A stretch of 64,000 nt of DNA from Dehalococcoidia bacterium (GTDB lineage: Bacteria > Chloroflexota > Dehalococcoidia > UBA6926): the NCBI GenBank assembly GCA_034428515.1, contig DAOUHQ010000015.1, positions 144,660 through 208,659 on the forward strand. Direction: 5' to 3'. Positions 1 to 64,000 of the stretch are shown one piece after another. Positions within the stretch are counted from its first letter, which is position 1. The number at the start of each line of letters is the position of its first letter. The notes under the pieces were generated by a model. It was not told where the DNA came from, made no database searches, and saw only the letters and a list, made by a program, of their open reading frames with translations. Both the position numbers and the translations under genes were made by a program.

Positions 1-378
1 ATCGCCGGACTCAACGAGCAGCGGCGCCTCCTGCGCTACATTCCCGTCCACCACCGCTTGCACCAGGAACAGACCGTCATTCTCAGCCTGGATGCCGATG
101 CTCATGAAGAATTGGTGGCCCTGGATCGGCAGTAGATTCGCCGTGATCGGCTCACTTCGCACAATCTCCATCCCGTTGGGGTCCAGCACGCGCAAGATAA
201 GCTGATGCGATCCCTCGCCATGCAAACGGCAGTAGATGGAGAACTGGAACGCCATCGGAAACTGCTGCGCCCCAACAGTGTCAAAGATGCCGATGACGTG
301 CGCCCGACCGCGCTCATCTCGGAAAGAGTCTTGCCCCAACAACAGGGCCGTAACGCGAACGCCGGTGGAATCGGTCAT
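1..378 (-). CDS. hypothetical protein, N-terminal part only (ORF runs off the window edge)
   Basis: Stop-free frame on the minus strand from ATG at 378 down to base 1 (MTDSTGVRVTALLLGQDSFRDERG...). It begins 12 nt after the stop of 391..1068 on the same strand. Absent from the ORF track only because it has no stop in the window. Confidence 0.35.
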   Translation of the reverse strand, partial: MTDSTGVRVTALLLGQDSFRDERGRAHVIGIFDTVGAQQFPMAFQFSIYCRLHGEGSHQLILRVLDPNGMEIVRSEPITANLLPIQGHQFFMSIGIQAENDGLFLVQAVVDGNVAQEAPLLVESGD

Positions 379-390
379 CAGCGGGGAGAA

Positions 391-1068
391 TCACACGGAG
401 CGTTCATGCCCGCGCCTGCCCGGGCACCATGCGTTGTGCTCAGCCATCACGTCGTCCCAACTCTCAAAGCCCACGTGAAGCTGCAACAGGTGCCCGCATT
501 TCTCGCAATCCTTGTGCTCGAACGTCTCGAACGGGTCAACGTCAGCGCCCATCATCGCCTGCGAGGCCAGCTCCACCAGCGACGACAACCGCTCAACAGT
601 CAGTTCGACCATTCCCTGGAATGTGTCGGGCGGTTTCTGTGCCTGGATGGTGTCCAGTGAGAACCGTGCGGACAGCACCAGGTGGTCATGCCCAAGGCGG
701 GGCAGCAGATTGCCCTCTATCGAAACGCCCTGCGCCGCCCGCGCCTCAATCGGAGATTCGATCTCCAGTTCCCGTGTGACGGTGTTCATCAGGGTGATAT
801 ACAGGGCGGTACGAAGGCCCGCTCCGTCCAGCCCCTCCGGCAGCGCGGATGCCACGCCTTCTCCGGATAGCGGAGCATCGCCGTTGCTGATGGCCGTGTA
901 CACCGCGTCGCCCAGTGCCAACAGCGCCCCCTGATCCATCGATTCGATTGCCGAAACCAGCCGCATGTCATCGTCGGTCATTTCCGCGAGTTCACCCAGA
1001 AACTGTTGAAAGTAGCGGCGCGCGGCAGGCGTCGGCCCTAACAGCGCCGAACGGGACGATGACGTCAT
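391..1068 (-). CDS. hypothetical protein
   Basis: 225-aa ORF with genome-typical GC3-rich codons; no motif recognised. Confidence 0.5.
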   Translation of the reverse strand: MTSSSRSALLGPTPAARRYFQQFLGELAEMTDDDMRLVSAIESMDQGALLALGDAVYTAISNGDAPLSGEGVASALPEGLDGAGLRTALYITLMNTVTRELEIESPIEARAAQGVSIEGNLLPRLGHDHLVLSARFSLDTIQAQKPPDTFQGMVELTVERLSSLVELASQAMMGADVDPFETFEHKDCEKCGHLLQLHVGFESWDDVMAEHNAWCPGRRGHERSV

Positions 1069-1143
1069 CCACTGAACTCCATAGGCAATGTGTTTTGGGG
1101 TCGGATTGAACGCTTGTAGTGTAGCACTCCAGATAGGAACGGC

Positions 1144-2388
1144 TTAGTTCACAGGGTGCGGCGAGTTCAGTCGACCCGGTCCAGTCTCCGGCAACATAAT
1201 TCCCGCGATGAACAGGGTGAACGAGGTTACTGCGATAACAGCAATGCCAATCACAAAGCTCCCCGTCTCATCAATGATGAAACCGGCAATGATGGGCGCA
1301 ATGAAGCTTGAGGCATTGCCCGCCGTCAGGATGGCCGCCCAGATTGCCCCCGCCTTCTCAGGGGATGAGCCCGGCAGTTCTATTGGGATGGTGAAGAGCG
1401 ATGGCTCATATAACCAGTGCAGGAAGCCGGTCACGATTACCGCGGTGAACATTAATATCCCCACCGGGGCATAGATGGTCGTCATTCCCGCCGCGCCGAC
1501 GATCAGCCCGGACCAGATGATAACGGGACGCCGGCGCCCAATGAACGTCGCAATAGCTCCTCCGATAACGTTCGCCGGAGCGCCCGCCAATGAGAAGATA
1601 CCCGCCATAAGCCCCGCCATCGCGAGGCTCAAACCGCGCTCCTCCTCGAAGAACGTGGGCAGCCAGGTATTCAGCGTGATGAATTGCGCCCACGGCCCAA
1701 CGACGGCAAAAGACATTAACCACGTCTCTCGCCGCCGGAAAACGCTCAGGATAGCGCCAATCTTCACCGGCTCGGGCGGCACACCCCCTAATGGCGCTCG
1801 TTCACGCCAAAGAACCACGAACAAGATTGCAGTGGCCGCCGCGACGAATCCTTCTATGGCAATGGCCCACTCCCAAGTGATCCAGCCTGCCAACACCGGA
1901 CCAAGGTACTGCGCCACCGCGAGGCCCACGGTTATAGAGGCGAGCGCGACAGCGTTCGCAATAGGAACTTCCCGAGGCGGCGCCCATCGCATAAGGATTG
2001 AGGCCGTTAAGGGTGTAATGGCGGCGGCTCCGATTCCTTGCATCGAGCGCAGGGCGATAAACCACCAGAATCCCGATAGAAACGGCGTGAGCGCCGTGAT
2101 CCCCAATAGTGCCCAGCCGATGCCGTACACTGCGCGAATGTTCCATCGTGCAAGAATGATTGCGGCTGGGATGGTCCCGGCTGTGAACACGAGCGTTATG
2201 CTCGTGACGACAAATCCGCCTTGAGACTTGCTAAGGTCCCAGGACTCTGTGATGAGCGGAAGAACGGACGCCGGGGCAAGAAACGCGATCCCCAGCATGA
2301 GGTGCATGAGGACAACGAGCCCATAGATGACAAATCGATATGGAGATGCCTCGCGTTCGGCAATACCGGGGGTGTCGGTTTCAACCAT
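1144..2388 (-). CDS. MFS-family transporter (ORF extends to 2466; internal ATG at 2388, MVETDTPG, is the likelier start)
   Basis: About 12 hydrophobic helices and MFS-like architecture. Starting at 2388 removes the overlap with the divergent gene at 2457. Confidence 0.75.
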   Translation of the reverse strand: MVETDTPGIAEREASPYRFVIYGLVVLMHLMLGIAFLAPASVLPLITESWDLSKSQGGFVVTSITLVFTAGTIPAAIILARWNIRAVYGIGWALLGITALTPFLSGFWWFIALRSMQGIGAAAITPLTASILMRWAPPREVPIANAVALASITVGLAVAQYLGPVLAGWITWEWAIAIEGFVAAATAILFVVLWRERAPLGGVPPEPVKIGAILSVFRRRETWLMSFAVVGPWAQFITLNTWLPTFFEEERGLSLAMAGLMAGIFSLAGAPANVIGGAIATFIGRRRPVIIWSGLIVGAAGMTTIYAPVGILMFTAVIVTGFLHWLYEPSLFTIPIELPGSSPEKAGAIWAAILTAGNASSFIAPIIAGFIIDETGSFVIGIAVIAVTSFTLFIAGIMLPETGPGRLNSPHPVN

Positions 2389-2456
2389 TAGTGCAACTAT
2401 AGCGTGTAGGCACGACGCGCGGACTCGCACAGGCAGGCGCGGGGATAGGGACTGAC

Positions 2457-2936
2457 ATGCGGACAAACTCCTGGGTTTTCGCCACGATCGTCATATTTGC
2501 CCTGTTCATCGTCTTCCTCACAGGCAACCTGTACATCGTGCTCCTTATCGGCCTTCCAGTCCTCTTCACCATCGGACTCATCATCTTGTTCCGCAGAACA
2601 CGACCGGAGACCCCGCCTGTGCCGCTGCCCGCCGGGCCGCTCCTTGAACCCGCCCAGCTTGAGGGACGCATCGACCGTATGGCCGTTGAGGACGTGGAAA
2701 TCGAGGGTGCGACGTCCGGACTCTTTTCGGCAGGACCCAAATACAACTCAGTACTCGTCATCATTATCAGCGGCATCCGGTACCGACTAGACCCTGCTCC
2801 GCTTCGCCGCGGCGGCTATGACTGGATGAAAGAGGGCTTGTGGGTCAAAGCGACTTTTGACCGCCAGTCACGCGTCATCCACGAAATCGAACAGGCGCCC
2901 GGCCCACAAGGATACGGCGCTCCGCCGCGCACCTAA
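2457..2936 (+). CDS. hypothetical membrane-anchored protein
   Basis: Two N-terminal TM helices (VFATIVIFALFIVFLTGNLYIVLLIGLPVLFTIGLIILF) followed by a soluble domain. Confidence 0.5.
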   Translation: MRTNSWVFATIVIFALFIVFLTGNLYIVLLIGLPVLFTIGLIILFRRTRPETPPVPLPAGPLLEPAQLEGRIDRMAVEDVEIEGATSGLFSAGPKYNSVLVIIISGIRYRLDPAPLRRGGYDWMKEGLWVKATFDRQSRVIHEIEQAPGPQGYGAPPRT

Positions 2937-3706
2937 CGAATCAGCCGCGCCTTCATCCGTGCGACGGCAAGGTAGTAGAACGCCGCGCCGAGAACAACGA
3001 GATAGAGAAGCCCCCAAACGGTCGTCATTGATAGGCTGCCGGCAACCAGTTCACGAATAACGGCGACGTACGGCGTAAGTGGGATGATCCATGCCAGTTC
3101 CCGCACAACGTCCGGATACCGCTCCAGCGGGAAGAACACGCCCCCGAAGAAATACATCGGCATCACACCAAGCGTGATTGCATAATTGAAAGTCCAGAAT
3201 GACGGCGCGTGCGCGGTGACCAGCAGCGCCATCGATGAGAACAGGATCCCGCCAAGGAATGCGAGCGGCGGAATGAGGATAGCCAGCGGCGAATCGACGA
3301 ATCCCATCACCGTCAACACAAACAGGATCACGGTCGCGCTGAATACCGACCGTGTTGCGCCCCATAAGACCTCGCCGGTAATGACGTCCTCAATGGACAA
3401 CGGCGTAGCGATCATGGCCTCGTATAAACCTCGTATGGCCATGCGGGTATAGGAACCGTATGTGCATTCAAAAAACGCCGCAAAGAGTGAATATCCACCG
3501 ACGATGCCCGGCCCGATGAACTGCACATAGCTCTCATCGCCGCTCAACGAAACGTACGCGCCCAAGCCAATCCCCATTGCGCCCAATACGACCAGCGGCT
3601 CCACGAACAGCGGCCCCACCTCCGCCATCGCGAATTTCTTGAAGACCGTCCAGTTCCGCCGCCACACGCGGAAGCCAAACGGTACACGTTCAGGCGTCAA
3701 TAGCAT
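2933..3706 (-). CDS. ABC-2 type exporter permease (DrrB/NodJ-like)
   Basis: Six-TM ABC-2 architecture, directly downstream of an ABC ATPase. Confidence 0.8.
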   Translation of the reverse strand: MLLTPERVPFGFRVWRRNWTVFKKFAMAEVGPLFVEPLVVLGAMGIGLGAYVSLSGDESYVQFIGPGIVGGYSLFAAFFECTYGSYTRMAIRGLYEAMIATPLSIEDVITGEVLWGATRSVFSATVILFVLTVMGFVDSPLAILIPPLAFLGGILFSSMALLVTAHAPSFWTFNYAITLGVMPMYFFGGVFFPLERYPDVVRELAWIIPLTPYVAVIRELVAGSLSMTTVWGLLYLVVLGAAFYYLAVARMKARLIR

Positions 3707-3708
3707 GA

Positions 3709-4683
3709 CTATTCTTCCAGACCGCGACCTGTGAGGCGCAGGAAAACGTCTTCAAGGTTGGCTGGACGGGAATAGATCTGAGCGCCCTGCACGTTGGATT
3801 CAGTAACATCAGTGCCGTTGAGACCGAACGCGTGCACCGTGTCCGGCGTCTGTTCAATTTCCGCGCCGGCATCACGGAGATGTTCGGCGATGCGATCAAG
3901 CGCGGCGACATCCAATGAGTGCGCCTCAATGACCGTCTCGCCCGCAATGCGCCGGATGAGCTCCAATGGCGTTCCCTCCGCCAGGATTCGTCCCTCGTGC
4001 ATCACGATGAGCCGATCGCAGAGCGTTGCCGCCTCGTCCATGTAGTGGGTCGTCAGCAGCATCGTTACGCCCTGGTCCTTGAGGCGGCGCAGAGTACGCC
4101 ACACAAGGTGCCGGGCCTGTGGGTCCAGACCAGTGGTCGGCTCATCCAAAACGATGATGGACGGCTCATTGATGAGCCCTCGGGCAATCAGCAGCCGACG
4201 CTTCATGCCGCCGGATAGTTCATCAACCTTTGAGTTGGCGCGGTCTGCAAGTTGAAAGAGTTCCAGCGCGCTCTTCGCGCGGGTATTGGCCTCTGTCCTG
4301 CCGATGCCAAAGTAACCCGCGTACAGCCGTAGATTGTCGATCACAGAGATCTCATCGTCCAGATTGTCGCCTTGCGGCACGACGCCGATGATGGATTTGA
4401 CTGCCCGCGCCTCCGTTTGCACAGGCATACCGTTCACGAGCAGGCTACCGGATGTAACAGGCGAGGCGCAGGTAATCATGCGCATGGTGCTCGTCTTGCC
4501 CGCTCCATTGGGGCCAAGGAATCCAAAACACTCGCCGGGCCGCACCTCAAAGTCGATGCCGCGCACCGCAACGAGTTCCCCGAATTCCTTGATAAGATTC
4601 TGCGCTACGACGGGTTTAGCATTCGTCGCTCCCGCGCCGTCCTGCGCCGCCGCCATTTGAGATGTGATTCCAACCTGAGCCAT
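3709..4683 (-). CDS. ABC transporter ATP-binding protein (DrrA-like)
   Basis: Walker A GPNGAGKTST, signature LSGGMKRRL, Walker B IIVLDEPTTGLD. Confidence 0.9.
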   Translation of the reverse strand: MAQVGITSQMAAAQDGAGATNAKPVVAQNLIKEFGELVAVRGIDFEVRPGECFGFLGPNGAGKTSTMRMITCASPVTSGSLLVNGMPVQTEARAVKSIIGVVPQGDNLDDEISVIDNLRLYAGYFGIGRTEANTRAKSALELFQLADRANSKVDELSGGMKRRLLIARGLINEPSIIVLDEPTTGLDPQARHLVWRTLRRLKDQGVTMLLTTHYMDEAATLCDRLIVMHEGRILAEGTPLELIRRIAGETVIEAHSLDVAALDRIAEHLRDAGAEIEQTPDTVHAFGLNGTDVTESNVQGAQIYSRPANLEDVFLRLTGRGLEE

Positions 4684-4707
4684 ACCGTCTCAAGCGTAGC
4701 ACGGCGG

Positions 4708-5856
4708 CTAGGGGGTTTCGTTTTCATCGTCGCTGGCATTAAGACCAGCGCTTGTATATCTCGATTCTCGCGGCTCCGCTTCAATCTGCGGTGGCCCGGA
4801 AAAAACTTCCGGATCTTGCCCGCGCAGCTGGGCAAACCTCTGTGCCTGCGGGATGACACGGGTATTGAATGAGTCGACGGCCTGCCTGAGCTGATTCCCG
4901 GCCCGTGAGTAGTGATTAATGAATGTAAGCAGGCGACCGTGCATTTCCTCTCCAGCCTTGCGTATCTCCTCCGCGTTCTGCTCCAGGCTGTGCCGCTCCC
5001 AGCCGTTGGCGACGGCCCACAGGAGGGAGATAAGCGTGCTTGGCGTCGCGATGGCAATACGCCTGCTCATGGCGTATTCGATCAGGTCGTTCCGCGCGCG
5101 AAGGGCCTCGGCGAGAAACTGGTCTCCGGGCACAAACATCACGACAAAGTCGAGGGACCCGGCGACCTGCTTGCCGTAGTCCTTTCGTGCCAGGTCATCC
5201 ACCTTGGAACGGAGAGCGCCGGCGTGACGCGCCAATGCCTCTTCGGCCTTTTCGTCGGTCTCAGCCTCTTGCGCCTCAAGATATGCTGCTGCGCTTGCCT
5301 TTGAGTCGATAACGATTGCCCGGTTCTCGGGTAGACGCACAGTGACATCCGGTCGCCCGCTGCCGTCATCCACGGTTGTCTGCTCAGAGAAATCGCAATA
5401 GTCGACCATGTTGGCCAGCTCGATGATGCGCCTCAACTGGATCTCTCCCCAAGCACCCACTTGCCGATTGTCGCTCAGTGCGTCTCTCAAGCCCCGGGTT
5501 GCCTCAGCAATGGAGATGTTCTGTCGCATTAGCGACTCAATATTCGGGTTGAGTTTCTCGTAGTTCTCCCGCAGCGGCTTCACCATCTCTTCGAAAGACT
5601 TTTGGCTTTGGCTGAAGCTATTGGTGGCCGTGACGAGGAACTGCTCCATGCTCTGTTTCATCACCGGAGCCGCGGCAGCCTGAAATGCCATGCCCATGCG
5701 CTGTTCGGTCGCCTGCATCAACTGTTCCGCGTCTACCGCACGGGTGAGTTGACCTCGTAGTTCAGCATTCTTTTGCCGCCACCTGAACTCCTGAACCATC
5801 CACGCCGCCAAACCCACAACGATTGCCCCCGCTACCAGACCGATGACGGTTTCCAA
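4708..5856 (-). CDS. rmuC: DNA recombination protein RmuC
   Basis: N-terminal TM helix plus coiled coil, and a RmuC-like C-terminal domain (VRLPENRAIVIDSKAS...FVVMFVPGDQF). Confidence 0.8.
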   Translation of the reverse strand: METVIGLVAGAIVVGLAAWMVQEFRWRQKNAELRGQLTRAVDAEQLMQATEQRMGMAFQAAAAPVMKQSMEQFLVTATNSFSQSQKSFEEMVKPLRENYEKLNPNIESLMRQNISIAEATRGLRDALSDNRQVGAWGEIQLRRIIELANMVDYCDFSEQTTVDDGSGRPDVTVRLPENRAIVIDSKASAAAYLEAQEAETDEKAEEALARHAGALRSKVDDLARKDYGKQVAGSLDFVVMFVPGDQFLAEALRARNDLIEYAMSRRIAIATPSTLISLLWAVANGWERHSLEQNAEEIRKAGEEMHGRLLTFINHYSRAGNQLRQAVDSFNTRVIPQAQRFAQLRGQDPEVFSGPPQIEAEPRESRYTSAGLNASDDENETP

Positions 5857-6037
5857 GTTGGAGTCCTTTCTGCTTCAGATGGCCGGTTCCTGTGTCAACA
5901 GGCATGTGTCACATGAAGCCTAGCACGCACGTTCGCGCGAGGCTAGTCGTCGGAACCGGCTTGGGGCAATCGGGTAAGAACCGGACTCTAGCCGTCCGGC
6001 CTGAATGACAGGGCTGGGGTGGAGAGACGAGTCGCGC

Positions 6038-6967
6038 CTAGCCCAAGTCGTCCTTTGACGCACCGTTCGATCGTCCCAGCTCGCCACGATCATGAGCGCG
6101 CACCAGGGCATCCAACGCCGGCGGTTCGGCCTCATCGTCGGAGATATCGCGCGCAGGTGGCCCACCGAGGCCGCTATCCACCAAATCGTGGTTGTTGCGA
6201 ACGTAGCCCCGGAAATCGGATGCGCCTGACGGCGGGAATGATGGCCGTCCCTCTTGTGATGGATGCTGATAGACCTCGCCGATGATTGCCTGTACGCCCT
6301 GCGCAGGATGATCCCGCAAGAACGCAGCCTCATAGCGATTGCCGGCATCCATGAGCGAAAATATCCGCTGGGCGAGACGAGGATGAACGCGGCCAACAGG
6401 CTCCCCGCGGCTTGAATGCACCAGCAGCCTGTTGTCCTCACGACTGAGCGTCAGGGCCTCGCCGCTGCTCAAATGCCCCACTGCCGTGCGGTCCGTTGCA
6501 TCGATCAGTGTCGCAATCGTGCTCTTGCCCGTCTCACTCATCAGCAAGTGCGCCGAAAAGACGTTCCGATTCGGCGCATCGGATTGCGCCGCGCCTCCCG
6601 TCGCATACTCAGCGACCGCCTCGGCCACCTTCCCCTGACCGGCAGGAGCGGGCGCAGATGTGGTGGTCTCAGCTGTTGCCTCCGCGCGTTCCAGTCGATC
6701 CCTGTTGCGGCGGGCGATTGTGTTCGACGAATCGAGTTTAAGCGCGCCGTCCACGGCGTCCCGCGCCTCCGCAAGCTCTCCCCGTTCAAGCAGCGCCTTG
6801 GTCAGTCGGTTCAGTGCCTCGATATTGTTGGGCGCGATTTGCAGGACAGCCCTGTTGGCCTCGACGGCCTTTCCCCAGTCCTGGGCCAACGCCGCCGCGA
6901 TGGCTGCGTCGGTCTGGGCCTTTACTTCACGGGCTTGGGCGCGATCATCGATCTGCGTGGTCGCCAT
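6038..6967 (-). CDS. TPR-repeat domain protein (start at ATG 6967, MATTQIDD; the ORF upstream of it is Arg/Ser-rich junk)
   Basis: N-terminal TPR-like helices (AALAQDWGKAVEANRAVLQIAPNNIEALNRLTKALLERGELAEARDAVDGALKLD). GGAAGG RBS precedes ATG 6967. Confidence 0.55.
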   Translation of the reverse strand: MATTQIDDRAQAREVKAQTDAAIAAALAQDWGKAVEANRAVLQIAPNNIEALNRLTKALLERGELAEARDAVDGALKLDSSNTIARRNRDRLERAEATAETTTSAPAPAGQGKVAEAVAEYATGGAAQSDAPNRNVFSAHLLMSETGKSTIATLIDATDRTAVGHLSSGEALTLSREDNRLLVHSSRGEPVGRVHPRLAQRIFSLMDAGNRYEAAFLRDHPAQGVQAIIGEVYQHPSQEGRPSFPPSGASDFRGYVRNNHDLVDSGLGGPPARDISDDEAEPPALDALVRAHDRGELGRSNGASKDDLG

Positions 6968-7269
6968 GGTGGATGTCCTGCCTTCCCGGGTACGGCTTTC
7001 CCTTCTCGATGCGCTACTCAGCGCGGGGACAAGACGCACCACGGACAACAGGCAGACCTGGCGGCTTGAGAGGTGTTCCACACCTGCCCCTCCGCACGTT
7101 GAAGCACGAACCGGCCGCCATTGAACGACCAGCCCGGATGCTCAGCGTGATGAGCCGCCATCTGCTGTAGTTCGTCCCTGCCGCCTCCCCGCGCTGTCGG
7201 ACGGCAGTTTTTCGAACTCAGTCCAAAACTATTGTCTACCAACTGTCAAGCGAACGGAGAGAATCAGTC

Positions 7270-8013
7270 TCATTTCCTTCGCCCCAACATCGCAATATGC
7301 TTGGGCATTCCACGCAGCCGAATCTTGACGATTTCCGCCAGCGTCTGCGGGCCGTGGTGGAGGCGTACGGTGCTCATCTCGCCATATCTCCATGTCACAG
7401 GCAGCTCCGCCACCCGCATCCCCCACCTCCGCGCCAGGTACAAAATCTCCGCATCAAACGCGAACCCGTCCACACGTTGCCCGTCGAATAGCAGTTCCGC
7501 CGCCGCCGCCCGGAACACCTTGAATCCGCACTGGGTGTCTGACACCGATAGGCCGAGAATGAGTCGTGTCGCCCGGCCAACGATTCGCCCACCGATGCGG
7601 CGTGACAGCGGCTCCCCGCTCCGTTCGGCTCCGCCTATGGATCGCGACCCAATCACCACGTCCGCGTTCTGAGTCGCCTCCACAAAGGGGGCAATCATCT
7701 CCACTGGCACTGCCAGGTCAACATCCATGAACAAACGCACCGCGCCCGTCGCCTCCAGCATCCCCCGCTTGACAGCGTGACCCTTGCCCCGATGCGGCAA
7801 GGAAAGAAGGCGCACGCGGGGCGATTTCTCGGCGAAGTCCCGCGTGATGGACTCCGTGTCATCCGTACTCCCATCACTCGCGATAATCAGCTCCGCGTTG
7901 GGATAGTGGGCGTCAAGATAGGCGGTCACCTCGTCGAGGGCGTCGGGCAGCCGCGCCTCCTCGTTGTAGGCGGGGATAATGACGGACAGCGAGGGCGCGG
8001 CCACTTCAGTCAC
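7270..8013 (-). CDS. family 2 glycosyltransferase (polyprenyl-phosphate sugar transferase-like)
   Basis: LSVIIPAYNEE...ASDGSTDDT, DXD-like DVDL, GT2 fold markers. Confidence 0.8.
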   Translation of the reverse strand: MTEVAAPSLSVIIPAYNEEARLPDALDEVTAYLDAHYPNAELIIASDGSTDDTESITRDFAEKSPRVRLLSLPHRGKGHAVKRGMLEATGAVRLFMDVDLAVPVEMIAPFVEATQNADVVIGSRSIGGAERSGEPLSRRIGGRIVGRATRLILGLSVSDTQCGFKVFRAAAAELLFDGQRVDGFAFDAEILYLARRWGMRVAELPVTWRYGEMSTVRLHHGPQTLAEIVKIRLRGMPKHIAMLGRRK

Positions 8014-8031
8014 GGGACGCCTCGCATCACC

Positions 8032-9264
8032 CTAGACCGGAATGTCGTCCGGGGTTTCGAGGCTGAACGCCCGGTGCAGGGCGCGGACGGCGTCCTCCAC
8101 GTGGTCCTGGTGAACGACACACGTGAGGCTGATCTCAGCCGTCGTAATCATCTCGATATTGACGTTGGCGTCGCGCAGCGCGCGGAACATCGCGCCCGCG
8201 TAGCCGGGAGAGTTCGTCAGGCCCGCCCCGACAATGCTGACCTTGGCAAGATGGTCGTCCGCTGTCACGTCCGCCGCGCCAAGTTCGGCCTGTATGGCGC
8301 GAGTCCGCTCAATCGTCTCCTCCAGGTCGCCCCGCGTCACGGTGAATGAGAGGTCGCTCAGGCCGTGCTGACCGGCATTTTGTACGATAATATCGACGCT
8401 GATTCCGGCGTCGGCGAGAGGCGAAAAAACCTGCGCGGCGATGCCGGGGCGGTCCGGCACGCCCAGCAACGTGACGCGCGCGATGCCGGCGTCATGCGCG
8501 ATGCCGCGTACCTTGTTCCGATTCTCCATGAGTTCTCCTCCGTGTATGCGCGTGCCGCCGGGGTCATCCAGCAGGCTTGAGGCGACAAGGATGGGCACGT
8601 CGTAGACCCAGCCAAGCTCGACGGCGCGATTGTGCATAACGCGCGCGCCCTCACTCGCCATCTCTAGCATCTCATCGTAGTTGATGTCGATAAGGCGGCG
8701 GGCGTCCGGGACGATCCGGGGATCCGCTGTGTAGATGCCGTCCACGTCCGTATAGATCTCGCACACGGGCGCGCGGAGTTCGGCAGCCAAAGCAACGGCA
8801 GTCGTGTCCGATCCGCCCCGCCCCAATGTCGTGACCTCAAAATCATCAGTCGTGCCCTGGAATCCCGCGACGATGACGATGTTGCCGTGCCCAATCTCGT
8901 CCTGCAGTCGCTTGGGTTCAATCTGCGTGATGCGAGCCCGTGAGAAATCCGTGTCTGTGCGGATACCAGCCTGGAATCCGCTCAGGCTGACCGCGCCGTG
9001 ACCAAGATCGCGCAGCGCCATGGCCAACAACGCGCCGGAGATGAGTTCGCCGGTGGATAGGAGTAGGTCCATCTCGCGCGGCGCGGGATTGTGCGAGATG
9101 CTGCGGCTTAACTCGATAAGCTGGTTCGTTGTTTGCCCCATGGCCGAAACGACGATGACGAGATCATCACCGTCCTGTCGCTCTCTCGCCACTCGTGACG
9201 CAACACGCTTGATGTGGTCGGCGGAGGCGACGGAACTCCCACCGTATTTCTGGACCCTGAGCAC
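8032..9264 (-). CDS. lysC: aspartate kinase
   Basis: KYGGSSV, VVSAMG, and C-terminal ACT domains. Confidence 0.9.
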   Translation of the reverse strand: MLRVQKYGGSSVASADHIKRVASRVARERQDGDDLVIVVSAMGQTTNQLIELSRSISHNPAPREMDLLLSTGELISGALLAMALRDLGHGAVSLSGFQAGIRTDTDFSRARITQIEPKRLQDEIGHGNIVIVAGFQGTTDDFEVTTLGRGGSDTTAVALAAELRAPVCEIYTDVDGIYTADPRIVPDARRLIDINYDEMLEMASEGARVMHNRAVELGWVYDVPILVASSLLDDPGGTRIHGGELMENRNKVRGIAHDAGIARVTLLGVPDRPGIAAQVFSPLADAGISVDIIVQNAGQHGLSDLSFTVTRGDLEETIERTRAIQAELGAADVTADDHLAKVSIVGAGLTNSPGYAGAMFRALRDANVNIEMITTAEISLTCVVHQDHVEDAVRALHRAFSLETPDDIPV

Positions 9265-9267
9265 CGA

Positions 9268-10194
9268 TTAAGGCTCCGAGACGACATGCGCGCCACGACC
9301 TGACGGAGAAAGGACGAGCGCTCGACCGGGGATATTTAACTTCCGCCCGGACTCGGCCATCGCGTCGGCGACGACTTCAGAGTTTCTCGGCGAACTCATT
9401 GCCATGATGGTCGGCCCCGCGCCGGAAAGGAATGCCGTATATGCCCCTGCCTGCTTGGCTGCTTGGGTAAGGGGAGCGAGCCAGGGCACAAGCTCTGCAC
9501 GATACGGCTGATGCAGCCTGTCCTCGGTTGCCAATGCCAGGTCCGCCCAGTGACGCGTTGTGAACGCATGGATAAGCAAAGCCGTCCGCGCAACGTTGAA
9601 AGCCGCATCCCCAAAAGGAACCTGCCGAGGGAGGGCGGATCGGGCGTCTGCAGTTGAAAGCATGTGGTCAGGAATAAACGCGATACAATCAAGACCATCC
9701 GGGAATGCCAGTTGGCGGGCAACCGGAGCCCCGCCCTCCGAAGCGACGGCGACGCACACTCCCCCCAGCAGAGCAGGCGTGGCATTGTCAGGATGTCCCT
9801 CGATCCTGGCAGCATCGGTAATCATGCCGTCCATGTCTCGTTCACGTCCGGCAACCGTATTGGCGATGAGAAGGCCGGCTGCGCACGCGGCTGCGCTGCT
9901 TCCCAGTCCACGCGCCAACGGGATCGCGTTGGATGCCGTTATACGCAGTGGAGGCAGGGTAACGCCAAGGCCTGCGGCGCCGATATAGGCGGCACGAAAG
10001 ATGAGATTGGAGTTAGCGGGGCCGGAGATTTCGTTCTCGCCCTCGCCTCGTATCTCGAAGCGGTTTGCATCCGCAGATTCAACGTGGAGATCAAGCCATA
10101 GATCGAGAGCCATCCCGACGGCGTCAAAGGCAGAGCCAAAATTCGCCGTCGAGGCAGGTGCGCGCACAGAAAACGGAGTAAAGTCACTGGTCAT
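9268..10194 (-). CDS. thrB: homoserine kinase (ORF runs to 10239; ATG 10194, MTSDFTPF, is the likely start)
   Basis: GHMP kinase motif GLGSSAAACAAG; NFGSAFDAVGMALD. Confidence 0.85.
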   Translation of the reverse strand: MTSDFTPFSVRAPASTANFGSAFDAVGMALDLWLDLHVESADANRFEIRGEGENEISGPANSNLIFRAAYIGAAGLGVTLPPLRITASNAIPLARGLGSSAAACAAGLLIANTVAGRERDMDGMITDAARIEGHPDNATPALLGGVCVAVASEGGAPVARQLAFPDGLDCIAFIPDHMLSTADARSALPRQVPFGDAAFNVARTALLIHAFTTRHWADLALATEDRLHQPYRAELVPWLAPLTQAAKQAGAYTAFLSGAGPTIMAMSSPRNSEVVADAMAESGRKLNIPGRALVLSPSGRGAHVVSEP

Positions 10195-10312
10195 AGCAGC
10201 CACACGATAAGTATAGGGGTGAGCTGAGCACTCCACCAATAGAGGTCATCCTGAGCAATTCGATATGATGTGATGAGTGCAGATCATATCCGTGCTTCAA
10301 TATGAGGAACCC

Positions 10313-11434
10313 ATGGCATACTTCTTGAATCTTTTTAGCCCCGAAACGTGGCGTGCCTTTAGGGACACCGGGGCTTCAATGACCGGGTTCAGACTCAGGC
10401 ACTTGGGCTTTGCAGAACAGAACGTCCAGATAGGGGACATCTTCGTCTGTTACTTGACAAGGGTTTCTCGATGGTGCGGAATTTTGGAGGTTGAAACGAC
10501 TGCTACCGAAGATGATAGTTACTGGCATGAGGACCTCGATATATTCCCGGTTCGATTCAGGGTGAAACCTTTAGTTGTATTAGATCCTGAAAAAGCGATA
10601 CCAGTCTACGACGACAGTGTGTGGGAAAGACTTAGCTTCACTCGAAATTACCAAAGAGGTACGAAGACGTGGACGGGTTTCTTCAGGACATCCCTAAATG
10701 AAATCAATGAGCAGGATGGAGGGTTCCTCGCCGATCTGCTTAGGCAACAGCAGGAGGAGGCAATGGCCTACCCGCTTTCTCTAAAGGAAAGCCGGCAACT
10801 CACGGCCAAAAACCGCGTTCGAACACCTGATAGGGTAGTAGAAGTCGAGGTTCCTGACGACGATGATGAAGACTTGCTTGGAGAACGTCCTGCTCCAGCC
10901 TCCATACAAGATCATCGCACTTCAATCAAGTATCAGGCGAAAGTAGCCGAGATTGGCGCTAAGATGGGTTTCCGTATTTGGGTTCCAAGGCACGACAAGG
11001 CTCGTGTATTGGAACACGTTTCAGAATCTTTCCATTCCGAGTTTCTAGATATACTTCCTCTAAACTACGACGACACAACACTAAGGACGATTGAACAGAT
11101 TGACGTTCTCTGGCTCAAGGGACGCTCAATGGCTAGGGCATTTGAGATAGAACACACTACAGCAATCTACTCAGGGCTACTACGTATGGCTGATCTATTG
11201 GCCCTGCAGCCAAACATGGACATCCGTTTACATATCGTAGCTCCGCTCGAAAGGAGAGACCGCGTCATTAGTGAATTGCGTCGCCCGGTTTTCTCGCTAT
11301 TGGAAAGAGGGCCTCTATACGAACAATGTTCCTACTTGTCTTATGATTCGATAGACGACGTGGGTGGTGCCGAGCATTTAAGCCACATGAGCCAAACGAT
11401 TCTGGATGAGTATGCCGAAACTACTGAAGTGTAG
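10313..11434 (+). CDS. PUA/EVE-like domain fused to a restriction-endonuclease-fold nuclease (putative modification-dependent endonuclease)
   Basis: The N-terminus matches EVE/PUA-like architecture (MAYFLNLFSPETW...IGDIFVCYLTRVSRWCGILEV...VRFRVKPLVVL). The C-terminus carries an REase/Vsr-like catalytic core (IDVLWLKG...AFEIEHTT). The gene is AT-rich relative to its surroundings. The ORF opens at 10277, but the ATG at 10313 with a GAGGAA RBS fits an EVE domain start. Confidence 0.6.
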   Translation: MAYFLNLFSPETWRAFRDTGASMTGFRLRHLGFAEQNVQIGDIFVCYLTRVSRWCGILEVETTATEDDSYWHEDLDIFPVRFRVKPLVVLDPEKAIPVYDDSVWERLSFTRNYQRGTKTWTGFFRTSLNEINEQDGGFLADLLRQQQEEAMAYPLSLKESRQLTAKNRVRTPDRVVEVEVPDDDDEDLLGERPAPASIQDHRTSIKYQAKVAEIGAKMGFRIWVPRHDKARVLEHVSESFHSEFLDILPLNYDDTTLRTIEQIDVLWLKGRSMARAFEIEHTTAIYSGLLRMADLLALQPNMDIRLHIVAPLERRDRVISELRRPVFSLLERGPLYEQCSYLSYDSIDDVGGAEHLSHMSQTILDEYAETTEV

Positions 11435-11449
11435 CTCGGGTACATTACG

Positions 11450-12250
11450 CTAACTCACCTTAATCCCCATATTCCGCTCCGCCACCGCCTCCCACAACCG
11501 TATCGCCCTCTCTCGTCCTCCCTGCTCTGAGGGATCGATGATCAGCCTGCCGGAGCGCGTGTAGGAGCCGATTGTCTGTAACTCGCTGCGGTTCGGTGCC
11601 CACGTCCAGGGGCGGTCGCGAGCGTCCAGCAGAGTAGACTCCGCCAATTCACGGTCGAGCGGCACGGCGATGGGCAGCCTCAGCGACGCGTCAGGGTCGC
11701 CCTTCCACACCCAGAACTTGTCCAGCGCGCGTGAATGGTACGCCGCCCGGCGTATGTGCGCGTTCGCGCCGAACACTGTGAAATCCCGCCCCGCCGGGTG
11801 CGTCTCAACGTCACGCAGCACGTCCGCAACGCGAAAAAACCCGATCAAGTAGAAACCCGATGGCCCCACAAATCGATCCTCACCGTCATGCCCAACCAGC
11901 CGCGCCAGGAACACGATGTAGTCGCCGGGACCGCACGGCTTCAGTCCAGCGCCGCGCCCAGTTCTCCGAGGATCATCGCCATAGGTGAACGTGCGGAACT
12001 CCGGGTCGTCATGCAGGCGGTCATTCCACCGCGAGACCGGCGCATAGTCGGCGAGTGTCTTGTCGGGGTCGTTATATGCGGCAAGCTTGGGATACGCCGG
12101 CAGCGTCGGCGACCACAGCCTCCTCTCCTCCGGGATGGGCAAGAACTCAAACGTGCCGTCGGGAAAGACAGGGCTGCGGAGCGCGCCATGAGAGGCGTTC
12201 ACTCCCACATTGACCATGAAGATACGGGCGGTGGGATCGACAGAGACCAA
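11450..12250 (-). CDS. conserved hypothetical protein
   Basis: 266-aa ORF with host-like GC and no recognised motif; convergent with the EVE-nuclease gene. Confidence 0.55.
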   Translation of the reverse strand: MVSVDPTARIFMVNVGVNASHGALRSPVFPDGTFEFLPIPEERRLWSPTLPAYPKLAAYNDPDKTLADYAPVSRWNDRLHDDPEFRTFTYGDDPRRTGRGAGLKPCGPGDYIVFLARLVGHDGEDRFVGPSGFYLIGFFRVADVLRDVETHPAGRDFTVFGANAHIRRAAYHSRALDKFWVWKGDPDASLRLPIAVPLDRELAESTLLDARDRPWTWAPNRSELQTIGSYTRSGRLIIDPSEQGGRERAIRLWEAVAERNMGIKVS

Positions 12251-12300
12251 TTCCTGCTCCGGTCAGCGGTTGGGTGTCAGCGCGGCATAGATAGAGATTC

Positions 12301-13473
12301 GTGCAACAATCACGTATGAATCGTAGCAGTCACTCCGAGGCTCTGGCTCAGGCCGTCAAGGATGCTGCCAAGCAGGCAGGCTTTGACGTCGTTGGCATTG
12401 CGTCCACGGATGTGTTCCATGAGCGCGGAGAGACGGCGAAAGAACGCGTCGGCGAGGGACTCATGGACGGCCTGCCCTGGTACACGGAGGAGCGCGTGGA
12501 CCGTGGCATGGATCCGTCCACCATGCTGCCCGGCGCCCGCTCCATCATCTCCCTCGCGCTCAGCCACCACCATGAGGGCAACGCCGAGGTGCCGGACAGC
12601 GCGCCCCGTGGCCGCATAGCCCGCTACGCGTGGGGCGAGGATTATCACCGTATCTTTGCCCGCAAGGTGCGAGCATTCATCGAGTCACTGCCCGCGATTA
12701 CCGGCGTAGAGGACATCGGCACGCGCTGGTACACGGACACGGGCCCGATGCTCGACCGCGCCGTGGCGGAGCGGGCTGGCGTGGGCTGGTTCGGCAAGAA
12801 CACCAACATCTTGACCTCGCAGGGATCATGGATGCTGTTGGCGCAGATCATCACGACGCTCGATCTCGTGCCGGATGAACCGCTCAAGAAGACGTGCGGG
12901 GCGTGCAACATCTGTGTCGATGCATGCCCAACCGGAGCAATCGTCGCTCCCTATGTGCTCGACAACCGCAAGTGCATCTCCTATCTCACCATCGAGAATC
13001 GCGGCCCGATACCTCGCGAACTGCGACCACTCATCGGCGACTGGATTTTCGGCTGCGACATATGCCAGGACGTCTGCCCCGTCAACCGCAAGGCGCAGGT
13101 TGGAAAGGCGTATGCGGAACTAACACGCGACGCGGACAACCGCGCCCGCCCGGAGCTCGTAGAACTGCTGGAACTGGATAACGACGGCTTCCGCGAGCGA
13201 TTCAGGCAGAGCGCCGTGCTGCGCGCAAAACCGGCGGGCATGCGCCGAAACGTTTGTATCGCCCTCGGCAACATCGCCGATCCCGCCACAGTGCCCCCAC
13301 TAGCCCGCGTCCTGAGAGAAGACTCATCCCCCATAGTCCGGGGCCACGCCGCATGGGCGTTGGGGCGAATCGGGACTGAGGAGGCCATAGCAGCCCTCAG
13401 AGAGGTGACTGAGGGAGAGACGGACGCCGGAGTCCAGGGCGAAATCGAGTGGGCACTGGCAGATTGCTCTTAG
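12301..13473 (+). CDS. queG: tRNA epoxyqueuosine reductase QueG
   Basis: Two 4Fe-4S ferredoxin motifs (CGACNICVDACPTGAI; CDICQDVCPVN) and a C-terminal HEAT-like repeat (HAAWALGRIG). Confidence 0.85.
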   Translation: MQQSRMNRSSHSEALAQAVKDAAKQAGFDVVGIASTDVFHERGETAKERVGEGLMDGLPWYTEERVDRGMDPSTMLPGARSIISLALSHHHEGNAEVPDSAPRGRIARYAWGEDYHRIFARKVRAFIESLPAITGVEDIGTRWYTDTGPMLDRAVAERAGVGWFGKNTNILTSQGSWMLLAQIITTLDLVPDEPLKKTCGACNICVDACPTGAIVAPYVLDNRKCISYLTIENRGPIPRELRPLIGDWIFGCDICQDVCPVNRKAQVGKAYAELTRDADNRARPELVELLELDNDGFRERFRQSAVLRAKPAGMRRNVCIALGNIADPATVPPLARVLREDSSPIVRGHAAWALGRIGTEEAIAALREVTEGETDAGVQGEIEWALADCS

Positions 13474-13540
13474 CTGCTGAGCAGCCTGTGCTGCCAAATT
13501 GTGTAACGACAGAAGTGTAGTTATAGTTGTGTTGTGACAA

Positions 13541-13843
13541 ATGAACGAGCAGATAGTTTGGTTCTGGGACCCGGTCAAGGATGAAGCGAACTGGCGAAAG
13601 CATAGGGTGGATTTCGATACAGCCCAATTCGTCTTTGACGATCCCATGGCAACGACCATTGAGGACTCATTTCCGAGTGAGACCAGATTCAAGACGACAG
13701 GCATGGTCGGTTGGCACGTATTGGTGGTTGTACATACCGTGTCGGAATTCAGGGCTACGGAAGGATACGCAGTCGGTCGCATAATCAGCGCTCGGCGGGC
13801 TTCGGGACAAGAGCGGAGGAGCTATGAAGAAGAAACACGATAA
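13541..13843 (+). CDS. brnT: BrnT-family ribonuclease toxin (DUF497)
   Basis: WDPVKDEANWRKHRVDFDTAQFVFDDP matches the BrnT signature. AT-rich, overlaps its antitoxin gene by 20 nt. Confidence 0.8.
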   Translation: MNEQIVWFWDPVKDEANWRKHRVDFDTAQFVFDDPMATTIEDSFPSETRFKTTGMVGWHVLVVVHTVSEFRATEGYAVGRIISARRASGQERRSYEEETR

Positions 13844-14126
13844 TCTGCCGCCTGATGTGAAGAAGAAACTGGCCTTACTGGACGATATGTCAGACGAAGA
13901 CATCGACTTTAGCGACATTCCCGAGACTACCGACTGGACAGGTGCCCGGCGGGGCATGTTCTATAAGTACCGCGTCATCAAGAAGCAGGTAACGCTGCGG
14001 TTGGACGCGGGGATCCTGGCATGGTTCAAAGCGCAGTCGGACGATGGCCGCGGCTATCAAACGCGCATCAACGAGGCGCTGCGCGAGCACATCCGCCAAC
14101 AGGTTGAAAAGACCAAATCAGACTAG
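13824..14126 (+). CDS. brnA: BrnA-family antitoxin (RHH/CopG-like)
   Basis: About 100 aa, in the position of brnA downstream of and overlapping brnT (C-terminal RINEALREHIRQQ). Confidence 0.75.
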   Translation: MKKKHDNLPPDVKKKLALLDDMSDEDIDFSDIPETTDWTGARRGMFYKYRVIKKQVTLRLDAGILAWFKAQSDDGRGYQTRINEALREHIRQQVEKTKSD

Positions 14127-14162
14127 GGACAATTTGGCCCGCCAATAACGCGGCGCGGCTCC

Positions 14163-14510
14163 CTATGGCTTCGGGCCGAAAGCGTTGTCGCCGTTGGTGC
14201 CTTCCATGAACCCGCATTCGATGATGATCCAGAAGGGGCCTATCAGCGGGATGAAGTTGACCAGTCCCCACCAGCCGGTCTTGCCTCGGTCATGAAAGCG
14301 CTTGGCGACAACTGCATAGTAGATCCAGATGCTGAGTGGGATGAATAGCAAGTAGACCACTATTGCCAGGATTTCGGCTACCAAGGTGAGCACGGCGACG
14401 GCTATCGCCGCAAGTATGCCGATTGCAATTATCGCCAGAACACCCTTGATCCAGAAGTCTGAACGACCTATTCGCCCGTCGTAGCTAAGTAGCACTGACT
14501 GAATTGGCAT
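14163..14510 (-). CDS. DUF805-family inner membrane protein
   Basis: RIGRSDFWIKGVLAIIAI and YAVVAKRFHDRGKTGWWGL are typical of DUF805/YhaH. GGAGGTG RBS before ATG 14510. Confidence 0.7.
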   Translation of the reverse strand: MPIQSVLLSYDGRIGRSDFWIKGVLAIIAIGILAAIAVAVLTLVAEILAIVVYLLFIPLSIWIYYAVVAKRFHDRGKTGWWGLVNFIPLIGPFWIIIECGFMEGTNGDNAFGPKP

Positions 14511-14579
14511 CTCACACCTCCATGCCGGTTGACCGCCGTTGTCAGGGAATGTCGGTTGGCCCAAGCATAACAGCCACCG

Positions 14580-16148
14580 CTAGTTCCCCGTATACAGCTC
14601 CCCGCCCGGCCTGAAGGACGCATAGCCGAACCAGAACGCCACATGGCCGGAGACGCGTGTGGCGAACTCTCCGTCGGGCCCGCTCAGACCCTCCGGCGTC
14701 ACTTGCCACTCCCCGCCCGCCGCATCAATCAGGCCGCCGTCAGATGCCAACTCGAAAGTCCGGTTCTCACGAAGGAACGCTTGCACGCCTCCACCCGCGT
14801 CCGTCACCACAACGATGGGAACCTCGCTCACGGCGTCATTGAGCACGGTCATCGCTCCCAATCCCTCGAGGATTTCCAGCGGATACGCCTTGCTCTCCCC
14901 ACTGTCCAGGATCGCCACAAACACCTGGTCCTTCGGACGCAGTTGCAGATCGTTCGCCCCGGGGCCGCCCGGGAACATAAGGCTTGGGCTGGAGAAATAG
15001 TCGTAGTAGGCCGCGCCGGGCGTCCCGGGTTTCTCATACGGTCGCTCATGACCCGTATCAAGTGAAAGCACCGTCGTGTCGGGATGTTGACTATTCCACT
15101 CACCCCACGTCGTCAGCGTCACCGGAAGAATCGGCAGTTCAATATCCTCACCGACGAGCTCCCCAACAACGGGAATCCCCGTGAATTGGTTCCATAAGCT
15201 ATTAGTGTCGGCGTCATACATGAGCTTGTTAGATCGATACAGCAGCCCGGACGACCCGAAGATATATGGGTCCTGTCCATCGCCCCGCCGTGTGTCATAC
15301 AGGATGCCGGAGCCGCACAACGTGCAATACGCCAGCGCAAACGGCTGCCCACCCACCACGTCGTTCGTCATCTCGTGCCAGTTCATGATCCGAAGCGGGT
15401 ACGCGCGCGCCTTGCCGTTCAAGAACACGCCGAACACCTGCTCGTCCGCCTCAAGGTAGCGTGCCTCATGAGCCCGAATGACGGCGGGATTGTCCAGCGA
15501 TGGGATGCCATCCACAACGACTCCGCCCCACACAACCTCCTCTAGCCGAATCGTGTGCTCAACTCCGTCCTCCGGCAGGAACTCACGGAACCGTTCATCC
15601 AGCGTCTTGAGAATCTCTCCCTTCCACCAGGGATAGACCGACGGTGGCGCATCGTATTCCGGGTGATCCCCAACCCATTGGAGCCACGGAAAACCGTCCT
15701 GCGCGAAGATATCCTCTCCGGTCAGGTCGCGAAGCGTATCAAGAAGGTGTGTCCTGTAGATCTGCCCATAGGGAAACACGTTCAACATATCAACCAGGAA
15801 CGGCGCATAGCGCGGGTCCCTCGTAAGGCGAATAAGGTCCACGCCCGGCGCGAGGAAGTCCGTAATCGACGATCCTGTCGATACGTCAGGTCGCTGATGA
15901 AGCGCCGCTGTAAGCGACTCTCGGAGCCGCTCGTCATTCAGTGTCGCAACAGTGCTGAACGTCGGCCGCGGCGTTGGCGCCTGCGAGCCCTCAACTGTTG
16001 CCGTTGGTGACGACACAGAGAACGGCGCCCCTTCCGGACGCTCGGGCATTGGGCTGGAAACCGGCGCTGTCTGCTCCCCGCACGCCCCCACAAGACCCGC
16101 CGTCACCGTCAACAGCAGCGCGCTCGTCAGACCAATGAAGCGCCTCAC
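14580..16148 (-). CDS. secreted lipoprotein with two DUF3179-like repeats
   Basis: Lipobox LVGAC; internally duplicated domain (DGIPSLDNPA...AYCTLCGSG and DSGESKAYPLE...). Confidence 0.6.
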   Translation of the reverse strand: MRRFIGLTSALLLTVTAGLVGACGEQTAPVSSPMPERPEGAPFSVSSPTATVEGSQAPTPRPTFSTVATLNDERLRESLTAALHQRPDVSTGSSITDFLAPGVDLIRLTRDPRYAPFLVDMLNVFPYGQIYRTHLLDTLRDLTGEDIFAQDGFPWLQWVGDHPEYDAPPSVYPWWKGEILKTLDERFREFLPEDGVEHTIRLEEVVWGGVVVDGIPSLDNPAVIRAHEARYLEADEQVFGVFLNGKARAYPLRIMNWHEMTNDVVGGQPFALAYCTLCGSGILYDTRRGDGQDPYIFGSSGLLYRSNKLMYDADTNSLWNQFTGIPVVGELVGEDIELPILPVTLTTWGEWNSQHPDTTVLSLDTGHERPYEKPGTPGAAYYDYFSSPSLMFPGGPGANDLQLRPKDQVFVAILDSGESKAYPLEILEGLGAMTVLNDAVSEVPIVVVTDAGGGVQAFLRENRTFELASDGGLIDAAGGEWQVTPEGLSGPDGEFATRVSGHVAFWFGYASFRPGGELYTGN

Positions 16149-16269
16149 GCGCAGCCTACTTCATCTTGACCGTATTCAAGCTGCGCGCGTATCATCGACG
16201 TGCGTGAAACACGCTGCCGGAACCAATCTAATTTCAACGAGGTTTGCACGGGTGAGTTATCTCAACGCG

Positions 16270-16509
16270 ATGTACCGCTTCTTCATTCCGAGCCTTGAAG
16301 CCAAGCTCCGGTTGCTCGCCGCCGATGTGAGCCTCCTTGTCGGCACAATGCTCGTTACCATTCTAATCCGACAATACATGTTCAGTTCACTTGAGGCCGG
16401 CGCGGATGTCGTGACGGGCTTCCTTGTAGGGTTCACTGTCGTCGTCTCGTTCAACTCTATCGTCTATTTCGGCTCGTTGGCAGAGCCGGAGCCTGAGTCC
16501 GAGTCGTAG
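16270..16509 (+). CDS. small hydrophobic protein (about 79 aa)
   Basis: ATG at 16270 lies in the gap after 16148; two predicted TM helices and an acidic tail (EPEPESES). Confidence 0.3.
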   Translation: MYRFFIPSLEAKLRLLAADVSLLVGTMLVTILIRQYMFSSLEAGADVVTGFLVGFTVVVSFNSIVYFGSLAEPEPESES

Positions 16510-16596
16510 GCAATCGCGCGAACCGGCAGATCTACTGCCGCTCGCGGAGCGCTGCGCCACGCGCGCCACGTTAAAACCACTGAGAGGGCTGAATTT

Positions 16597-17541
16597 ATGC
16601 GTGGGGTAGGAGTGATCGGGTTCGGGGGGCCGGAGGTCCTGCAGATTGTTGACCTTCCAGAGGTGCACGCCGGGACCGGCGAGGTGCGTATTCGCGTTCA
16701 CGCCGCCGCGGTAAACCCCACCGACACCGGGCTTCGCAACGGCTCGCGCGCCGCCATGCTGGCCGATGTTCCGCCGCCCTACATTCCCGGCATGGACCTC
16801 GCCGGTATCATCGATGAGGTCGGATCGAGTACTGACACAGACCTCGCCGTGGGCGTCTCGGTCATGGCGATGGTCGTGCCGAATGCCAGCCATGGCGCGT
16901 ACCGTGAGAGCATCGTGCTCGCAGCAGACTCCGTCGTCCCCATCCCGGCAGGAACAACGCACGTCGAGGCATGCACCCTGCCGATGAACGGTCTGACCGC
17001 GCGCCAATCGCTTGACCAGCTCGCACTCCGCCCGGGACAGACCATCGCGGTGACCGGCGCGGCGGGCTGCTACGGCGGGTACGTCGTCCAGCTCGCAAAG
17101 GCTGAAGGGTTGCGCGTCATTGCTGACGCAGCAGAGGCGGACGAACAACTCGTCAGTGATCTCGGTGCTGATGTGGTCGTGCGTCGCGGCGATGATGTCG
17201 CCACGCGCATCCGTGATGCCGCCCCGGACGGCGTCGACGGCATCGCGGACGGGTCAGTACAGTCCGAGCTCGTGGTGGCGGCTGTTCGAGACGGCGGTGG
17301 GTTCGCATCCGTGCGTGGCTGGCGCGGTACGGGTGAGCGTGGCATCGTTTTCCATCGCACGTTAGTGACGAGCTACGACCACCGCGCGGACCTCCTCGGG
17401 CAACTGCGCGAACAGGCAGAAGACGGTACTATCACTCTGCGGGTCGCCGCCACGTATGCACCGGACGAGGCCGCAGCCGCACATGCGCGACTTGAAGCTG
17501 GAGGCACACGCGGGCGTTGCGTAATCGTATTCCCGGCGTAG
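16597..17541 (+). CDS. NADPH:quinone oxidoreductase / zinc-type alcohol dehydrogenase family
   Basis: MDR fold; GEVRIRVHAAAVNPTD; Rossmann motif GAAGCYGG. Confidence 0.85.
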   Translation: MRGVGVIGFGGPEVLQIVDLPEVHAGTGEVRIRVHAAAVNPTDTGLRNGSRAAMLADVPPPYIPGMDLAGIIDEVGSSTDTDLAVGVSVMAMVVPNASHGAYRESIVLAADSVVPIPAGTTHVEACTLPMNGLTARQSLDQLALRPGQTIAVTGAAGCYGGYVVQLAKAEGLRVIADAAEADEQLVSDLGADVVVRRGDDVATRIRDAAPDGVDGIADGSVQSELVVAAVRDGGGFASVRGWRGTGERGIVFHRTLVTSYDHRADLLGQLREQAEDGTITLRVAATYAPDEAAAAHARLEAGGTRGRCVIVFPA

Positions 17542-17610
17542 CCATCGCGAACGCTGGTCGGTATCGCGCCACAATCATCGTTAAGACAAGCCTGCGGGAG
17601 GCCTGAAGAC

Positions 17611-19020
17611 ATGAACATGGCGGCGCGGTCAGGTGGAGCAATGTCACCTCGCGGTGCGCTTGATTCGTCTGGCCACAGCCTCGCCATCTTCACGGCTCTC
17701 TATGAGCTCACCATGTCGCAGGCATGGTGGCAGAGCGGCAACGCTCACGATGCAACATTCAGCCTCTTCATCAGGCGCTTCCCGCCCAATCGATCCTATT
17801 TCGTGCTCGCGGGCGTCCATGACATCCTCGACTATCTGACCGATTTCCGATTCACAGATGCGGACATCGCCTATCTTGGATCACTGGGACGCTTTGACGG
17901 CGGCTTCCTTGAGTTTTTGGCGGATCTGCGGTTCACTGGCAGCGTCCGCGCGATGCGCGAGGGCGAGATCTTCTTCGCTGATGAGCCGGTCATGGAAATA
18001 TCCGGGCCCGTCATCGAGTGCCAGATTCTCGAGAACTACGTCATCAACCGCATCAGCCTGCAGACCATGCTTGCCACCAAGGCCGCCCGCGTGATGCACG
18101 CCGCCCGCGGCCGCCCGGTCACGTACTACGGTTCACGTCGCGCTCCGGGCATTGATGCTGCCGGACAGATGGCACGCGTTGGCTCCCTGACCGGCTTCGC
18201 CGGCACTGGCAACGTCCTCGCCGCCGCCCAACACGGCATCAGCCCCATGGGCACTATGGCCCACTCCTTTGTAGGGTCCTTCCCCACGGAGCTTGATGCC
18301 TTCCGCGCCTTTGCACGCTCCTTCCCGGACGCCTCAACGTTCCTGATCGACACCTACGACCCCATCGAAGGCGCGCGCAACGCCATCACCGTCGCGCTTG
18401 AGATGAAAGAAGTCGGTCACCGATTGGGCGCGGTGCGACTCGACAGCGGCGACCTGCTCAACCTCTCACGCCGTGTGCGCGCCATGTTGGACGGGGCAGG
18501 CTTGGAAGAAGTGGACATCGTCGCAAGCGGCGAACTGGATGAGTTTGTCATCGATAGCCTGTTGCGTGACAGCGCGCCCATCGCCGGATTCGGCGTCGGC
18601 ACGCGCATCGGCTCCTCCGCCGACGCCCCCTGGACGGATTCCGTTTACAAGCTCGTCGAATACGCCGGAGAACCCGTACTCAAGCTCAGCGTCGGCAAGG
18701 AGACCTTGCCGGGCCGCAAACAGATCTACCGATACGCAGACGAGAGCGACGGCTACGCGCGTGACGTGATCGCTATGGCGGATGAGCCGCCGCCGGATGG
18801 TGCCTCCCCGCTGCTGGAAGACATCATGCAAGACGGCCGTGCCCTGCAGCCCCACCCCAAGCTTGACGAGTCCCGTGACCTCTTCCAACGGGGTTTCGCT
18901 GCCCTTCCGGAGGACGTGAAAGCCCTAACCGGCGCAGCAACCTACCCCGTGGATATCTCCTCAGCCCTGGCAGAGCTCCAAACCCGCATGACGGAGGCAG
19001 CGAACCCGGGCAGGAGGTAA
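17611..19020 (+). CDS. pncB: nicotinate phosphoribosyltransferase
   Basis: LYELTMSQAWW, FSLFIRRFPPNRSYFVLAGV, typical NAPRTase length. Confidence 0.85.
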   Translation: MNMAARSGGAMSPRGALDSSGHSLAIFTALYELTMSQAWWQSGNAHDATFSLFIRRFPPNRSYFVLAGVHDILDYLTDFRFTDADIAYLGSLGRFDGGFLEFLADLRFTGSVRAMREGEIFFADEPVMEISGPVIECQILENYVINRISLQTMLATKAARVMHAARGRPVTYYGSRRAPGIDAAGQMARVGSLTGFAGTGNVLAAAQHGISPMGTMAHSFVGSFPTELDAFRAFARSFPDASTFLIDTYDPIEGARNAITVALEMKEVGHRLGAVRLDSGDLLNLSRRVRAMLDGAGLEEVDIVASGELDEFVIDSLLRDSAPIAGFGVGTRIGSSADAPWTDSVYKLVEYAGEPVLKLSVGKETLPGRKQIYRYADESDGYARDVIAMADEPPPDGASPLLEDIMQDGRALQPHPKLDESRDLFQRGFAALPEDVKALTGAATYPVDISSALAELQTRMTEAANPGRR

Positions 19021-19089
19021 GCAGCGGCGGCCCGATACCGTCATTAGCGCCCTATACTGTATGCGTATCGCGCGGGGATTGGAGGATCG

Positions 19090-19446
19090 ATGGGAACGTT
19101 CAATGTAGAGTTTCGTATTGCAAATTCAGCAGGTGGTGAGGAGCGCTCTTTTGAGGGTGCAGTGGATACGGGGGCGAGTTTCTCGTCTGTGCCCAGCAGT
19201 GCCTTGCGTGCGCTCGGCATCGAACCAACGGATTCGGAGCGCTTTGAGCTTGCGGACGGTAATGTCATTCAGCGGGACATCTCTGAGGCGCGTATCTTCG
19301 TCAACGGTCGGAGCGCCACGACAATCGTCGTTTTTGAGGAGGACGGTGTGGAGCCTGTCCTGGGCGCTCTCGCTCTCGAAAGCCTTCGGCTTGTCGTAGA
19401 CCCTTTGAACGCGAGGCTAGCTCCGGTCGAGAGATTGAGGTACTGA
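19090..19446 (+). CDS. retropepsin-like (clan AA) aspartic protease domain protein
   Basis: Active-site motif VDTGASFS; about 118 aa, single domain. Confidence 0.65.
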   Translation: MGTFNVEFRIANSAGGEERSFEGAVDTGASFSSVPSSALRALGIEPTDSERFELADGNVIQRDISEARIFVNGRSATTIVVFEEDGVEPVLGALALESLRLVVDPLNARLAPVERLRY

Positions 19447-19487
19447 CACCACTTCGGCAAAAGGGCACTCGGGGGCCGAGTGAGTGG

Positions 19488-20150
19488 CTACTCCTCCAGC
19501 GTCCGAATGTGCGCCACCAGCATCCAGCGCTCGGCTGGCGAGAGCAACTGCGCGAAGCGCGGCATATTCGTCGAACCCTCCCACGCCGACGGGTTTTCCG
19601 CCCACGCCGGAGCAGGGAAATCGCCGTTGCCGCGACTGATGATTCGATACAGATCGCCGGCCGTCCGAGCCTGCGTATCGTCTTCCATCAGGTTCTTCGG
19701 TACTTCCACGCCGGCGGCCTCGAACGCGATCGTGACCTGCAACAGGCCCTCGCCGTCCCCTGCCGCCCCGTGGCACATGGAGCAGTTTCGCTGGAACAGG
19801 AAATCGCCATATTCCAGAACATCGGGCGTAACAACGATCGGGTTGCCTTCGACGCCATTTAGCTCATCGTCCGGCATCAGGTCGAAGTGCTCAAGGCGCA
19901 GATCCGCGTTCAACTGCTCCTCTGGCGCGCCGCCGCTGTTGAAGGCTACCGTGCCGGGCCTCACGGACATGGAGGGCCCTTCCTGCTTGCGTACGGCAGG
20001 GGAGTAGTGCATCTCCTGGAAGAAGTCCACCGGATAGGCGCCCGTCGAGCAGCCGGTGAGCGCGATAACGGCGACCGCCGCAAGCGCGAGCACCATCACG
20101 GCCGTTCGTCGCCCTGGCAAACCCAATTTCTTGTGCGCTCTCTGCATCAC
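19488..20150 (-). CDS. actE: Alternative Complex III monohaem cytochrome c subunit ActE
   Basis: Single CXXCH (CSMCH), signal/lipobox LTGC, last gene of the act cluster. Confidence 0.75.
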   Translation of the reverse strand: MMQRAHKKLGLPGRRTAVMVLALAAVAVIALTGCSTGAYPVDFFQEMHYSPAVRKQEGPSMSVRPGTVAFNSGGAPEEQLNADLRLEHFDLMPDDELNGVEGNPIVVTPDVLEYGDFLFQRNCSMCHGAAGDGEGLLQVTIAFEAAGVEVPKNLMEDDTQARTAGDLYRIISRGNGDFPAPAWAENPSAWEGSTNMPRFAQLLSPAERWMLVAHIRTLEE

Positions 20151-20195
20151 TGCGTCTATCCGCCGTCTCTACTCTCTTGTGTTTCTTTCCTGCAT

Positions 20196-20732
20196 CTATG
20201 CAGGCTCGTTGATGACTTCTTCTGCGCCGCCGCTCTGTAGGGCCTGCTGCGCGTTTCCAATCCTCTCCTGGTCTACCGTGACCAGCAGGCCGATGTAGCC
20301 GAGCGTGATGCGCGCGTCGTATAGAGGACCCGCGCCGCCGGGGCGGGGCAGGCGGCTTTCGAAGATCACGCCGATGACCGTGAAAATCATCGCGACCAAC
20401 AGCGTGAACTCGTACATGATGATCATGCTTGCCGGAATCGCGAGGATGGGCTTGCCTCCTGTCACGAGCGGGAATGCCGTCTGCGTTGCAAACACGAAGA
20501 GGAATGCGGTGATGAAGCCGATAAACCCACCGAACAGGGAGAATCGAAAGAGCTTGTTCTTCTTCACATGCTCTCCGAACGCGCCCTCCGGATACGGATT
20601 ACCGGTCATCACCTCGTAATCGTCACTGGTGAATCCGGCCGCACGCAGGTTGCGTGCTCCTTCCGCGGCGGTGTCCGCGTTTTCGTACAAGCCGAGAACA
20701 CTCTGGTTTGCCATTGCTTCCGCTCCCAACAT
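20196..20732 (-). CDS. actD: ACIII subunit ActD (DUF3341)
   Basis: Soluble N-terminal domain plus TM helices; position in the cluster. Confidence 0.7.
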   Translation of the reverse strand: MLGAEAMANQSVLGLYENADTAAEGARNLRAAGFTSDDYEVMTGNPYPEGAFGEHVKKNKLFRFSLFGGFIGFITAFLFVFATQTAFPLVTGGKPILAIPASMIIMYEFTLLVAMIFTVIGVIFESRLPRPGGAGPLYDARITLGYIGLLVTVDQERIGNAQQALQSGGAEEVINEPA

Positions 20733-20737
20733 GCGGG

Positions 20738-22129
20738 CTACCAGGCCCGCGGCTCCTCTGATTCCCGTACGATCGCGGGCACCGTCACCTCACCGATTTG
20801 AACCTCGGATCGGAAGACCTGCCCCTCCTTTTGCTCCCACGCCGGTACTAACGGCACCAGTTTGGCGAATATGATGAGCAGCATTGCCACCATTCCGAAC
20901 GACGCAAGAACAATTACGCTCTCCGTCAGACTCGGGACATAGTTCGCCCATAAGAATGTCAGCTCCTGTTTCCGTTCAATGGCCGGGATGATGAGGAAGA
21001 ACCTCTCCAGCCACATACCGATGTTGACCAGGATCGACGTCCAGAACATCAAGGCGATGTTCCGGCGGACCTTCCGGTTCAACCATAAAGGTATCGGTAT
21101 CACGTATGAGGTCATCACCATGATGATTGTGATGGCGTTGAACGGCCACTCAAGCAGCCGACGCTCCATCACCGCGATTTCCTGTTCTTCCCGTGTGTAG
21201 AACGAGAAGGCGAAGTCCAGGAAGAAGAAGAACAGCCAGGCGGTCGCGATGAAGATCAGCAGCCGGCCAACAGCATCGAAATGATCCTCCCAGATGAAGT
21301 TTTCAAGCTTGAAGATCCAGCGCATAAACGCCATGAGCGTCAGGACCATGGACACCCCGGAGTGGACTGCGCCGATGACGAAGTACGGCGCGTAGACCGT
21401 AACGTGCCACGCCGGCACCACGGATGCTGCGAAGTCCCATGACACGATGCTGTGGACGGACACGAATACCGGCAGGATCAGGGCGGACATCAGGATTCCG
21501 AAGATTCCCTGCAGCTGCCACTGACGCGGCGTGCCCCGCCAGCCCATCGCCAGCGCTCCGTAGATCGTTCGGCGCATACCCGTGCTCTGGTCGCGGATGA
21601 TCGCGAAGTCTGGAATCAACGCCGTGAAGACGAACAGGATGCTGCCTGTCAGGTACGTCGTAATAGCGACCGGATCCCACACCAGCGGGGAGCGCACGTC
21701 CGGCCATATGCCGCGCGTGAAGTCGTACGGCAGAAGCCAGTAGACGATGCGCCACGGCCGTCCCGCGTGAATCACCGGGTGGATGAGGGAAGTGACGAGG
21801 GCAAAGACCGTCATCACCTCTGCAGCGCGTGTGATCGGACGTTTCCATTCAGCCTGCGTCAGCCGCAGGATGGACGAGATCATTGTTCCGGCGTGGCTGA
21901 CACCAATCCAGAACACAAAGTTGACGATAAAGAATCCCCAGAATGCCGGACGCTGCAAGCCCGTGATCCACAGGCCTTGCCAGATCAGGATGGTGACGGC
22001 GACCGCGCCCGCCATGACGAGGATGAACGGCGGCAGGAAGGCGAGCACATGCCGCCTCCGCAGTTCAAAGACCGGCCAGAGCAACTCGTCGTTGATCTGG
22101 CTGGCCGTCAGGACCGGTCGATCTCGCAT
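20738..22129 (-). CDS. actF: ACIII NrfD/PsrC-like membrane subunit (ActF-like)
   Basis: Polytopic NrfD-like protein, paralogous to the adjacent actC. Confidence 0.75.
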   Translation of the reverse strand: MRDRPVLTASQINDELLWPVFELRRRHVLAFLPPFILVMAGAVAVTILIWQGLWITGLQRPAFWGFFIVNFVFWIGVSHAGTMISSILRLTQAEWKRPITRAAEVMTVFALVTSLIHPVIHAGRPWRIVYWLLPYDFTRGIWPDVRSPLVWDPVAITTYLTGSILFVFTALIPDFAIIRDQSTGMRRTIYGALAMGWRGTPRQWQLQGIFGILMSALILPVFVSVHSIVSWDFAASVVPAWHVTVYAPYFVIGAVHSGVSMVLTLMAFMRWIFKLENFIWEDHFDAVGRLLIFIATAWLFFFFLDFAFSFYTREEQEIAVMERRLLEWPFNAITIIMVMTSYVIPIPLWLNRKVRRNIALMFWTSILVNIGMWLERFFLIIPAIERKQELTFLWANYVPSLTESVIVLASFGMVAMLLIIFAKLVPLVPAWEQKEGQVFRSEVQIGEVTVPAIVRESEEPRAW

Positions 22130-22144
22130 TCCTCTGTCTCTCCG

Positions 22145-23566
22145 CTAGTCCGGCTTCGCCACAATGTGCGCGTGTCCAACACCGAATGGCCTCACCACGC
22201 GCAACAGTAGCGCCTCCCTCGTCTCCCACAGGGAAACGAACGGCACCACTCGCGAGGCCAACAGGATCATCAGGGCAACCGCAGACAGCATTCCGACAAA
22301 TACCAGGATCTCAAGGATGCCGGGGTATCCGATATTCGTCGGTATCTCGTGCAGCTCGTGGCCGCCCACCTGTTCGATTGACCACGTATTTACGTAGATG
22401 CGCAGTCTGTCAAAGAAATTGCCAACTATGATGACCACACCCACAACGGCCGGCCCGAGGATGCTCCGTCTCACCGGATTCCACATGATCAGCAGGAACG
22501 CCGTGATGAACGACAGGCCGATAGCGCCCACAAACATCCAGAGCTGTGGTCGCGCCAGTAAGTTGTCAATCGCAGGGTCGCCAAATGCCAGGAGCGCGAT
22601 AATCTGCTGCTCATGCGGCAGGCGCCCGTACCAGAACAGGATAAATCCGCTCCAGAAGAAATAGAACCAGAACAAGGTCAGCGCCAGCAATAGCCGCCCG
22701 TACGCCCAGAACTGCTCAAGCTCGAAATAACGCGCTAGTCCGCCCCACTTGCGCAGTGCGAATTGCACCACGATGAACAGACCCAAGCCCATCTGCAGGC
22801 CCGTCACGGCGTGGAAAGCGGGGAAGATGGGATCCTTCCAGCCCGGCGTCAGGACCATTGCGAAATCTGTGGCGAACACCATGTGCGTGGTCGCGTACGC
22901 TGCGATGTACATCGCTCCGAGGATTCCGAGTGCCGACTTGTGCATCGCCCATTGCTGAGCAGTGCCGATCCACCCGTATGCGAGCGATGCTGCGACGCCG
23001 CGAGAGCGTCCGCTGCCATGATCGCGCACTGCCGCGAGGTCAGGCAGAACGGACACATAGATGAATGCCAGCCCAATGCACACGAATGCCGTCAGCATGA
23101 TCAGGTCCGGGAACCACGGCCCTAGCCGCCAGTCCATCCACAGGCTGTTGCGTCCCTCAAGGCCCGGATGCGCCGCCATGATCGGCAGGAAGAACACCAG
23201 CATGACGGGCCCGGCCAGTGCGAACAGTTCTGCCGCCCGACTCGTGGGACGCCGCCACTGTGCCCGGGCGAACCGCAGGCCGATACCGGCCATCGGGATG
23301 CCCATCACCAGGGAGAAAACATAGAAATACGCGACGGCGTAGTACTTCCACCGCGTGTGGTCGTCCAGGCCGCCCAGCATCATGAGGATCGCCGCCGTGG
23401 CGCCAAGCGCCGTCAGCAGGGCGAGAATCCACAGCGCGCGGCGCATCCGCGGACCGGTCTGCCGCGCATCATGGATGAGCTCTTGTGTTAGCTCCTCCTG
23501 TGTCGCGGGGGCCCCTGGCGCCTCATGACCGTTGTGGGTGCTGGTCATCCTCTCCTCATTGCTCAA
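22145..23566 (-). CDS. actC: ACIII quinol-interacting NrfD-like membrane subunit ActC
   Basis: Polytopic NrfD-family membrane protein directly downstream of actB. Confidence 0.8.
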   Translation of the reverse strand: MSNEERMTSTHNGHEAPGAPATQEELTQELIHDARQTGPRMRRALWILALLTALGATAAILMMLGGLDDHTRWKYYAVAYFYVFSLVMGIPMAGIGLRFARAQWRRPTSRAAELFALAGPVMLVFFLPIMAAHPGLEGRNSLWMDWRLGPWFPDLIMLTAFVCIGLAFIYVSVLPDLAAVRDHGSGRSRGVAASLAYGWIGTAQQWAMHKSALGILGAMYIAAYATTHMVFATDFAMVLTPGWKDPIFPAFHAVTGLQMGLGLFIVVQFALRKWGGLARYFELEQFWAYGRLLLALTLFWFYFFWSGFILFWYGRLPHEQQIIALLAFGDPAIDNLLARPQLWMFVGAIGLSFITAFLLIMWNPVRRSILGPAVVGVVIIVGNFFDRLRIYVNTWSIEQVGGHELHEIPTNIGYPGILEILVFVGMLSAVALMILLASRVVPFVSLWETREALLLRVVRPFGVGHAHIVAKPD

Positions 23567-23633
23567 TTCGTGTCGATTCTGCCGGTTTCAACGTCTACTT
23601 TGTGAATTCTCTCACTAAACACGCGTCTATGGG

Positions 23634-24371
<738 letters not shown>

Positions 24372-24398
24372 CGCGCTATTCTCCGTCGCCCTTTCTGA

Positions 24399-26651
24399 TT
24401 ACGTGTATTCCACCTGAATGATGTGCGTTCCTTCAAGCTGCTGTCCGGTGAAGCCACCCTCCATGCGCGCCATACGCATCCGGCGACCAAGGGGGCGTAT
24501 TGTCACCGCTGTTGCACCCCACGCTTGCGATCCGGTGCCGTCGACTTCGATGTCTGCCAGAACGGTGTTGACATTACCGTCTGGATTGTCGCCATACCGT
24601 CCGGAAAATGCTCGCCCTCGTCCAAACGGAACAGCGACTACATTCGGCGGAATGCCAGGATGGAGATAAACCGGAACCTCGACAGAGCCACTGTCAGACT
24701 CCAGTGCGACCAGATCGCCATCGCGCAGGCCCAAGCGGGCGGCCTCGCGGCTGTTCACCTCAACCCAACTGTGCCACACCATGGAGGTGACAGGGTCTGG
24801 TGCGGATTGAGCCCACGGCAAGTGCCCAGCGCTGCCATCACCCACAGTAGAGCTTGCGAACGGAATCAGGTGGTATCGATCCGTGTGCTCAGCGATTCTT
24901 TCAGGCATATCGGCGAGCGCCGGGGCGAAATCAAATGTGGGCCGTTCCCAGATGGTCACACCACGTCCAGCGATATTCCACCAACCACCGCGCTGCAGAA
25001 CGCCTGTCGTGAAAGCTGCCAATGTTGAACCCTGAACGGAGCCGCGGCCGGGATTCGCCGCATGCAGGTCCGCGAGAGCATTCAGCACCACCCGTTCCAT
25101 GCTGTCGCCACGCGTCTTTCGGCTCGTTCCACGGGTTTGCATCAGCGAGATCAACACGTCCCCCATTGCTCGAGAGTCATGCACGGCACGCCGTGAACCA
25201 TCAAGCAGGGGCGCGGCAACCGGCTGCTGCACCGTGAGAGCCTCGTAGCCGGGACCGGGGTCAGGCACGTCCGTTCCCCAGGATTCCAGGTAATGCTGAT
25301 CAGGAAGGATAAGATCGGCCATTGCCGTTGTCTCGTTCGGTTCCGACGAGAAACTAACCACGTTTCTGGCACGGCTGAGCGCCTGCCCGAATTTTAGGCT
25401 GGCCAGCGCATGAACCGGATTGGCGCCATCAACGAGCACTAGATCGATGTCTCCGCGATCGAGTCGATTTCGAACACTGCGCCATTCCGAGTACGTCGTC
25501 GGGACTGGCAATTCTCTAAGCTCCGGGAGCGATGTATCGCTGTTGAACTGCACGCCGCCTCGCCTGCCAACACTGCCAAGTACGCCATTGAGAATCATTC
25601 CTGCCTTGGCGTTGAATAGACCGTTCGGTTGGGCAGCGGCAGAGCTGCCGACTAGAACCACCGTTGGGCCGTGAGAAGCGAGGTTGTGCGCGACGTCCGT
25701 GATCATCTGCCCTGTCAACACGCCCGGCGTTGCGCCGAGTTGATCCGCGATCGCATCCGGGCGGTAGGGCGCAAGCGCGGCTTCGCCAAGGCCTTCAGTC
25801 ATGGCATTCACTGTTGTCTCATCAGCGAGCCCTTCATGGGCGAGAACGTAGGCAATGCTGAGAGCCAGAATGCCCTCGCGCCCGGGGGCGATAGGCAACC
25901 ACGTATCCGCATTCGCGGCGGTCATAGAAAATCGGGGGCTGGCATGGACGTGCGTTCCCCTGCTCCTGCCCTCTCCACGACGGAACTGGCCATAGGCCTT
26001 GCTGTAGTGGATTGGCGCGAGCCAGGACTCGAGGAAATCGGCTCCAATTGAAATCACAGAACCCGCATTCGCAATGTCAAAGAAGGGGAGCCTGTCCTGG
26101 CCGAATACGTCTTTGGCTGCCTGCCTGATGGCAGCGTTCTCAAGCGGCTCCAACTGCAAGTGGCGAATGCCGAAACCCTGGGCGAACTCGTTGGTCACTG
26201 CCCCAAGATGGCCCCGATTCGGCCGGGTAATGAGCAGCGTGCGTGACGCGTTTGCTCCACTGAGCAAAGCGTTCAGACGTGCGAGGCCATTGGCCCATGT
26301 GATGCTCTGACCATTCTCCATCGGTCCGCTGAACCTGTCCGGATGGTAAAGAGATTGCACGCCGGCCAGGCAGCCGGGTAGAAGTCCTCCCCGATTCAGT
26401 GGGTGATCAGGGTTGCCTTCAATCTTCTTTGCACGGCCCTCTGCGACGCGAACGAGGATGCCATGACCCTCACCGCATGACACACAGGACGTGGCGTACA
26501 TGTCCTCAAGGCCCTGGGCGAGGTCCTCGGGCAGATCACGCGGACTCTGCTTGATGAGCTCCCGTTCGGGAATGGCGCAACCCGCAAAAAGGACGCCGGC
26601 CACGGATGTGGCTCCGGCTACCCTTAGAAAGTCCCGCCTTGTCAGATCCAT
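24399..26651 (-). CDS. actB: ACIII molybdopterin-oxidoreductase-like subunit (ActB1), Tat-exported
   Basis: Twin-arginine signal MDLTRRDFLRVAGA; complex-iron-sulfur-molybdoenzyme fold, about 750 aa. Confidence 0.85.
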   Translation of the reverse strand: MDLTRRDFLRVAGATSVAGVLFAGCAIPERELIKQSPRDLPEDLAQGLEDMYATSCVSCGEGHGILVRVAEGRAKKIEGNPDHPLNRGGLLPGCLAGVQSLYHPDRFSGPMENGQSITWANGLARLNALLSGANASRTLLITRPNRGHLGAVTNEFAQGFGIRHLQLEPLENAAIRQAAKDVFGQDRLPFFDIANAGSVISIGADFLESWLAPIHYSKAYGQFRRGEGRSRGTHVHASPRFSMTAANADTWLPIAPGREGILALSIAYVLAHEGLADETTVNAMTEGLGEAALAPYRPDAIADQLGATPGVLTGQMITDVAHNLASHGPTVVLVGSSAAAQPNGLFNAKAGMILNGVLGSVGRRGGVQFNSDTSLPELRELPVPTTYSEWRSVRNRLDRGDIDLVLVDGANPVHALASLKFGQALSRARNVVSFSSEPNETTAMADLILPDQHYLESWGTDVPDPGPGYEALTVQQPVAAPLLDGSRRAVHDSRAMGDVLISLMQTRGTSRKTRGDSMERVVLNALADLHAANPGRGSVQGSTLAAFTTGVLQRGGWWNIAGRGVTIWERPTFDFAPALADMPERIAEHTDRYHLIPFASSTVGDGSAGHLPWAQSAPDPVTSMVWHSWVEVNSREAARLGLRDGDLVALESDSGSVEVPVYLHPGIPPNVVAVPFGRGRAFSGRYGDNPDGNVNTVLADIEVDGTGSQAWGATAVTIRPLGRRMRMARMEGGFTGQQLEGTHIIQVEYT

Positions 26652-26687
26652 CTCGCGAAATCCGTTCGTTTCTCTCTCGTCAGTCCC

Positions 26688-27230
26688 TTATGAGTGACAC
26701 GTGGAGCACGTGGTAGGCGCGCTGTTTTCTTTGTGGCAGCCAACGCAGTCCCCCATCTTGAGAATCCGTACCTGTTCAACTTGTCTCATACTTCCCACGT
26801 CGCCGTGGCATTCAGTGCACTCGAAGCCGGCCGTGATGTGAGGCTCGTGTCTGAATTGGGTATGGTCGGGAAGTCGATGCTGCCGTATCCAATTGAGAGG
26901 CTCCCCGGATTCCCACGCGGCACGCAACGGCTCAAGGTTGGGATTTGCAGTGGCTACAGTCTTATGGCAGAACATGCACTGTTCCACAGATGGCACAGTG
27001 GCCGTTCGCGACGTGTCCGCAGCACGGTGGCAGAACTCGCACTCTATGGCAAGCGAGTTCACGTGCTGGTCATGCGGGAACTCCATTTCGTTCTCCGGCA
27101 CGGAATAGACGGCGCCGAGGGCGGCACTTCCTCCGGAAAACGCGACGATGCCGATAACAATCAAGGCAAGGGGAATTGCGATGAGCACGCCGACGACACG
27201 GAGTGGCAAGGCTCCCATTCGTTGTCGCAT
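26688..27230 (-). CDS. actA: ACIII pentahaem cytochrome c subunit ActA
   Basis: Five CXXCH motifs (CEFCH, CMFCH, CTECH, CVGCH, CSTCH) and an N-terminal TM anchor. Start taken at ATG 27230 (MRQRM). Confidence 0.85.
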   Translation of the reverse strand: MRQRMGALPLRVVGVLIAIPLALIVIGIVAFSGGSAALGAVYSVPENEMEFPHDQHVNSLAIECEFCHRAADTSRTATVPSVEQCMFCHKTVATANPNLEPLRAAWESGEPLNWIRQHRLPDHTQFRHEPHITAGFECTECHGDVGSMRQVEQVRILKMGDCVGCHKENSAPTTCSTCHS

Positions 27231-27249
27231 CTGAACGAACGCCCCGTCC

Positions 27250-27549
27250 CTAGATCCAGACCTTCGTGTAGATGGTCCGGACAACTTCGGATTCCGTCAC
27301 GAATCCGACGAAAGCGAATAGGGCAATTGCAGCCGCTGCTGCTGCGGCCATGTAAAAAATCGGTCGAACCCGCTCAACTCGTGGACCAATGTGGCCTGTG
27401 GTGGCGAGTGACGGGATGACGGCGTGGGCGACGAGGAGAGAAAGCGCCATTGCTATGACGGACAGCCACAGAAGCCACAGATAGACCAGCGTGGTCTGAA
27501 TCTGATCCCAATCTGCGGACGTCAATGACTGCGGGTCGATTTCAGTCAC
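27250..27549 (-). CDS. small membrane protein at the head of the act operon (ActG-like?)
   Basis: 99 aa, two or three TM helices, immediately upstream of actA. Confidence 0.4.
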   Translation of the reverse strand: MTEIDPQSLTSADWDQIQTTLVYLWLLWLSVIAMALSLLVAHAVIPSLATTGHIGPRVERVRPIFYMAAAAAAAIALFAFVGFVTESEVVRTIYTKVWI

Positions 27550-27662
27550 GAATCAAGCGCTCCCCGAGAGCAAAGTACGAGTCATTTCAGTAGGAAACGT
27601 TACACGCCGCCGAGAGTCGGTGTCAATCCCCTTTTGACGCGCGGCGAAGAGCTTAAACAACG

Positions 27663-27682
27663 TGCCCTCCACGTGGAGGGCA
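27663..27682. promoter_or_regulatory. perfect 20-bp palindrome TGCCCTCCACGTGGAGGGCA in the act-operon upstream region
   Basis: Seen directly in the sequence; located in the 27550-27772 intergenic region between the act operon and the HIT gene. Confidence 0.3.
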
Positions 27683-27772
27683 AATGCGGAGGCTTGTGCC
27701 AAAAATCACACAGTAGGCTCGAATAACGATGTTTTAGAGGCAATGTGGGCCATTTAAGCGGTCTGCGCTCAT

Positions 27773-28141
27773 TTAGACCCAAAATGGTGAACGCCGAGCT
27801 GCCTCCACGTACATGCCGAGCGGCCGCCCTCCCAACAGGTGCAGGTGACCGTGGGGCTGGGACTGCATGCCGTCCTCGCCGAAATTCGACAGCACCCGGA
27901 AACCGCCGGGGGCGTGCTCCTTGCCGAGCTGGACGGCTAGCGCGGATGCGCGCTCCATGTCGTCTCGCCAGAATTCTTCCTGTGTCTTGTGCTCTTTCGG
28001 GACAATCAGCAGTTGGATGGGCAGCCAGCGCAGGTGGTTGCGAAAGACGATCAAGCTGTCGTCTTCGTGCCAGACCTCGGCCGGTTCCCGGCCTGCGATG
28101 ATTTCACAGAAGACGCAGTACGGTTGGGCAGGACTCGTCAT
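27773..28141 (-). CDS. HIT-family (histidine triad) nucleotide hydrolase
   Basis: HxHxHxx motif HGHLHLLGG. Confidence 0.85.
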   Translation of the reverse strand: MTSPAQPYCVFCEIIAGREPAEVWHEDDSLIVFRNHLRWLPIQLLIVPKEHKTQEEFWRDDMERASALAVQLGKEHAPGGFRVLSNFGEDGMQSQPHGHLHLLGGRPLGMYVEAARRSPFWV

Positions 28142-28150
28142 GCAACAAGT

Positions 28151-29572
28151 CTAACCACGACCGCGACGCGTCCGCGACTCCGACAGCGGCTCGGTCAGGT
28201 TTCGACGGAGCATATAGTTCGGGACATCGATGTTGAACGGAATGCTGAAGGGCGTACCGGCGAGACGCGAGGCGACGCGCGGCTCGTCCTGAGCCAACTC
28301 ATCCAACGAGATGTTCATCGTCACGATGGTTGGTAGGCGGGCGTTGTAGCGGAAGTTGATGATCTGAAAGAGCTTTTCGCGAGCCCACGCCGTGGTGGCA
28401 TGGGCACCAAGATCGTCCATCACCAGAAGCGGGACGGTCCGCACGCCCTCAAAGAGTTCGTCATATGAGACATCACTCTGCGGGCCAAAGGTATAGCGCA
28501 GGTGATCCAGCAGGTCTGCCACGACCACAAAGAGGGTTTCGACTCCGTTGGCGCGGCAGTGGTTTGCGATGGCAGCGGCGAGGTGAGTTTTGCCAACACC
28601 GTTTTCGCCGGTAAAGACCAGCCAGCCGTCGGGCTGCTCTGCATAGCTTCGTGACATCTTGAGCGCACCTTCGAGGCTCTGGCGCTGGCGACGTTCCAAA
28701 GCGTCATTGTTGCGACCATCGAAGTTCGCGAACGTCATGTCTTTGAATCGAGGGAGCTCCAGCGCGTCCGTCACGGGGAGGCGAGCGCCGGCCGCGCCCG
28801 TGGCAAGCACCGTTGCAAGGCCGGGAGCAGTGAGGCGGCTTAGAAGTTGCGGTTCCATTTCTATGAGGGGCTTGCTGAGGGTTACGACGGTCGGGCGGCG
28901 CTCAATGAATCGTTGATTGAATACCTGGAAGAGTTTTTCCTGCGCCCACGGCGTTGCCGAATGAACACCGAGGTCGTCAAGGATGAGCAGCGGCGCTTCC
29001 TTGACCTGCTCAAAGAGGGAATCAAACGGTGTCTCTGCGTTTGGGGCGTATGCAGCCCTAAGGTAGTCGAGAAAATCGGGCACTGATACGAGGAGCGCCG
29101 GAATACCGCGGCCGATGACATCGTTGGCGACGGCGGCAGCGAGATAGGTTTTGCCGCTTCCGGAGGGACCGTGGAGAACAAGCCAGCCATCAGGGTCTGC
29201 GGCGTACTCTTTCGCTTGTGAGAGAGCGTTCACATAGGTTTCGTTCCTATCGTTCGTCGACCGCTCAAGCTCGGACTCGAGGGTTTGAAAGGTTACGTTG
29301 GCAAACGGCTCAAGCTGTCCGTAGCGCTGCAGCCGACGGAGACGGTCGCGCTTGAGTTCCTCTGCCCGGCAGGCGCAGGGAATCACCTTCCCGAATTCGG
29401 GATCATCGAGCGGCAGGTCACGGCTGACCCACCCCATGCCGTTACAGACGGGGCAGCGGTCAGTGTCCGGAGCCTCTTCGCGTTCGGGAGCGTCAGCGCC
29501 AGCGGACGACCTGGCCGTATTCCCCTCCGCGATAGCGGTCCTTCGCAGGACGTCGCTGAGTCGTTCCATCTC
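28151..29572 (-). CDS. helicase-loader-like protein with N-terminal zinc ribbon and two tandem DnaC/DnaI-type AAA+ modules
   Basis: CPVCNGMGWV...CAC; Walker A twice (GPSGSGKTYLAAAVA and GENGVGKTHLAAAIA), each followed by a DExD-like LLILDDLG / LLVMDDLG. The ORF opens at 29830, but ATG 29572 (MERLSDVL) minimises overlap with the upstream gene. Confidence 0.7.
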   Translation of the reverse strand, partial: EMERLSDVLRRTAIAEGNTARSSAGADAPEREEAPDTDRCPVCNGMGWVSRDLPLDDPEFGKVIPCACRAEELKRDRLRRLQRYGQLEPFANVTFQTLESELERSTNDRNETYVNALSQAKEYAADPDGWLVLHGPSGSGKTYLAAAVANDVIGRGIPALLVSVPDFLDYLRAAYAPNAETPFDSLFEQVKEAPLLILDDLGVHSATPWAQEKLFQVFNQRFIERRPTVVTLSKPLIEMEPQLLSRLTAPGLATVLATGAAGARLPVTDALELPRFKDMTFANFDGRNNDALERRQRQSLEGALKMSRSYAEQPDGWLVFTGENGVGKTHLAAAIANHCRANGVETLFVVVADLLDHLRYTFGPQSDVSYDELFEGVRTVPLLVMDDLGAHATTAWAREKLFQIINFRYNARLPTIVTMNISLDELAQDEPRVASRLAGTPFSIPFNIDVPNYMLRRNLTEPLSESRTRRGRG

Positions 29573-30224
29573 CCCTACCCCTATCTCTCCAGTTGCGAAG
29601 AACCGAGCGCACGTACGCCCAGCGCCGCGCATTCTGTGCTGCCGCCTCCTGAAAGGCTTCTCGTATCCATATGGCGGGATACTCTTGTTCCGCCTCAGAA
29701 AGTTCCTGTGCGATACCCGCCCCGGGAATCGGTCCGATGGTGTCTTCGTACAGGCGGAATATCTCGCCGGGCTGCGACGGAGGCTCCTCCGGTTGGGCTC
29801 TCGCCGGCTGCGATGATAGTGCCGCATCACCGGCCTTGACCCGCTCGGCGCCCCGCCTGCCCTCCGAGTCGTTCACAAAATATGCCACGTCGCCATCGCC
29901 AAGTGGAACCCCAAGAAACACGCCGACACGCACAAAACCGGCCATGACACTTTGGACAGCTTCCTGAGGGCCGTCATCCTCTTTCACCAGTTCGGGAGCA
30001 CCACCGTCTGACAACTCGCCAAGCTCCGGGGCGTTCGTCAATTCGCTGCTAGTGACGAACCTGATCGCCCCTTTGCGACTTCGGATGCGGCGCAGGGCAA
30101 CCAGAAAGGTCTTTATCTCAGCAACACTGTTGAGCTGTGGGAGGATCTCGCTGAAGAATGCCTCCGGCACCGGTGTTGCCTGTGTCGGCGTGGGAAAGCC
30201 CTGAAACTCCTCGATATCACGCAT
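29493..30224 (-). CDS. DnaD-domain replication initiation protein (Bacillus DnaB/DnaD-like)
   Basis: Winged-helix N-terminus plus a DnaD-like C-terminal helical domain; sits between the dnaC-like gene and the dnaB helicase. Confidence 0.65.
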   Translation of the reverse strand: MRDIEEFQGFPTPTQATPVPEAFFSEILPQLNSVAEIKTFLVALRRIRSRKGAIRFVTSSELTNAPELGELSDGGAPELVKEDDGPQEAVQSVMAGFVRVGVFLGVPLGDGDVAYFVNDSEGRRGAERVKAGDAALSSQPARAQPEEPPSQPGEIFRLYEDTIGPIPGAGIAQELSEAEQEYPAIWIREAFQEAAAQNARRWAYVRSVLRNWRDRGRGDGTTQRRPAKDRYRGGEYGQVVRWR

Positions 30225-30248
30225 GGCGTTCTGTCCGGCGATTCATGG

Positions 30249-31637
30249 CTAGTAGTATCCGTCCGGGCCGCCGCCGGCGCGCGCAGCGTTGCGGAACGTT
30301 GTGGTCTGTTCTTCAAACACGACCTGCATGCGACCCGTTGGTCCGTTGCGATGTTTGGCAATGATGACGTCAGCAACACCGCGGGGATATTCCTGGTCCG
30401 GGTGCTGCCGTTCCCATTCTTCGCCCGTGAAGACCATGTCCGGGCGATAGAGAAACAGGACTACATCGGCGTCCTGCTCGATCGCGCCGCTCTCACGAAG
30501 ATCGGACAGTAGGGGTTCATGGCGAGGGCGGTTCTCCACGGCGCGGGAGAGTTGGGACAGGGCCAGAACGGGCACACTCAGATCGCGGGCGAGCGCTTTC
30601 AGCGAGCGGGATATCTCACTGATTTCCTGCACCCTGTTGCCAAACGTGTTCGTGCCAGACATAAGTTGCATGTAGTCAACGACGATGAGGTCAAGCCCCT
30701 GTTCGAGGGAGAGCCGCCGGGCCTTAGAGCGGAGCGCGACGACGCTGAGGTTGACCGAATCATCAATAAAGAGGGGCAGCTCGGCGAGCCGCCCGACGGC
30801 GTTCATGATTGCGCCCTCTTCGTAGTCGGTCCACATATGCCCGCGGATGCGTGTGGAGTTGATGCCGGATTCGCCTGCCAGCAGGCGCTCAACGACCTGT
30901 TCCGCCGCCATTTCAAGGCTAAAGAATGCGACTATTCGGGGGCGACTGTCCGCTCGTCGGGTCTGCGCGGCGGCCTTGGCGACGTTGAGCGCGAATGCAC
31001 TTTTTCCGACACCGGGCCGAGCTGCGAGGATGAGCAGGTCTGAGGCCTGGAAACCGCCGCCCAACTGTCGGTCAAGATCCACGAAGCCGCTTTCGACGCC
31101 ACCAGCGCGCCCTCCGGCAGCCTGCTCAGTTTCTTCTACGTAGCGGTCAAGGACGTCCCGCAACGCCTCAAGGTCTCGGGCGTTCTGGCCGAGGCGCATC
31201 GTATAAAGCAGTTCCTCTGCCTTACGGAGGGATTCCTCTTCATCCTCCTCTGCGCGGGTTCCGATGCCGGCAATCTGTCCACCGGCATCAATGAGACGGC
31301 GATGGATGGAGAGCCGCCGGACGACACGGGCATAGTTGTCCGCATAAACCGAAGTGGGAACGACAGCGATGAGGTGGCTTAGGAAGGGGAGTCCGCCGAC
31401 CTCTTCAAGTCGCTGATGGCGAGCGAGTTCATCCGCGACGCTTATCTGGCTTATGGGGTCATTGCGAGCGAAAAGGGTTACGCAGGCGTCAAATATCCAG
31501 GAGTGGCGCTGGCGGTAGAAGTCGTTGGGTTCGAGGATGATCTGCACACCCGGGACAGTCTCGCCGTCAATGAGCATTGAGCCGAGGACGGCTTCCTCAG
31601 CTTCGTCGTCATGTGGGGGGAGTTGCTCGGTGTACAC
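30249..31637 (-). CDS. dnaB: replicative DNA helicase DnaB
   Basis: Walker A GARPGVGKSAFALN; DnaB N-terminal domain; RecA-like C-terminus (H4 motif LSQLSR). Confidence 0.9.
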   Translation of the reverse strand: MYTEQLPPHDDEAEEAVLGSMLIDGETVPGVQIILEPNDFYRQRHSWIFDACVTLFARNDPISQISVADELARHQRLEEVGGLPFLSHLIAVVPTSVYADNYARVVRRLSIHRRLIDAGGQIAGIGTRAEEDEEESLRKAEELLYTMRLGQNARDLEALRDVLDRYVEETEQAAGGRAGGVESGFVDLDRQLGGGFQASDLLILAARPGVGKSAFALNVAKAAAQTRRADSRPRIVAFFSLEMAAEQVVERLLAGESGINSTRIRGHMWTDYEEGAIMNAVGRLAELPLFIDDSVNLSVVALRSKARRLSLEQGLDLIVVDYMQLMSGTNTFGNRVQEISEISRSLKALARDLSVPVLALSQLSRAVENRPRHEPLLSDLRESGAIEQDADVVLFLYRPDMVFTGEEWERQHPDQEYPRGVADVIIAKHRNGPTGRMQVVFEEQTTTFRNAARAGGGPDGYY

Positions 31638-31700
31638 AAAACACCTCGGTCCCGCCCACTGCGCCTGTGAGTAACAGGCCGGGACGGGTTTCCGAGCCAG

Positions 31701-32372
31701 TTACTCCTTGTCGTCATCCTCGTCAGCGGCCTCGGCCTCACCCTCTTCAGGGGCGGTTGTCTCTGCCTCCTCGTCCTCGGCCTCAGCAGCCTCCGAACTT
31801 TCCTCGGTCGCTTCCGGCTCCTCAGTCGCCGCTTCCGCAGTCACGTCATCTGCAGTGGCCTCGGCGGTCTCCGCGCCTTCCTGGTCCTCTTCCGGAGTTT
31901 CTTCCACGAGAGGCGGGGGCTCGGTTCCCTCCTGATAGACAGTGATAGTCACGTTTGGGATCACATCCGGCGCGAGACGAACGGGGGTCTGGTGGTGGCC
32001 AAGTTCCCGGATTGGCTGTGCAAGCTGTACTGAGCGGCGGTCGATCTCGACACCCATGGTCTCGTTGACGGCCTCGGCGATCTCCGTAGCGGTCACGCTG
32101 CCGTAGAGGCGGCCACCGGGGCCGACGCGCACAGCGATCAACAGGCGCTCCTCTGTGAGCTTCTCGCCAACGCTTTCCATCTCAAGATTGAGCTTGGTAC
32201 GCCGCTCAATTTCGACCTTCTTTCGTGCATCGGCACGGGCGAGTTCCTGCGGAGTTGCCAAGACGGCCAGCCCCTTGGGGATGAGGAAATTGCGGGCGTA
32301 ACCGTCTTTGACATCGCGGACATCACCAGCGATGCCCAGCCCGGGCGCCTCATCAATCAATACGACTTTCAT
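31701..32372 (-). CDS. rplI: 50S ribosomal protein L9 with acidic C-terminal extension
   Basis: MKVVLIDEAPGLGIAGDVRDVKDGYARNFLIP; AAAGGAAT RBS before ATG 32372; long E/A-rich tail. Confidence 0.85.
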   Translation of the reverse strand: MKVVLIDEAPGLGIAGDVRDVKDGYARNFLIPKGLAVLATPQELARADARKKVEIERRTKLNLEMESVGEKLTEERLLIAVRVGPGGRLYGSVTATEIAEAVNETMGVEIDRRSVQLAQPIRELGHHQTPVRLAPDVIPNVTITVYQEGTEPPPLVEETPEEDQEGAETAEATADDVTAEAATEEPEATEESSEAAEAEDEEAETTAPEEGEAEAADEDDDKE

Positions 32373-32529
32373 TGGGATTCCTTTCGCAAGCAATATTAGA
32401 ACGTATGTATTAGCATGTCAAACCCGCCATGGTGGTCGAACAGCATTTTGGGGGCGACACACAAGAGACAAGATTAAGTGTGTCATGGGTGGGACGGCAA
32501 GGGGTGCGGATGAGGGTTTTCCACCAAAT

Positions 32530-34740
32530 CTATGAATCCATCAATGCTGTCTCCCACGTGGAGGCGGCATCGGAGAGCGGGATATCGATGAGGCCGGTGA
32601 TGGTGAGGGAGTCGCCACCCACAGCGCCAATCTCACACATGGCGACTCCGTTTTGCTCGCACAATTCACGGAGCACATTCAGGTCATCTGAGGCGGCGGA
32701 CACAACGATACGCGCGGGCGCTTCCCCAAAGAGGGCGGCGTCTATGCGGTCGTTTCCAGCCAGGCCAAGTTCAAGGGATGCTCCAGTGCCGCCAATGGCG
32801 CAGGATTCTGCCACAGCGACGGCAAGGCCGCCCTCTGAGACGTCGTGGGCGGAGGTGATGAGTCCCCGGGCGATGGCCTCACGCAAGAGGGTTTGCACTC
32901 GGGCCTCGGCGTCGAGATCGACAGCTGGGCGTCCGGCCACGGTGTTGTGGATGCGGGAGAGGTATTCGCTTGCGCCGAGCGTTTCAATGGAGAGTTCGGC
33001 GGAAGATGCGCCCAGGAGGATGACGCGGTCGCCCTCGCTGCGGAAGCCGGCGCCGGCACGGTGAGAGAGGTTATCGAGCAGGCCGACCATCCCCACCGTA
33101 GGGGTGGGGTCGATGGGGCCGTCAGCGGACTCGTTGTAGAGGCTGACGTTGCCGCTGATGACGGGGATGTTGAGGGAGCGGCAGGCGTCGGCCATGCCGC
33201 GGATTGCCTGCTCAAATTGGTAAGCGATGGGCTCGCGCTCCGGGTTGCCGAAGTTGAGGCAGTCCGTGATGGCAAGCGGACGCGCGCCGACGCATGAGAG
33301 GTTCCGGGCGGCCTCAATGACGGTGAGAGCGCCGCCGGCGTAGGGGTCGAGATAGCAGGCCCGGGAGTTAACGTCGATGGTGAGGGCGATGCCCTTATTG
33401 GTTCCCTTGATACGAAGGACGGCGGCATCAGCGTCGCCCGGGGGCAATACAGTGTTGTTGCCGACCTGGTGGTCGTATTGCTGATAGACAGGGCGTTTGC
33501 TGGCGAGGGAGGGGGCGGCGAGCATTTGGAGGAGGGTCTCATTCCAATCTGAGGGCTGGGGGAGATCGGAGAGATCGCGGTCGCGGAGGGCGGCGATCGC
33601 GGGGTCTTCAACACCGGAGAGTTCGTAGGCGGGGGGTTCGGTGAGGGCGGCAATGGGCATGTCTCCGACGATTTCTCCGTTATCGCGAATGATTGCGCGG
33701 TCGCCGTCAGTGACGACGCCTATCTCGTCGCAGGCGAGTTCCCACTTTTCACAGATAGCACGGGTTTTGGCGACGTTTTCAGGGGGGACGACGAGGAGCA
33801 TTCGCTCCTGGGATTCGGAGAGCATGATTTCGTAGGCGGACATGCCATCCTCGCGGCGGGGGACACGGGCGACATCTATATCAACGCCGTTGTTGGCGCG
33901 GGCGGCGCATTCAATGACAGAGCTGGTGAGGCCTCCAGCGCCGAGGTCCTGCATTCCGACGAGGAGGCCGGCCTGGGCGATCTCAAGGCAGCCTTCAAGC
34001 ACGAGTTTTTCGAGGAAGGGGTTGCCGACCTGTACGGCGGGGCGTCGCTCTGCTGACTCCTCGGAGAGGTCGACGGAGGCGAAGGTTGCGCCGTGGATGC
34101 CATCGCGGCCGGTGTCCGCGCCGACGAGGAGGAGGATGTTGCCTGCGCCGCCGGTGCTTGCGCGGATGATCTCATTTTCCTTTGCGATGCCGACGCACAT
34201 GGCGTTGACGAGCGGGTTGCCGGAGTAGGCGGGGGCGAATGTGACCTGCCCTGCGACGTCCGGGATGCCGATGCAGTTGCCGTAGCCGCCGATACCGGCG
34301 ACGACGCCCTCGAAGAGGTAGCGGTTACGGGGCCTCTCGTCCAACGGGCCAAAGAAGAGGGCGTTGAGGAGGGCGATGGGGCGAGCGTTCATGCTGAAGA
34401 TGTCACGGATGATACCGCCGACGCCTGTCGCCGCGCCCTGGTAGGGCTCAATGGCGGAGGGGTGGTTGTGTGATTCCACCTTCATCACAACAGCGAGGCC
34501 GTCACCGATGGAGACTGCGCCTGCGTTCTCCTCGCCGGGGCCTATCAATACCCATGGGGCTTCGTTGGGGAAGAGGTTGAGGAGGAGGCGGGAGTGTTTG
34601 TAGCCGCAGTGCTCGCTCCAGAGGATGCCGAACATGCCAAGCTCGACCTCATTCGGCTCGCGGTCCATTCGGCGAACGATCTCGTCGTATTCGTCGCGTG
34701 ATAGGGAGAGTTCAGCGAGGGTGGCGTCTGAGGCGGTCAT
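32530..34740 (-). CDS. purL: phosphoribosylformylglycinamidine synthase subunit PurL
   Basis: FGILWSEHCGYKHS, two AIRS-like repeats, about 736 aa. Confidence 0.9.
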   Translation of the reverse strand: MTASDATLAELSLSRDEYDEIVRRMDREPNEVELGMFGILWSEHCGYKHSRLLLNLFPNEAPWVLIGPGEENAGAVSIGDGLAVVMKVESHNHPSAIEPYQGAATGVGGIIRDIFSMNARPIALLNALFFGPLDERPRNRYLFEGVVAGIGGYGNCIGIPDVAGQVTFAPAYSGNPLVNAMCVGIAKENEIIRASTGGAGNILLLVGADTGRDGIHGATFASVDLSEESAERRPAVQVGNPFLEKLVLEGCLEIAQAGLLVGMQDLGAGGLTSSVIECAARANNGVDIDVARVPRREDGMSAYEIMLSESQERMLLVVPPENVAKTRAICEKWELACDEIGVVTDGDRAIIRDNGEIVGDMPIAALTEPPAYELSGVEDPAIAALRDRDLSDLPQPSDWNETLLQMLAAPSLASKRPVYQQYDHQVGNNTVLPPGDADAAVLRIKGTNKGIALTIDVNSRACYLDPYAGGALTVIEAARNLSCVGARPLAITDCLNFGNPEREPIAYQFEQAIRGMADACRSLNIPVISGNVSLYNESADGPIDPTPTVGMVGLLDNLSHRAGAGFRSEGDRVILLGASSAELSIETLGASEYLSRIHNTVAGRPAVDLDAEARVQTLLREAIARGLITSAHDVSEGGLAVAVAESCAIGGTGASLELGLAGNDRIDAALFGEAPARIVVSAASDDLNVLRELCEQNGVAMCEIGAVGGDSLTITGLIDIPLSDAASTWETALMDS

Positions 34741-34815
34741 GGTTTGAGTCTAGCAGTGTGACGGGGTAATGATGAGGGTGTTCCGTCCGCTCGATCCACA
34801 TCGAGGAGGCGTGCG

Positions 34816-36093
34816 ATGAAAGCTGCTGATTCTGCAAGGCAACGCAGAGACACGCTGTGGAGGTTTTTGGGCCCGTTGGTGGCAGGCATGTCTGTGCTCT
34901 TGCTCATCGTAGGCGCGGGGGTTGGGTGTGACGCTTTTTCTGACGATGAGGAGACCCCGCTCAAGATTGGCTTGCTGTTGAATTTCACGGGGTCGCCGGA
35001 GGCGTCGGCGGACAGGCAGCGGGCGTTCGAGTTGGCGATTGCACATGTCAATGAGGCGGGAGGCGTGTTGGGGATGCCGGTGAGCGGGGTGGTGGCGGAT
35101 GCGACCGGGGATCCTGAGACTGCGGTTGAGGAGGCGACGCGGCTGGTTGACGAGGAGGGGGTTCACGCGATTGTAGGACCGAATGCGAGTTCTGCGTCTC
35201 TGCCAATCGCCGAGAAAGTGTCTGGCCCGCACAACATTCCGACGATAAGTCCGTCCGCAACGTCGCCCTCACTGACCGGTGTTCACGATGAGGGGTATTT
35301 CTTCAGGACGGCGCTTTCGGATGTGGCCCAGGGGCCAATTCTTGCGGACGTTGCCCAACGGCAGGGGTTCGATAGCGTCGGAGTGATCTATCAGGATGAC
35401 GCCTATGGGGCGGGGCTTGCGGAGTCGTTCGCTGCAGCGTGGGAGGGCCGGCTCGTTGCCGTCGGGGTCGATCCGACCGTGACCGTCCTTGCGGGGCCGC
35501 TGGAGGAGTCGGCGCAGGGCGGCGGGCAAGCGCTGGTCGTGATTGGATTCGAGGGTCTGGCAATCGAGATGGTTAAGCAGGCCATCGATGGCGGTGTTTA
35601 TAGCGATTTCGTCTTTGCCGACGCGGCCAAGCGGTTGAGTCTCGTTGAGGAGATCGGCGTCGAGCGCCTGGGTGGGATGTACGGGACGGGGAGCGCGCAC
35701 CCACCCCACAGCGACGCTACGGAGAGCTGGGATGACGCCTACATTGCCGCCTATGGGGAACTTCCCGTTCTCGCCTATGTGAAGGAGACGTATGACGCGA
35801 CGGTGGCGATTACGCTGGCGGCGGAGGCGGCGGGCAGCGTCGACGGCGAGGCGATCCGCGATCAGCTACGTGGAATAGCGGAGTCGCCGGGTGATCCCAT
35901 TCCCGGCACTCCTGCCGGCGTTGCCGATGCTCTTGAGCTGCTCGGTGAGGGCAAGGACATCGATTACGAGGGGACGTCGGGCGTTTTGGAGTGGGATGAG
36001 CACGGGGACCTGCGGCGGGGGTTTGTGGGCGTGTGGCGTTTCACCGCCGATGGGCGTATTGAGGATCTGGAGAGTATTCCGTACGGGGGGTAG
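34816..36093 (+). CDS. ABC transporter substrate-binding protein (branched-chain amino acid/LivK type), lipoprotein
   Basis: Signal and lipobox (LLLIVGAGVGC); periplasmic-binding-protein type I fold markers. Confidence 0.8.
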   Translation: MKAADSARQRRDTLWRFLGPLVAGMSVLLLIVGAGVGCDAFSDDEETPLKIGLLLNFTGSPEASADRQRAFELAIAHVNEAGGVLGMPVSGVVADATGDPETAVEEATRLVDEEGVHAIVGPNASSASLPIAEKVSGPHNIPTISPSATSPSLTGVHDEGYFFRTALSDVAQGPILADVAQRQGFDSVGVIYQDDAYGAGLAESFAAAWEGRLVAVGVDPTVTVLAGPLEESAQGGGQALVVIGFEGLAIEMVKQAIDGGVYSDFVFADAAKRLSLVEEIGVERLGGMYGTGSAHPPHSDATESWDDAYIAAYGELPVLAYVKETYDATVAITLAAEAAGSVDGEAIRDQLRGIAESPGDPIPGTPAGVADALELLGEGKDIDYEGTSGVLEWDEHGDLRRGFVGVWRFTADGRIEDLESIPYGG

Positions 36094-36111
36094 GCAGTGG
36101 GCAGAGGGGAT

Positions 36112-36155
36112 GTGGCCCTGCAGGCCACGCGGTGGATTCCGGCCTCCGCCGGAAT
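36112..36155. terminator. two adjacent stem-loops (GTGGCC-ctgca-GGCCAC and ATTCCGGC-ctcc-GCCGGAAT) between convergent genes
   Basis: Inverted repeats seen in sequence; no clear U-tract. Confidence 0.3.
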
Positions 36156-36193
36156 GACGGAGCCTCATGGATTGCGGCTGTAACGGCCATTGG

Positions 36194-36727
36194 CTAGGTT
36201 GAGTATCTTATCTCCCGTGTTCCATCGGCTCTTGAAGTGAGTATTTCCCTTCCGGGTTCAATTGGCCCCCACACATGCTCGAGTACATCTTCCTCTTCTT
36301 CCAAGTTGGCGCAAACCCACACGTGGCACTCAGGCAAGCTACCCTCAGATCGTGAATGGAAAGCGAAGGCTGCTGCGGCTCCCGTATTTTCTGGGTCAAG
36401 CAGAGGGTTTGAGACGCCGCCCCAGTCCATAACCAATCCAGCTTTGCGCGATTCACCCCTCGCCAGCTTCACTTCGATAGACCCTGCCGTGACCATGACC
36501 TCGCCCTCGCTGCTATCTACTTTGAGTAGAAATTCCATTCTGGGCTTGCTCTCTTTTGGATTGTCTAGTTCCGGGAGGAATTGCAATAGGAGCTTTCGTG
36601 GAATCCTCGGCCCCGGGTTGCGTCCACCCATTGCCATAGTGTCTCTGCCAGACAGCCGTTTTACCCACCAAGATTCGGTATGCTCCCATTGTTCGTTTAG
36701 CCAGTCGTAGAACTTTTGCGAGTGCAA
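36194..36727 (-). CDS. stand-alone EcoRII-N-like (B3-like) DNA-binding effector domain protein
   Basis: Residue-level resemblance to the N-terminal effector domain of EcoRII as I recall it: FYDWLNE, VKRLSGRDTMAMGGRNPGPRIP, LLDPENTGAAAAFAF, HVWVCANLEEEEDVLE. The gene is AT-rich. Confidence 0.6.
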   Translation of the reverse strand: MHSQKFYDWLNEQWEHTESWWVKRLSGRDTMAMGGRNPGPRIPRKLLLQFLPELDNPKESKPRMEFLLKVDSSEGEVMVTAGSIEVKLARGESRKAGLVMDWGGVSNPLLDPENTGAAAAFAFHSRSEGSLPECHVWVCANLEEEEDVLEHVWGPIEPGREILTSRADGTREIRYST

Positions 36728-36778
36728 TTAGTCCCTCCAATCTCTATTGCAGCGAAAGCCGCTTTCTGTGGGGCGAAT

Positions 36779-37588
36779 TCATCCAAGGAATATGTTCTCA
36801 CGGTGATACGCGAGGAATTCAGGATGCGGTCTGAATTTTTCGGGGGGAGAGATTGCTTGGCCGTCATAGGACACAACGCTCTGAACGAAGAACTCATCCG
36901 CGCTTGATATGTGACTCTTCGCTACCCTAACAACCAATTCTTCATCGATGGTGATGAATCCGCGATCAAATGCCTTGTCATGGAGGGCAGAAAGCAGGAG
37001 TCCATTGCGTGGGTTGAGTCTATTCGTTTGGTTGATTTTCCACGGCACAATATGGCTGGCCACAAGCAGCGGCTCCAGAGTGAGTCCCGAGATGCAGCAC
37101 CTGTAGTTGTAGGAGCTAAGCAGCGCGTCTCGGAAGAAATCTTGACCGACTCGCCGAGTAGTGAACACCTCTCGTTCAGTGAGGCGATGCTCCACGTCTT
37201 CGTCCTCTGTGTCAGTAGTAGTATCCCTCTCTCTGAGTAACCCGTAGTCGTGGAGTGCCACAGTGGCTTCCTCTACAAAGGCCGTCCAATCAGAGTTCAT
37301 CTCAGCCCAGATGGCACGGTCACCGGTTGACACGTTTCTGAGCCCCGAGATTCCTCGCCCTCTGAGACCGGGATCAAGGCTTGCAAGGTTCACAAGTTTC
37401 ATCGCAACAGCGCTGGATGTTCTTGCGATTGCCTGCGCTACAGTTACGACCTCAGGATTGCGCGAGTGCATCTGACCAAATGAAATGCGGCAGTAGAGAT
37501 TGAGGATGATAAGCAACTCTGCGCGCGTCCACCGGCGTCGGGGAGACGGGCGTTGCGAGTTGTCCGAGTTTCGTCCTTGATTGACCAC
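36779..37588 (-). CDS. HNH endonuclease (HNH_2-type) with an uncharacterised N-terminal domain of about 140 aa
   Basis: Catalytic motif CISGLTLEPLLVASHIVPW...NGLLLSALHDKAFDRGFITID. AT-rich; 51 nt upstream of the EcoRII-N-like gene on the same strand. TTGTGA-16-TATAAT promoter-like elements at 37617-37595. Confidence 0.75.
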   Translation of the reverse strand: MVNQGRNSDNSQRPSPRRRWTRAELLIILNLYCRISFGQMHSRNPEVVTVAQAIARTSSAVAMKLVNLASLDPGLRGRGISGLRNVSTGDRAIWAEMNSDWTAFVEEATVALHDYGLLRERDTTTDTEDEDVEHRLTEREVFTTRRVGQDFFRDALLSSYNYRCCISGLTLEPLLVASHIVPWKINQTNRLNPRNGLLLSALHDKAFDRGFITIDEELVVRVAKSHISSADEFFVQSVVSYDGQAISPPEKFRPHPEFLAYHRENIFLG

Positions 37589-38513
37589 GCGGCAATTATA
37601 GGCACTTAGCTAAGATTCACAATAAGTGTGGGGAAACTGAGGCTTTGGATTCCTCGGCTGCGCTCGGAATGACATGGGAAACTGCATCATCGGACGCGAC
37701 TCACCCTGTGGTCAGCGGCAGCGTGCCCCCCCAATGTGACACCCCCGCCTTGACCCATCCCAAACGCCTGTCCTAAAGTCACCCACAACAAGCCATACCC
37801 CCGGCGGTGGGGAACGTCGACAACCCCGCCGTCACCTATCCCCGGGAGCGCAAAAAGGAGGGCGCGCCCTGCAAGGAACGCATCCGCTGTCAGGATTCCG
37901 AAGTTAACCTGCGGGAGAACGCGGCTATGCGGTCGCATAAGGCCGTAAGCGACAGCGCCCCGTCCAGATGCCTCCACCGTCCCCAGGCCAACGCCGCGAC
38001 CCGAGCGGGGGCGATGAGAGAAGACGCGTGCTCCACACGGGTCGAGACCCGAAAGGCCTCAGGCAAGTGGAGCGCATGGCGCCCGATGATGACGTGGCAG
38101 CATCAGCGGGCGAGCACGGATCAACCGTCTGGCATGCGCTCGTATGTCAGGCGAGGGACGGACTCTCGGCCACGCCAAAAAACGCAGACCGAGAACTGAC
38201 GCGCGAACAGTGCCACCATGCTGCTCGCGCGCCACACGGGCGAGTCTATGTTTGGCGCAGCGCAACCCGCCCAAGCGCAGGGCCGTCCCCCTGGCGCGAC
38301 CCCACCCGAGCTCGAAACCGCGCGCCAACCGACCCCAACCCACAGCCCCGGAACCGACAGCGGATGCGTTCCCCAAGCCCCGCCAAACCAAATCATCAGG
38401 AAGGAGAAACCCCACAGCACTCAAAGACAAAATCCCCCCCGTGCGGGGAAAGGCTAGCTGACATCTACAGGAATGACGGAGGTAGTGAGGCGCGGGGATG
38501 ACGGAGAGTGGCG

Positions 38514-39449
38514 TTAGGGGAGTTCTGTGTAGTCTTCGTCCCAGTCGTCGGCGTGGCGGATCAGGTCTTTTAGGGGGGTGCCGCCCTGTTCGCTGTCGAG
38601 GCTTGGGGGGGCGAGTCGTGTGGGGAGGGTCGCGCCGTCGCCGCCTGCAAGCATGAGGATGGAATCGACGAGGTTTTCGCGCCCGTCCCACTTTGTGCCG
38701 GGGCGGCGGATGGCGACGGTTGGGTTGAGGGCGGCGATGACTGCGGCTCGCAGGACATCCTCCTGCATCCACATGGGCTGCTCCCGTATGTCCGCTTCCT
38801 GTGCATGACCGCACGCCCCACAGTTGAATTGGGCGCGATCCCAATCGGGATCGTAGTCGGTTGTGCCGCTTATGGACCCACATTCACGGCAGGCGGCTCC
38901 GGCGAATGTCAGCGGCTCGTCATCAACCTCATCAGTCACTCCTGACTCGCGTATCGCGTCTGCAATCTGGGCGGGGGACCTGAGGGCGAGGCGGAGGACT
39001 GAAAGGAAGCCTGACTTATCGGCAAGTTCGGACGTTCGGACAATTTCGATTTCCGAGGCGCGGGCCGAGTCCTTGAGTTCCTGCGTGTTGGCATCAAAAA
39101 GCGCCTCCCAGTGCTGGGCGCGGGAGTCATCACACGCCTCCGGATCCGGCTGGCGGCCATATGTCTTGCCTGACGGAGTCTGGTTGAATGGACGGCCGGG
39201 GGCGTGGTTGGCCTCATCGGTTGCCAAGTCCGGCACGACGTAGATGACGCGAAGCATCGCCGACTGATTGCCGCCTCGGCGTAATCGACGCGCCAGGGAG
39301 CCCGGATAAGCGAGTAGGCGGAGGCGGTCAGCCTCGGTCAGCGCGGCCATGGGGATTTCCCCGGCCAGCACGGCATCGCCGGATTGCAACAGTTCACCGA
39401 CCTCCGAGAGGCCGGCGGCGTTGCGGTAGAGGCGTTCGGCGGTGGTCAC
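38514..39449 (-). CDS. hypothetical protein with C-terminal zinc-ribbon (start uncertain: GTG 39449 or ATG 39350)
   Basis: The ORF extends to 39815, but its first 115 codons overlap the rhodanese gene and are Ser/Arg-rich junk. The remainder has balanced composition with CRECGS...CGACGH. Confidence 0.45.
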   Translation of the reverse strand: MTTAERLYRNAAGLSEVGELLQSGDAVLAGEIPMAALTEADRLRLLAYPGSLARRLRRGGNQSAMLRVIYVVPDLATDEANHAPGRPFNQTPSGKTYGRQPDPEACDDSRAQHWEALFDANTQELKDSARASEIEIVRTSELADKSGFLSVLRLALRSPAQIADAIRESGVTDEVDDEPLTFAGAACRECGSISGTTDYDPDWDRAQFNCGACGHAQEADIREQPMWMQEDVLRAAVIAALNPTVAIRRPGTKWDGRENLVDSILMLAGGDGATLPTRLAPPSLDSEQGGTPLKDLIRHADDWDEDYTELP

Positions 39450-39471
39450 GAAATGGGAGTCGGCAAGGGGA

Positions 39472-40308
<837 letters not shown>

Positions 40309-40490
40309 TGTATTGCCCCCACTCTTTCGCTTCTCACAAGAGAAACCGTACCTGCGCTAGGTTCGCAGTATGGCAAAGCATCGTCAAGGGGGGCACGTAC
40401 CGCTCGCCCTTCGAGAGGCTCAGGGTGAGCGGGATGCGCGGCATCGGTATCATGGCTGTAGTGGGGTAGAAGTCAGGAGCTATTGAGACG

Positions 40491-40928
40491 ATGCGCGTCA
40501 TGGTTCTGATTAAGGCGACCGCCGAGAGCGAGGCGGGAGTTATGCCGTCCACGGAGCTGCTTGAGGCCATGGGCAGGTACAACGAGGAGCTTGTGGAGGC
40601 GGGCGTGATGCTGGGTGGCGAGGGGATCAAGCCCTCTGAACACGGCAAGCGCGTTGTGCTTGACGGCGATACGAACACTGTCAGTCACGGTCCTTTCGCT
40701 GAGACAGATCAGCTCATTGCCGGTTTCTGGATCTGGCAGGTTGCGGACATGGATGAGGCGGTGGCGTGGGTAAAGCGGTGTCCGCAGCCAATGCCGGGAA
40801 TGGCGGAGATCGAGATTCGGCCGCTCTACGAGACGGAGGATTTCACACCGGAGATGACGGAGGAGCAGGCGGCGCGGGAGAACGAGTTACGGGAGCGTGT
40901 AGCTGCGACGGAGTCCGGACCCCAATGA
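40491..40928 (+). CDS. YciI-like (Dabb fold) protein
   Basis: MRVMVLIKATAESEAG...AGFWIWQVADMDEAVAW matches the YCII-related domain. Confidence 0.7.
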   Translation: MRVMVLIKATAESEAGVMPSTELLEAMGRYNEELVEAGVMLGGEGIKPSEHGKRVVLDGDTNTVSHGPFAETDQLIAGFWIWQVADMDEAVAWVKRCPQPMPGMAEIEIRPLYETEDFTPEMTEEQAARENELRERVAATESGPQ

Positions 40929-42007
40929 CTCTCTTAAGAACACCTCTATTTGATTCTCATGTCGCGCTTGGGGCGCGGATCGTTGAGTTTGGCGGGTGGG
41001 ATATGCCCGTGCAGTACTCGAACGGCGTGCTGGCGGAACATGCGGCAGTGCGACAAGGCGTTGGCATGTTCGATGTCTCGCACATGGGGCGCATCAGGCT
41101 GACGGGGGAGAATGCGGGCGGCGCGCTCGACCGCGTCGTGACCAGCAATGTTGGAACACTACGGGTGGGCCGCGCTCGCTACGGGCTTATCTGCAACGAA
41201 TCCGGCGGGATCCTGGACGATGTCGTCGTCATGCGGCTTGCCGATGACGAGTTCCTGATGGTGTGCAACGCGGCGAGCTGGGACCGGATCACGGACTGGC
41301 TTGGTCGGCATTGCGAGGGCGTGTCTATCAATCACGAGCGTGACGAGACGTCGATGATGGCCGTGCAGGGGCCGGGGGCGGTCGATGCGCTACAGGCGCT
41401 CGTCGACATTGAGCTTGGCGATGTGGGGCGCTTTGCGTGCCGCGCTGTGACGGTGGCCGGCACATCAGGGCTTATCTCCCGGACCGGGTATACGGGTGAA
41501 GACGGGTTTGAGGTGATCGTGCCGACGGGTGAGGCGGCGCGTGTGTGGCAGACGCTTGTTGACGAGCGTGGGGTTGCACCATGCGGCCTTGCGGCGCGGG
41601 ACGTGTTGCGGCTCGAAGCGGGCCTGATGCTTTACGGACAGGACATGGACGATACGGTGACGCCGCTGGAGGCAGGACTCGATCGATTCGTGAACCTGGA
41701 CAAGGACTTTTTGGGTGTCGAGAGGCTGAGAGAGCAGGCGGAAAGCGGGCTAGAGCGGCGCATCACGGGTCTCACGGTGGAGGGCCGGTCTGCGCCGCGA
41801 CATGGCTATGCGGTCCGAACAACGGACGGGCGAGAGTCCGTCATAACGAGCGGGGCGTATTCGCCTGTGCTCGGCTATGGGGTTGCTCTGGCGTATGTGC
41901 CGATCGACGTGACTGAACCGGGGAACGTCGTGAATGTTGATATCCGTGGTCGGACGGTTCAAGCAACGACGGCGCCGCTGCCGTTCTTACAGGCGAATCG
42001 CGGTTAG
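40925..42007 (+). CDS. gcvT: glycine cleavage system aminomethyltransferase T
   Basis: TPLFDSHVALGARIVEFGGWDMPVQY, GMFDVSHMG. Confidence 0.9.
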   Translation: MTLLRTPLFDSHVALGARIVEFGGWDMPVQYSNGVLAEHAAVRQGVGMFDVSHMGRIRLTGENAGGALDRVVTSNVGTLRVGRARYGLICNESGGILDDVVVMRLADDEFLMVCNAASWDRITDWLGRHCEGVSINHERDETSMMAVQGPGAVDALQALVDIELGDVGRFACRAVTVAGTSGLISRTGYTGEDGFEVIVPTGEAARVWQTLVDERGVAPCGLAARDVLRLEAGLMLYGQDMDDTVTPLEAGLDRFVNLDKDFLGVERLREQAESGLERRITGLTVEGRSAPRHGYAVRTTDGRESVITSGAYSPVLGYGVALAYVPIDVTEPGNVVNVDIRGRTVQATTAPLPFLQANRG

Positions 42008-42111
42008 CAACATGGCAACAGCTTCGGCAAATCCCTCCGTTCAGCGGCTAGAATAAATGGGCACTTTGCCGCTCCGCGCGGCGTTGAGACGCACGAATTG
42101 GGGGTCGTGAA

Positions 42112-42519
42112 ATGCCATTTGATCCGGCAGGCTTGCTATTCAGTCGAGAACACGAGTGGGTGGCGCGTGATGAGTCCGATCAGAGCGCGGTGACCGTCGG
42201 GATTACGAACTACGCGCAGGGCGAACTCGGCGACGTTGTATACGTTGACCTGCCTGCCGATGGGGCGGCGGTCAAGCAGTTTGAGACATTCGGCGAGGTG
42301 GAATCGGTCAAGTCGGTGTCGGACCTGTTCTCGCCGATAAGCGGGACTGTTGCCGAGGTTAATTCCACGCTGGAGGACAAGCCTGAGCTGGTGAACGAGG
42401 ACCCGTACGGCGAGGGATGGATGCTTCGCGTGACGATTGAGGACGAGCGAGAGCTGCAGAGCCTGCTTTCGCACGATGAATACCAGGAATTTCTTACGGA
42501 GTTGAGCGGCGGTGACTGA
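42112..42519 (+). CDS. gcvH: glycine cleavage system H protein (lipoyl carrier)
   Basis: Lipoyl-lysine motif ESVKSVSDLFSP. Confidence 0.9.
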   Translation: MPFDPAGLLFSREHEWVARDESDQSAVTVGITNYAQGELGDVVYVDLPADGAAVKQFETFGEVESVKSVSDLFSPISGTVAEVNSTLEDKPELVNEDPYGEGWMLRVTIEDERELQSLLSHDEYQEFLTELSGGD

Positions 42520-45403
42520 AAAGCGTAACCCTGCACCCTTTGTTCCCATGACGGCTGCCGACAGGCAGCACATGCTCGATGTAGTTGGCGTCAACGCCGT
42601 TGATGACCTGTTCGCGGATATTCCCGCAGAGTTCAAGGACCCGGAATTGGGCCTGCCCCCGGCGTTGTCCGAGCATGATGTCGTGACGCACATGGGCCAT
42701 CTGTCGGCGATGAACGTGTCCGCGGACGCTGCACCCTCGTTTCTGGGAGGCGGGTTTGCGCGGCACTATGTCCCGAACGCGGTGGGAGCAATCATCTCTC
42801 GCGGCGAGTTTCTGACGCCATATACGCCATACCAGCCGGAGGCGAGCCAGGGCATTCTGCAGGCGCTCTTTGAGTTCCAGACCATCGTCTGTGAACTTAC
42901 CGGCATGGATGCCGCGAACACAGGGATGTATGACGGCGCGAGCGGGCTGGCGGAAGCGGCGCTGATGGCGTGCAGACTAACGCGCAGGCGCACGGTTGCC
43001 GTACACGAGAGCGTATCGCCGCTGTATCGCGCTGCGTTGGAGACATATGCAGGGGCGCAGGAGATCACGGTGGTCGACGGCATCGACGACGCGCCTGAGG
43101 GCGAGCTTGCGTGTCTGATCATTCAGCAACCTGCGTATGACGGCCTCATAGATGACGATCCCGATGCGCTTGCCGACGCGATTCATGAGCGCGGCGGGCT
43201 GCTGGTGGTGGCCGTGGAACCGGTGTCGCTCGCGTTGATACGGCCGCCGGGAGAGTATGGGGCGGACATTGTCGTCGCGGAGGGGCAGCCGCTTGGAATC
43301 GCGTTGGGATTCGGCGGGCCGGGCGTTGGGTTCTTCGCATGCAAGACCGAGTATCTGCGGCAGATGCCGGGGCGGATAGTTGGGCGCAGCGTGGACGCTG
43401 ACGGGCGCGATGCGTTTGTGCTGACGCTGCAAACGCGCGAGCAACACATCCGTCGCGAGAAGGCCACGTCCAATATCTGTACGGCTGAGACGTTGGCGGC
43501 CATCGCGGTGGCAGTTCATACCGCCGCTCTCGGCCCTCACGGGCTGCGCGAAGTCGCTTTCAGCTGTTACCAGGCCACGCACAACGCGGCGCGGCGCATT
43601 GCTCGCCTGCCCGGGTTCTCGATTCACGGGGGCGAGGATGCGCTGTTTATCAAGGAGTTCGTTGTTGCGTGCCCCATCCCTCCTGCGGACGTGAACCTGC
43701 GGTTGTGGGAGCAGCACGGCATCATCGGCGGGATCGATGTTTCCGACCGCGTGCCGAACGGTCTCTTGTTGTGCATCACGGAGACCTCGACGACGACCGA
43801 TATTGATAGGCTCGTTAGCGCTCTTGCGGGCATCGCGGATGTATTCGCAGAGGCGGACGGCGAGGGAGAGGCGACAAGTATTTCGGATTGGCCGGCGGTC
43901 GAAACGCCGGCGGCAGGCGACGGACTCATCCTCGCGATCGGCGATACGAATGAGAAACGGGTTCCGTTGCTGCTGGATGTTTCACGGCCTGCGCGGCGCG
44001 GGGTGACGACCCCTGTTCCGGCGGTCACCCCAATCGCGCCGCCGCTTCCTGCGTCGACGCTGCGCAAGCAACTGATTCTGCCGGAGATCAGCGAGCTTGA
44101 TGTTGTGCGGTATTTCACGCGCATCAGCCAATCGAATTACGCAGTCGATACGACCTTTTACCCGCTCGGGTCCTGCACGATGAAGTACAACCCGCGGGTC
44201 AATGAGACGGTTGCAGGCATGCCGGGGTTCGCGAACGCACATCCCTATCTGCCGCCTGAGGTTAGTGCAGGCACGCTGGGGGCGCTGTTCAGCTTGCAGG
44301 AGATGCTGGCGAGCGTTGTGGGGATGGACGCGACTAGTCTCGCGCCGTCCGCCGGGGCGCACGGCGAGTTGACGGGGATGCTGCTCTTCCGGGCGTATCA
44401 TCGAAGCCGCAGCGACAGTGGGCGCACCGTGGTTCTTTCGCCGGACTCCTCGCATGGGACGAACCCGGCGTCGGCGGCGATGGCCGGGTTCAATCTCGTG
44501 ACCGTGCCGACCGATGCCGTCGGGAACGTGGATATGGAGGCCTTGCAGCCACTGTTGGGGCCGGAGGTGGCGGGCATCATGCTGACGATGCCGACCACTT
44601 TGGGCCTGTTCGATCCGAACACCGCCGAGATCTGCCGCCTTATCCACGAGGCGGGGGGGCTGGTGTACGGCGACGGGGCGAATCTGAATGCGCTGCTTGG
44701 CCGCGCGCGGTTGGGTGACATGGGCTTCGACATCGTGCATATCAATGTTCACAAGACGTTTTCGACTCCGCACGGCGGCGGCGGGCCAGGCGCGGGCCCC
44801 GTCTGCGTGAAGGAACACCTGGCGGAGTTCCTGCCGACGCCGCACATCGAGCGGCGCGATGACGGGATGCTGCATCTGGCCGCGCCCGCGCAGTCTGTCG
44901 GGCGCATCGGCTCGGCGGCAGGGAACGTTGGGGTGCTGCTGCGCGCGTACACGTATTTCCGGATGCACGGGGAGGATGGTCTAAGAGAGGTGAGCGGGGC
45001 GGCGGTGCTGAACGCGAACTACATCCGCGCCCGGCTGAAGGACCACTACCACCTGCAATACGACCGCATCTGCATGCACGAGGCCGTTTTCTCGGCCACG
45101 CGGCAGCGGCGGCAGCATGACGTGCGGGCTGGGGATATCTGTAAGCGGCTGTTGGATCACGGATTCTACGCGCCGACGGTGTATTTCCCGCTGATCGTTG
45201 AAGAGGCGCTGATGATCGAGCCCACGGAGACGGAGAGTCGCGAGACGCTGGACGCGTTCATCGACGCAATGGTGTCCATCGCGCAGGAGGCGTCGGAGGA
45301 TCCTGAACTGGTTCGAGGCGCGCCACACACCACGCCGGTGCGCCGGATAGATGAAGCGCTGGCGGCGCGTCGGCCGGTACTGCGGTGGATGGAGCGGGAC
45401 TGA
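42512..45403 (+). CDS. gcvP: glycine dehydrogenase (decarboxylating), subunit-1 and subunit-2 fused in one 963-aa ORF
   Basis: The N-terminal half resembles GcvPA (YTPYQPEASQG). The C-terminal half resembles GcvPB (FYPLGSCTMKYNP; PLP-lysine region HINVHKTFSTPHGGGGPG). The two halves are joined by a linker of about 60 aa. Confidence 0.85.
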   Translation: MTEKRNPAPFVPMTAADRQHMLDVVGVNAVDDLFADIPAEFKDPELGLPPALSEHDVVTHMGHLSAMNVSADAAPSFLGGGFARHYVPNAVGAIISRGEFLTPYTPYQPEASQGILQALFEFQTIVCELTGMDAANTGMYDGASGLAEAALMACRLTRRRTVAVHESVSPLYRAALETYAGAQEITVVDGIDDAPEGELACLIIQQPAYDGLIDDDPDALADAIHERGGLLVVAVEPVSLALIRPPGEYGADIVVAEGQPLGIALGFGGPGVGFFACKTEYLRQMPGRIVGRSVDADGRDAFVLTLQTREQHIRREKATSNICTAETLAAIAVAVHTAALGPHGLREVAFSCYQATHNAARRIARLPGFSIHGGEDALFIKEFVVACPIPPADVNLRLWEQHGIIGGIDVSDRVPNGLLLCITETSTTTDIDRLVSALAGIADVFAEADGEGEATSISDWPAVETPAAGDGLILAIGDTNEKRVPLLLDVSRPARRGVTTPVPAVTPIAPPLPASTLRKQLILPEISELDVVRYFTRISQSNYAVDTTFYPLGSCTMKYNPRVNETVAGMPGFANAHPYLPPEVSAGTLGALFSLQEMLASVVGMDATSLAPSAGAHGELTGMLLFRAYHRSRSDSGRTVVLSPDSSHGTNPASAAMAGFNLVTVPTDAVGNVDMEALQPLLGPEVAGIMLTMPTTLGLFDPNTAEICRLIHEAGGLVYGDGANLNALLGRARLGDMGFDIVHINVHKTFSTPHGGGGPGAGPVCVKEHLAEFLPTPHIERRDDGMLHLAAPAQSVGRIGSAAGNVGVLLRAYTYFRMHGEDGLREVSGAAVLNANYIRARLKDHYHLQYDRICMHEAVFSATRQRRQHDVRAGDICKRLLDHGFYAPTVYFPLIVEEALMIEPTETESRETLDAFIDAMVSIAQEASEDPELVRGAPHTTPVRRIDEALAARRPVLRWMERD

Positions 45404-45514
45404 GGAAATAGATCCCCATGCCTGCAACGCGGCAAGCCGCCGTGTAGAATTGACAGCGATTCCGCGAACATATCGGTATGGGCAGCAGGTAGGTTTCGTG
45501 CGCCTTGAGGGGCA

Positions 45515-45907
45515 ATGATGACTCATAGTGAAGATGCACTGGCTCTGGGGTATCGCGAGTACGGTTCGCTTGAGGGCGAACTGGAGTCTGTTCATGACCG
45601 TGATGCCTGTTACATCGTCATCAGAGAGCGCCTCGGAGGTGAACGAGTCAAGTGCATGTTGCAGTCTGATCCGCACTTGCTCGAAATCGCTCATTCACTG
45701 TTGTCGAAAAGGGTTTCTGTGAGCGGGGAGGTGTGCTACTCCGGAGATGGCCTCCCCAGCATGATTCTCCACGTGGGCCACCTGGAAGAAAGACGACCGC
45801 CGTCTCGCGCCATGAAAGACCTGTATGGCGCGCTGGCAGATCCTGAAGTTGAGCGCATCGGCTCAGCCGCCTTTCTGCGCAAGATCCGGGGCTACGGCTC
45901 TGAATGA
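45515..45907 (+). CDS. hypothetical protein, putative atypical antitoxin partner of the PIN toxin
   Basis: 130 aa, no recognised fold; overlaps the downstream PIN gene in an ATGA start/stop overlap. Confidence 0.5.
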   Translation: MMTHSEDALALGYREYGSLEGELESVHDRDACYIVIRERLGGERVKCMLQSDPHLLEIAHSLLSKRVSVSGEVCYSGDGLPSMILHVGHLEERRPPSRAMKDLYGALADPEVERIGSAAFLRKIRGYGSE

Positions 45908-46350
45908 CTACACGGCGTGATATCCGCCTGTGGGATTCATCAGTCATAATTGCCTATCTCGGAAACGAACCAGGGTATCGTGACGTACTTCTGAGCCTTG
46001 TCGAGGAGGCGGAGAAGGGCAATCTCACTATCGTCGTATCATCCTTGGCAACTGTTGAGGTGGCATATGTTGGCGGCGTCGCAAACGATGCTGCAGAGGC
46101 TATCATTAGGGACTTCTTCGCAAACGATTACATCGTTACTGCCACAATCGGCCCTCGACTTGCCGCCACCGCTCGTCGCCTTGTTAGGCAGTATGGGCAA
46201 GGTCTTGGCCTTCGCCCGCCGGACGCCACACATTTGGCGACGGCCATAACACTAGGCATCCCGACGATCGAAACGATGGATGCCGACATGCTCCGGCTAG
46301 ATGGCCTTGAGGGGCAGCCTGCGATCCGAGTCAGACAGCCAATAATCTAG
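45904..46350 (+). CDS. vapC: PIN-domain ribonuclease toxin (VapC-like)
   Basis: N-terminal LWDSSVIIAYL acidic core, conserved E and D in TVEV...D...DA.H, about 148 aa. Confidence 0.75.
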   Translation: MTTRRDIRLWDSSVIIAYLGNEPGYRDVLLSLVEEAEKGNLTIVVSSLATVEVAYVGGVANDAAEAIIRDFFANDYIVTATIGPRLAATARRLVRQYGQGLGLRPPDATHLATAITLGIPTIETMDADMLRLDGLEGQPAIRVRQPII

Positions 46351-46390
46351 GGCTATTCCTGGCTATGAAGCTTGAAGGTGTCCTCACCAA

Positions 46391-47371
46391 ATGACTGAAA
46401 CCCGTCCGTTTGGGCCCGATGAGCTTGGTATCTCGATTGCGCCCCTTGGCGTCGGCGCTTGGCCGTGGGGTTCTACGTGGTATTGGGGGTATGGGAAGTC
46501 TTACGGCGAGGATGATGTTCGGGGGGCGTTTCGGGCGTCGTTGGATGCGGGCGTGACGCTTTTCGATACGGCTGAGGTTTACGGTCGGGGGAAGTCTGAG
46601 CGGATTCTCGGCAAGATGGCGGGGGAGCTGATGGAGCCACCTCACCCTGGCCCTCTCCCACAAGGGGGGAGGGGATTAGAGCAGCCGTTTGTTGCGACGA
46701 AATATATGCCCTATCCGTGGCGGTGGCGGGCGGGAGATGTGCCGCGTGCGTTGCGGGCGAGCCTGAGGCGGCTTGGACTGGAGCGCGTCGATCTCTACCA
46801 GATTCATTGGCCGGTTGTGCCCGCGCGCCCACGGCTTGGGCAGTGGATGGAGGGTCTTGTCCGGGCGCACGGGGAGGGGTTGGTTGGGTCGGTCGGGGTG
46901 TCCAATTTCGACGCGGAGTTGACCAAGCGGGCGCATGAGATTCTGTCTCGCGCCGGTATCCCGCTGGCTTCAAATCAACTGCCCTACAGCCTGTTGGACC
47001 GGCACATCGAGCATGAGGGTCTGCTTGACACGTGCAAGGAACTGGGCGTGACGGTGATCGCGTATAGTCCCATCGCGGAGGGGCTGCTGACGGGGAAATA
47101 CACGCCGGACAGCAAACCTGCTGGGTATCGGGGTTGGCGGCTGCGCAAGAAGGTGGCACAGGTTCAACCGATTGTCACAGCGCTGCGTGAGATCGGTGAG
47201 CGGCACGAGGGTAAGACGCCGTCGCAGGTAGCGCTCCGGTGGCTGATACAGAAGGGTTCGCTGCCAATACCGGGCGCGAAGACTGCTCAACAAGCATCGG
47301 ACAACGCCGGGGCGCTGGGGTGGAGTCTCTCTGACGAGGAGATGGCGGCGCTGGACGGGGTTTCGGCCTGA
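46391..47371 (+). CDS. aldo/keto reductase
   Basis: FDTAEVYGRGKSE, IHWP, typical (alpha/beta)8 AKR markers. Confidence 0.85.
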   Translation: MTETRPFGPDELGISIAPLGVGAWPWGSTWYWGYGKSYGEDDVRGAFRASLDAGVTLFDTAEVYGRGKSERILGKMAGELMEPPHPGPLPQGGRGLEQPFVATKYMPYPWRWRAGDVPRALRASLRRLGLERVDLYQIHWPVVPARPRLGQWMEGLVRAHGEGLVGSVGVSNFDAELTKRAHEILSRAGIPLASNQLPYSLLDRHIEHEGLLDTCKELGVTVIAYSPIAEGLLTGKYTPDSKPAGYRGWRLRKKVAQVQPIVTALREIGERHEGKTPSQVALRWLIQKGSLPIPGAKTAQQASDNAGALGWSLSDEEMAALDGVSA

Positions 47372-47448
47372 TCTTTCCCCCGCTTTACGGGTAGAGTGCC
47401 GTCCGCCTACGATTTGCCTAGAGCTTTTTAGGCTTGGGGGGATGACTC

Positions 47449-48225
47449 ATGACGATGCAGTTGGATGACGTTAAGCGTGAGGTGGCTGTCGCGAACCGGG
47501 TGCTGCCGGATATCGGGCTTGCGTCCGGGGTGCTGGGGTCACTGGGGCATGTGAGTATGCGCGTGCCGGATGATCCGGAAAAGTTCGTGGTCAAGGGCCG
47601 TGGCTACCCCATCGACGCCCTGGCTCGCGCGGAGCCGGAGGGGATGGTCGTTTGCGACCTCGACGGGTTCAAGGTCGGCGGGCCGCCCGGCATTACACAG
47701 TGCTTTGAGGTCAAGATCCATTCCTGCATCTATCGCGCAAGGCCGGACGTGCAGTCCATCGTGCATGTTCATCCCCGGTACGCCATTGTCATGGGCATAC
47801 TCGGCGTGAACCTTGTGCCGATGTGCCGTGAGGGCATGGAGCTGGTTACACGGCCCGTCCCGGTTTATCCCCACAGCAAGCTGATCCTGACCGAGGAGGA
47901 CGGCGTCGGCGTGGCGGAGGCGCTCGGCGATGCGACGGTGCTCACGCTGCAGGGGCACGGTGCGGTGACCGTCGGGACATCCACTGGCGATGCCGTAATG
48001 AACATGGCGCATTTTGAGGAACAGGCCCGCATGAACTGGTACGCCTATGCCGCGGCGGGGCCGGATCACGCGCGGATCACGGAAGAACAGATCGCCGAAA
48101 GCAATTCGCAGCCTCCGACGTCCGAGCTGCCGCATTTCAAGGAGTTGGTGAGCGGGACGCGGGCGCAGGCGGCGGTGGGCGGCGTGTGGCGTCACCTGGT
48201 GGCAAACGCATCTGAGGGACTGTAA
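47449..48225 (+). CDS. class II aldolase/adducin family protein
   Basis: HVHPRYAIVMG metal-binding His pair; fuculose-phosphate aldolase-like. Confidence 0.8.
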   Translation: MTMQLDDVKREVAVANRVLPDIGLASGVLGSLGHVSMRVPDDPEKFVVKGRGYPIDALARAEPEGMVVCDLDGFKVGGPPGITQCFEVKIHSCIYRARPDVQSIVHVHPRYAIVMGILGVNLVPMCREGMELVTRPVPVYPHSKLILTEEDGVGVAEALGDATVLTLQGHGAVTVGTSTGDAVMNMAHFEEQARMNWYAYAAAGPDHARITEEQIAESNSQPPTSELPHFKELVSGTRAQAAVGGVWRHLVANASEGL

Positions 48226-48249
48226 ACAGCAGCGGGAAGGCGGAACGGC

Positions 48250-49026
48250 ATGGACCTTGGAATCGCAGGGAAGGTTGCGCTTGTCACGGGCGGGAGCAGG
48301 GGGCTTGGTCGGCAAGCGGCGCTGAGCCTCGCCGGGGAGGGCGCGAAGGTCGCAATCTGCGCGCGGACGCAGGAGAATCTCGATGGCGTGCTGCCGGAGT
48401 TGACGGCGGCGGGTGCGCCCGCGGCGGCGGCCATTGCTGCGGACATCACAGATGCCGTTTCGCTGGAGCAGCTGCATGAGGCAGTCGTTGAGCAGCTTGG
48501 GCCGATAGACATTCTTGTGAACAACGCGGGGGCGAGCCGTCGAGGCGACGTGTTGGCCATCGGCGAGGAAGAGTGGTCGGACCTGTGGTCGCTCAACGTG
48601 CTGGGGCCGATCCGGCTGAGTCGTCTCGTGCTGCCGGGGATGCAGGAACGGCAATGGGGACGCATCGTGAACGTGTCGTCGATATGGGGGCGCGAGCATG
48701 GCGGCGGTGTGGCGTACATGACGACGAAGGCCGCTTTGATCGCCTTTACCAAGAGCACGGCGCTGAGCTATGGGAAGGATGGGATTCTCATCAATTCCGT
48801 CGCACCGGGGTCGGTTGTGTTTCCAACGGGGAGTTGGGACCGGTTCCAGACTCAGAATGAGCCGGATGTTGTGCGGGACTTCATCGCCAACAACTTGCCG
48901 ATGGGGCGGTTTGGGTGGCCGGAGCCCGTGGGGGACCTCATCGCATTCTTGTGTTCAGAGAGGGCCGGCTTCCTGACGGGAACAACGATCAACATCGACG
49001 GCGGTCAGTCAAAGAGTTTGATTTAG
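48250..49026 (+). CDS. SDR-family oxidoreductase
   Basis: TGGSRGLG Rossmann motif; SSIWG...YMTTKAAL (YxxxK). Confidence 0.85.
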   Translation: MDLGIAGKVALVTGGSRGLGRQAALSLAGEGAKVAICARTQENLDGVLPELTAAGAPAAAAIAADITDAVSLEQLHEAVVEQLGPIDILVNNAGASRRGDVLAIGEEEWSDLWSLNVLGPIRLSRLVLPGMQERQWGRIVNVSSIWGREHGGGVAYMTTKAALIAFTKSTALSYGKDGILINSVAPGSVVFPTGSWDRFQTQNEPDVVRDFIANNLPMGRFGWPEPVGDLIAFLCSERAGFLTGTTINIDGGQSKSLI

Positions 49027-49462
49027 GGGTTGAGCAGGAACGGGATCCGGTTGCACTCCATGTTCAAGATTCCCGCCGTCACGGGAATGACGGAGATGGG
49101 TTGGGGTATACTTACGTCAAGCAAAGTTTTGGAAACGGTTCAAATGAACTCTTTCACACACTAGGAGGTGCCTTACGACCCCTGAAAATACACAACCACA
49201 AGCGTCTACCGATGAACTCCGTCCGTGGCGCGAGGGCAGCGAACGCATCGCTATCTTTATTGACGGCAGCAACTTATATCACGCATTAGAAGAATCTTGC
49301 AGCCGGACCGATCTTGATTTCGCGGCTTTCATCCAGTGGATCGCGGGGGAGCGTCCGCTCTTTCGCACGTATTACTACAACATCATCCAGGATGAGAAGC
49401 GCCGCCCCACCGAATTCGCGCAACAGCAGCGGTTCTTACAGGCTCTGCACCTGATCCCCTAC

Positions 49463-49885
49463 GTGGAGACCCGATTCGGGCAGACGCGTATCCGCGACGG
49501 GCAGGTTGTGGAGAAGGGCGTGGATATCATGCTCGCCACGGATCTGCTGTACTACGCGTGGCAGGACTATTACGACATGGCGGTGCTGGTGTCCGGCGAC
49601 GGTGATTTCGCCTACGCCATCCAGACGCTCAAGAATCTCGGCAAGTACGTGCAGGTCGTGACATTCGAATCGAATCAGTCGCCTGATCTGTGGGAAAAGG
49701 CTGATCTGCGCACGCTCCTCACCCCGGACCTGTTAGCGCAGGAGAACCTGTGGGTGAACAAGGAGCCGGCGAGGAAGAGGCGGCGTCGGACGACGAACGG
49801 GACGACGCGCCGCACGCCCAGGAAGTCCACGGCGACAGCCTCAACATCGTCAAACGGCAGGGCGGAGGCTGTGGCGGCGGAATAG
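49463..49885 (+). CDS. NYN/LabA-like domain protein, C-terminal part with GTG start
   Basis: The NYN homology continues upstream in the same frame to about 49170 (IAIFIDGSNLYHALEE...) with no ATG/GTG/TTG. This is either a non-canonical start or a start-less pseudogene. The basic tail is KRRRRTTNGTTRRTPRK. Confidence 0.5.
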   Translation: METRFGQTRIRDGQVVEKGVDIMLATDLLYYAWQDYYDMAVLVSGDGDFAYAIQTLKNLGKYVQVVTFESNQSPDLWEKADLRTLLTPDLLAQENLWVNKEPARKRRRRTTNGTTRRTPRKSTATASTSSNGRAEAVAAE

Positions 49886-49898
49886 CCGCCGCTAAGCG

Positions 49899-51929
49899 CT
49901 AACCTAAGTCGCCCTGATCGCGGCCGGTCGCGTCCTTCCAGGCGGATTCACGCCACGGGAAGACGTTCGCCGCGGTGTCCAGCAAGGGGAAGTCCTCCCC
50001 GGGGTGGAAAACGGCGACGCCGTTGGCGGTGCCAACCCAGAGGTTGCCGTTTCGATCAAGCAGTAACTCGTTGACGCGGTTGTGCGGCAGGGGCGTTGAT
50101 TCCGCCGTGTAGACCATCCAGAGCTCATCGTTCACCAGCCCGATGACGCCGCCGTCCGTGCCCACCCATGTGCGGCCTGTCGCCGTATCTTCAGCGAAGG
50201 ACCGGACGTTGTCGTTGGGGAGGCGTCCATTGGCCCGATTCAGCTTGGTCCACTGCCGGCCGTCATAGATAGCGACTCCGTCACCGATGGTGCCGAACCA
50301 CATGCGGCCCTGACTGTCCTCACGGGAGGCAAGGACAAGGTCAGTGCGGATATCGGCGTTCTCTGTCTTGAGGCTGTTCCAGAAGCCGTTGTCCAGGATG
50401 TTGATGCCCTGCCAGTGGGTGAGCCAGACGCGGCCCATGGAATCTTCCGTGACGACGCTAATGATGTTTGTGTTGAGGCCATCACCACGGTTGTAGAGGG
50501 TCCACTCGCCGTCTTCAAGGACAGCGGCGCCGAGGCCGGTGGCGAACCACACACGATCCTGGCTGTCGTAATAGACGTTGAACAGGGAATTACTGGGGAG
50601 TTGCTGCTCTCCTTCGGCATCACCGAACCTGTCGTATTCGATCCATTCACCGTGGTTATAGACCGAGCCGCCGCTTAGGGTAGACATCCAGATGCGGCCA
50701 TGTTTGTCCTCGGCCAAGCCGCTGACGTATCGATATGCCAGTCCGCTGTTTTGCGGGATGAAGGTCTCCCAAGTGCGCCCATCAAACTTGGCGACACCCT
50801 CGGACGTGCCCACCCAGATGTTGCCCTGGCTGTCTTCCAAGAGGCCGTAGACATCATTGGCGGGGAGGCCGGTCTCAGTCGGGAAGAGCCATTCATAGGC
50901 ATCTTCCGCGGGGTCATAGATATTGACTCCACCACCATAGGTCACGATCCACAGCGTGCCGTCTTCATCAGCGTGGAGGTCTTCAATGAAGTGATGCGAG
51001 AGTTCGAGATACCGTGTGCTAAGGGGTTCCGAGAACGATGTGCCGTCAAAGCTCACGAGGCCGACTTCCGTTCCGATCCACAGGAGTTCGGCATCGCTGA
51101 CCGCGTCCTCGTCCGGCGCCAGCACGGCCAGAGCCGTCACGAAGTTGGAGGGCAAACCTTGCTGAACGGTATACGGATCCTCCCTCCATTCGCCGTCGGC
51201 GTGGAGCACGTTCATGCCGCCGCCGTACACGCCGATGTAGAGATCGCCCTGGGAATTCTCCATGAAAACGCGGACCTCGTTTGAGGCCAGCGGACTATTG
51301 TCCATTGTGTAGACGGTGCGGCCCCCATCCGCCTCGAATACCGTGATGCCGCCCTTGGATCCCACCCAGATGTCGCCTCCGGCATCCTCATAGAACGTCC
51401 AGATACGATCATCTGAAAGGCCGTCATCTGCGCGGTAGGACTTCCACTCACCATCTTCAAAGAGGCGGATACCTTCTCCCCACGTGCCGACCCATATCCG
51501 ATCCTGGCTGTCTAGCAGGAGCGCGGAGACGAACACGTCATCCAGGCCCAGGCTGCCACCCTTATCAAGGCGGGACCACTGGCCCTCTTCAAGAACAACA
51601 ATGCCCTCCTCTGTGCCGACCCAAACAGCGCCATGCGGGTGATAGATGAACGATGTGGTGCGCGCGGTGATGGCACTGTTGCCCGCGTTGTACGTGATGA
51701 GCGCTCCATCGTCATACAGGGACGCGCCATTGTCGAAGCCCGCGAACCACTTGCGTCCGTGGACATCCTCATAGACTTCCGTCAAAAACCAACTGGCGAT
51801 GCTGGTGTTCTCGACGTTGTAAACGGTCCATAGGCCGCGGCCTGAATTGGTCTGCTCACCGCCGCCCGCGGTACCAACGAGGACAAGCATCGTCAGGCAC
51901 GCCAACGAGAAACCGCGTAATGCGTTCAC
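49899..51929 (-). CDS. secreted beta-propeller protein of the two-component-regulator-propeller repeat family (no kinase module)
   Basis: Signal peptide, then more than 10 repeats of the RIWVGT / GGGVNIYD type. Confidence 0.7.
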   Translation of the reverse strand: MNALRGFSLACLTMLVLVGTAGGGEQTNSGRGLWTVYNVENTSIASWFLTEVYEDVHGRKWFAGFDNGASLYDDGALITYNAGNSAITARTTSFIYHPHGAVWVGTEEGIVVLEEGQWSRLDKGGSLGLDDVFVSALLLDSQDRIWVGTWGEGIRLFEDGEWKSYRADDGLSDDRIWTFYEDAGGDIWVGSKGGITVFEADGGRTVYTMDNSPLASNEVRVFMENSQGDLYIGVYGGGMNVLHADGEWREDPYTVQQGLPSNFVTALAVLAPDEDAVSDAELLWIGTEVGLVSFDGTSFSEPLSTRYLELSHHFIEDLHADEDGTLWIVTYGGGVNIYDPAEDAYEWLFPTETGLPANDVYGLLEDSQGNIWVGTSEGVAKFDGRTWETFIPQNSGLAYRYVSGLAEDKHGRIWMSTLSGGSVYNHGEWIEYDRFGDAEGEQQLPSNSLFNVYYDSQDRVWFATGLGAAVLEDGEWTLYNRGDGLNTNIISVVTEDSMGRVWLTHWQGINILDNGFWNSLKTENADIRTDLVLASREDSQGRMWFGTIGDGVAIYDGRQWTKLNRANGRLPNDNVRSFAEDTATGRTWVGTDGGVIGLVNDELWMVYTAESTPLPHNRVNELLLDRNGNLWVGTANGVAVFHPGEDFPLLDTAANVFPWRESAWKDATGRDQGDLG

Positions 51930-52146
51930 AGCCTTTCCCCTCTATTGCAAACGCGGACGTGTTCTACCATTAAGTCCATTAATGACACGCCCAACCACCC
52001 ACTCTGAGCACACAGTGTAGCGCGGAATGAAGCGAGTGGCGTGGAGAGCGGCAAAAATGACGGGCGCGGGAGTCGCGTGGTACGATACGGCGTGTCTGAC
52101 ACTGCCTAGGGCGGCGTGAATCAGTGGTGGGATCGACTGAGCTGCC

Positions 52147-52596
52147 TTGCGCAAAGGGGGGTTCCAATTGGCGGATGAGGTTCTGGGCGTTTCCGTTGGA
52201 ACTGTCGTGTCGTTCACGAAGGATATTTCGGCACAAGACGTAGAGAGGTTCGCGGAGGCGACAGGCGACGTTCAACCCATCCACCTGGATGACGCCTTTG
52301 CCAAGCGCACCCGCTTTGGGAATCGAATAGCGCACGGCGTGCTCACAGCGGGCGTTATCTCCGCAGCAATCGGCACGCAGTTAGTGCCGAACGCACTCGC
52401 CATATATATGGGGCAAACACTACAGTTCCGAGCTCCCGTGTGGCTTGGCGATTCAATCACCGCAACCCTTGAGGTCACAGAGCTTGACGTTGAGCGGCGT
52501 CGCGCCACCATTTCGACCACATGCACAAATCAGAAGGATGAAGTGGTCCTCACCGGCGAGGCGCTGGTGATGCTGGACACCGTACGCGACGAATAA
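52147..52596 (+). CDS. MaoC-like (R)-specific enoyl-CoA hydratase/dehydratase
   Basis: Hot-dog fold motif DVQPIHLDDAFAKRTRFGNRIAHG. Confidence 0.8.
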   Translation: MRKGGFQLADEVLGVSVGTVVSFTKDISAQDVERFAEATGDVQPIHLDDAFAKRTRFGNRIAHGVLTAGVISAAIGTQLVPNALAIYMGQTLQFRAPVWLGDSITATLEVTELDVERRRATISTTCTNQKDEVVLTGEALVMLDTVRDE

Positions 52597-52667
52597 CGTG
52601 ACACGCAGTCAGCAGTATCGACGCGACCCGGTCGTTCTATTGATATCTGTTTAGGAGGCCAATCCAG

Positions 52668-53699
52668 ATGTTCGTTCTTGACCAGGGAAACCGCATCGTC
52701 GTGCCGCGGACGGAGATGACGTACCCCGGCCACAACATGCGGATGCATGAGAATGCGTCGACCGCGCCTGTGGATCATGTGATGGCGGACCTGGAAGACG
52801 CGTGTCCCTACGAGTTCAAGGGTGAGGCCTCCCGAAACACAATCATGGAGGCGTTCAATACGCTGGATTACGGCACCAAGGTCGTCACATTCCGCCCGAA
52901 CAACATCCATTCCCGTTTCTTCCTGGGAGACGTGGAGACGATCATGCGTGGGGCGGTCGACAAGTTCCACGGGATTATCTTGCCCAAGGTGACGGGGCCG
53001 GAGGACGTCATTTACGTTTCCCGTCTGCTCGATGCTCTTGAACTTGAGGCGGGGTGGACGACGAAGGTTGCTATCGAGACGCTGATCGAAACGCCGGAGG
53101 CGATGGTCAACGTCAGCAAGATCGCAACGGCTTCGCCGCGAATGGCCGGCCTGATATTTGGCATCGCCGACTTCGCGGCAGTGATGGGCGTCGTGGACGT
53201 GGTCGAAGACCAGAACAAGAACTTCCACTACGCCAAGCAGCACATGGCAGTGGCGGCAAAGGCGGCCGAGCTGCACGCCATCGACAATGTATTCTTCACC
53301 CTCGTCCGGCGCGACACGTCGGAAGAGGATGCGGCCACGATCAATGAAGCGCTGCTCCAAAAGAACGTCGAAGCCGCGAACCTGGGCATGGACGGCACGT
53401 GGATCATCCATCCACAGCAGGCGCCCATGGCCAATATGGCCTTCACGCCGAGCGATTCACTGACGGAGTACGCCTCTCGCCTGATCGACAACTACCACGA
53501 GCGCGGCGGTGGAGCATTTGTCTTCGAGGAGACAGGCGAATTTGTGGACGAGGCGACGGCCAAAGGCTACCTCGTCCTGCTGGCAAAGGCTGCGCAAGCG
53601 GGCAAGGTGGACGCGACCTGGCTTTCGGATCATGCCGCGCGCCACGCAGAAATTACGGGCTATGACGTGCTGCGGCAGGCAGGCCGACACGTCGCCTAG
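52668..53699 (+). CDS. HpcH/HpaI aldolase / CitE-like acyl-CoA lyase (malyl-CoA or citramalyl-CoA lyase-like)
   Basis: TIM-barrel CitE-like sequence (DLEDACP...ILPKV) of about 343 aa, as in Mcl-type lyases. Confidence 0.75.
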   Translation: MFVLDQGNRIVVPRTEMTYPGHNMRMHENASTAPVDHVMADLEDACPYEFKGEASRNTIMEAFNTLDYGTKVVTFRPNNIHSRFFLGDVETIMRGAVDKFHGIILPKVTGPEDVIYVSRLLDALELEAGWTTKVAIETLIETPEAMVNVSKIATASPRMAGLIFGIADFAAVMGVVDVVEDQNKNFHYAKQHMAVAAKAAELHAIDNVFFTLVRRDTSEEDAATINEALLQKNVEAANLGMDGTWIIHPQQAPMANMAFTPSDSLTEYASRLIDNYHERGGGAFVFEETGEFVDEATAKGYLVLLAKAAQAGKVDATWLSDHAARHAEITGYDVLRQAGRHVA

Positions 53700-53722
53700 A
53701 GGAATCGCCGTCCGAGAGCGTC

Positions 53723-54883
53723 ATGCCTGACCCAATCATCGAACCGCAGGACGCAATCGCTGCAGAGGTGCGCCGATGGGTCGACCGGGAGGTAATTCCC
53801 GTCGTCGATGAGCTTGAGCACAACAACACGTTCCCTGATCAGCTCGTGCAGGGGATGCGGGAGTTGGGCCTGTTCGAGTTGATGATTCCCCAAGAGTACG
53901 GCGGAATCGGCGCGACATATGTGAGTTATTCCGGCGTGGTAGAGGAACTGGCGCGGGGGTGGATGAGCCTCGGCGGGATTCTGAATACACACGTCATCAT
54001 CACGCACCTCGTTGCCACCTATGGCACGGACGACCAGAAGCAGCGCTACCTGCCGCAGCTGTCGATGGCGGAACGGCGGGGGGCACTGACGATTACGGAG
54101 CCGAACGCGGGTTCCGACGTGCAGGCGATTCAAACCGTGGCTGTGAGGGACGGCGACGATTACGTCGTGAACGGTTCCAAGCTGTTCGTGAGCAATGGGC
54201 GGCGCGGCGGTCTGTTCGCCATGGCGGTCAAGACTGACCCGCAAGTTGATCCACGTTATCGCGGTATCTCGTGCCTGCTTGTGCAGCCCGATTATCCCGG
54301 TTTCGTTGTGACGCGGGACATCGAGAAGCTGGGCTACAAGGGTATCGAGGCATCAGAGCTATCGATGGACAATCTCCGCGTGCCTGCCGGCAACCTGCTT
54401 GGAGGCGAGGAGGGACAGGGGTTCTTCCAGATTCTGAGCGGTGTTGAGGTTGGTCGTGTGAACACAGCGGCGCGAGCGGTGGGCGTGGCGCGGGCGGCAT
54501 TTGAGGCTGCAGCGACGTATGCACAGCAGCGGCAGGCGTTTGGCAAGCCCATTGGGGAGCACCAAGCTATCCAGTTGAAGCTCGCGGATATGTACACGAA
54601 TATCACTGCGGCGCGGTTGTTGGCTCGTTGGGCGGCCGGGGTCAAGGACCAGGGCGGCCGGGCTGACACAGAAGTTGGTATGGCCAAGCTGTTCGCAACG
54701 GAGGTTGCGACAGAGACGACGCTGGAATCCATGCGGATTCACGGCGGGATAGGCTATACGAAGGAAATGCCGGTGGAGCGTTTCTTCCGGGACGCGCCAG
54801 GCATGATGATCTATGAAGGCACGAACGAGATTCAGCGGACAATTATCGCGCGGAGCGTATTGCAGCGTTACGCGGTGAACTAA
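53723..54883 (+). CDS. acyl-CoA dehydrogenase
   Basis: ACAD N-terminal, middle and C-terminal domains; catalytic E near YEGTNEIQR. Confidence 0.9.
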   Translation: MPDPIIEPQDAIAAEVRRWVDREVIPVVDELEHNNTFPDQLVQGMRELGLFELMIPQEYGGIGATYVSYSGVVEELARGWMSLGGILNTHVIITHLVATYGTDDQKQRYLPQLSMAERRGALTITEPNAGSDVQAIQTVAVRDGDDYVVNGSKLFVSNGRRGGLFAMAVKTDPQVDPRYRGISCLLVQPDYPGFVVTRDIEKLGYKGIEASELSMDNLRVPAGNLLGGEEGQGFFQILSGVEVGRVNTAARAVGVARAAFEAAATYAQQRQAFGKPIGEHQAIQLKLADMYTNITAARLLARWAAGVKDQGGRADTEVGMAKLFATEVATETTLESMRIHGGIGYTKEMPVERFFRDAPGMMIYEGTNEIQRTIIARSVLQRYAVN

Positions 54884-54897
54884 ACGGGGGAACGGGG

Positions 54898-55362
54898 ATG
54901 CAATTCGGACGATATCTGGAGGAATTTGAAGAGGGCGCTTTGTACAAGCACTGGCCCGGCAGGACGATCACTCAGGCGGACGATATCGCGTTCTGCATGT
55001 TGACGATGAACCACCATCCTCTTCACATCGACGAGGAGTTCGGCAGGAACAGCCAGTTCGGTCAGAACGTGGTCGTGGGCAACCTGGTTGTCGATATCGC
55101 GTTTGGGCTGAGCGTGTCTGACGTATCGGGACGCGCGATTGCAAATCTTGGTCTGGATGAGATCCGGTTCCACAAGCCGACGTTCCATGGGGATACCATT
55201 TATGCAGAGACCGAGGTGCTCTCGGTACGACCAAGCGACACGCGGCCGGACCGCGGCGTGGTGACGGTTGAGACCCGGGCGACGAATCAACGCGAAGAGA
55301 CGGTGATGACGTTCAAGCGGAGCGTACTTATTCCGCGAAAGCCGGAGGACAGTGAGGGTTAA
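54898..55362 (+). CDS. MaoC-like hydratase (hot-dog fold)
   Basis: QADDIAFCMLTMNHHPLHIDEEF. Confidence 0.8.
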   Translation: MQFGRYLEEFEEGALYKHWPGRTITQADDIAFCMLTMNHHPLHIDEEFGRNSQFGQNVVVGNLVVDIAFGLSVSDVSGRAIANLGLDEIRFHKPTFHGDTIYAETEVLSVRPSDTRPDRGVVTVETRATNQREETVMTFKRSVLIPRKPEDSEG

Positions 55363-55367
55363 ACATT

Positions 55368-57032
55368 ATGGCAACCCGCTCTGAAGAAGACATCCGCGCG
55401 GCACAGGCAGCGTGGGAGGAGAAAACGGCCGGCGCGCGCGAGCGCAAGGAGTCGTTTGGCACGGACTCCATCGAGGGCATAGGCCGGGCGTATTCTCCCG
55501 AGAGTGTCCCTGATCTGGACTTTCTCAATGACGTGGGATTCCCCGGCGAGTACCCGTTTACCCGGGGCGTGCAGCCGACCATGTACCGGGGACGGCTGTG
55601 GTCCATGCGGCAATACGCGGGATTCGGGACGCCCGCAGAGTCCAATGAGCGGTTCCGCTACCTGTTGGAGCAGGGTCAGACAGGGTTGTCCGTCGCATTC
55701 GATCTGCCGACGCAGTTGGGCTACGACTCCGATGATCCGCACTCGCTTGGCGAGGTGGGCAAGGTGGGCGTGGCCATCGACTCGCTGCGAGATATGGAGT
55801 TGATGTTCCAGGACATTCCACTGGACAAGGTCAGCACGTCGATGACCATCAACGCGCCGGCTGCGTTGTTGGTGGCCATGTACGTTGCGGTGGGCGAGAA
55901 GCAGGGGCATGAGCCGGCCGCACTCACAGGCACGGCGCAGAACGACGTGCTGAAGGAGTACATCGCACGCGGCACATATATCTATCCGCCGGGGCCCTCG
56001 CTGCGACTTGCGGCTGACCTGGTGGGCTACTGCGCCCGCGAGATGCCACGATTCAACAGCATCTCCATCAGCGGCTACCACATGCGTGACGCGGGCAGCA
56101 CGGCGGCGCAGGAGATTGCGTTCACGTTTGCCAACGCCATCGCGTATGGGGAGGCGTTTGTTGAACGTGGCGTGGATGCGGACTCATGGGGTCCGCGCGT
56201 TTCATGGATTTTCAACACGCACAACAACTTCCTTGAGGAGGTTGCCAAGTACCGGGCGCTTCGCCGCATGTGGGCGAAGATCATGAAGGAGCGGTTTGGG
56301 GCTCAGGACCCCCGCTCGTGGATGCTCCGGACTCATACTCAGACCGGTGGCTCCACGCTGACGGCGCAGCAGCCGCAGAACAACATCGTCCGCGCGGCGT
56401 ATCAGGCCATGGCGGCGGTGCTGGGCGGGGTGCAGAGCCTTGCGCTTTCCTGCTACGACGAGGCGCTGGGCATCCCGACGGATGAGGCGCAGCGCGTCGC
56501 GCTGCGAACGCAGCAGATTCTCGCGCATGAGACAGGCATCGCTGACACGGTTGATCCGCTGGCAGGGTCGTATTTCGTCGAGTGGATGACGAACAACCTT
56601 GAAGAGAAGGCGTGGCAGTATATGCGGCAGATTGAGGACCTGGGCGGGGCGGTGACGGCTATTGAGAACGGCGTCATCCAGAAGGAGATCGCGCAGGCGT
56701 CGTATGACATGGCCCAGTCCATCGAGAACGGCGATCAGCTTGTGGTCGGCGTCAACTCGTTCACGGACGGCAATGAGGACACATCTCTGCAGGTGTTCCG
56801 CGTCGACAACCGCGTGGTCGCGGAGCAGCATCAATCGCTGGAGCGCGCGAAGGCGGAACGGAGCGCGGAGGATGTCACGAATACCCTTGAGGCACTGCGA
56901 GCCGCCGCGCGTGGAGACGGCGACCTCATGGGGCCTATTTTGGGCGCGGTGCGCGCCTATGCGACGACGGGCGAGATCTGCAGCGCCCTGAGAGATGTGT
57001 TTGGGGAATACACGCCGCCGGTCGAGGTGTAA
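55368..57032 (+). CDS. methylmalonyl-CoA mutase family, large (substrate-binding TIM-barrel) subunit without a B12-binding domain
   Basis: FPGEYPFTRGVQPTMYRGRLWSMRQYAGFG is an MCM-family signature; 554 aa; no DxHxxG B12 motif. Confidence 0.85.
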   Translation: MATRSEEDIRAAQAAWEEKTAGARERKESFGTDSIEGIGRAYSPESVPDLDFLNDVGFPGEYPFTRGVQPTMYRGRLWSMRQYAGFGTPAESNERFRYLLEQGQTGLSVAFDLPTQLGYDSDDPHSLGEVGKVGVAIDSLRDMELMFQDIPLDKVSTSMTINAPAALLVAMYVAVGEKQGHEPAALTGTAQNDVLKEYIARGTYIYPPGPSLRLAADLVGYCAREMPRFNSISISGYHMRDAGSTAAQEIAFTFANAIAYGEAFVERGVDADSWGPRVSWIFNTHNNFLEEVAKYRALRRMWAKIMKERFGAQDPRSWMLRTHTQTGGSTLTAQQPQNNIVRAAYQAMAAVLGGVQSLALSCYDEALGIPTDEAQRVALRTQQILAHETGIADTVDPLAGSYFVEWMTNNLEEKAWQYMRQIEDLGGAVTAIENGVIQKEIAQASYDMAQSIENGDQLVVGVNSFTDGNEDTSLQVFRVDNRVVAEQHQSLERAKAERSAEDVTNTLEALRAAARGDGDLMGPILGAVRAYATTGEICSALRDVFGEYTPPVEV

Positions 57033-57114
57033 CGGCCAAGTAAGAATCTGAAAATACCGCCCGCTTTAAGGGCATGAATCGAAAAGGTGAAGAAGGAAGA
57101 GGGGGGTAAGGACC

Positions 57115-57864
57115 ATGGCAGGACTGTTGGACGGCAAGGTGGCGCTCGTAACGGGTGGCTCTCGCGGCATTGGCCGCGCGACGGCAATCGAGCTGGCGTC
57201 GAGTGGCGCATCGGTGGCCGTGAACTACAACGCGAACCAAGAGGCCGCGAATGAGGTCGTCAGCGCGATTACATCCGCCGGTGGCAAGGCAGGAGCCTAC
57301 CAATTCAATATCGCCGACCGCGCGGCGGTTGATTCCCAGATTGATCAGATCGTGTCCGACCTCGGACCGGTCACCGTCCTGGTGAACAACGCGGGCGCGA
57401 CTGCGGACCGCACGCTCAGGAACATGTCAGACGAGCAGTGGGACACTGTCATCGAGGTCAATCTGACCGGAACGTTTAACGTGACCAAGAAGGTCTGGAA
57501 CATCATGGGCGAGGCCGGCGGCGGCCATATCGTCAACATCAGTTCGATCGTTGGCGAGGCCGGACGGCTTGGCCTGATCAACTACTCGACGGCCAAGGCG
57601 GGGCTTTTGGGCTTCACCAAGACGGCTGCGAAAGAAGGCGCGCGCACAAACATCCAGGTGAATGCCATCGCGCCCGGATTCATTGACACGGACATGATCT
57701 CCGGCCTGACGCCGGAAATGAAGGAAAACCTCAAGAAGGAAGCCACGCTTGGCCGACTCGGAGAGGTTGAAGAGATCGCCAGGGTCGTTCGTTTCATTGT
57801 CAGTGAGGCGACATACATGACCGGCGCGACAATTGACGTGAACGGCGGGATGTACTACCGCTAA
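57115..57864 (+). CDS. fabG: 3-oxoacyl-ACP / acetoacetyl-CoA reductase (SDR)
   Basis: TGGSRGIGRA, NISSIVG...YSTAKAGL. Confidence 0.85.
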   Translation: MAGLLDGKVALVTGGSRGIGRATAIELASSGASVAVNYNANQEAANEVVSAITSAGGKAGAYQFNIADRAAVDSQIDQIVSDLGPVTVLVNNAGATADRTLRNMSDEQWDTVIEVNLTGTFNVTKKVWNIMGEAGGGHIVNISSIVGEAGRLGLINYSTAKAGLLGFTKTAAKEGARTNIQVNAIAPGFIDTDMISGLTPEMKENLKKEATLGRLGEVEEIARVVRFIVSEATYMTGATIDVNGGMYYR

Positions 57865-57906
57865 AACACGATCGGCGACCAGGGAAAACCCAGGGGGATT
57901 GGAATC

Positions 57907-59094
57907 ATGAGCGATGCAGTGATCGTGAGCGCCGTGCGAACGGCGGTAGGGACGATGGGCGGCGGACTTTCAGGCGTTGCAGCGCCAAGGCTTGGCGCCA
58001 TCACCATCCAGGAGGCCATTGGGCGTTCCGGGATTCCGGATGACATCCAGCCGGATGAAGTGCTGATGGGGAACGTGATCCAGGCGGGGCTGGGCCAGAA
58101 CCCGGCGCGCCAGTCTGCCATCCAGGGCGGGCTGCCGGTGAGCGTGCCCTCCACCACCATCAACAAGGTGTGCGGATCCGGCCTCAAAACCGTGATCCTG
58201 GCCTCACAGGCCATTCGCGCCGGCGACTCGCAGTACATCGTCGCGGGCGGCATGGAGAACATGAGCGCCGGGCCGTACCTAGTGCAGAATGGCCGCTACG
58301 GTTATCGGCTGGGCCACGCTGAGTTGATTGACTCAACGGTCCACGACGGCCTGTGGTGCGCGATGGAAGACTGCCACATGGGCATCACCGCGGAGAACGT
58401 GGCGGCCGAGTATGGCGTCACCCGCGACGATCAGGATGCCTTTTCCGCGGAATCGCAGCGACGCGCCGGTGAGGCGATGAATAGCGGCCGTTTCGCGGAT
58501 GAGATTGTTAACGTTGAGATTCCACAGCGGCGCGGCGATCCGGTCGTCGTGAATACGGACGAACACCCACGACCGGACTCCACTGCAGAGGGGCTGGCCC
58601 GACTGCGCCCCGCGTTCACCCAGGACAACGGCACGGTGACGGCAGGCAACGCTTCCGGCATCAACGACGGTGCGGCGACGACCATCGTCGTCTCTGAGGA
58701 GTTCGCCAACGAGCATGGCCTGAAGCCACTGGCGCGCGTGCGCGGCTATGCCGCTGCGGGCGTGGATCCCCGCATCATGGGCATCGGTCCCATCACTGCG
58801 ATGCAGAAGGCTGTACGGCACGCGGGACTGTCGATCTCGGACATCGACCTGATCGAGTTGAACGAGGCGTTCGCCGCGCAGTCCGTTGCGGTCACTCGCG
58901 AGCTTGAGCTCGACCCGGAGATTGTTAACGTCAATGGCGGCGCAATTGCGATCGGCCATCCCATTGGGGCATCAGGGACGCGCATTCTCGTCACGCTACT
59001 CCATGAGATGCAGAAGCGAGAGACGCAGTTCGGGATGGCGTCGCTGTGCATCGGCGGCGGACAGGGCATCGCGCTTGTGGTCGAGGCGGCGTAA
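57907..59094 (+). CDS. acetyl-CoA C-acetyltransferase (thiolase II)
   Basis: Active-site NKVCGSGL; GHPIGASG; CIGGGQG. Confidence 0.9.
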   Translation: MSDAVIVSAVRTAVGTMGGGLSGVAAPRLGAITIQEAIGRSGIPDDIQPDEVLMGNVIQAGLGQNPARQSAIQGGLPVSVPSTTINKVCGSGLKTVILASQAIRAGDSQYIVAGGMENMSAGPYLVQNGRYGYRLGHAELIDSTVHDGLWCAMEDCHMGITAENVAAEYGVTRDDQDAFSAESQRRAGEAMNSGRFADEIVNVEIPQRRGDPVVVNTDEHPRPDSTAEGLARLRPAFTQDNGTVTAGNASGINDGAATTIVVSEEFANEHGLKPLARVRGYAAAGVDPRIMGIGPITAMQKAVRHAGLSISDIDLIELNEAFAAQSVAVTRELELDPEIVNVNGGAIAIGHPIGASGTRILVTLLHEMQKRETQFGMASLCIGGGQGIALVVEAA

Positions 59095-59146
59095 GTACAA
59101 CACCAATTAGCAGTCCGCATATTCGAGTGCGAATCAAACGGGGGGC

Positions 59147-59170
59147 GGTGGGCTGCATCCCACCGTCTTC
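59147..59170 (+). terminator. candidate intrinsic terminator after the thiolase gene (GGTGGG-ctgcat-CCCACC then GTCTTC)
   Basis: Hairpin followed by a short U-rich stretch. Confidence 0.35.
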
Positions 59171-59175
59171 GGGAC

Positions 59176-59205
59176 TTGCGCGAGGGTTGAAGACATGCGT
59201 ATACT
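59176..59205 (+). promoter_or_regulatory. sigma-A type promoter for groES-groEL (TTGCGC-18-TATACT)
   Basis: -35/-10-like hexamers immediately upstream of the CIRCE element. Confidence 0.45.
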
Positions 59206-59212
59206 GCGCGTG

Positions 59213-59239
59213 TTAGCACTCTCGGCGCGAGAGTGCTAA
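59213..59239 (+). promoter_or_regulatory. CIRCE operator (HrcA binding site): TTAGCACTC-N9-GAGTGCTAA
   Basis: Perfect match to the CIRCE inverted-repeat consensus 41 nt upstream of groES. Confidence 0.9.
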
Positions 59240-59279
59240 TTCTGCGAAAAAGACGGTTACAGGAGGGATAGAGAGAGGT

Positions 59280-59573
59280 ATGGCGCGCACATTTCAGCCG
59301 CTAGGGGATCGGATTGTGATCAAGCCGGTTGAGCAGGAAGAGGTCTCCAAGGGAGGCCTGGTTCTGCCGGATACGGCACGGGAGCGCCCTCAGGAGGGCG
59401 AGGTCATCGCCGCAGGCCCGGGACGTCTCACGGACGAGGGCAACCGGATACCGATGGAACTTGTCGTCGGCGACAAGGTTCTCTACGCGAAGTACGCGGG
59501 AACCGAGTTGAAGGAAGATGACGAGGACTATCTGGTGCTCCGGGAGACCGACATCCTGGCAAAGATCGGCTAG
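59280..59573 (+). CDS. groES: co-chaperonin GroES
   Basis: PLGDRIVIKPVEQEEVSKGGLVLPD. Confidence 0.95.
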   Translation: MARTFQPLGDRIVIKPVEQEEVSKGGLVLPDTARERPQEGEVIAAGPGRLTDEGNRIPMELVVGDKVLYAKYAGTELKEDDEDYLVLRETDILAKIG

Positions 59574-61217
<1,644 letters not shown>

Positions 61218-61244
61218 GCCGACTCAACTGATTCGGGACCTCGA

Positions 61245-61286
61245 GTACCCCGCTCACCGGCTGGTGAGCGGGGTACTTCTTTTTTG
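61245..61286 (+). terminator. rho-independent terminator after groEL (14-bp stem GTACCCCGCTCACC/GGTGAGCGGGGTAC, loop GGCT, then T-run)
   Basis: Perfect hairpin followed by TTCTTTTTTGG. Confidence 0.85.
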
Positions 61287-61342
61287 GTGGCGATTGGTTG
61301 TTTGGCTGAACCGCTTGTACCATCACTCAGGGGGGTGAACTC

Positions 61343-62062
61343 ATGGGACAACTCGAAGGCAAGGTCTGCATCATAACGGGAGGCGGCAGGGGAATCGGAA
61401 AAGGGATTGCGCGCGCATTCGCCAAAGAAGGCGCGACCCTTGTCCTGGCCGCGCGACAACTTGAGCATCTCAATGCCACCGCTGAGGAGATGCGTGGATA
61501 CGGGGCGCCTACCCTCGTGGTCCAGACGGATGTGACCAGCGAGGAGCAGATTGTGAGCCTCTTTGCGACGACAATGGCGGAACACGGGCGAGTCGACATC
61601 CTGGTGAATAACTCCGGCGTGTTCGACGGCGGCCCCGTCGATGAGCTCTCACTGGAAACATGGAACAAGGTGGTCAGCGTCAACCTGACTTCGGTCTTTC
61701 TCTGCACGCGAGAAGCCATGAAAATAATGAAGCCGCAGGGAGGCGGACGGATCATCAATATCGGCAGCATCTCGTCAAATACGCCCAGGTGGAATTCGGT
61801 CGCCTATACGTCCACCAAGCACGCAATCATTGGACTCACGAAGTCGACGGCCCTTGAAGGCAGGGCGCACGGAATCTCAGCGGGCGCGCTCCACCCCGGC
61901 AGCGTCACCCTGGAGTGGCGAGGGCCCGAGGACCCTGATGCAACGATGTCGGTGGACGACATAGGTGGCGTGGCATTGGCGATGGCCGTGCTGCCGCCTT
62001 ACGCAAATATGCTCGAAGCATCCGTGCTGCCAATCAGACAGCCATTCCTGGGGCGCGGCTAA
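61343..62062 (+). CDS. SDR-family oxidoreductase
   Basis: ITGGGRGIGKG, YTSTKHAI. Confidence 0.85.
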   Translation: MGQLEGKVCIITGGGRGIGKGIARAFAKEGATLVLAARQLEHLNATAEEMRGYGAPTLVVQTDVTSEEQIVSLFATTMAEHGRVDILVNNSGVFDGGPVDELSLETWNKVVSVNLTSVFLCTREAMKIMKPQGGGRIINIGSISSNTPRWNSVAYTSTKHAIIGLTKSTALEGRAHGISAGALHPGSVTLEWRGPEDPDATMSVDDIGGVALAMAVLPPYANMLEASVLPIRQPFLGRG

Positions 62063-62069
62063 CCTTAGG

Positions 62070-63092
62070 TCACGACCTAACTCTGAGGCTGGGCACGGCG
62101 TCCAGGCTGCCATCATCGGGCTGGGCGCCGTGTTCAATGACGAATGCGGCGCGGGCGGCGATCATGACACCGTTGTCCGTGCAGAGTCCGGGGCGCGGCC
62201 GCCAGACTGGCATGTCCGCTTTGCGCAAGACCTCCTCGCCGAGGGCGCTATTCGCCGCGACGCCGCCGGAGAGCATGACCGACTTCGCCTTCGTGGCCCG
62301 GGCGACCTCCAGCAGGCGGTCCGCCAGGCCTGTGACAGCGGTCTGCTGAAAGCCTGCGGCGATGTTGGCGATGTCTTCCTGAGTCAGCGCGTCCGTCCCG
62401 CCACGCTCGTTCACCACGCGGAGCACCGCCGTCTTGAGGCCGCTGAAGCTGAAATCCCACGAGTCCCTGATTAGCGGACTGGGAAAGCGGACGGGGTCGG
62501 TCGCCTCACGGGCGATGCGTTCAATGATTGGGCCGCCCGGGTAGCCGAGGCCAAGCAGTCTCGCCACCTTGTCGAAGGCCTCGCCTGCGGCATCGTCTCT
62601 TGTCTCGCTCAGCAGACGGTAGTTCCCGTGCTCCTCAACCAACACGATGTCCGTATGGCCGCCGGAGACGATTAGCGCCACGGATGGCAGCATTGGGTCG
62701 CCCCGCTCCTCACTGTCCCACTGCCCGTCCGCGATCCAATTCGCATAGACATGTCCCTCAAGATGGTGGACACCGTACAGTGGCAGGTCCCACGCCATCG
62801 CGAGCGCCTTGGCGAAATTGACACCCACCAACAGGGAGCCCGCCAGTCCCGGGCCGTATGTCACGGCGATGGCATCCAGATTGAGGTCGCCGTCATGTCG
62901 ATGCATGACGTCACGAAGGAGGGTGGGAAATGTCAGCAGGTGTTGGCGTGACGCGATCTCCGGAACCACGCCGCCGAATCGCGCATGGATATCCGCCTGC
63001 GAAGACAGGGCGTGGACGATGACGCGTCGACCGTCCTCAACGATGGCGATGCCCGTCTCATCGCAAGACGATTCAATACCAAGGATTCTCAT
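62070..63092 (-). CDS. tsaD: tRNA N6-adenosine threonylcarbamoyltransferase TsaD
   Basis: MRILGIESSCDETGIAIV; Kae1/YgjD fold. Confidence 0.9.
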   Translation of the reverse strand: MRILGIESSCDETGIAIVEDGRRVIVHALSSQADIHARFGGVVPEIASRQHLLTFPTLLRDVMHRHDGDLNLDAIAVTYGPGLAGSLLVGVNFAKALAMAWDLPLYGVHHLEGHVYANWIADGQWDSEERGDPMLPSVALIVSGGHTDIVLVEEHGNYRLLSETRDDAAGEAFDKVARLLGLGYPGGPIIERIAREATDPVRFPSPLIRDSWDFSFSGLKTAVLRVVNERGGTDALTQEDIANIAAGFQQTAVTGLADRLLEVARATKAKSVMLSGGVAANSALGEEVLRKADMPVWRPRPGLCTDNGVMIAARAAFVIEHGAQPDDGSLDAVPSLRVRS

Positions 63093-63130
63093 GGCTGCCG
63101 ACGTGAGGGTTCGGAGTGAGCCTGTGCGGC

Positions 63131-63772
63131 TCAGGCCGCAGCGAGTTGCAGCATCAGCATGGCGAACTCACTTTCCTGCGCCGCCATGCGGTAAAGGGAA
63201 CGCATTGCAGGATCAATGCCGGACTTGATGATCGTGGATACGTGTTCTTCTTCAATGACTTCCGGCATCTGCGACCAGCCAATCACGATGGTATCGCCGT
63301 CATCAATCTGCTCGTTTGCCACGTAGATGGGCACTTCACCCTCTTCCCCGAGCGCGCCGCCCGGGTTACCCGGCGTGACATAGCCCGGATAATAGACCTG
63401 TTTACTGGTAACAACCCAGGAGACGGCCGGCCCGGCCCAGGCAAGGTAGACCTCATTCCCGGTAAGCGCGGCCAATACTGCGCTTGCGCGCCAGCCGCGC
63501 ACGGAGTACTCGCTCAGAGTTGACTGGGCGGACTCAATCGCGCTCTGCAGGTAGCGTGTCGTCGTAAGTCTCCGCTGCGCATTAAGTCCTTCCTCAAGCG
63601 CCTCCCAGACAATGTCCGAGACTGTTGTCGCAGGACCTGAGACGACCTCCACCAAACCGTAAACGGCATCAATGCCGTCTCGTAGCCTGTCTTCCCACAG
63701 GCGGATATAGGGCGCCATCGGCTGCGCCTCGCCGCCCGTAATGCTGAAACTAGCCGTAGTGTATGTTGCCAT
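63131..63772 (-). CDS. hypothetical protein, possibly a degenerate PP2C-like phosphatase domain
   Basis: Weak PP2C-like C-terminal motif IDDGDTIVIGWSQMPEVI; the canonical metal-binding Asp residues are unclear. Confidence 0.4.
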   Translation of the reverse strand: MATYTTASFSITGGEAQPMAPYIRLWEDRLRDGIDAVYGLVEVVSGPATTVSDIVWEALEEGLNAQRRLTTTRYLQSAIESAQSTLSEYSVRGWRASAVLAALTGNEVYLAWAGPAVSWVVTSKQVYYPGYVTPGNPGGALGEEGEVPIYVANEQIDDGDTIVIGWSQMPEVIEEEHVSTIIKSGIDPAMRSLYRMAAQESEFAMLMLQLAAA

Positions 63773-63926
63773 TCGAAAAATCCCCGCGCTCTCAAAACAG
63801 CATGCTCATTAATGATACCAGTGGGCGCTACTCCCCCGGCCCGGCGCGAACGATTGCTGCGCGACATGTAGAATAGTCACCTATAACGACAGCAATCTCC
63901 CGTCAGGGAGGAGGGACGCGCTCACA

Positions 63927-64000
63927 TGCAGGAGGTCGAGACCATTAGCCTTGCGCTATTGGGGCTCTCCTTTCTCTTTTCGGCAATCTTCTCAGGCACC
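63927..64000 (+). CDS. partial CDS (N-terminus of a membrane protein), runs off the window end
   Basis: GGGAGGAGGG RBS then ATG 63927; MQEVETISLALLGLSFLFSAIFSG is hydrophobic. Confidence 0.3.

Follow-up and report, generated by a model that had tools for sequence, protein, structure and literature searches.

MspJI, AspBHI and LpnPI are Type IIM/IV restriction enzymes that cut at a fixed distance from a modified base. A sensor of the PUA superfamily joined to a nuclease is the standard design of modification-dependent restriction endonucleases (PMC6765204, PMC12191111), and the ORFs encoding such PUA-nuclease fusions are seldom found near methyltransferases (PMC6765204). The experimentally studied enzymes that carry an EVE domain are the EVE-HNH proteins VcaM4I and TspA15I and the EVE-DUF3427-PD-(D/E)XK protein YenY4I (PMC6765204). 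VcaM4I flips 5mC and 5hmC, and its EVE domain and linker auto-inhibit the nuclease (PMC7897488), while a computational catalogue published by Bell, Wolf and Koonin in 2020 lists EVE-PD(D/E)XK proteins as putative Type IV enzymes (PMC7641849). R.NmeDI, a 351-aa Type II restriction endonuclease (REase) from Neisseria meningitidis, recognizes RCCGGY and cuts dsDNA on each side of this site, at 12/7 nt (PMC2095814). A gene within the stretch of Dehalococcoidia DNA analysed here (64,000 nucleotides, hereafter the window) joins an N-terminal EVE domain to a C-terminal domain of the predicted R.NmeDI type (NmeDI_C). An earlier sequence-only reading of this locus had called the combination uncharacterised, which holds for experimental work, as no paper on an EVE-NmeDI_C enzyme was found in the searchable literature, but not for the architecture, which was already in the computational catalogue (PMC7641849), nor for the C-terminal domain, which has a Pfam entry (PF27126).

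The gene was originally placed at positions 10277-11434 of the forward strand. An ORF with these bounds exists, though the GTG at 10277 is the less likely start, and the true coding sequence is 10313-11434 (forward strand; 373 aa and a TAG stop) because the homologues share its start and a Shine-Dalgarno sequence (GAGGA, 10304-10308) lies upstream of the ATG at 10313. The residue encoded by this ATG (MAYFL...) is the N-terminus in all of the best 120 of more than 4,700 matches from a word-indexed search, and an identical 373-aa gene has been called on a JGI metagenome contig. The GC content of the gene (48.5%) is lower than that of its surroundings, as had been noticed, with 60.7% for the whole window and 61–66% for the adjoining genes and 300-nt windows. 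Between the TAG at 11432-11434 and the reverse-strand stop codon of the convergent neighbour (11450-11452) lie 15 nt (11435-11449) rather than the 16 nt reported at first, and no terminator-like site was detected in this spacer. On the 5' side, approximately 118 nt separate the ATG at 10313 from the start codon of thrB (ATG at 10194, reverse strand). A repeat search recovered an imperfect inverted repeat of 11 nt in this interval (GATATGATGTG / CAGATCATATC; 10262-10290, 91% complementary), 23 nt 5' of the start codon, that could possibly serve as an operator or promoter element; the 5' region of the gene contained no match to the sigma-70 consensus.

The gene occupies an inserted islet of about 1.23 kb (10221-11449, forward strand), consisting of a 5'/promoter region, one coding sequence and the 15-nt tail. 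The window shares its full gene order (GT2-AK-thrB-(gene)-Nmad3-QueG-...-DUF3179) with two Dehalococcoidia metagenome-assembled genomes, L005 and L040, and DNA homology to both ends at approximately 10221-10225 and restarts at approximately 11465. As proposed from the sequence, the islet is flanked by thrB and a convergent host gene. The left flank, homoserine kinase thrB (9268-10194, reverse strand; GHMP kinase domains, 308-aa gene call), has its real start at ATG 10194 and is 81–93% identical in the syntenic genomes. The right flank is an Nmad3-domain gene (11450-12250, reverse strand; PF18754, E 4.2e-19), which has a host-like GC content and is 90–91% identical in L005 and L040. The Nmad3 gene was considered as a functional partner and rejected, as it adjoins thrB in genomes without the islet and occurs at just two of 80 other loci of the family, both of them the syntenic ones; it is a chromosomal resident.

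Whereas the flanking proteins of L005 and L040 are 81–99.5% identical to those of the window, the EVE-nucleases are just 65% and 56% identical. The three syntenic alleles are not mutual nearest relatives, ranking between 6th and 164th in one another's match lists, and third-codon positions are saturated throughout the family; the alleles are therefore ancient, and recombination or horizontal transfer has refilled the slot, as opposed to divergence of the gene in place. Using Nmad3 homologues and their contigs, it was possible to find alternative states of the slot. The slot is empty in L084, where DNA alignment leaves 29 bp between Nmad3 and thrB and the Nmad3 stop runs straight into the thrB leader (CCCCTATACTTA...ATGACCAGTGACTTT), and in L088 (78 bp). 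In L082 and L083 it holds a gene for an HI1420-type antitoxin-like protein of about 100 aa, and in L085 an unassigned ORF of 161 aa. A BrnT/BrnA pair is located 2 kb from the gene in the window. No flanking repeats, att sites, transposase or recombinase were found at the islet. Collectively, the empty sites and a gene GC content below that of the flanks in 78 of 81 family loci (mean difference, -9.6 points) confirm the suggestion of an AT-rich islet acquired by horizontal transfer: the gene is a true single-gene islet, a horizontally acquired mobile cassette, and the thrB|Nmad3 slot is a hotspot that is empty or holds either small accessory genes or anciently diverged EVE-nuclease alleles.

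The N-terminal domain (aa 1-150; 10313-10762, forward strand) is an EVE domain of the PUA superfamily, as recognized from the sequence. Searches with the single protein against Pfam, NCBIfam and the PDB (phmmer) returned nothing useful (no Pfam match at E ≤ 1; in NCBIfam, only a weak match to the archaeal PRK00809 family) and family profiles were required. A profile built from 51 diverse members matched PH1033, the founding EVE structure (2hd9; E 2.7e-14, residues 1-142 against 1-144), MJECL36 (E 1.1e-12) and two YTH m6A readers (E 0.004–0.01), and 21 of 35 close homologues match the Pfam EVE family (PF01878). The AlphaFold (AF2) model reaches a pLDDT of about 90 over residues 1-150, and a Foldseek search matched this part of the model to PH1033 (E 1.7e-7, TM 0.77) and, below it, to many YTH domains, in keeping with a PUA-like pseudobarrel fold. 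On sequence similarity, the domain is assigned to the PH1033/UPF0310 subgroup of EVE domains. Residues conserved across the family include T12, W13, G41, D42, Y47, R53, W54 and G56, and further along P86, W104, W120, F124 and D135. In VcaM4I the base pocket is formed by P24, W82 and Y130 (PMC7897488); the family alignment shows conserved aromatics in the window protein (W13, Y47, W54, W104, W120 and F124) that may line such a pocket, and VcaM4I gave no match to the EVE domain at E ≤ 10 in the profile search of the PDB. As PH1033 and YTH domains are closer relatives of this domain than VcaM4I is, 6mA would be as plausible a ligand as 5mC or 5hmC.

The EVE domain is followed by a variable linker (aa 151-200; 10763-10912, forward strand), the least conserved segment of the protein, with low pLDDT and 32–48% identity between the syntenic alleles (family mean, 35%). 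Within it, the family alignment reveals a conserved strand and acidic run, VVEVEVPDDDDED (aa 175-187; 10835-10873, forward strand), in which V176, E177, V178, E179 and P181 are nearly invariant and which is retained in NmeDI_C proteins with different N-termini.

The remainder of the protein (aa 201-373; 10913-11431, forward strand) constitutes the NmeDI_C nuclease domain, with a PD-(D/E)xK-like fold identified by homology and modelling. The identical protein P0001 and all of the best 120 homologues carry a precomputed match to NmeDI_C (PF27126), and a PADLOC Type II REase model of 351 positions aligns with residues 210-343 (E 8.5e-14) through its positions 172-311, so that the alignment to this NmeDI-length model covers the C-terminal (cleavage) half alone. 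Based on these profiles, the domain and the C-terminal half of R.NmeDI are homologous. The PADLOC Type IV models gave no match to the window protein. Foldseek with the full-length model recovered matches to the N-terminal domain only, and the C-terminal domain was consequently modelled by itself (residues 195-373, diverse alignment; pLDDT 95.4, pTM 0.91). The resulting structural matches were marginal (BsaWI, E 0.08; EcoT38I, E 0.1; MspJI, E 1.2), though the best of them are dsDNA restriction enzymes, and the model displays an alpha-beta-beta-beta-alpha-beta core like that of solved REases, a fold also found in NucS and other repair nucleases. A restriction-endonuclease fold had been expected for this half of the protein, and profile searches returned matches to both the PUA-like and the nuclease domain as had been anticipated, with all of the peptide motifs first quoted for the two halves present and located in family-invariant columns. 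The Vsr-like fold offered as an alternative was rejected on structural comparison, as the domain has no similarity to the Vsr family or fold and nothing points to Vsr.

Candidate catalytic residues are D264 (11102-11104), invariant in the family, and the nearly invariant E278 (11144-11146) and E280 (11150-11152), all on the forward strand; D294 (11192-11194, forward strand) is also invariant, and R324 and Q208 are likewise conserved. Placed by secondary-structure order, D264 lies just ahead of beta2 and E278-x-E280 at the end of beta3. The domain is thus read, from the model, as a putative PD-(D/E)xK nuclease whose motif takes the variant form D...ExE. The third catalytic position would be glutamate instead of lysine, which we take to be a BamHI-like variant. 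A 50-aa segment of the nuclease core is 89% identical across phyla with saturated synonymous sites. A DNA- or RNA-level constraint on this core was considered and ruled out, since third-codon positions are saturated there too. Protein conservation of this degree is unusual for a restriction enzyme.

The family is widespread and sparsely distributed. An exhaustive search of 50%-identity representatives returned 2,358 clusters at E ≤ 1e-3 (296 at E ≤ 1e-30), and among GTDB representatives, with one genome per species, 394 loci were confirmed (~0.2% of species genomes). Carriers belong to at least 10 phyla, including the Chloroflexota (mostly Dehalococcoidia/SAR202), Acidobacteriota, Nitrospirota, Gemmatimonadota, Alpha- and Gammaproteobacteria, Deinococcota, Latescibacterota, Planctomycetota, Actinomycetota and Binatia, with 50–66% identity to the window protein, so that the occurrence of the family is patchy and crosses phyla. 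All-against-all clustering of the ORFs within 4 kb at 80 loci revealed no recurrent neighbour, the largest cluster (eight loci) being a paralog-rich luciferase-like oxidoreductase. The nearest flanking ORFs (n = 133) represent heterogeneous housekeeping families and the loci sit mostly amid housekeeping genes, outside defence islands. No phage-encoded homologues were found, and plasmids carry only distant relatives of the C-terminal domain (30–38% identity), annotated as ‘type II restriction endonuclease’. The NmeDI_C domain also occurs behind other N-termini, including an Mrr_N+EVE combination (its N-terminus matching PADLOC mREase_IV, 3e-9), ParB_N+HTH_ParB and several without a domain match; this variety of fusions suggests that NmeDI_C is a portable cleavage module within a modular sensor-plus-cleavage pattern. 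Apparent stand-alone NmeDI_C proteins (156–312 aa) were discounted, as most are truncated EVE fusions that start within the EVE domain or at an internal methionine.

Taken together, the protein is probably a solitary modification-dependent restriction endonuclease that needs no NTP and is of Type IV or Type IIM-like. Features expected of a Type IV enzyme are present, in that a modified-base sensor and a nuclease (EVE and NmeDI_C) share one polypeptide and no cognate methyltransferase accompanies the gene (see below). By analogy with characterised enzymes, we infer that the protein acts on DNA, flips the base that it reads, cuts some way off and has a role in defence. The EVE domain would bind DNA and take up a flipped modified base in its pocket, in the manner of SRA domains and the EVE domain of VcaM4I, and capture of the base would tether and probably de-repress the C-terminal NmeDI-type PD-(D/E)xK domain. 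The nuclease, probably working as a dimer or a larger oligomer, would then use D264, E278, E280 and a divalent metal to cut both strands at a short, constant offset from the modified base. Since the DNA of the host presumably does not carry this base, a protective methyltransferase would be unnecessary, and phage or plasmid DNA that carries it would be destroyed. Several observations count against this reading, namely the glutamate in place of lysine, the lack of phage homologues and of a PADLOC Type IV match, an EVE domain closest to archaeal standalone EVE proteins and YTH m6A-RNA readers, the unusually strong conservation, and the location of the loci amid housekeeping genes. Owing to the core that is 89% identical over 50 aa and the acidic linker common to sibling proteins, it is also conceivable, if unlikely, that the protein belongs to no ordinary family of fast-evolving restriction enzymes but is a deeply conserved single-specificity sensor-nuclease, with a YTH-like ligand (for example, 6mA in DNA or a modified base of RNA), a linker acting as an auto-inhibitor or DNA mimic, and alleles maintained at the strain-variable hotspot as an ancient balanced polymorphism.

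The proximity of the N-terminal domain to YTH m6A-RNA readers, which follow PH1033 in both fold and sequence searches, raises the alternative of an RNA-directed toxin or abortive-infection nuclease, in which the EVE domain would read a modified RNA base (for example m6A, or a modification of tRNA or rRNA) and the PD-(D/E)xK domain would cleave RNA, so that infected cells would stop growing and phage DNA would not be cut. EVE domains have classically been seen as RNA binders (PMC6765204), HI1420-type antitoxin genes occupy the same slot in relatives, BrnT/BrnA lies 2 kb away in the window, and a conserved cellular RNA target would suit the strong protein conservation. However, R.NmeDI, the sole characterised relative of the nuclease module, cuts dsDNA (PMC2095814), as do the restriction enzymes that gave the best structural matches, Mrr_N and ParB of the sibling architectures are DNA-binding domains, and none of the 80 loci has an antitoxin or immunity gene beside the nuclease gene, making an RNA target improbable.

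Homology to R.NmeDI, the match to a PADLOC Type II model and the NCBI annotation of relatives of the C-terminal domain, including the plasmid homologues, would also be consistent with an orphan or conventional Type II REase that cuts an unmodified sequence, has its methyltransferase elsewhere and uses the EVE domain for recognition only. A Type II restriction-modification system would have an adjacent methyltransferase and a sequence-specific recognition domain, and the locus lacks both. No protective methyltransferase was found in the islet or linked to the gene in any of the 80 loci, a restriction-modification methylase domain occurred in just two of the 133 nearest large flanking ORFs (Pfam census), and none adjoined the plasmid homologues at the two loci inspected. 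Further, only that half of NmeDI which performs cleavage is homologous, EVE domains serve to read modified bases (PMC7897488, PMC7641849), and a lone REase cutting unmodified DNA would be lethal on transfer, in conflict with a gene that moves as a single-gene cassette, leaving a Type II enzyme very unlikely. Least likely of all, with hardly any weight given to it, is a NucS/Vsr-like housekeeping or repair nuclease that senses damaged or mis-modified host bases, or a domesticated or inactive remnant, which would fit the strong purifying selection, the surrounding housekeeping genes and the fold shared with NucS and other repair nucleases, but not the presence in ~0.2% of species genomes, the absence from close relatives at the same site, the consistently atypical GC content, the allele replacement at one locus or the intact candidate catalytic residues, which make an inactive remnant in particular unlikely.

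If active as a modification-dependent endonuclease, the protein would be the first characterised member of the EVE-PD(D/E)xK (NmeDI_C) type. The family is common in environmental phyla that are hard to culture (Dehalococcoidia/SAR202, Acidobacteriota, Nitrospirota and Gemmatimonadota), and its presence would then imply that phages with modified DNA exert a relevant pressure on these groups. MspJI, AbaSI and VcaM4I are useful epigenomic reagents and a fixed-distance cutter at a new mark would have value as a tool. The thrB|Nmad3 slot offers a clean natural case of single-gene cassette turnover without recombinase or repeats, with empty, antitoxin-like and three ancient allelic states. The conservation of the nuclease core and the single-gene cassette turnover at one chromosomal slot are mildly unusual features. 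Conceptually, the EVE-NmeDI_C architecture extends an already understood class rather than founding another.

In E. coli, the Immigration Control Region is a single slot bordered by conserved genes, and its restriction genes or alleles differ from strain to strain; similar restriction hotspots exist. The thrB|Nmad3 slot is likewise a strain-variable slot between conserved genes, but it houses a single 1.2-kb gene, has no recombinase or repeats, and includes antitoxin-like alternatives. With R.NmeDI, the window protein shares the homologous C-terminal module (PF27126) and, by analogy, would probably cut by the same chemistry and likewise away from its site; it differs in possessing an EVE domain where NmeDI has a sequence-specific N-terminal half, and in the lack of a linked methyltransferase, whereas the NmeDI gene overlaps that of its cognate C5 methyltransferase. 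MspJI, AspBHI and LpnPI are similar in being solitary, with a PUA-superfamily reader and a C-terminal PD-(D/E)xK nuclease, though their reader is SRA-like and their nuclease belongs to another family. The EVE-PD(D/E)XK proteins of Bell, Wolf and Koonin and YenY4I are alike in architecture class and predicted role, with YenY4I differing in its size (~600 aa) and additional DUF3427 domain. VcaM4I and TspA15I have an HNH nuclease in place of the PD-(D/E)xK (NmeDI_C) domain and differ from the window protein in its EVE domain, which is of the PH1033/UPF0310 subgroup, but they have the same order of N-terminal EVE, linker and C-terminal nuclease in one polypeptide of similar size, are solitary and without a methyltransferase, and by analogy with them base flipping and auto-inhibition by the reader and linker would be expected of the window protein.

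At the loci in which the slot between thrB and Nmad3 is empty (L084 and L088), thrB shares the strand of Nmad3 and follows it after a gap of 29-78 bp; due to this spacing and orientation, the two genes are probably co-transcribed. In the window, thrB (9268-10194) is parted from Nmad3 by the islet, the inserted segment that carries the EVE-NmeDI_C gene, such that expression of thrB-AK-GT2 must now either begin in the 5' region of the insert (10221-10312) or pass through it. The TAAGTATAGGGG box ahead of thrB is kept in every state of the slot. A search of the 5' region of the islet gene for a sigma-70-like promoter returned none. This inserted segment also includes an 11-nt imperfect palindrome (GATATGATGTG...CAGATCATATC, 10262-10290), 23 nt 5' of the start codon of the islet gene, that is a candidate operator.

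The slot may have received more than one insertion. In a genome syntenic with the window that carries a diverged EVE-nuclease allele (L005), an extra ~360 bp follows the EVE-nuclease gene (7131-7497 of that locus) and, read by eye, seems to contain a small antitoxin-like ORF of the HI1420 type, similar to the one found as the sole occupant of the slot in L082 and L083. If this reading holds, the likeness would suggest successive insertions at one point of the slot.

Comparison of the window with L040 and L082-L085 points to another slot whose contents vary between strains, 2 kb away from the islet and between QueG and DUF3179 (13474-14579). The window possesses a BrnT/BrnA toxin-antitoxin pair (13541-14126) accompanied by a DUF805 gene, while the contents among these relatives are Macro and BrnA, PIN and an unassigned gene, only Macro, only DUF805, or no gene at all. 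Defence content also differs between relatives in the wider neighbourhood, including a Type ISP restriction-modification gene just past GT2 in L085 (9889-10783 of that locus; ISP_coupler, N6_Mtase, Eco57I, and Type_ISP_C domains) and a Fic-domain gene at the matching position in L082.

Within the linker of the EVE-NmeDI_C protein, aa 175-187 (10835-10873) form a conserved strand, x-V-x-V-x-V-P, that leads into an acidic run (VVEVEVPDDDDED); the rest of the linker is variable. Both elements, which fall in a low-confidence stretch of the structure model, are also kept in NmeDI_C proteins with unrelated N-termini, and within the nuclease module they may serve for auto-inhibition or as a DNA mimic.

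The predicted nucleotide-modification domain Nmad3 and the epoxyqueuosine reductase QueG form a divergent pair (11450-13473) kept in the gene order of all close relatives, including L082-L085. Gene-order comparison indicated that the pairing is absent from two further distant genomes; in another distant genome (L089), with an Nmad3 45% identical, the two genes are co-directional with a gap of 2 nt. Through its pairing with QueG, Nmad3 may be tied to queuosine or 7-deazaguanine chemistry.

Follow-up and report, generated by a model that had tools for sequence, protein, structure and literature searches.

The free-standing EcoRII-N gene and the neighboring HNH nuclease gene in this Dehalococcoidia genome are probably what selection has preserved of an EcoRII-type 5-methylcytosine restriction-modification (R-M) cassette. 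We give this joint reading, which includes the roles proposed below for the HNH and EcoRII-N proteins, a probability of roughly 0.6. The locus was analyzed in a window of 64 kb, by which we mean the whole stretch of DNA under study, and its features are collected in Table 1. Both ORFs of the pair had been picked out in an earlier note, and they indeed lie on the minus strand, with the HNH gene first and the EcoRII-N gene downstream across a spacer of 51 nt. No terminator-like site was found between the two genes. The note had also proposed an AT-rich, horizontally acquired cassette, which agrees with the GC content of the islet (0.51-0.55 versus 0.62-0.66 in the flanks) and with the mobility of the pair described below.

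Table 1. Features of the HNH/EcoRII-N locus, in window positions
Feature	Position	Strand	Description
HNH nuclease gene	36779..37588	minus	269 aa, GTG start
HNH N-terminal domain, residues ~20-115	37244..37531	minus	all-helical, homeodomain/Myb-like three-helix fold
HNH_2 catalytic core, residues 164-215	36944..37099	minus	Pfam HNH_2 match
Recombinant segment in HNH N-domain	37230..37480	minus	L097-type allele within L006/L007-type cassette; sliding-window identity
Free-standing EcoRII-N gene	36194..36727	minus	177 aa, TTG start, ends in former N-C linker
Shine-Dalgarno-like GGAGGG	36733..36738	minus	5 nt before the EcoRII-N TTG start; direct reading of sequence
Sigma-70-like promoter TTGTGA-16 nt-TATAAT	37595..37622	minus	directly 5' of HNH start; consensus scan, 10/12; pattern match only
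REP-like dispersed repeat	37628..37678	minus	upstream edge of cassette; blastn matches L007, L018, L019, L003, L097, L115
REP-like hairpin repeat (…CTCCGTCATTCCGGCGGAGGCCGGAATC…)	36107..36162	minus	downstream edge of cassette; blastn matches L006, L007

The two REP-like repeats at the edges of the cassette were considered as att sites or transposon ends. The upstream element also precedes the M-Vsr-EcoRII cassette of a sister genome (L115), and the core 12-mer of the downstream element occurs five times across the window, always on the minus strand, versus 0.45 expected. These repeats are dispersed and occur in related genomes too, and they are thus not specific ends, so this idea was rejected. 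The extra ~830 nt upstream gave no matches in Rfam, tandem-repeat and phage searches.

We compared both proteins to known families by profile searches, as the earlier note had proposed, and the expected assignments were obtained. The small protein matches the Pfam EcoRII-N/B3 profile (PF09217) over residues 19-164 with an E-value of 6.7e-24 (84.9 bits, cutoff 25), spanning profile positions 6-150 of 154, and its E-value against the EcoRII N-domain structures 3hqf and 1na6 is 1e-18. The large protein matches HNH_2 (PF13391) with an E-value of 4.9e-12 (46 bits, cutoff 21). A six-frame HMM search found no EcoRII-C, C5 methyltransferase or Vsr in the 64-kb window, a crude motif scan of the window found no amino-methyltransferase motif pair, and no trace of a C5 methylase was seen upstream of the window HNH gene. 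The earlier claim that the window encodes neither a DNA methyltransferase nor an EcoRII-C domain is hence borne out, with the methylase search covering 64 kb only, so that a trans-acting methylase could sit elsewhere in the genome.

The residues of EcoRII that read CCWGG are Asn-28, His-36, Gln-37, Tyr-85, Arg-94, Glu-96 and Arg-98 (PMC2770665). At these positions the window protein has Arg-28, Arg-36, Asn-37, Ala-96 and Leu-98; only Arg-94 is clearly kept, and the Tyr-85 position falls in a poorly aligned stretch. Asn-28, His-36 and Gln-37 are kept in the N-domains of L115 and L104. Since the CCWGG-reading residues are mostly replaced, a CCWGG-directed function cannot be assumed and the specificity is doubtful, and we do not uphold the CCWGG-directed binding that had been suggested for this protein. 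Three features by which a Type IIE/EcoRII-type system is recognized are hence lacking in the window: the catalytic EcoRII-C domain, a Dcm-type methylase and most of the CCWGG-reading residues. We also looked for CCWGG avoidance as a footprint of past restriction, which proved uninformative: the observed/expected ratio in the window is 0.85 and unremarkable, and the complete lack of sites in the 1.6-kb cassette is marginal only.

The HNH protein is matched over its full length by the PADLOC model PDLC04132 'HNH' (E=7e-102), and the best PDB match of its HNH domain part is VcaM4I (6yex, E=7e-14). There is a weak NCBIfam match to PT-DNA_restrict. The catalytic residues His-179, Asn-192/Asn-195 and His-203 are invariant in an alignment of 25 HNH homologues. 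The N-terminal domain had been described as unrelated in the earlier note; it is instead shared by a whole protein family, in which this N-domain is conserved and for which more than 4,600 homologues (~50% identity) were detected across phyla. The catalytic domain family is shared with the HNH_2 modification-dependent endonucleases VcaM4I, TagI and ScoMcrA/SprMcrA, but the N-domain of the window protein is a homeodomain-like helical bundle rather than an SRA, PUA/EVE or SBD module, and no modified-base reader (SRA, PUA/EVE, SBD, NEco, DUF3427) was recognized in it. An assignment as a ScoA3III/Septu PtuB-like protein was unsupported, as the ScoA3III/PtuB type is a different HNH located beside an ATPase.

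We next turn to the relatives of the locus. An HNH gene followed on the same strand by EcoRII-N, with a gap of ~50 nt, was found at at least 12 loci in four genomic contexts (the window, L001/L016, L003, L004, L005, L006/L015, L007, L017, L018, L019, L097 and L101), confirming that the adjacency is conserved in other genomes; L015 (OZ244736.1) and L017 (OZ250138.1) are complete MAG chromosomes. Several of these and other loci retain parts of a larger cassette. Downstream of EcoRII-N, L004 has a full EcoRII-C, frameshifted relative to N, and L001 has an EcoRII-C remnant without the catalytic Lys block. Remnants of a C5 methylase (M) are found upstream of HNH in L001, L004, L020, L022, L029, L031, L076 and L080, and a full M, overlapping the HNH start, is present in L023, L040, L049 and L091. 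Intact cassettes with the order M-HNH-(105-aa S protein)-EcoRII-C occur among proteobacterial relatives. The sister genome L115 carries an intact M-Vsr-EcoRII cassette at the window's own chromosomal site, with flanks that are 84-87% identical; L102-L111 likewise are all M-Vsr-EcoRII, and the M proteins of these loci are 56-68% identical to the HNH-linked M proteins. Two things link the window cassette to the EcoRII/M.EcoRII/Dcm/Vsr systems: its small protein is clearly homologous to the B3-like effector domain at the N-terminus of EcoRII, and homologues of the C5 methylase, of Vsr and of EcoRII-C are present in its relatives. It differs in having no EcoRII-C and no methylase, in encoding the N-domain as a separate gene, and in containing an HNH gene.

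The HNH plus EcoRII-N cassette is horizontally mobile and moves between contexts as a unit: L007 lies in a different context, and its homology to the window is confined to positions 37540-36184. Recombination has also acted within the cassette. The recombinant segment of the HNH gene (Table 1) is 90-96% identical to L097 versus 60-68% to L006, whereas elsewhere the identity is 82-94% to L006/L007 versus 62-80% to L097. In the comparison of the window with L006, dS is 1.0 for HNH and 0.26 for EcoRII-N. The N-domain of HNH has thus changed its allele without a matching exchange in EcoRII-N, which speaks against a tight co-adaptation of the two proteins.

A free-standing N-domain could be a functionless piece of a disrupted EcoRII gene, a pseudogene whose frame is open by chance. 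The EcoRII-C remnants and the frameshifted EcoRII-C in relatives, the end of the ORF in the old interdomain linker and the TTG start codon would all fit such a fragment. We found, however, a dN/dS of ~0.17 (0.16-0.18; Fisher p 3e-8 to 2e-10) for EcoRII-N in the window, L006 and L007, all of which lack C and have a truncated 3' end in common. Intact EcoRII-N orthologues of 172-192 aa number at least 11, and ORFs remain intact down to 45% identity. The Shine-Dalgarno sequence has been kept, and N stays intact while C has repeatedly been eliminated. The dN/dS tests reject the pseudogene reading, which we regard as very improbable. The dN/dS of HNH is 0.08-0.20, and purifying selection maintains both proteins in the C-less, M-less state. 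In a tree of N-domains, L004 and L001 are nested among C-less lineages, indicating at least three independent eliminations of C, with the deep nodes being weakly supported, so that the first separation of N and C could be a single event.

The earlier note had taken the adjacency of the two genes as a possible sign of a two-component system. Relatives have M(C5)-HNH-EcoRII(N+C) at various stages of decay, and the adjacency was thus inherited from M-HNH-EcoRII, so that no purpose-built two-component system is needed to explain it. A dedicated restriction or defense system, in which the pair is the functional unit, EcoRII-N is a trans sensor that licenses HNH or auto-inhibits it until triggered, and the R-M cassette served only as an evolutionary cradle, is nevertheless an alternative, though a rather unlikely one. 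It would account for the operon organization, for the movement of the pair between contexts as a unit and for purifying selection on both genes. Descent from M-HNH-EcoRII fully accounts for the adjacency, however, and the independent recombination of HNH N-domain alleles speaks against such a system, as does the finding that HNH is intact and solitary at 50 of the 80 loci sampled and can thus do without EcoRII-N.

A further argument for coupling comes from the second slot, directly after HNH. In proteobacterial cassettes this slot is filled by the 105-aa S protein, which is unrelated to EcoRII-N: a diverged EcoRII-N was rejected (hhalign probability 0.4%), and S had no match in Pfam, PADLOC or the PDB. 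Of the loci with S in this slot, all 13 that have an intact HNH also have an intact S, with the following EcoRII-C intact in only one of these 13, and its omega is ~0.1-0.17. Taken together, the slot-2 gene, either EcoRII-N or S, has in 18 of its 19 occurrences been retained with HNH despite the decay of M and C, which favors a two-component system. This parallel retention lends some indirect support to the proposal that the small protein may license or inhibit HNH in trans, which we consider possible. HNH and its slot-2 protein might on these grounds form an unrecognized two-component module that was born in EcoRII-type R-M cassettes and outlives them, with the small protein targeting or gating HNH in trans, although we would put the odds clearly against it. 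Retention of the slot-2 gene with HNH provides circumstantial support for a toxin-antitoxin-like pair, and the loci in which HNH stands alone argue against an obligatory antitoxin.

Alternatively, EcoRII-N may be kept for a role that is unrelated to HNH, either as a site-specific DNA-binding regulator or as an anti-addiction/immunity factor, the free auto-inhibitory domain then neutralizing incoming EcoRII-type enzymes in a population whose sister genomes have a live M-Vsr-EcoRII allele at this locus. L115 does carry a complete allele of this type at the corresponding chromosomal site, free-standing EcoRII-N is found elsewhere without an upstream HNH, and the gene is under purifying selection, all of which would be in line with such a role. 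In addition, strand B1 and helix H2, the elements that mediate auto-inhibition in EcoRII, lie within the most conserved EcoRII-N blocks (WWxKRLSxxDT, LLDPENTGA and VWVCA). Yet the N-domains of the window and L115 share only 42% identity, making cross-inhibition doubtful, and the constraint on the DNA-reading arms, judged by dN/dS, equals that on the core, which points to DNA binding and not only to protein-protein inhibition. EcoRII-N moreover stays beside HNH in all 12 loci of the window's clade. We thus consider a role apart from HNH unlikely.

HNH could also be a stand-in or helper for Vsr in very-short-patch repair, nicking T:G mismatches that arise from 5-methylcytosine deamination, with EcoRII-N as a passenger. 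It fills the slot between M and EcoRII that is held by Vsr in homologous cassettes, the 3' end of M overlaps the HNH start much like dcm overlaps vsr, and a nickase that serves in repair would do no harm whether M is present or not. A true Vsr is, however, encoded directly beside HNH in L025, L068 and Neisseria gonorrhoeae (the two also co-occur in L095), so that they are not mutually exclusive, and this weakens a simple non-orthologous replacement of Vsr. Most HNH loci have no nearby C5 methylase, which would leave a 5-methylcytosine repair enzyme without an obvious substrate. The Vsr profile PF03852 does not match the HNH protein, and we know of no HNH mismatch nickase. A repair function accordingly appears quite improbable to us.

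HNH is intact in 78 of the 80 sampled loci, while M is full in four, partial in eight and absent in 68. HNH is kept without a methylase in 66-76 of the 80 loci, and an intact adjacent methylase is tolerated in four, which bears indirectly on whether its cleavage depends on DNA modification. A classical Type II R-M pair has its cognate methylase adjacent and does not tolerate its loss, which is not what is seen for HNH. Being intact with or without the methylase, HNH is not a classical methylation-sensitive restriction enzyme. It belongs to the same family as the HNH of the Type II-like M+HNH modules (PADLOC PDLC04132, PDLC03546) and of the N. gonorrhoeae pheS-pheT locus, which has the order Vsr-M-HNH; the gonococcal ORF is 42% identical to the window HNH, and HNH directly follows a C5 methylase in Neisseria as well as in L023, L040, L049 and L091. 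Among the 80 sampled loci of this family, however, 76 have lost the methylase or keep only a degraded one while HNH stays intact, the opposite of how classical R-M pairs decay. We rejected an identity of HNH with R.NmeDI of the Neisseria pheS-pheT site, which is a 351-aa protein, and the paper describing it has no HNH.

Modification-dependent enzymes have been reported beside a C5 methyltransferase and a Type II restriction enzyme, namely BwiMMI and EfaL9I (PMC6765204). They provide a precedent for the position of HNH inside a 5-methylcytosine R-M cassette. As with the HNH_2 modification-dependent endonucleases, the HNH gene described here is usually solitary. EcoRII-N itself is a portable DNA-binding module that is joined to different effectors: it is fused to an MvaI-like domain in UbaLAI (PMC5766183), and the N-domains of NsnA from the Menshen system use an EcoRII-N/B3 effector module (PMC12065111). 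UbaLAI and NsnA both contain the module as part of a fusion with its partner, whereas in the window it is a free-standing gene beside HNH. This combination was not found in the literature searched. The view of the earlier note that the architecture is undescribed is nevertheless supported only in part, as comparative genomics shows the pair to be what remains of an EcoRII-type 5-methylcytosine cassette.

Comparison shows that the ancestral cassette contained, in this order, a C5 methylase, an optional Vsr, HNH and an EcoRII with its N-domain fused to the PD-(D/E)XK C-domain. In the Dehalococcoidia lineage the methylase and the EcoRII-C DNA were lost, leaving an operon with a promoter-like site, HNH, the 51-nt spacer and EcoRII-N, and this reduced operon recombines and relocates as a unit. 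The intactness of HNH regardless of the methylase suggests that it attacks neither unmodified host DNA nor DNA that carries the cassette's own methylation. It is most likely an autonomous nuclease of Type IV or of another non-self-directed kind, and the homeodomain-like N-domain, which is shuffled between alleles, would aim it. EcoRII-N would have been co-opted as a DNA-binding protein of B3 fold that stands on its own and has an altered sequence specificity. It would act on or with HNH, most likely as an accessory that targets or restrains the nuclease, and the S protein may play a like role in the same slot of proteobacterial cassettes.

If this reading is correct, the regulatory half of a Type IIE enzyme, which binds DNA, has been kept under selection as a separate gene after decay of the R-M system, with the catalytic DNA eliminated in at least three lineages, which would make it a clean natural example of restriction-enzyme domain exaptation. 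If instead the two-component reading holds, the allosteric effector domain of a restriction enzyme would have been re-wired onto a different nuclease. The analysis also flags a widespread and uncharacterized nuclease family, in which a homeodomain-like domain is fused to HNH_2. In Dcm/EcoRII-type cassettes the HNH gene sits with the methylase on one side and the nuclease on the other, yet it outlasts the loss of both; classical restriction enzymes behave otherwise, and the family thus probably has a different activity. HNH has two candidate partners, free EcoRII-N and the 105-aa S protein, and their retention pattern predicts a functional coupling that can be tested.

We searched the two products of the AT-rich islet against domain profiles and solved structures. 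The earlier note had read the smaller as a free-standing EcoRII-N effector domain and the larger as an HNH nuclease, and both assignments hold. In a profile search, the 177-aa protein matches nearly the entire Pfam EcoRII-N domain (6.7e-24), and it matches the EcoRII N-domain structures 3hqf and 1na6 at ~1e-18. The 269-aa protein matches Pfam HNH_2 (4.9e-12), the PADLOC model PDLC04132 'HNH' along its entire length (7e-102) and the VcaM4I HNH domain (6yex, 7e-14). The EcoRII-N gene lies 51 nt downstream of the HNH gene, with no terminator-like site seen between them, and a putative sigma-70-like promoter (TTGTGA-16-TATAAT, a pattern match) is located just 5' of the HNH start. GC content is 0.51-0.55 in the islet and 0.62-0.66 in both flanks, as the note's AT-rich islet implied. 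Its absent methyltransferase is likewise borne out: six-frame HMM searches of the 64-kb window found no coding potential for a C5 methylase (M), Vsr (very-short-patch repair endonuclease) or the PD-(D/E)XK catalytic domain EcoRII-C, and a crude motif scan found no amino-methylase signature; a methylase or an EcoRII-C may lie elsewhere in the genome, beyond these 64 kb.

Features of the window and of comparison loci in other genomes (L handles)
Feature	Location	Strand	Details
HNH gene	36779-37588	-	269 aa, GTG start
EcoRII-N gene	36194-36727	-	177 aa, TTG start; GGAGGG 5 nt before start
REP-like repeat copies	36151-36162, 38470-38481, 38495-38506, 40797-40808, 49084-49095	-	core CTCCGTCATTCC
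Segment just 5' of cassette	37679-38490		~830 nt
Perfect 17-nt inverted repeat	37875-37891 / 38356-38372		within this segment
Complete EcoRII cassette	L115:3481-6203		intact methylase (346 aa), Vsr (151 aa), EcoRII (400 aa)
S protein, reference	L023:5481-5798		105 aa
EcoRII-C behind HNH	L075:5842-7098		fused to unannotated 236-aa N-terminal region
EcoRII-C behind HNH	L067:5918-6631, L077:5720-6475		60-80-aa N-terminal extension only
TIR-domain protein	L005:4028-4969		CAP12/PCTIR
Fic and DarT-Macro pair	L004:4189-7780		DarTG-like
Capsid-like protein	L001:131-1021, L003:1-881, L101:1-728		296 aa; Phage_capsid, SU10_MCP
N. gonorrhoeae locus	L095:3956-5747		pheS, Vsr, broken M, HNH, pheT

Distant EcoRII-N relatives (~40% identity) all show the textbook order M-Vsr-EcoRII, with EcoRII-N and EcoRII-C fused and no HNH gene, whereas the window holds HNH and a free-standing EcoRII-N. 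The closest full-length EcoRII relative, L115, comes from a sister genome and is found at the same chromosomal site as the window, between rhodanese/tRNA-synthetase-like genes and a periplasmic binding protein gene. The flanking DNA of L115 matches window 41696-38500 and 36097-34850 at 84-87% identity, and its left edge carries the same REP-like element as the window cassette. This site is thus a defence islet that is polymorphic, occupied by one allele or another. Among relatives of the window's own clade, the lost parts are found decaying. In L004, a complete 221-aa EcoRII-C directly follows EcoRII-N in another reading frame; single frameshifts in such low-coverage long-read contigs (e.g. 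L004, 12x; L115, 2x) may be sequencing errors. L001, L002 and L016 keep an EcoRII-C remnant that lacks its first ~65-85 residues and from which an internal deletion takes out the catalytic-lysine/recognition block. A C5 methylase fragment (motif I region) is retained upstream of HNH in L001/L016 and L004, and the L004 and L001 remnants are 88-90% identical to the L115 methylase but only 51-67% identical to proteobacterial HNH-linked methylases. By L115 synteny and methylase remnant identity, the window islet is thus one allele at a site where a full EcoRII-type system is the other, and HNH and EcoRII-N owe their adjacency to descent from an EcoRII-type cassette.

In a word-indexed protein search, close EcoRII-N homologues numbered only nine, all 147-192 aa long and all from Chloroflexota/Dehalococcoidia metagenome-assembled genomes. 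Conserved adjacency, proposed earlier as a check, was indeed found by context look-ups and a genome scan: HNH precedes a co-oriented EcoRII-N gene, at a gap of ~50 nt, in the window and in L001/L016, L003, L004, L005, L006/L015, L007, L017, L018, L019, L097 and L101, loci that represent four or more genomic contexts. The window and L007, whose context differs, are homologous only over window 37540-36184, which comprises the two genes alone, and the edges of this homology coincide with a dispersed REP-like hairpin repeat (hairpins of type CATTCCGGCGGAGGCCGGAATC). Five copies of this repeat occur in the window against 0.45 expected, on both sides of the cassette, and the related genomes L003, L007, L018, L019, L097 and L115 contain it too.

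The syntenic loci L006, L097 and L115 lack the segment just 5' of the cassette. Its sequence is rich in GC, and A strongly outnumbers T on its plus strand. Searches for ORFs, Rfam families, tandem repeats and phage similarity gave nothing convincing; the segment may represent a non-coding RNA or an insertion of MITE type. Some relatives have the pair among other defence or toxin genes, with the TIR-domain protein immediately upstream of HNH in L005 and the Fic and DarT-Macro genes near the pair in L004. In the pair's TPR-ECH-cob context, a protein with HK97/phage-capsid-like Pfam matches adjoins large TPR proteins and may represent either an encapsulin or what remains of a prophage.

We analyzed selection on both genes. 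For EcoRII-N, dN/dS is 0.13-0.23 in all pairs with unsaturated dS (Nei-Gojobori), and 0.16-0.18 among the window, L006 and L007 and between L003 and L017 (Fisher p 2e-10 to 2e-6); its DNA-reading arms (residues 27-42 and 77-100) are constrained equally to the core. HNH gave 0.08-0.20. The window, L006 and L007 all lack EcoRII-C and share the same truncated EcoRII-N 3' end, and thus their divergence arose while EcoRII-N was free-standing. In a neighbour-joining EcoRII-N tree rooted with fused EcoRII relatives, L004 with its full EcoRII-C and L001, whose remnant is still ~61% identical to that of L004, are nested among lineages lacking this domain. This nesting implies that EcoRII-C-coding DNA was eliminated at least three times with EcoRII-N kept intact; the deep nodes are weakly supported, and the first separation of the two domains may have been a single event. 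The pair is not junk.

The HNH family comprises 4,670 matches with ~50% identity across phyla and both domains conserved. We surveyed 80 species-representative loci, the best-scoring of at least 575 candidates, and the proportions refer to this sample. HNH is intact in 78 of the 80 and stands alone in 50. A full C5 methylase lies directly upstream in four (L023, L040, L049 and L091), its 3' end overlapping or abutting the HNH start and, in three of them, supported by Pfam DNA_methylase (1e-77 to 1e-81); eight others have a partial methylase. Downstream, EcoRII-C is full in four loci and split or partial in ten. Only L023 is wholly intact in this sample, with M, HNH, a 105-aa protein termed S and a 233-aa EcoRII-C. 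S is conserved (MNIRFEYLYRDAGNFKNWGE…DHxWHE…) and starts ~10 nt past the HNH stop in 13 of the 80 loci, from several phyla (L023, L020, L022, L030, L033, L040, L045, L046, L049, L055, L064, L073 and L074). All 13 have S and HNH intact, whereas the EcoRII-C that follows is intact in one, damaged or incomplete in seven and absent from five, where housekeeping genes come next. S remains intact beside HNH even without EcoRII-C and methylase, its omega of ~0.1-0.17 indicating purifying selection. It has no match in Pfam, PADLOC or PDB, and comparison showed it to be unrelated to EcoRII-N. The gene after HNH behaves alike in the proteobacterial (S) and window (EcoRII-N) forms. At L067 and L077, FtsX-type permease genes form the flanks and no methylase is close by; L077 combines a broken HNH gene with an intact EcoRII-C.

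HNH is found intact beside a full methylase (four loci), a decayed one (eight) or none (68 of these best 80), and it would thus spare both unmodified host DNA and DNA with the cassette's methylation. Such methylase-independent persistence excludes a classical Type II enzyme, unless trans-acting methylases are widespread. The position of HNH in the cassette, in the slot of Vsr, suggests a Vsr-like role, a reading weakened by L025, L068 and Neisseria gonorrhoeae, where a true Vsr adjoins HNH. The gonococcal locus (NZ_CP119142.1, which PLSDB lists as a plasmid although it is a chromosome) encodes an intact 249-aa HNH homologue (42% identity) behind the broken C5 methylase. From comparative genomics we favour HNH as an autonomous nuclease, probably of a Type IV-like or other non-self-directed kind; there is published precedent for modification-dependent enzymes encoded next to a C5 methylase and a Type II nuclease (PMC6765204). 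Window 37480-37230, in the helical N-domain of HNH, is 90-96% identical to L097 and ~60-68% to L006, whereas elsewhere in the cassette the relation is reversed, L006/L007 being closest. This recombinant patch shows that HNH N-domain alleles are exchanged independently of EcoRII-N, a shuffling of the kind known for defence-gene specificity domains.

Escherichia coli EcoRII reads CCWGG via Asn-28, His-36, Gln-37, Tyr-85, Arg-94, Glu-96 and Arg-98 (PMC2770665). L115 and L104 retain Asn-28, His-36 and Gln-37, and L104 also the C-arm R-x-E-x-R (translation read by eye), whereas the window protein has Arg-28, Arg-36, Asn-37, Ala-96 and Leu-98, with Arg-94 alone kept. It is thus likely a DNA-binding protein with changed specificity. 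We rank first a role as an HNH accessory that would target or restrain the nuclease. Second comes a role as a regulator in its own right, or as a factor giving immunity to EcoRII-type enzymes that circulate at the locus; another lineage has a free-standing EcoRII-N without an upstream HNH. That it might be a passenger ranks third. The domain occurs in only 218 clusters of a 1.84-billion-protein library, and among the best 150 of these about half are ~400 aa and many 160-225 aa long.

All components are of established families (EcoRII-N, HNH_2, Dcm-type methylase, Vsr and EcoRII-C), and the HNH family is already covered by PADLOC. As a portable module, EcoRII-N is known in fused form from UbaLAI (PMC5766183) and Menshen NsnA (PMC12065111), but it is free-standing in the window. 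In the literature searched, we found no description of a selected free-standing EcoRII-N after loss of the catalytic half, of its conserved pairing with HNH, or of HNH and its following gene outliving the enclosing restriction-modification cassette. The earlier note knew of no description of this architecture, and our literature searches agree as to the pairing; the adjacency, being inherited, needs no purpose-built architecture to explain it. Judged from sequence, the pair is the relic core of a restriction-modification cassette that is nevertheless under selection. As a genetically tractable carrier of an HNH homologue, N. gonorrhoeae would lend itself to work on HNH function.

What the first reader, a model, noticed from the sequence alone, without database searches (positions are those of the whole stretch)
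37589..38513. 925-bp GC-rich stretch with no plausible ORF and strong strand compositional bias, upstream of the HNH cassette
Every other intergenic space in this window is under 450 bp, but this one is 925 bp. All six frames give only Arg/Pro/Ser-rich shadow ORFs (for example 38059..38883 and 37968..38501) with no protein-like composition. The plus strand is markedly C/A-rich and G-poor. The minus strand is correspondingly G-rich, with runs such as GGGGGTGTCACATTGGGGGGGCACG. The plus strand contains many C-tracts and AAAAA-containing motifs, for example caaaaaggagg and ccaaaccaaatcatcaggaaggagaaacccc.

This is not the signature of coding DNA. It fits a long structured or C-rich ncRNA, a decayed gene, or the scar or attachment region of the adjacent AT-rich islet. 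A TTGTGA-16-TATAAT promoter-like pair at its 3' edge (minus strand, 37617-37595) abuts the HNH start.
Basis: seen in the sequence. Interest (0 to 1): 0.5.

Follow-up and report, generated by a model that had tools for sequence, protein, structure and literature searches.

The report
Unannotated large structured RNA gene candidate
The "empty" 925 bp hold a conserved, non-coding unit of about 670 bases that looks like the gene for a large folded RNA of a kind not yet catalogued, found so far only in a small group of uncultured Dehalococcoidia, several from sponge metagenomes.

Summary
Window 37589-38513 has no real gene and carries the strongest strand bias in the 64 kb: T is 10-12% and AT skew is +0.40.

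Inside it is a discrete unit, about 37733-38453. I found it in 11 other metagenome or MAG loci at 69-93% identity, one copy per locus, in six different gene neighbourhoods. It is independent of the HNH cassette: L005 and L009 have the cassette without the unit, and L014 has the unit without the cassette.

It is not coding. Copies that are 92% identical differ by 1-2 nt indels, the ORFs have no Pfam hits, and codon scores are zero or negative.

It has a conserved promoter-like pair on the + strand (TTGACC-18-TAAAGT). A 26-pair long-range helix (37875-37905 with 38344-38372) joins conserved 5' and 3' segments around a variable 220-520 nt middle. Several helices show compensatory changes: 12 pairs against 2.4 in shuffles, and 10 against 1.0 in the terminal domain.

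Rfam 15, ARAGORN, phage, plasmid and IMG/VR searches found nothing.

Best reading: a new, clade-restricted large structured ncRNA gene on the + strand. Transcription, strand and function are inferred, not shown.

The parts
37595..37622 (-). Promoter-like pair TTGTGA-16-TATAAT in front of the HNH_2 gene. It belongs to the neighbouring gene, not to the RNA unit.
   Evidence: 10 of 12 matches.
37628..37680 (.). REP-like palindromic repeat (core GGATTCCTCGGCTGCGCTCGGAATGAC, 37647-37673). It is flanking material, not part of the conserved unit.
   Evidence: Copies occur in many related loci, often several per locus. REP-like copies lie just upstream of the unit in most contexts.
37733..37785 (+). 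Conserved upstream block with the putative promoter: -35 TTGACC at 37750-37755, an 18-nt spacer, and -10 TAAAGT at 37774-37779.
   Evidence: Flagged (9 of 12). Identical in the 9 close copies. L057 keeps TTGACC/TACCAT and L014 keeps TTGCCC/TACCAT at the same spacing, while the spacer itself varies. Homology to all other loci begins here.
37786..38453 (+). Putative RNA of about 668 nt (A 24, C 36, G 30, U 10%). Both ends are inferred.
   Evidence: Homology block 37733-38440/38447 in 11 other loci. Composition.
37782..37802 (+). Invariant C/A-rich 5' tail, CCCACAACAAGCCAUACCCCC.
   Evidence: Identical in 10 of 11 copies. It served as the 18-mer probe.
37803..37833 (+). Hairpin P1 (37803-37812 pairs with 37824-37833).
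   Evidence: Three pairs with changes on both sides, plus G-C/G.U exchanges. L014 and L057 have a different stem sequence but the same hairpin.
37844..37869 (+). Hairpin P2 (GGGAGCGC pairs with GCGCNCCC) with the loop AAAAAGGAGG at 37852-37861.
   Evidence: The stem never varies, so it is not tested. One internal position takes all four bases. GGAGG is invariant.
37875..37905 (+). 5' arm of the long-range helix P3. It includes the 17-nt perfect repeat arm 37875-37891.
   Evidence: 17 nt, 100% complementary, 464 nt apart; 26 pairs, and in L014 eight of them changed on both sides.
37906..38343 (+). Variable, multi-branched central domain. Helices with compensatory changes are at 38126-38153, 38163-38195 and 38207-38224.
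   Evidence: helices 18, 20, 21. The stretch between the two conserved blocks is about 443 nt here and about 225 nt in L014. L057 carries an insertion of about 54 nt.
38344..38372 (+). 3' arm of P3. It includes the repeat arm 38356-38372.
38373..38433 (+). Conserved C/A-rich 3' tail with AAGGAG at 38401-38406.
   Evidence: It is conserved in L014 and partly in L057.
38434..38453 (+). Terminal G+C-rich hairpin. The T-run lies on the minus strand only (38433-38424).
   Evidence: One search lists it as a minus-strand terminator-like site. The stem sequence differs between copies but a hairpin is kept.
38454..38513 (.). Non-conserved spacer with REP-like fragments (38470-38481 and 38495-38506) up to the stop codon of the convergent gene.

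Best explanation
Window ~37733-38453 is a self-contained gene for a large structured non-coding RNA (~670 nt here, ~455-730 nt in relatives), read from the + strand.

**Architecture.** A sigma-70-type promoter (TTGACC-18-TAAAGT) sits at the 5' edge of the conserved block. A 26-pair long-range helix (P3) brings together two conserved segments:
- the 5' segment: a C/A-rich tail, hairpin P1, and hairpin P2 with an invariant GGAGG loop;
- the 3' segment: a C/A-rich tail with AAGGAG, and a terminal hairpin.

A large, more freely evolving, multi-branched domain sits at the tip of P3.

**Proposed mechanism.** The RNA acts in trans as a stable RNA. The core closed by P3 is the functional part. It would serve as a scaffold or decoy that presents its invariant single-stranded C/A-rich and Shine-Dalgarno-like purine motifs to a partner, either a protein or the 16S 3' end.

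**Shown versus inferred.** Shown: it is conserved, discrete, non-coding, single-copy per locus, and has covarying helices. Inferred: it is transcribed, from the + strand, with these ends. Speculative: the scaffold/decoy role.
For: **A discrete homology block in other genomes.** L026 and L028 came from the 18-mer scan. L051-L058 came from using the spurious 177-aa ORF as a protein probe. L014 came from synteny. Identity to the window is 91-93% in nine loci, 79% and 74% over two segments in L057, and 75% and 69% for the two end blocks in L014. There is exactly one copy per locus, and none elsewhere in the window or in the other loci held.

**Six neighbourhoods.** These are iscS/nadE; SWM_repeat to DEAD helicase; unknown to DUF418; HNH (PF01844) to MNT; HNH_2 to LysRS-like; and binding protein to LysRS-like. 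The downstream gene is always convergent.

**Not coding.** Copies 92% identical differ by 1- and 2-nt indels. ORFs have no Pfam hit and poor codon scores.

**Structure, full length (A5).** Of 175 consensus pairs, 12 changed on both sides, against 2.4 +/- 1.4 in shuffles (0 of 500 reached it) and 0-4 in slid controls. The covariation score is 0.074 against 0.022-0.036.

**Structure, terminal domain with L014 (A6).** Ten pairs changed on both sides against 1.0 in shuffles (0 of 500) and 0-4 slid. Eight of them lie in P3. P1 and P3 appear in the separate minimum-energy folds of the window, L057 and L014.

**Promoter.** The hexamers and their spacing are kept in L057 and L014 while the spacer changes.

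**Inheritance.** Divergence of the unit tracks divergence of the host. For the L006 genome, flanks are 91.4% and the unit 92% identical. For L014, flanks are 79% and the end blocks 75% and 69%.

**Composition.** Long, G+C-rich, U-poor intergenic DNA is the signature used to find structured RNAs (PMC8632094, PMC6429828).
Against: - There are no expression data.
- Only 11 distinct sequences exist, and nine of them are about 92% alike. Covariation therefore rests mainly on L057 and L014 and on few independent events. The RNAalifold covariation term on the full alignment is about 0.
- The single-sequence fold z-scores are weak: -1.8 on + and -1.9 on -.
- G.U against A.C counts do not separate the strands. 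SCI is 0.77 on + and 0.72 on -.
- The terminal hairpin has no U-run on the + strand.
- The promoter-like match on its own is no better than chance in this region: 2 found against 1.1 expected.
- Four different locations among copies about 92% identical is more movement than an ordinary resident gene shows.
- Nothing points to a specific function.
Confidence: 0.68

Rival explanations
1. It is a non-autonomous mobile DNA element or a recombination-prone cassette. Its inverted repeat and hairpins would work at the DNA level, as sites for a transposase or recombinase, and not as RNA.
For: The unit lies in at least four different places among copies about 92% identical. In the L006 genome it is 150 kb from the slot it occupies in the window. 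It sits in variable slots next to REP-like repeats and nuclease genes. It has a long perfect inverted repeat.
Against: There is one copy per locus and no second copy in 64 kb or in the other loci. The inverted repeat is internal, about 140 nt from the left edge and about 80 nt from the right, not terminal. Comparison with L005 shows no target-site duplication and no clean empty site. No transposase or integrase is adjacent in any context. Divergence tracks the host. Short local hairpins also covary. Nothing was found in phage, plasmid or IMG/VR collections.
Confidence: 0.13
2. The functional RNA is on the minus strand. It would be a G/U-rich sRNA or 3'-UTR-derived RNA that shows anti-Shine-Dalgarno CCUCC motifs in a hairpin loop and a single strand, and represses translation in the manner of CcsR-type sRNAs.
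For: Weak CcsR1 matches occur on the minus strand over P1/P2 in both the window and L057 (17.9 and 16.7 bits, E 0.2-0.3). The minus strand folds more stably and gives more consensus pairs. The wobble test is neutral.
Against: The CcsR1 scores are far below the gathering score of 65.3. No promoter-like site lies on the minus strand at the right edge. The conserved hairpin plus T-run sits where such an RNA would begin and would stop incoming transcription. There is no terminator at its far end. The conserved -35/-10 pair is on the + strand.
Confidence: 0.1
3. It is a decayed protein-coding gene: a pseudogene, for example the lost 3' part of the LysRS-like gene or a dead mobile-element gene.
For: The neighbouring protein matches only part of the class I LysRS profile. 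Gene callers do call ORFs here.
Against: The LysRS-like protein is complete at 310 aa, with a conserved C-terminus, in 20 relatives. The tested ORFs have no Pfam hit and codon scores are zero or negative. The block is retained with sharp edges and compensatory pair changes in genomes whose flanks are unalignable.
Confidence: 0.04
4. It is a scar, attachment site or regulatory region of the HNH/EcoRII-N restriction islet.
For: The two are adjacent in the window. A second, unrelated HNH gene lies next to the copy in L057.
Against: L005 and L009 carry the same islet in the same slot without the unit. L014 and at least eight other loci carry the unit without the islet. The two HNH proteins are unrelated.
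Confidence: 0.03

Closest known systems
OLE RNA (ornate, large, extremophilic; Rfam RF01071)
   Same: A large (~600 nt), stand-alone bacterial ncRNA restricted to one lineage. It has long-range helices and invariant single-stranded stretches, and its function is not evident from sequence.
   Different: There is no sequence or structure match, even at E <= 10. The phylum is different. No oapA/B/C-like partner genes are adjacent. This RNA is very U-poor.
GOLLD and ROOL RNAs (large ornate RNAs that form RNA-only cages; PMC12286853)
   Same: The size class is similar, the architecture is multi-branched, and function is unknown.
   Different: There is no Rfam match. The unit is not near tRNAs or prophage genes, and it is absent from phage and IMG/VR collections.
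HEARO / IscB omega-RNA (HNH endonuclease-associated RNA)
   Same: A structured RNA next to an HNH nuclease gene, in the window and in L057.
   Different: The HNH genes are divergent, unrelated to each other, lack RuvC/IscB architecture, and are missing from most contexts. There is no Rfam HEARO match.
Protein-sequestering sRNAs (CsrB/RsmZ, CrcZ, 6S)
   Same: It has repeated exposed motifs (GGAGG, AAGGAG, ACAACAAG-type C/A-rich stretches) on a stable trans-acting RNA. This is what I think it may work like.
   Different: It is much larger and has only two purine motifs. No Rfam match exists and no partner is identified. The resemblance is an idea, not a test.
MITE or REP-type intergenic repeats
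   Same: It is intergenic, holds an inverted repeat, lies in variable slots and is flanked by genuine REP-like repeats.
   Different: It is single-copy and about 700 bp long. The inverted repeat is internal, there is no target duplication, and it has its own promoter-like pair.

Membership tests
Any Rfam 15 family (incl. OLE, GOLLD, ROOL, HEARO, raiA, RNase P, tmRNA, 6S, SRP, group I/II introns, riboswitches) | A covariance-model score at or above the family's gathering score. | tested here: not met
   There were 0 matches at gathering thresholds in the whole window. With permissive filters at E <= 10, only chance-level hits appeared in the window, L057 and L014. The best was CcsR1 at 17.9 bits against a gathering score of 65.3.
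tRNA / tmRNA | Cloverleaf or tRNA-like domain with a tag reading frame. | tested here: not met
   ARAGORN found none in the window.
HEARO / IscB omega-RNA | The RNA lies immediately upstream of, and co-oriented with, an IscB ORF (RuvC plus HNH). | tested here: not met
   The neighbour is a 269-aa HNH_2 restriction-type protein, divergently oriented. It is absent from most contexts.
MITE / non-autonomous transposon | Terminal inverted repeats at the element's ends, a target-site duplication, and multiple copies per genome. | tested here: not met
   The inverted repeat is internal (against the boundaries). No duplication is seen at the edges. There is one copy per locus. Whole genomes could not be scanned.
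Protein-coding gene or pseudogene | A reading frame kept between homologues, or similarity to a protein family. | tested here: not met
   1- and 2-nt indels separate copies 92% identical. There are no Pfam hits and codon scores are poor.
Structured ncRNA (generic) | Conserved secondary structure supported by compensatory changes beyond controls. | tested here: met
   Twelve pairs changed on both sides against 2.4 in shuffles and 0-4 slid. Ten pairs against 1.0 in shuffles and 0-4 slid in the terminal domain. Caveat: few, related sequences, and the structure was derived from the same alignments.
Structured ncRNA (generic) | A discrete transcript with a defined strand and ends. | not testable with these tools
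   No expression data are available. The strand is inferred from a conserved promoter-like pair.
CcsR-type anti-SD sRNA (minus-strand reading) | Two hairpins with CCUCCUCCC loops, own promoter and terminator, about 80 nt. | tested here: not met
   Scores were 17.9 and 16.7 bits against a gathering score of 65.3. There is no minus-strand promoter-like site at the right edge.

The most novel reading that the evidence does not exclude
This is the first member seen of a new class of large (about 0.45-0.73 kb) structured RNA, specific to a clade of uncultured Dehalococcoidia, several from sponge metagenomes. It has a conserved core clamped by a 26-bp helix and an expandable central domain. Its job would be comparable in rank to OLE, ROOL or GOLLD: an RNP scaffold, a self-assembling RNA, or a ribozyme.
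Probability: 0.5. Interest if true: 0.75.

Novelty: new variant of a known kind. Interest (0 to 1): 0.6.

Why it matters
Bacterial non-coding RNAs longer than about 500 nt with conserved architecture are rare. The few known classes (RNase P, tmRNA, group II introns, OLE, GOLLD, ROOL) have each turned out to be ribozymes, RNP cores or self-assembling cages. A new class from uncultivated Dehalococcoidia would add to that short list.

It would also correct database entries. Gene callers currently label this locus as 128-210 aa hypothetical proteins (P0020-P0029).

The element also gives a compact test case: a conserved core plus a middle that can shrink from about 440 nt to about 220 nt. That suits structure probing or cryo-EM.

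The narrow distribution and the lack of any functional lead limit its immediate reach.

Tried and rejected
- **Rfam.** I ran it at gathering thresholds and in permissive mode on three homologues. Nothing was found.
- **tRNA/tmRNA.** ARAGORN found none.
- **Remainder of a truncated class I LysRS gene.** Rejected, because that protein is complete and conserved.
- **Single-sequence folding.** The z-scores were uninformative: -1.8 on + and -1.9 on -.
- **Strand assignment by G.U against A.C counts, and by RNAalifold on both strands.** Inconclusive.
- **18-mer metagenome scan.** It gave 26 hits, of which only two were real.
- **nhmmer with profiles of the 5', middle and 3' parts.** No further copies in the window or in about 0.5 Mb of related loci.
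- **Phage, plasmid and IMG/VR searches.** Nothing.
- **Pairwise identity of the unit against iscS and nadE in three loci that share a context.** These genomes are too close (92-95%) to show selection.
- **Literature searches for a described Dehalococcoidia or Chloroflexota large RNA.** Nothing relevant.
- **Crude codon-usage gene model to verify the intergenic-length claim.** It mis-scored atypical genes, so that claim is only spot-checked.
- **Replication origin.** Rejected from the sequence: G+C is 65%, there is no AT-rich unwinding element, I saw only one weak DnaA-box-like site by eye, and the cumulative GC skew shows no large-scale turn in the stretch profiled (33000-43000).

Full report
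**1. The observation**

The 925 bp between the HNH_2 gene and the next gene are truly intergenic. The HNH_2 gene is 36779-37588 on the minus strand, and its 269-aa form matches a PADLOC HNH model end to end. The next gene, also on the minus strand, ends at 38514.

The long ORFs that cross the stretch exist because one strand is T-poor and the other A-poor, so stop codons are scarce. They have no Pfam hit and their codon-usage scores are zero or negative.

The composition is A 24, C 34, G 30, T 12%. In 700-nt windows the AT skew peaks at +0.40 at 37751-38450, about 3.9 sd from the window mean, and T drops to 10%. The bias is therefore real, but it is a lack of T, not of G. The only comparable skew in the window is a membrane-protein gene. 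The minus-strand promoter-like pair in front of the HNH gene is present.

**2. What flanks it**

The right-hand neighbour hits part of the class I LysRS profile. This raised the idea that the stretch is the dead 3' half of that gene. It is not. The protein is a complete 310-aa family with a conserved C-terminus in 20 relatives.

These relatives, and 21 loci fetched with them, are Dehalococcoidia MAGs. The window itself comes from JGI sample 3300002734, contig PetF_10000048.

The LysRS-like gene and purL are syntenic, and the slot between them is a variable hotspot:
- Some genomes have 27-80 bp there.
- Some have only the binding-protein gene.
- L005 and L009 have the HNH/EcoRII-N cassette but lack about 800 bp of our stretch.
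- L014 has about 1 kb with partial homology to our stretch and no HNH cassette.

So the stretch and the cassette are independent.

**3. A discrete unit found elsewhere**

The window and L014 share two blocks: 37735-37884 and 38327-38411.

An 18-mer from the first block pulled two real homologues out of metagenomes (L026, L028). They lie next to a cysteine-desulfurase gene, which is a different neighbourhood.

Gene callers had annotated a 177-aa ORF over the stretch. I used that spurious protein as a probe and fetched the contigs of its 'homologues'. This gave eight more loci.

All homologues share a block that begins at window 37733-37750 and ends at about 38398-38447 (L054 is cut at its 5' end). 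Identity is 91-93% in nine loci. In L057 it is 79% and 74% over two segments.

Profile searches find exactly one copy per locus and none elsewhere.

There are six neighbourhoods, and the downstream gene is convergent in every one. In the L006 genome the unit lies about 150 kb from the LysRS-like slot.

Nothing similar is in the phage, plasmid or IMG/VR collections.

**4. Not coding**

Copies that are about 92% identical differ by several 1- and 2-nt indels. Examples are CATA-CCCC against CATACCCCC, GC-ATAAGG against GCAATAAGG, and CAC--CTATCC against CACTACCATCC. No reading frame survives these.

**5. Structure**

The 17-nt perfect inverted repeat, 37875-37891 with 38356-38372, is the core of a 26-pair long-range helix, P3 (37875-37905 with 38344-38372).

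In L014 both arms differ from the window at eight paired positions, and pairing is kept. Hairpin P1 (37803-37833) likewise has a different stem in L057 and L014. Three central helices (38126-38153, 38163-38195, 38207-38224) change on both sides between the close copies and L058 or L057.

Counts against controls:

| Alignment | Pairs in structure | Pairs changed on both sides | Shuffled mean | Shuffles reaching it | Slid controls |
|---|---|---|---|---|---|
| A5, full length | 175 | 12 | 2.4 | 0 of 500 | 0-4 |
| A6, terminal domain with L014 | 42 | 10 | 1.0 | 0 of 500 | 0-4 |

P1 and P3 are also found in the independent minimum-energy folds of three divergent members.

Caveats:
- The sequences are few and related.
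- The structures were derived from the same alignments.
- The RNAalifold covariation term for the full alignment is about zero.
- Hairpin P2 never varies, so it is untested.

The resulting picture has conserved 5' and 3' segments clamped by P3 around a middle. The stretch between the two conserved blocks is about 443 nt here and about 225 nt in L014, and L057 carries an insertion of about 54 nt.

**6. Strand and ends**

A promoter-like pair, TTGACC-18-TAAAGT (37750-37779), lies just inside the left edge of conservation. Its hexamers and spacing are kept in L057 (TTGACC/TACCAT) and L014 (TTGCCC/TACCAT), while a third of the spacer changes. This places a start near 37786, right before the invariant CCCACAACAAGCCAUACC.

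No comparable site exists on the minus strand at the right edge.

The right edge is a G+C-rich hairpin (38434-38453). Its stem differs between copies but is always a hairpin. Oddly, its T-run is on the minus strand, so it would stop the convergent neighbour rather than the RNA itself.

Wobble-pair counts and two-strand RNAalifold do not separate the strands. I therefore favour the + strand on promoter evidence only.

**7. Comparison with known systems**

Rfam 15 gives nothing at gathering thresholds. Permissive searches of three members give only chance-level hits, and ARAGORN gives nothing.

- **HEARO / IscB RNA.** Not this. The adjacent HNH genes in the window and L057 are divergent, unrelated to each other, restriction-type, and absent elsewhere.
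- **MITE.** Not this. The unit is single-copy, its inverted repeat is internal, and there is no target duplication.
- **Closest in kind.** The closest are the orphan large bacterial RNAs: OLE, GOLLD and ROOL (PMC12286853, PMC9723947).

The long, G+C-rich intergenic signature is the one used by published discovery pipelines (PMC8632094, PMC6429828). Three literature searches found no description of such an RNA in Dehalococcoidia or Chloroflexota.

**8. Mechanism**

- **Shown.** It is a conserved, discrete, non-coding, single-copy unit with covarying helices.
- **Inferred.** It is a stand-alone + strand transcript of about 670 nt.
- **Speculative.** The P3-clamped core presents invariant single-stranded C/A-rich tails and two Shine-Dalgarno-like purine motifs (GGAGG in the P2 loop at 37857-37861, and AAGGAG at 38401-38406). 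It may therefore act as a scaffold or decoy for a protein or for the 16S 3' end.

The unit's divergence tracks host divergence, which suggests a resident gene. Yet it has moved between slots in closely related genomes. REP-like repeats lie just upstream of the unit in most contexts and downstream in several, and recombination between them is a plausible but untested cause.

**9. Verdict**

This is a candidate new class of large structured ncRNA, restricted so far to a handful of uncultured Dehalococcoidia. Transcription and function remain to be shown.

Noticed in passing
window 38514-39446 (-): This is a complete 310-aa protein, conserved in 20+ Dehalococcoidia and always next to a rhodanese gene. 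It matches only positions ~90-216 of the class I lysyl-tRNA synthetase profile (PF01921, E 4e-8; TIGR00467 at 23 bits against a cut-off of 147). It carries a CxxC...CxxC motif. It looks like a stand-alone LysRS-derived domain of unknown role.
   Followed up: partly
window 37647-37673, 38470-38506; many sites in L005, L009, L014, L051-L058: Families of short REP-like palindromes (GGATTCC...GGAATGAC; CTCAGGGTGAAC) fill the intergenic DNA of these genomes. They lie upstream of the RNA unit in most contexts and downstream in several.
   Followed up: partly
window 34790-38513 and the same slot in L003-L023: The slot between the LysRS-like gene and purL is a hotspot. Across 21 related genomes it holds from 27 bp to about 5 kb of different cargo.
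   Followed up: partly
window 36194-37588 (-): A lower-GC islet (0.50-0.55) encodes an HNH_2 nuclease (PADLOC HNH PDLC04132, E 7e-102, with weak similarity to a phosphorothioate-DNA restriction enzyme) and a 177-aa protein made only of the EcoRII N-terminal domain. It looks like a restriction-type defence pair. L005 and L009 carry it without the RNA unit.
   Followed up: partly
window 37968-38501 (+) and P0020-P0029: Public gene calls (JGI, ENA, NCBI, Logan) annotate ORFs of 128-210 aa across the RNA unit as hypothetical proteins. These are artefacts of the T-poor strand, but they proved useful as handles for finding homologous DNA.
   Followed up: yes
L057 2962-3702 (-) and 4348-4966 (-): The most divergent full-length copy of the unit lies between a different, unrelated HNH nuclease (PF01844, with weak PtuB-like hits) and an MNT-type nucleotidyltransferase with a small partner ORF. 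This is the second time an HNH gene lies divergently next to the unit.
   Followed up: partly
window 2800-3700: This is the second strongest AT skew in the window (+0.31). It is an ABC-2 permease gene on the minus strand next to its ATPase, so it is ordinary.
   Followed up: yes
window 38434-38453 and the equivalent site in all close copies: The terminal hairpin of the unit is preceded by an A-run on the + strand. It therefore reads as an intrinsic terminator only for the convergent neighbour, yet it moves with the unit into every neighbourhood.
   Followed up: no
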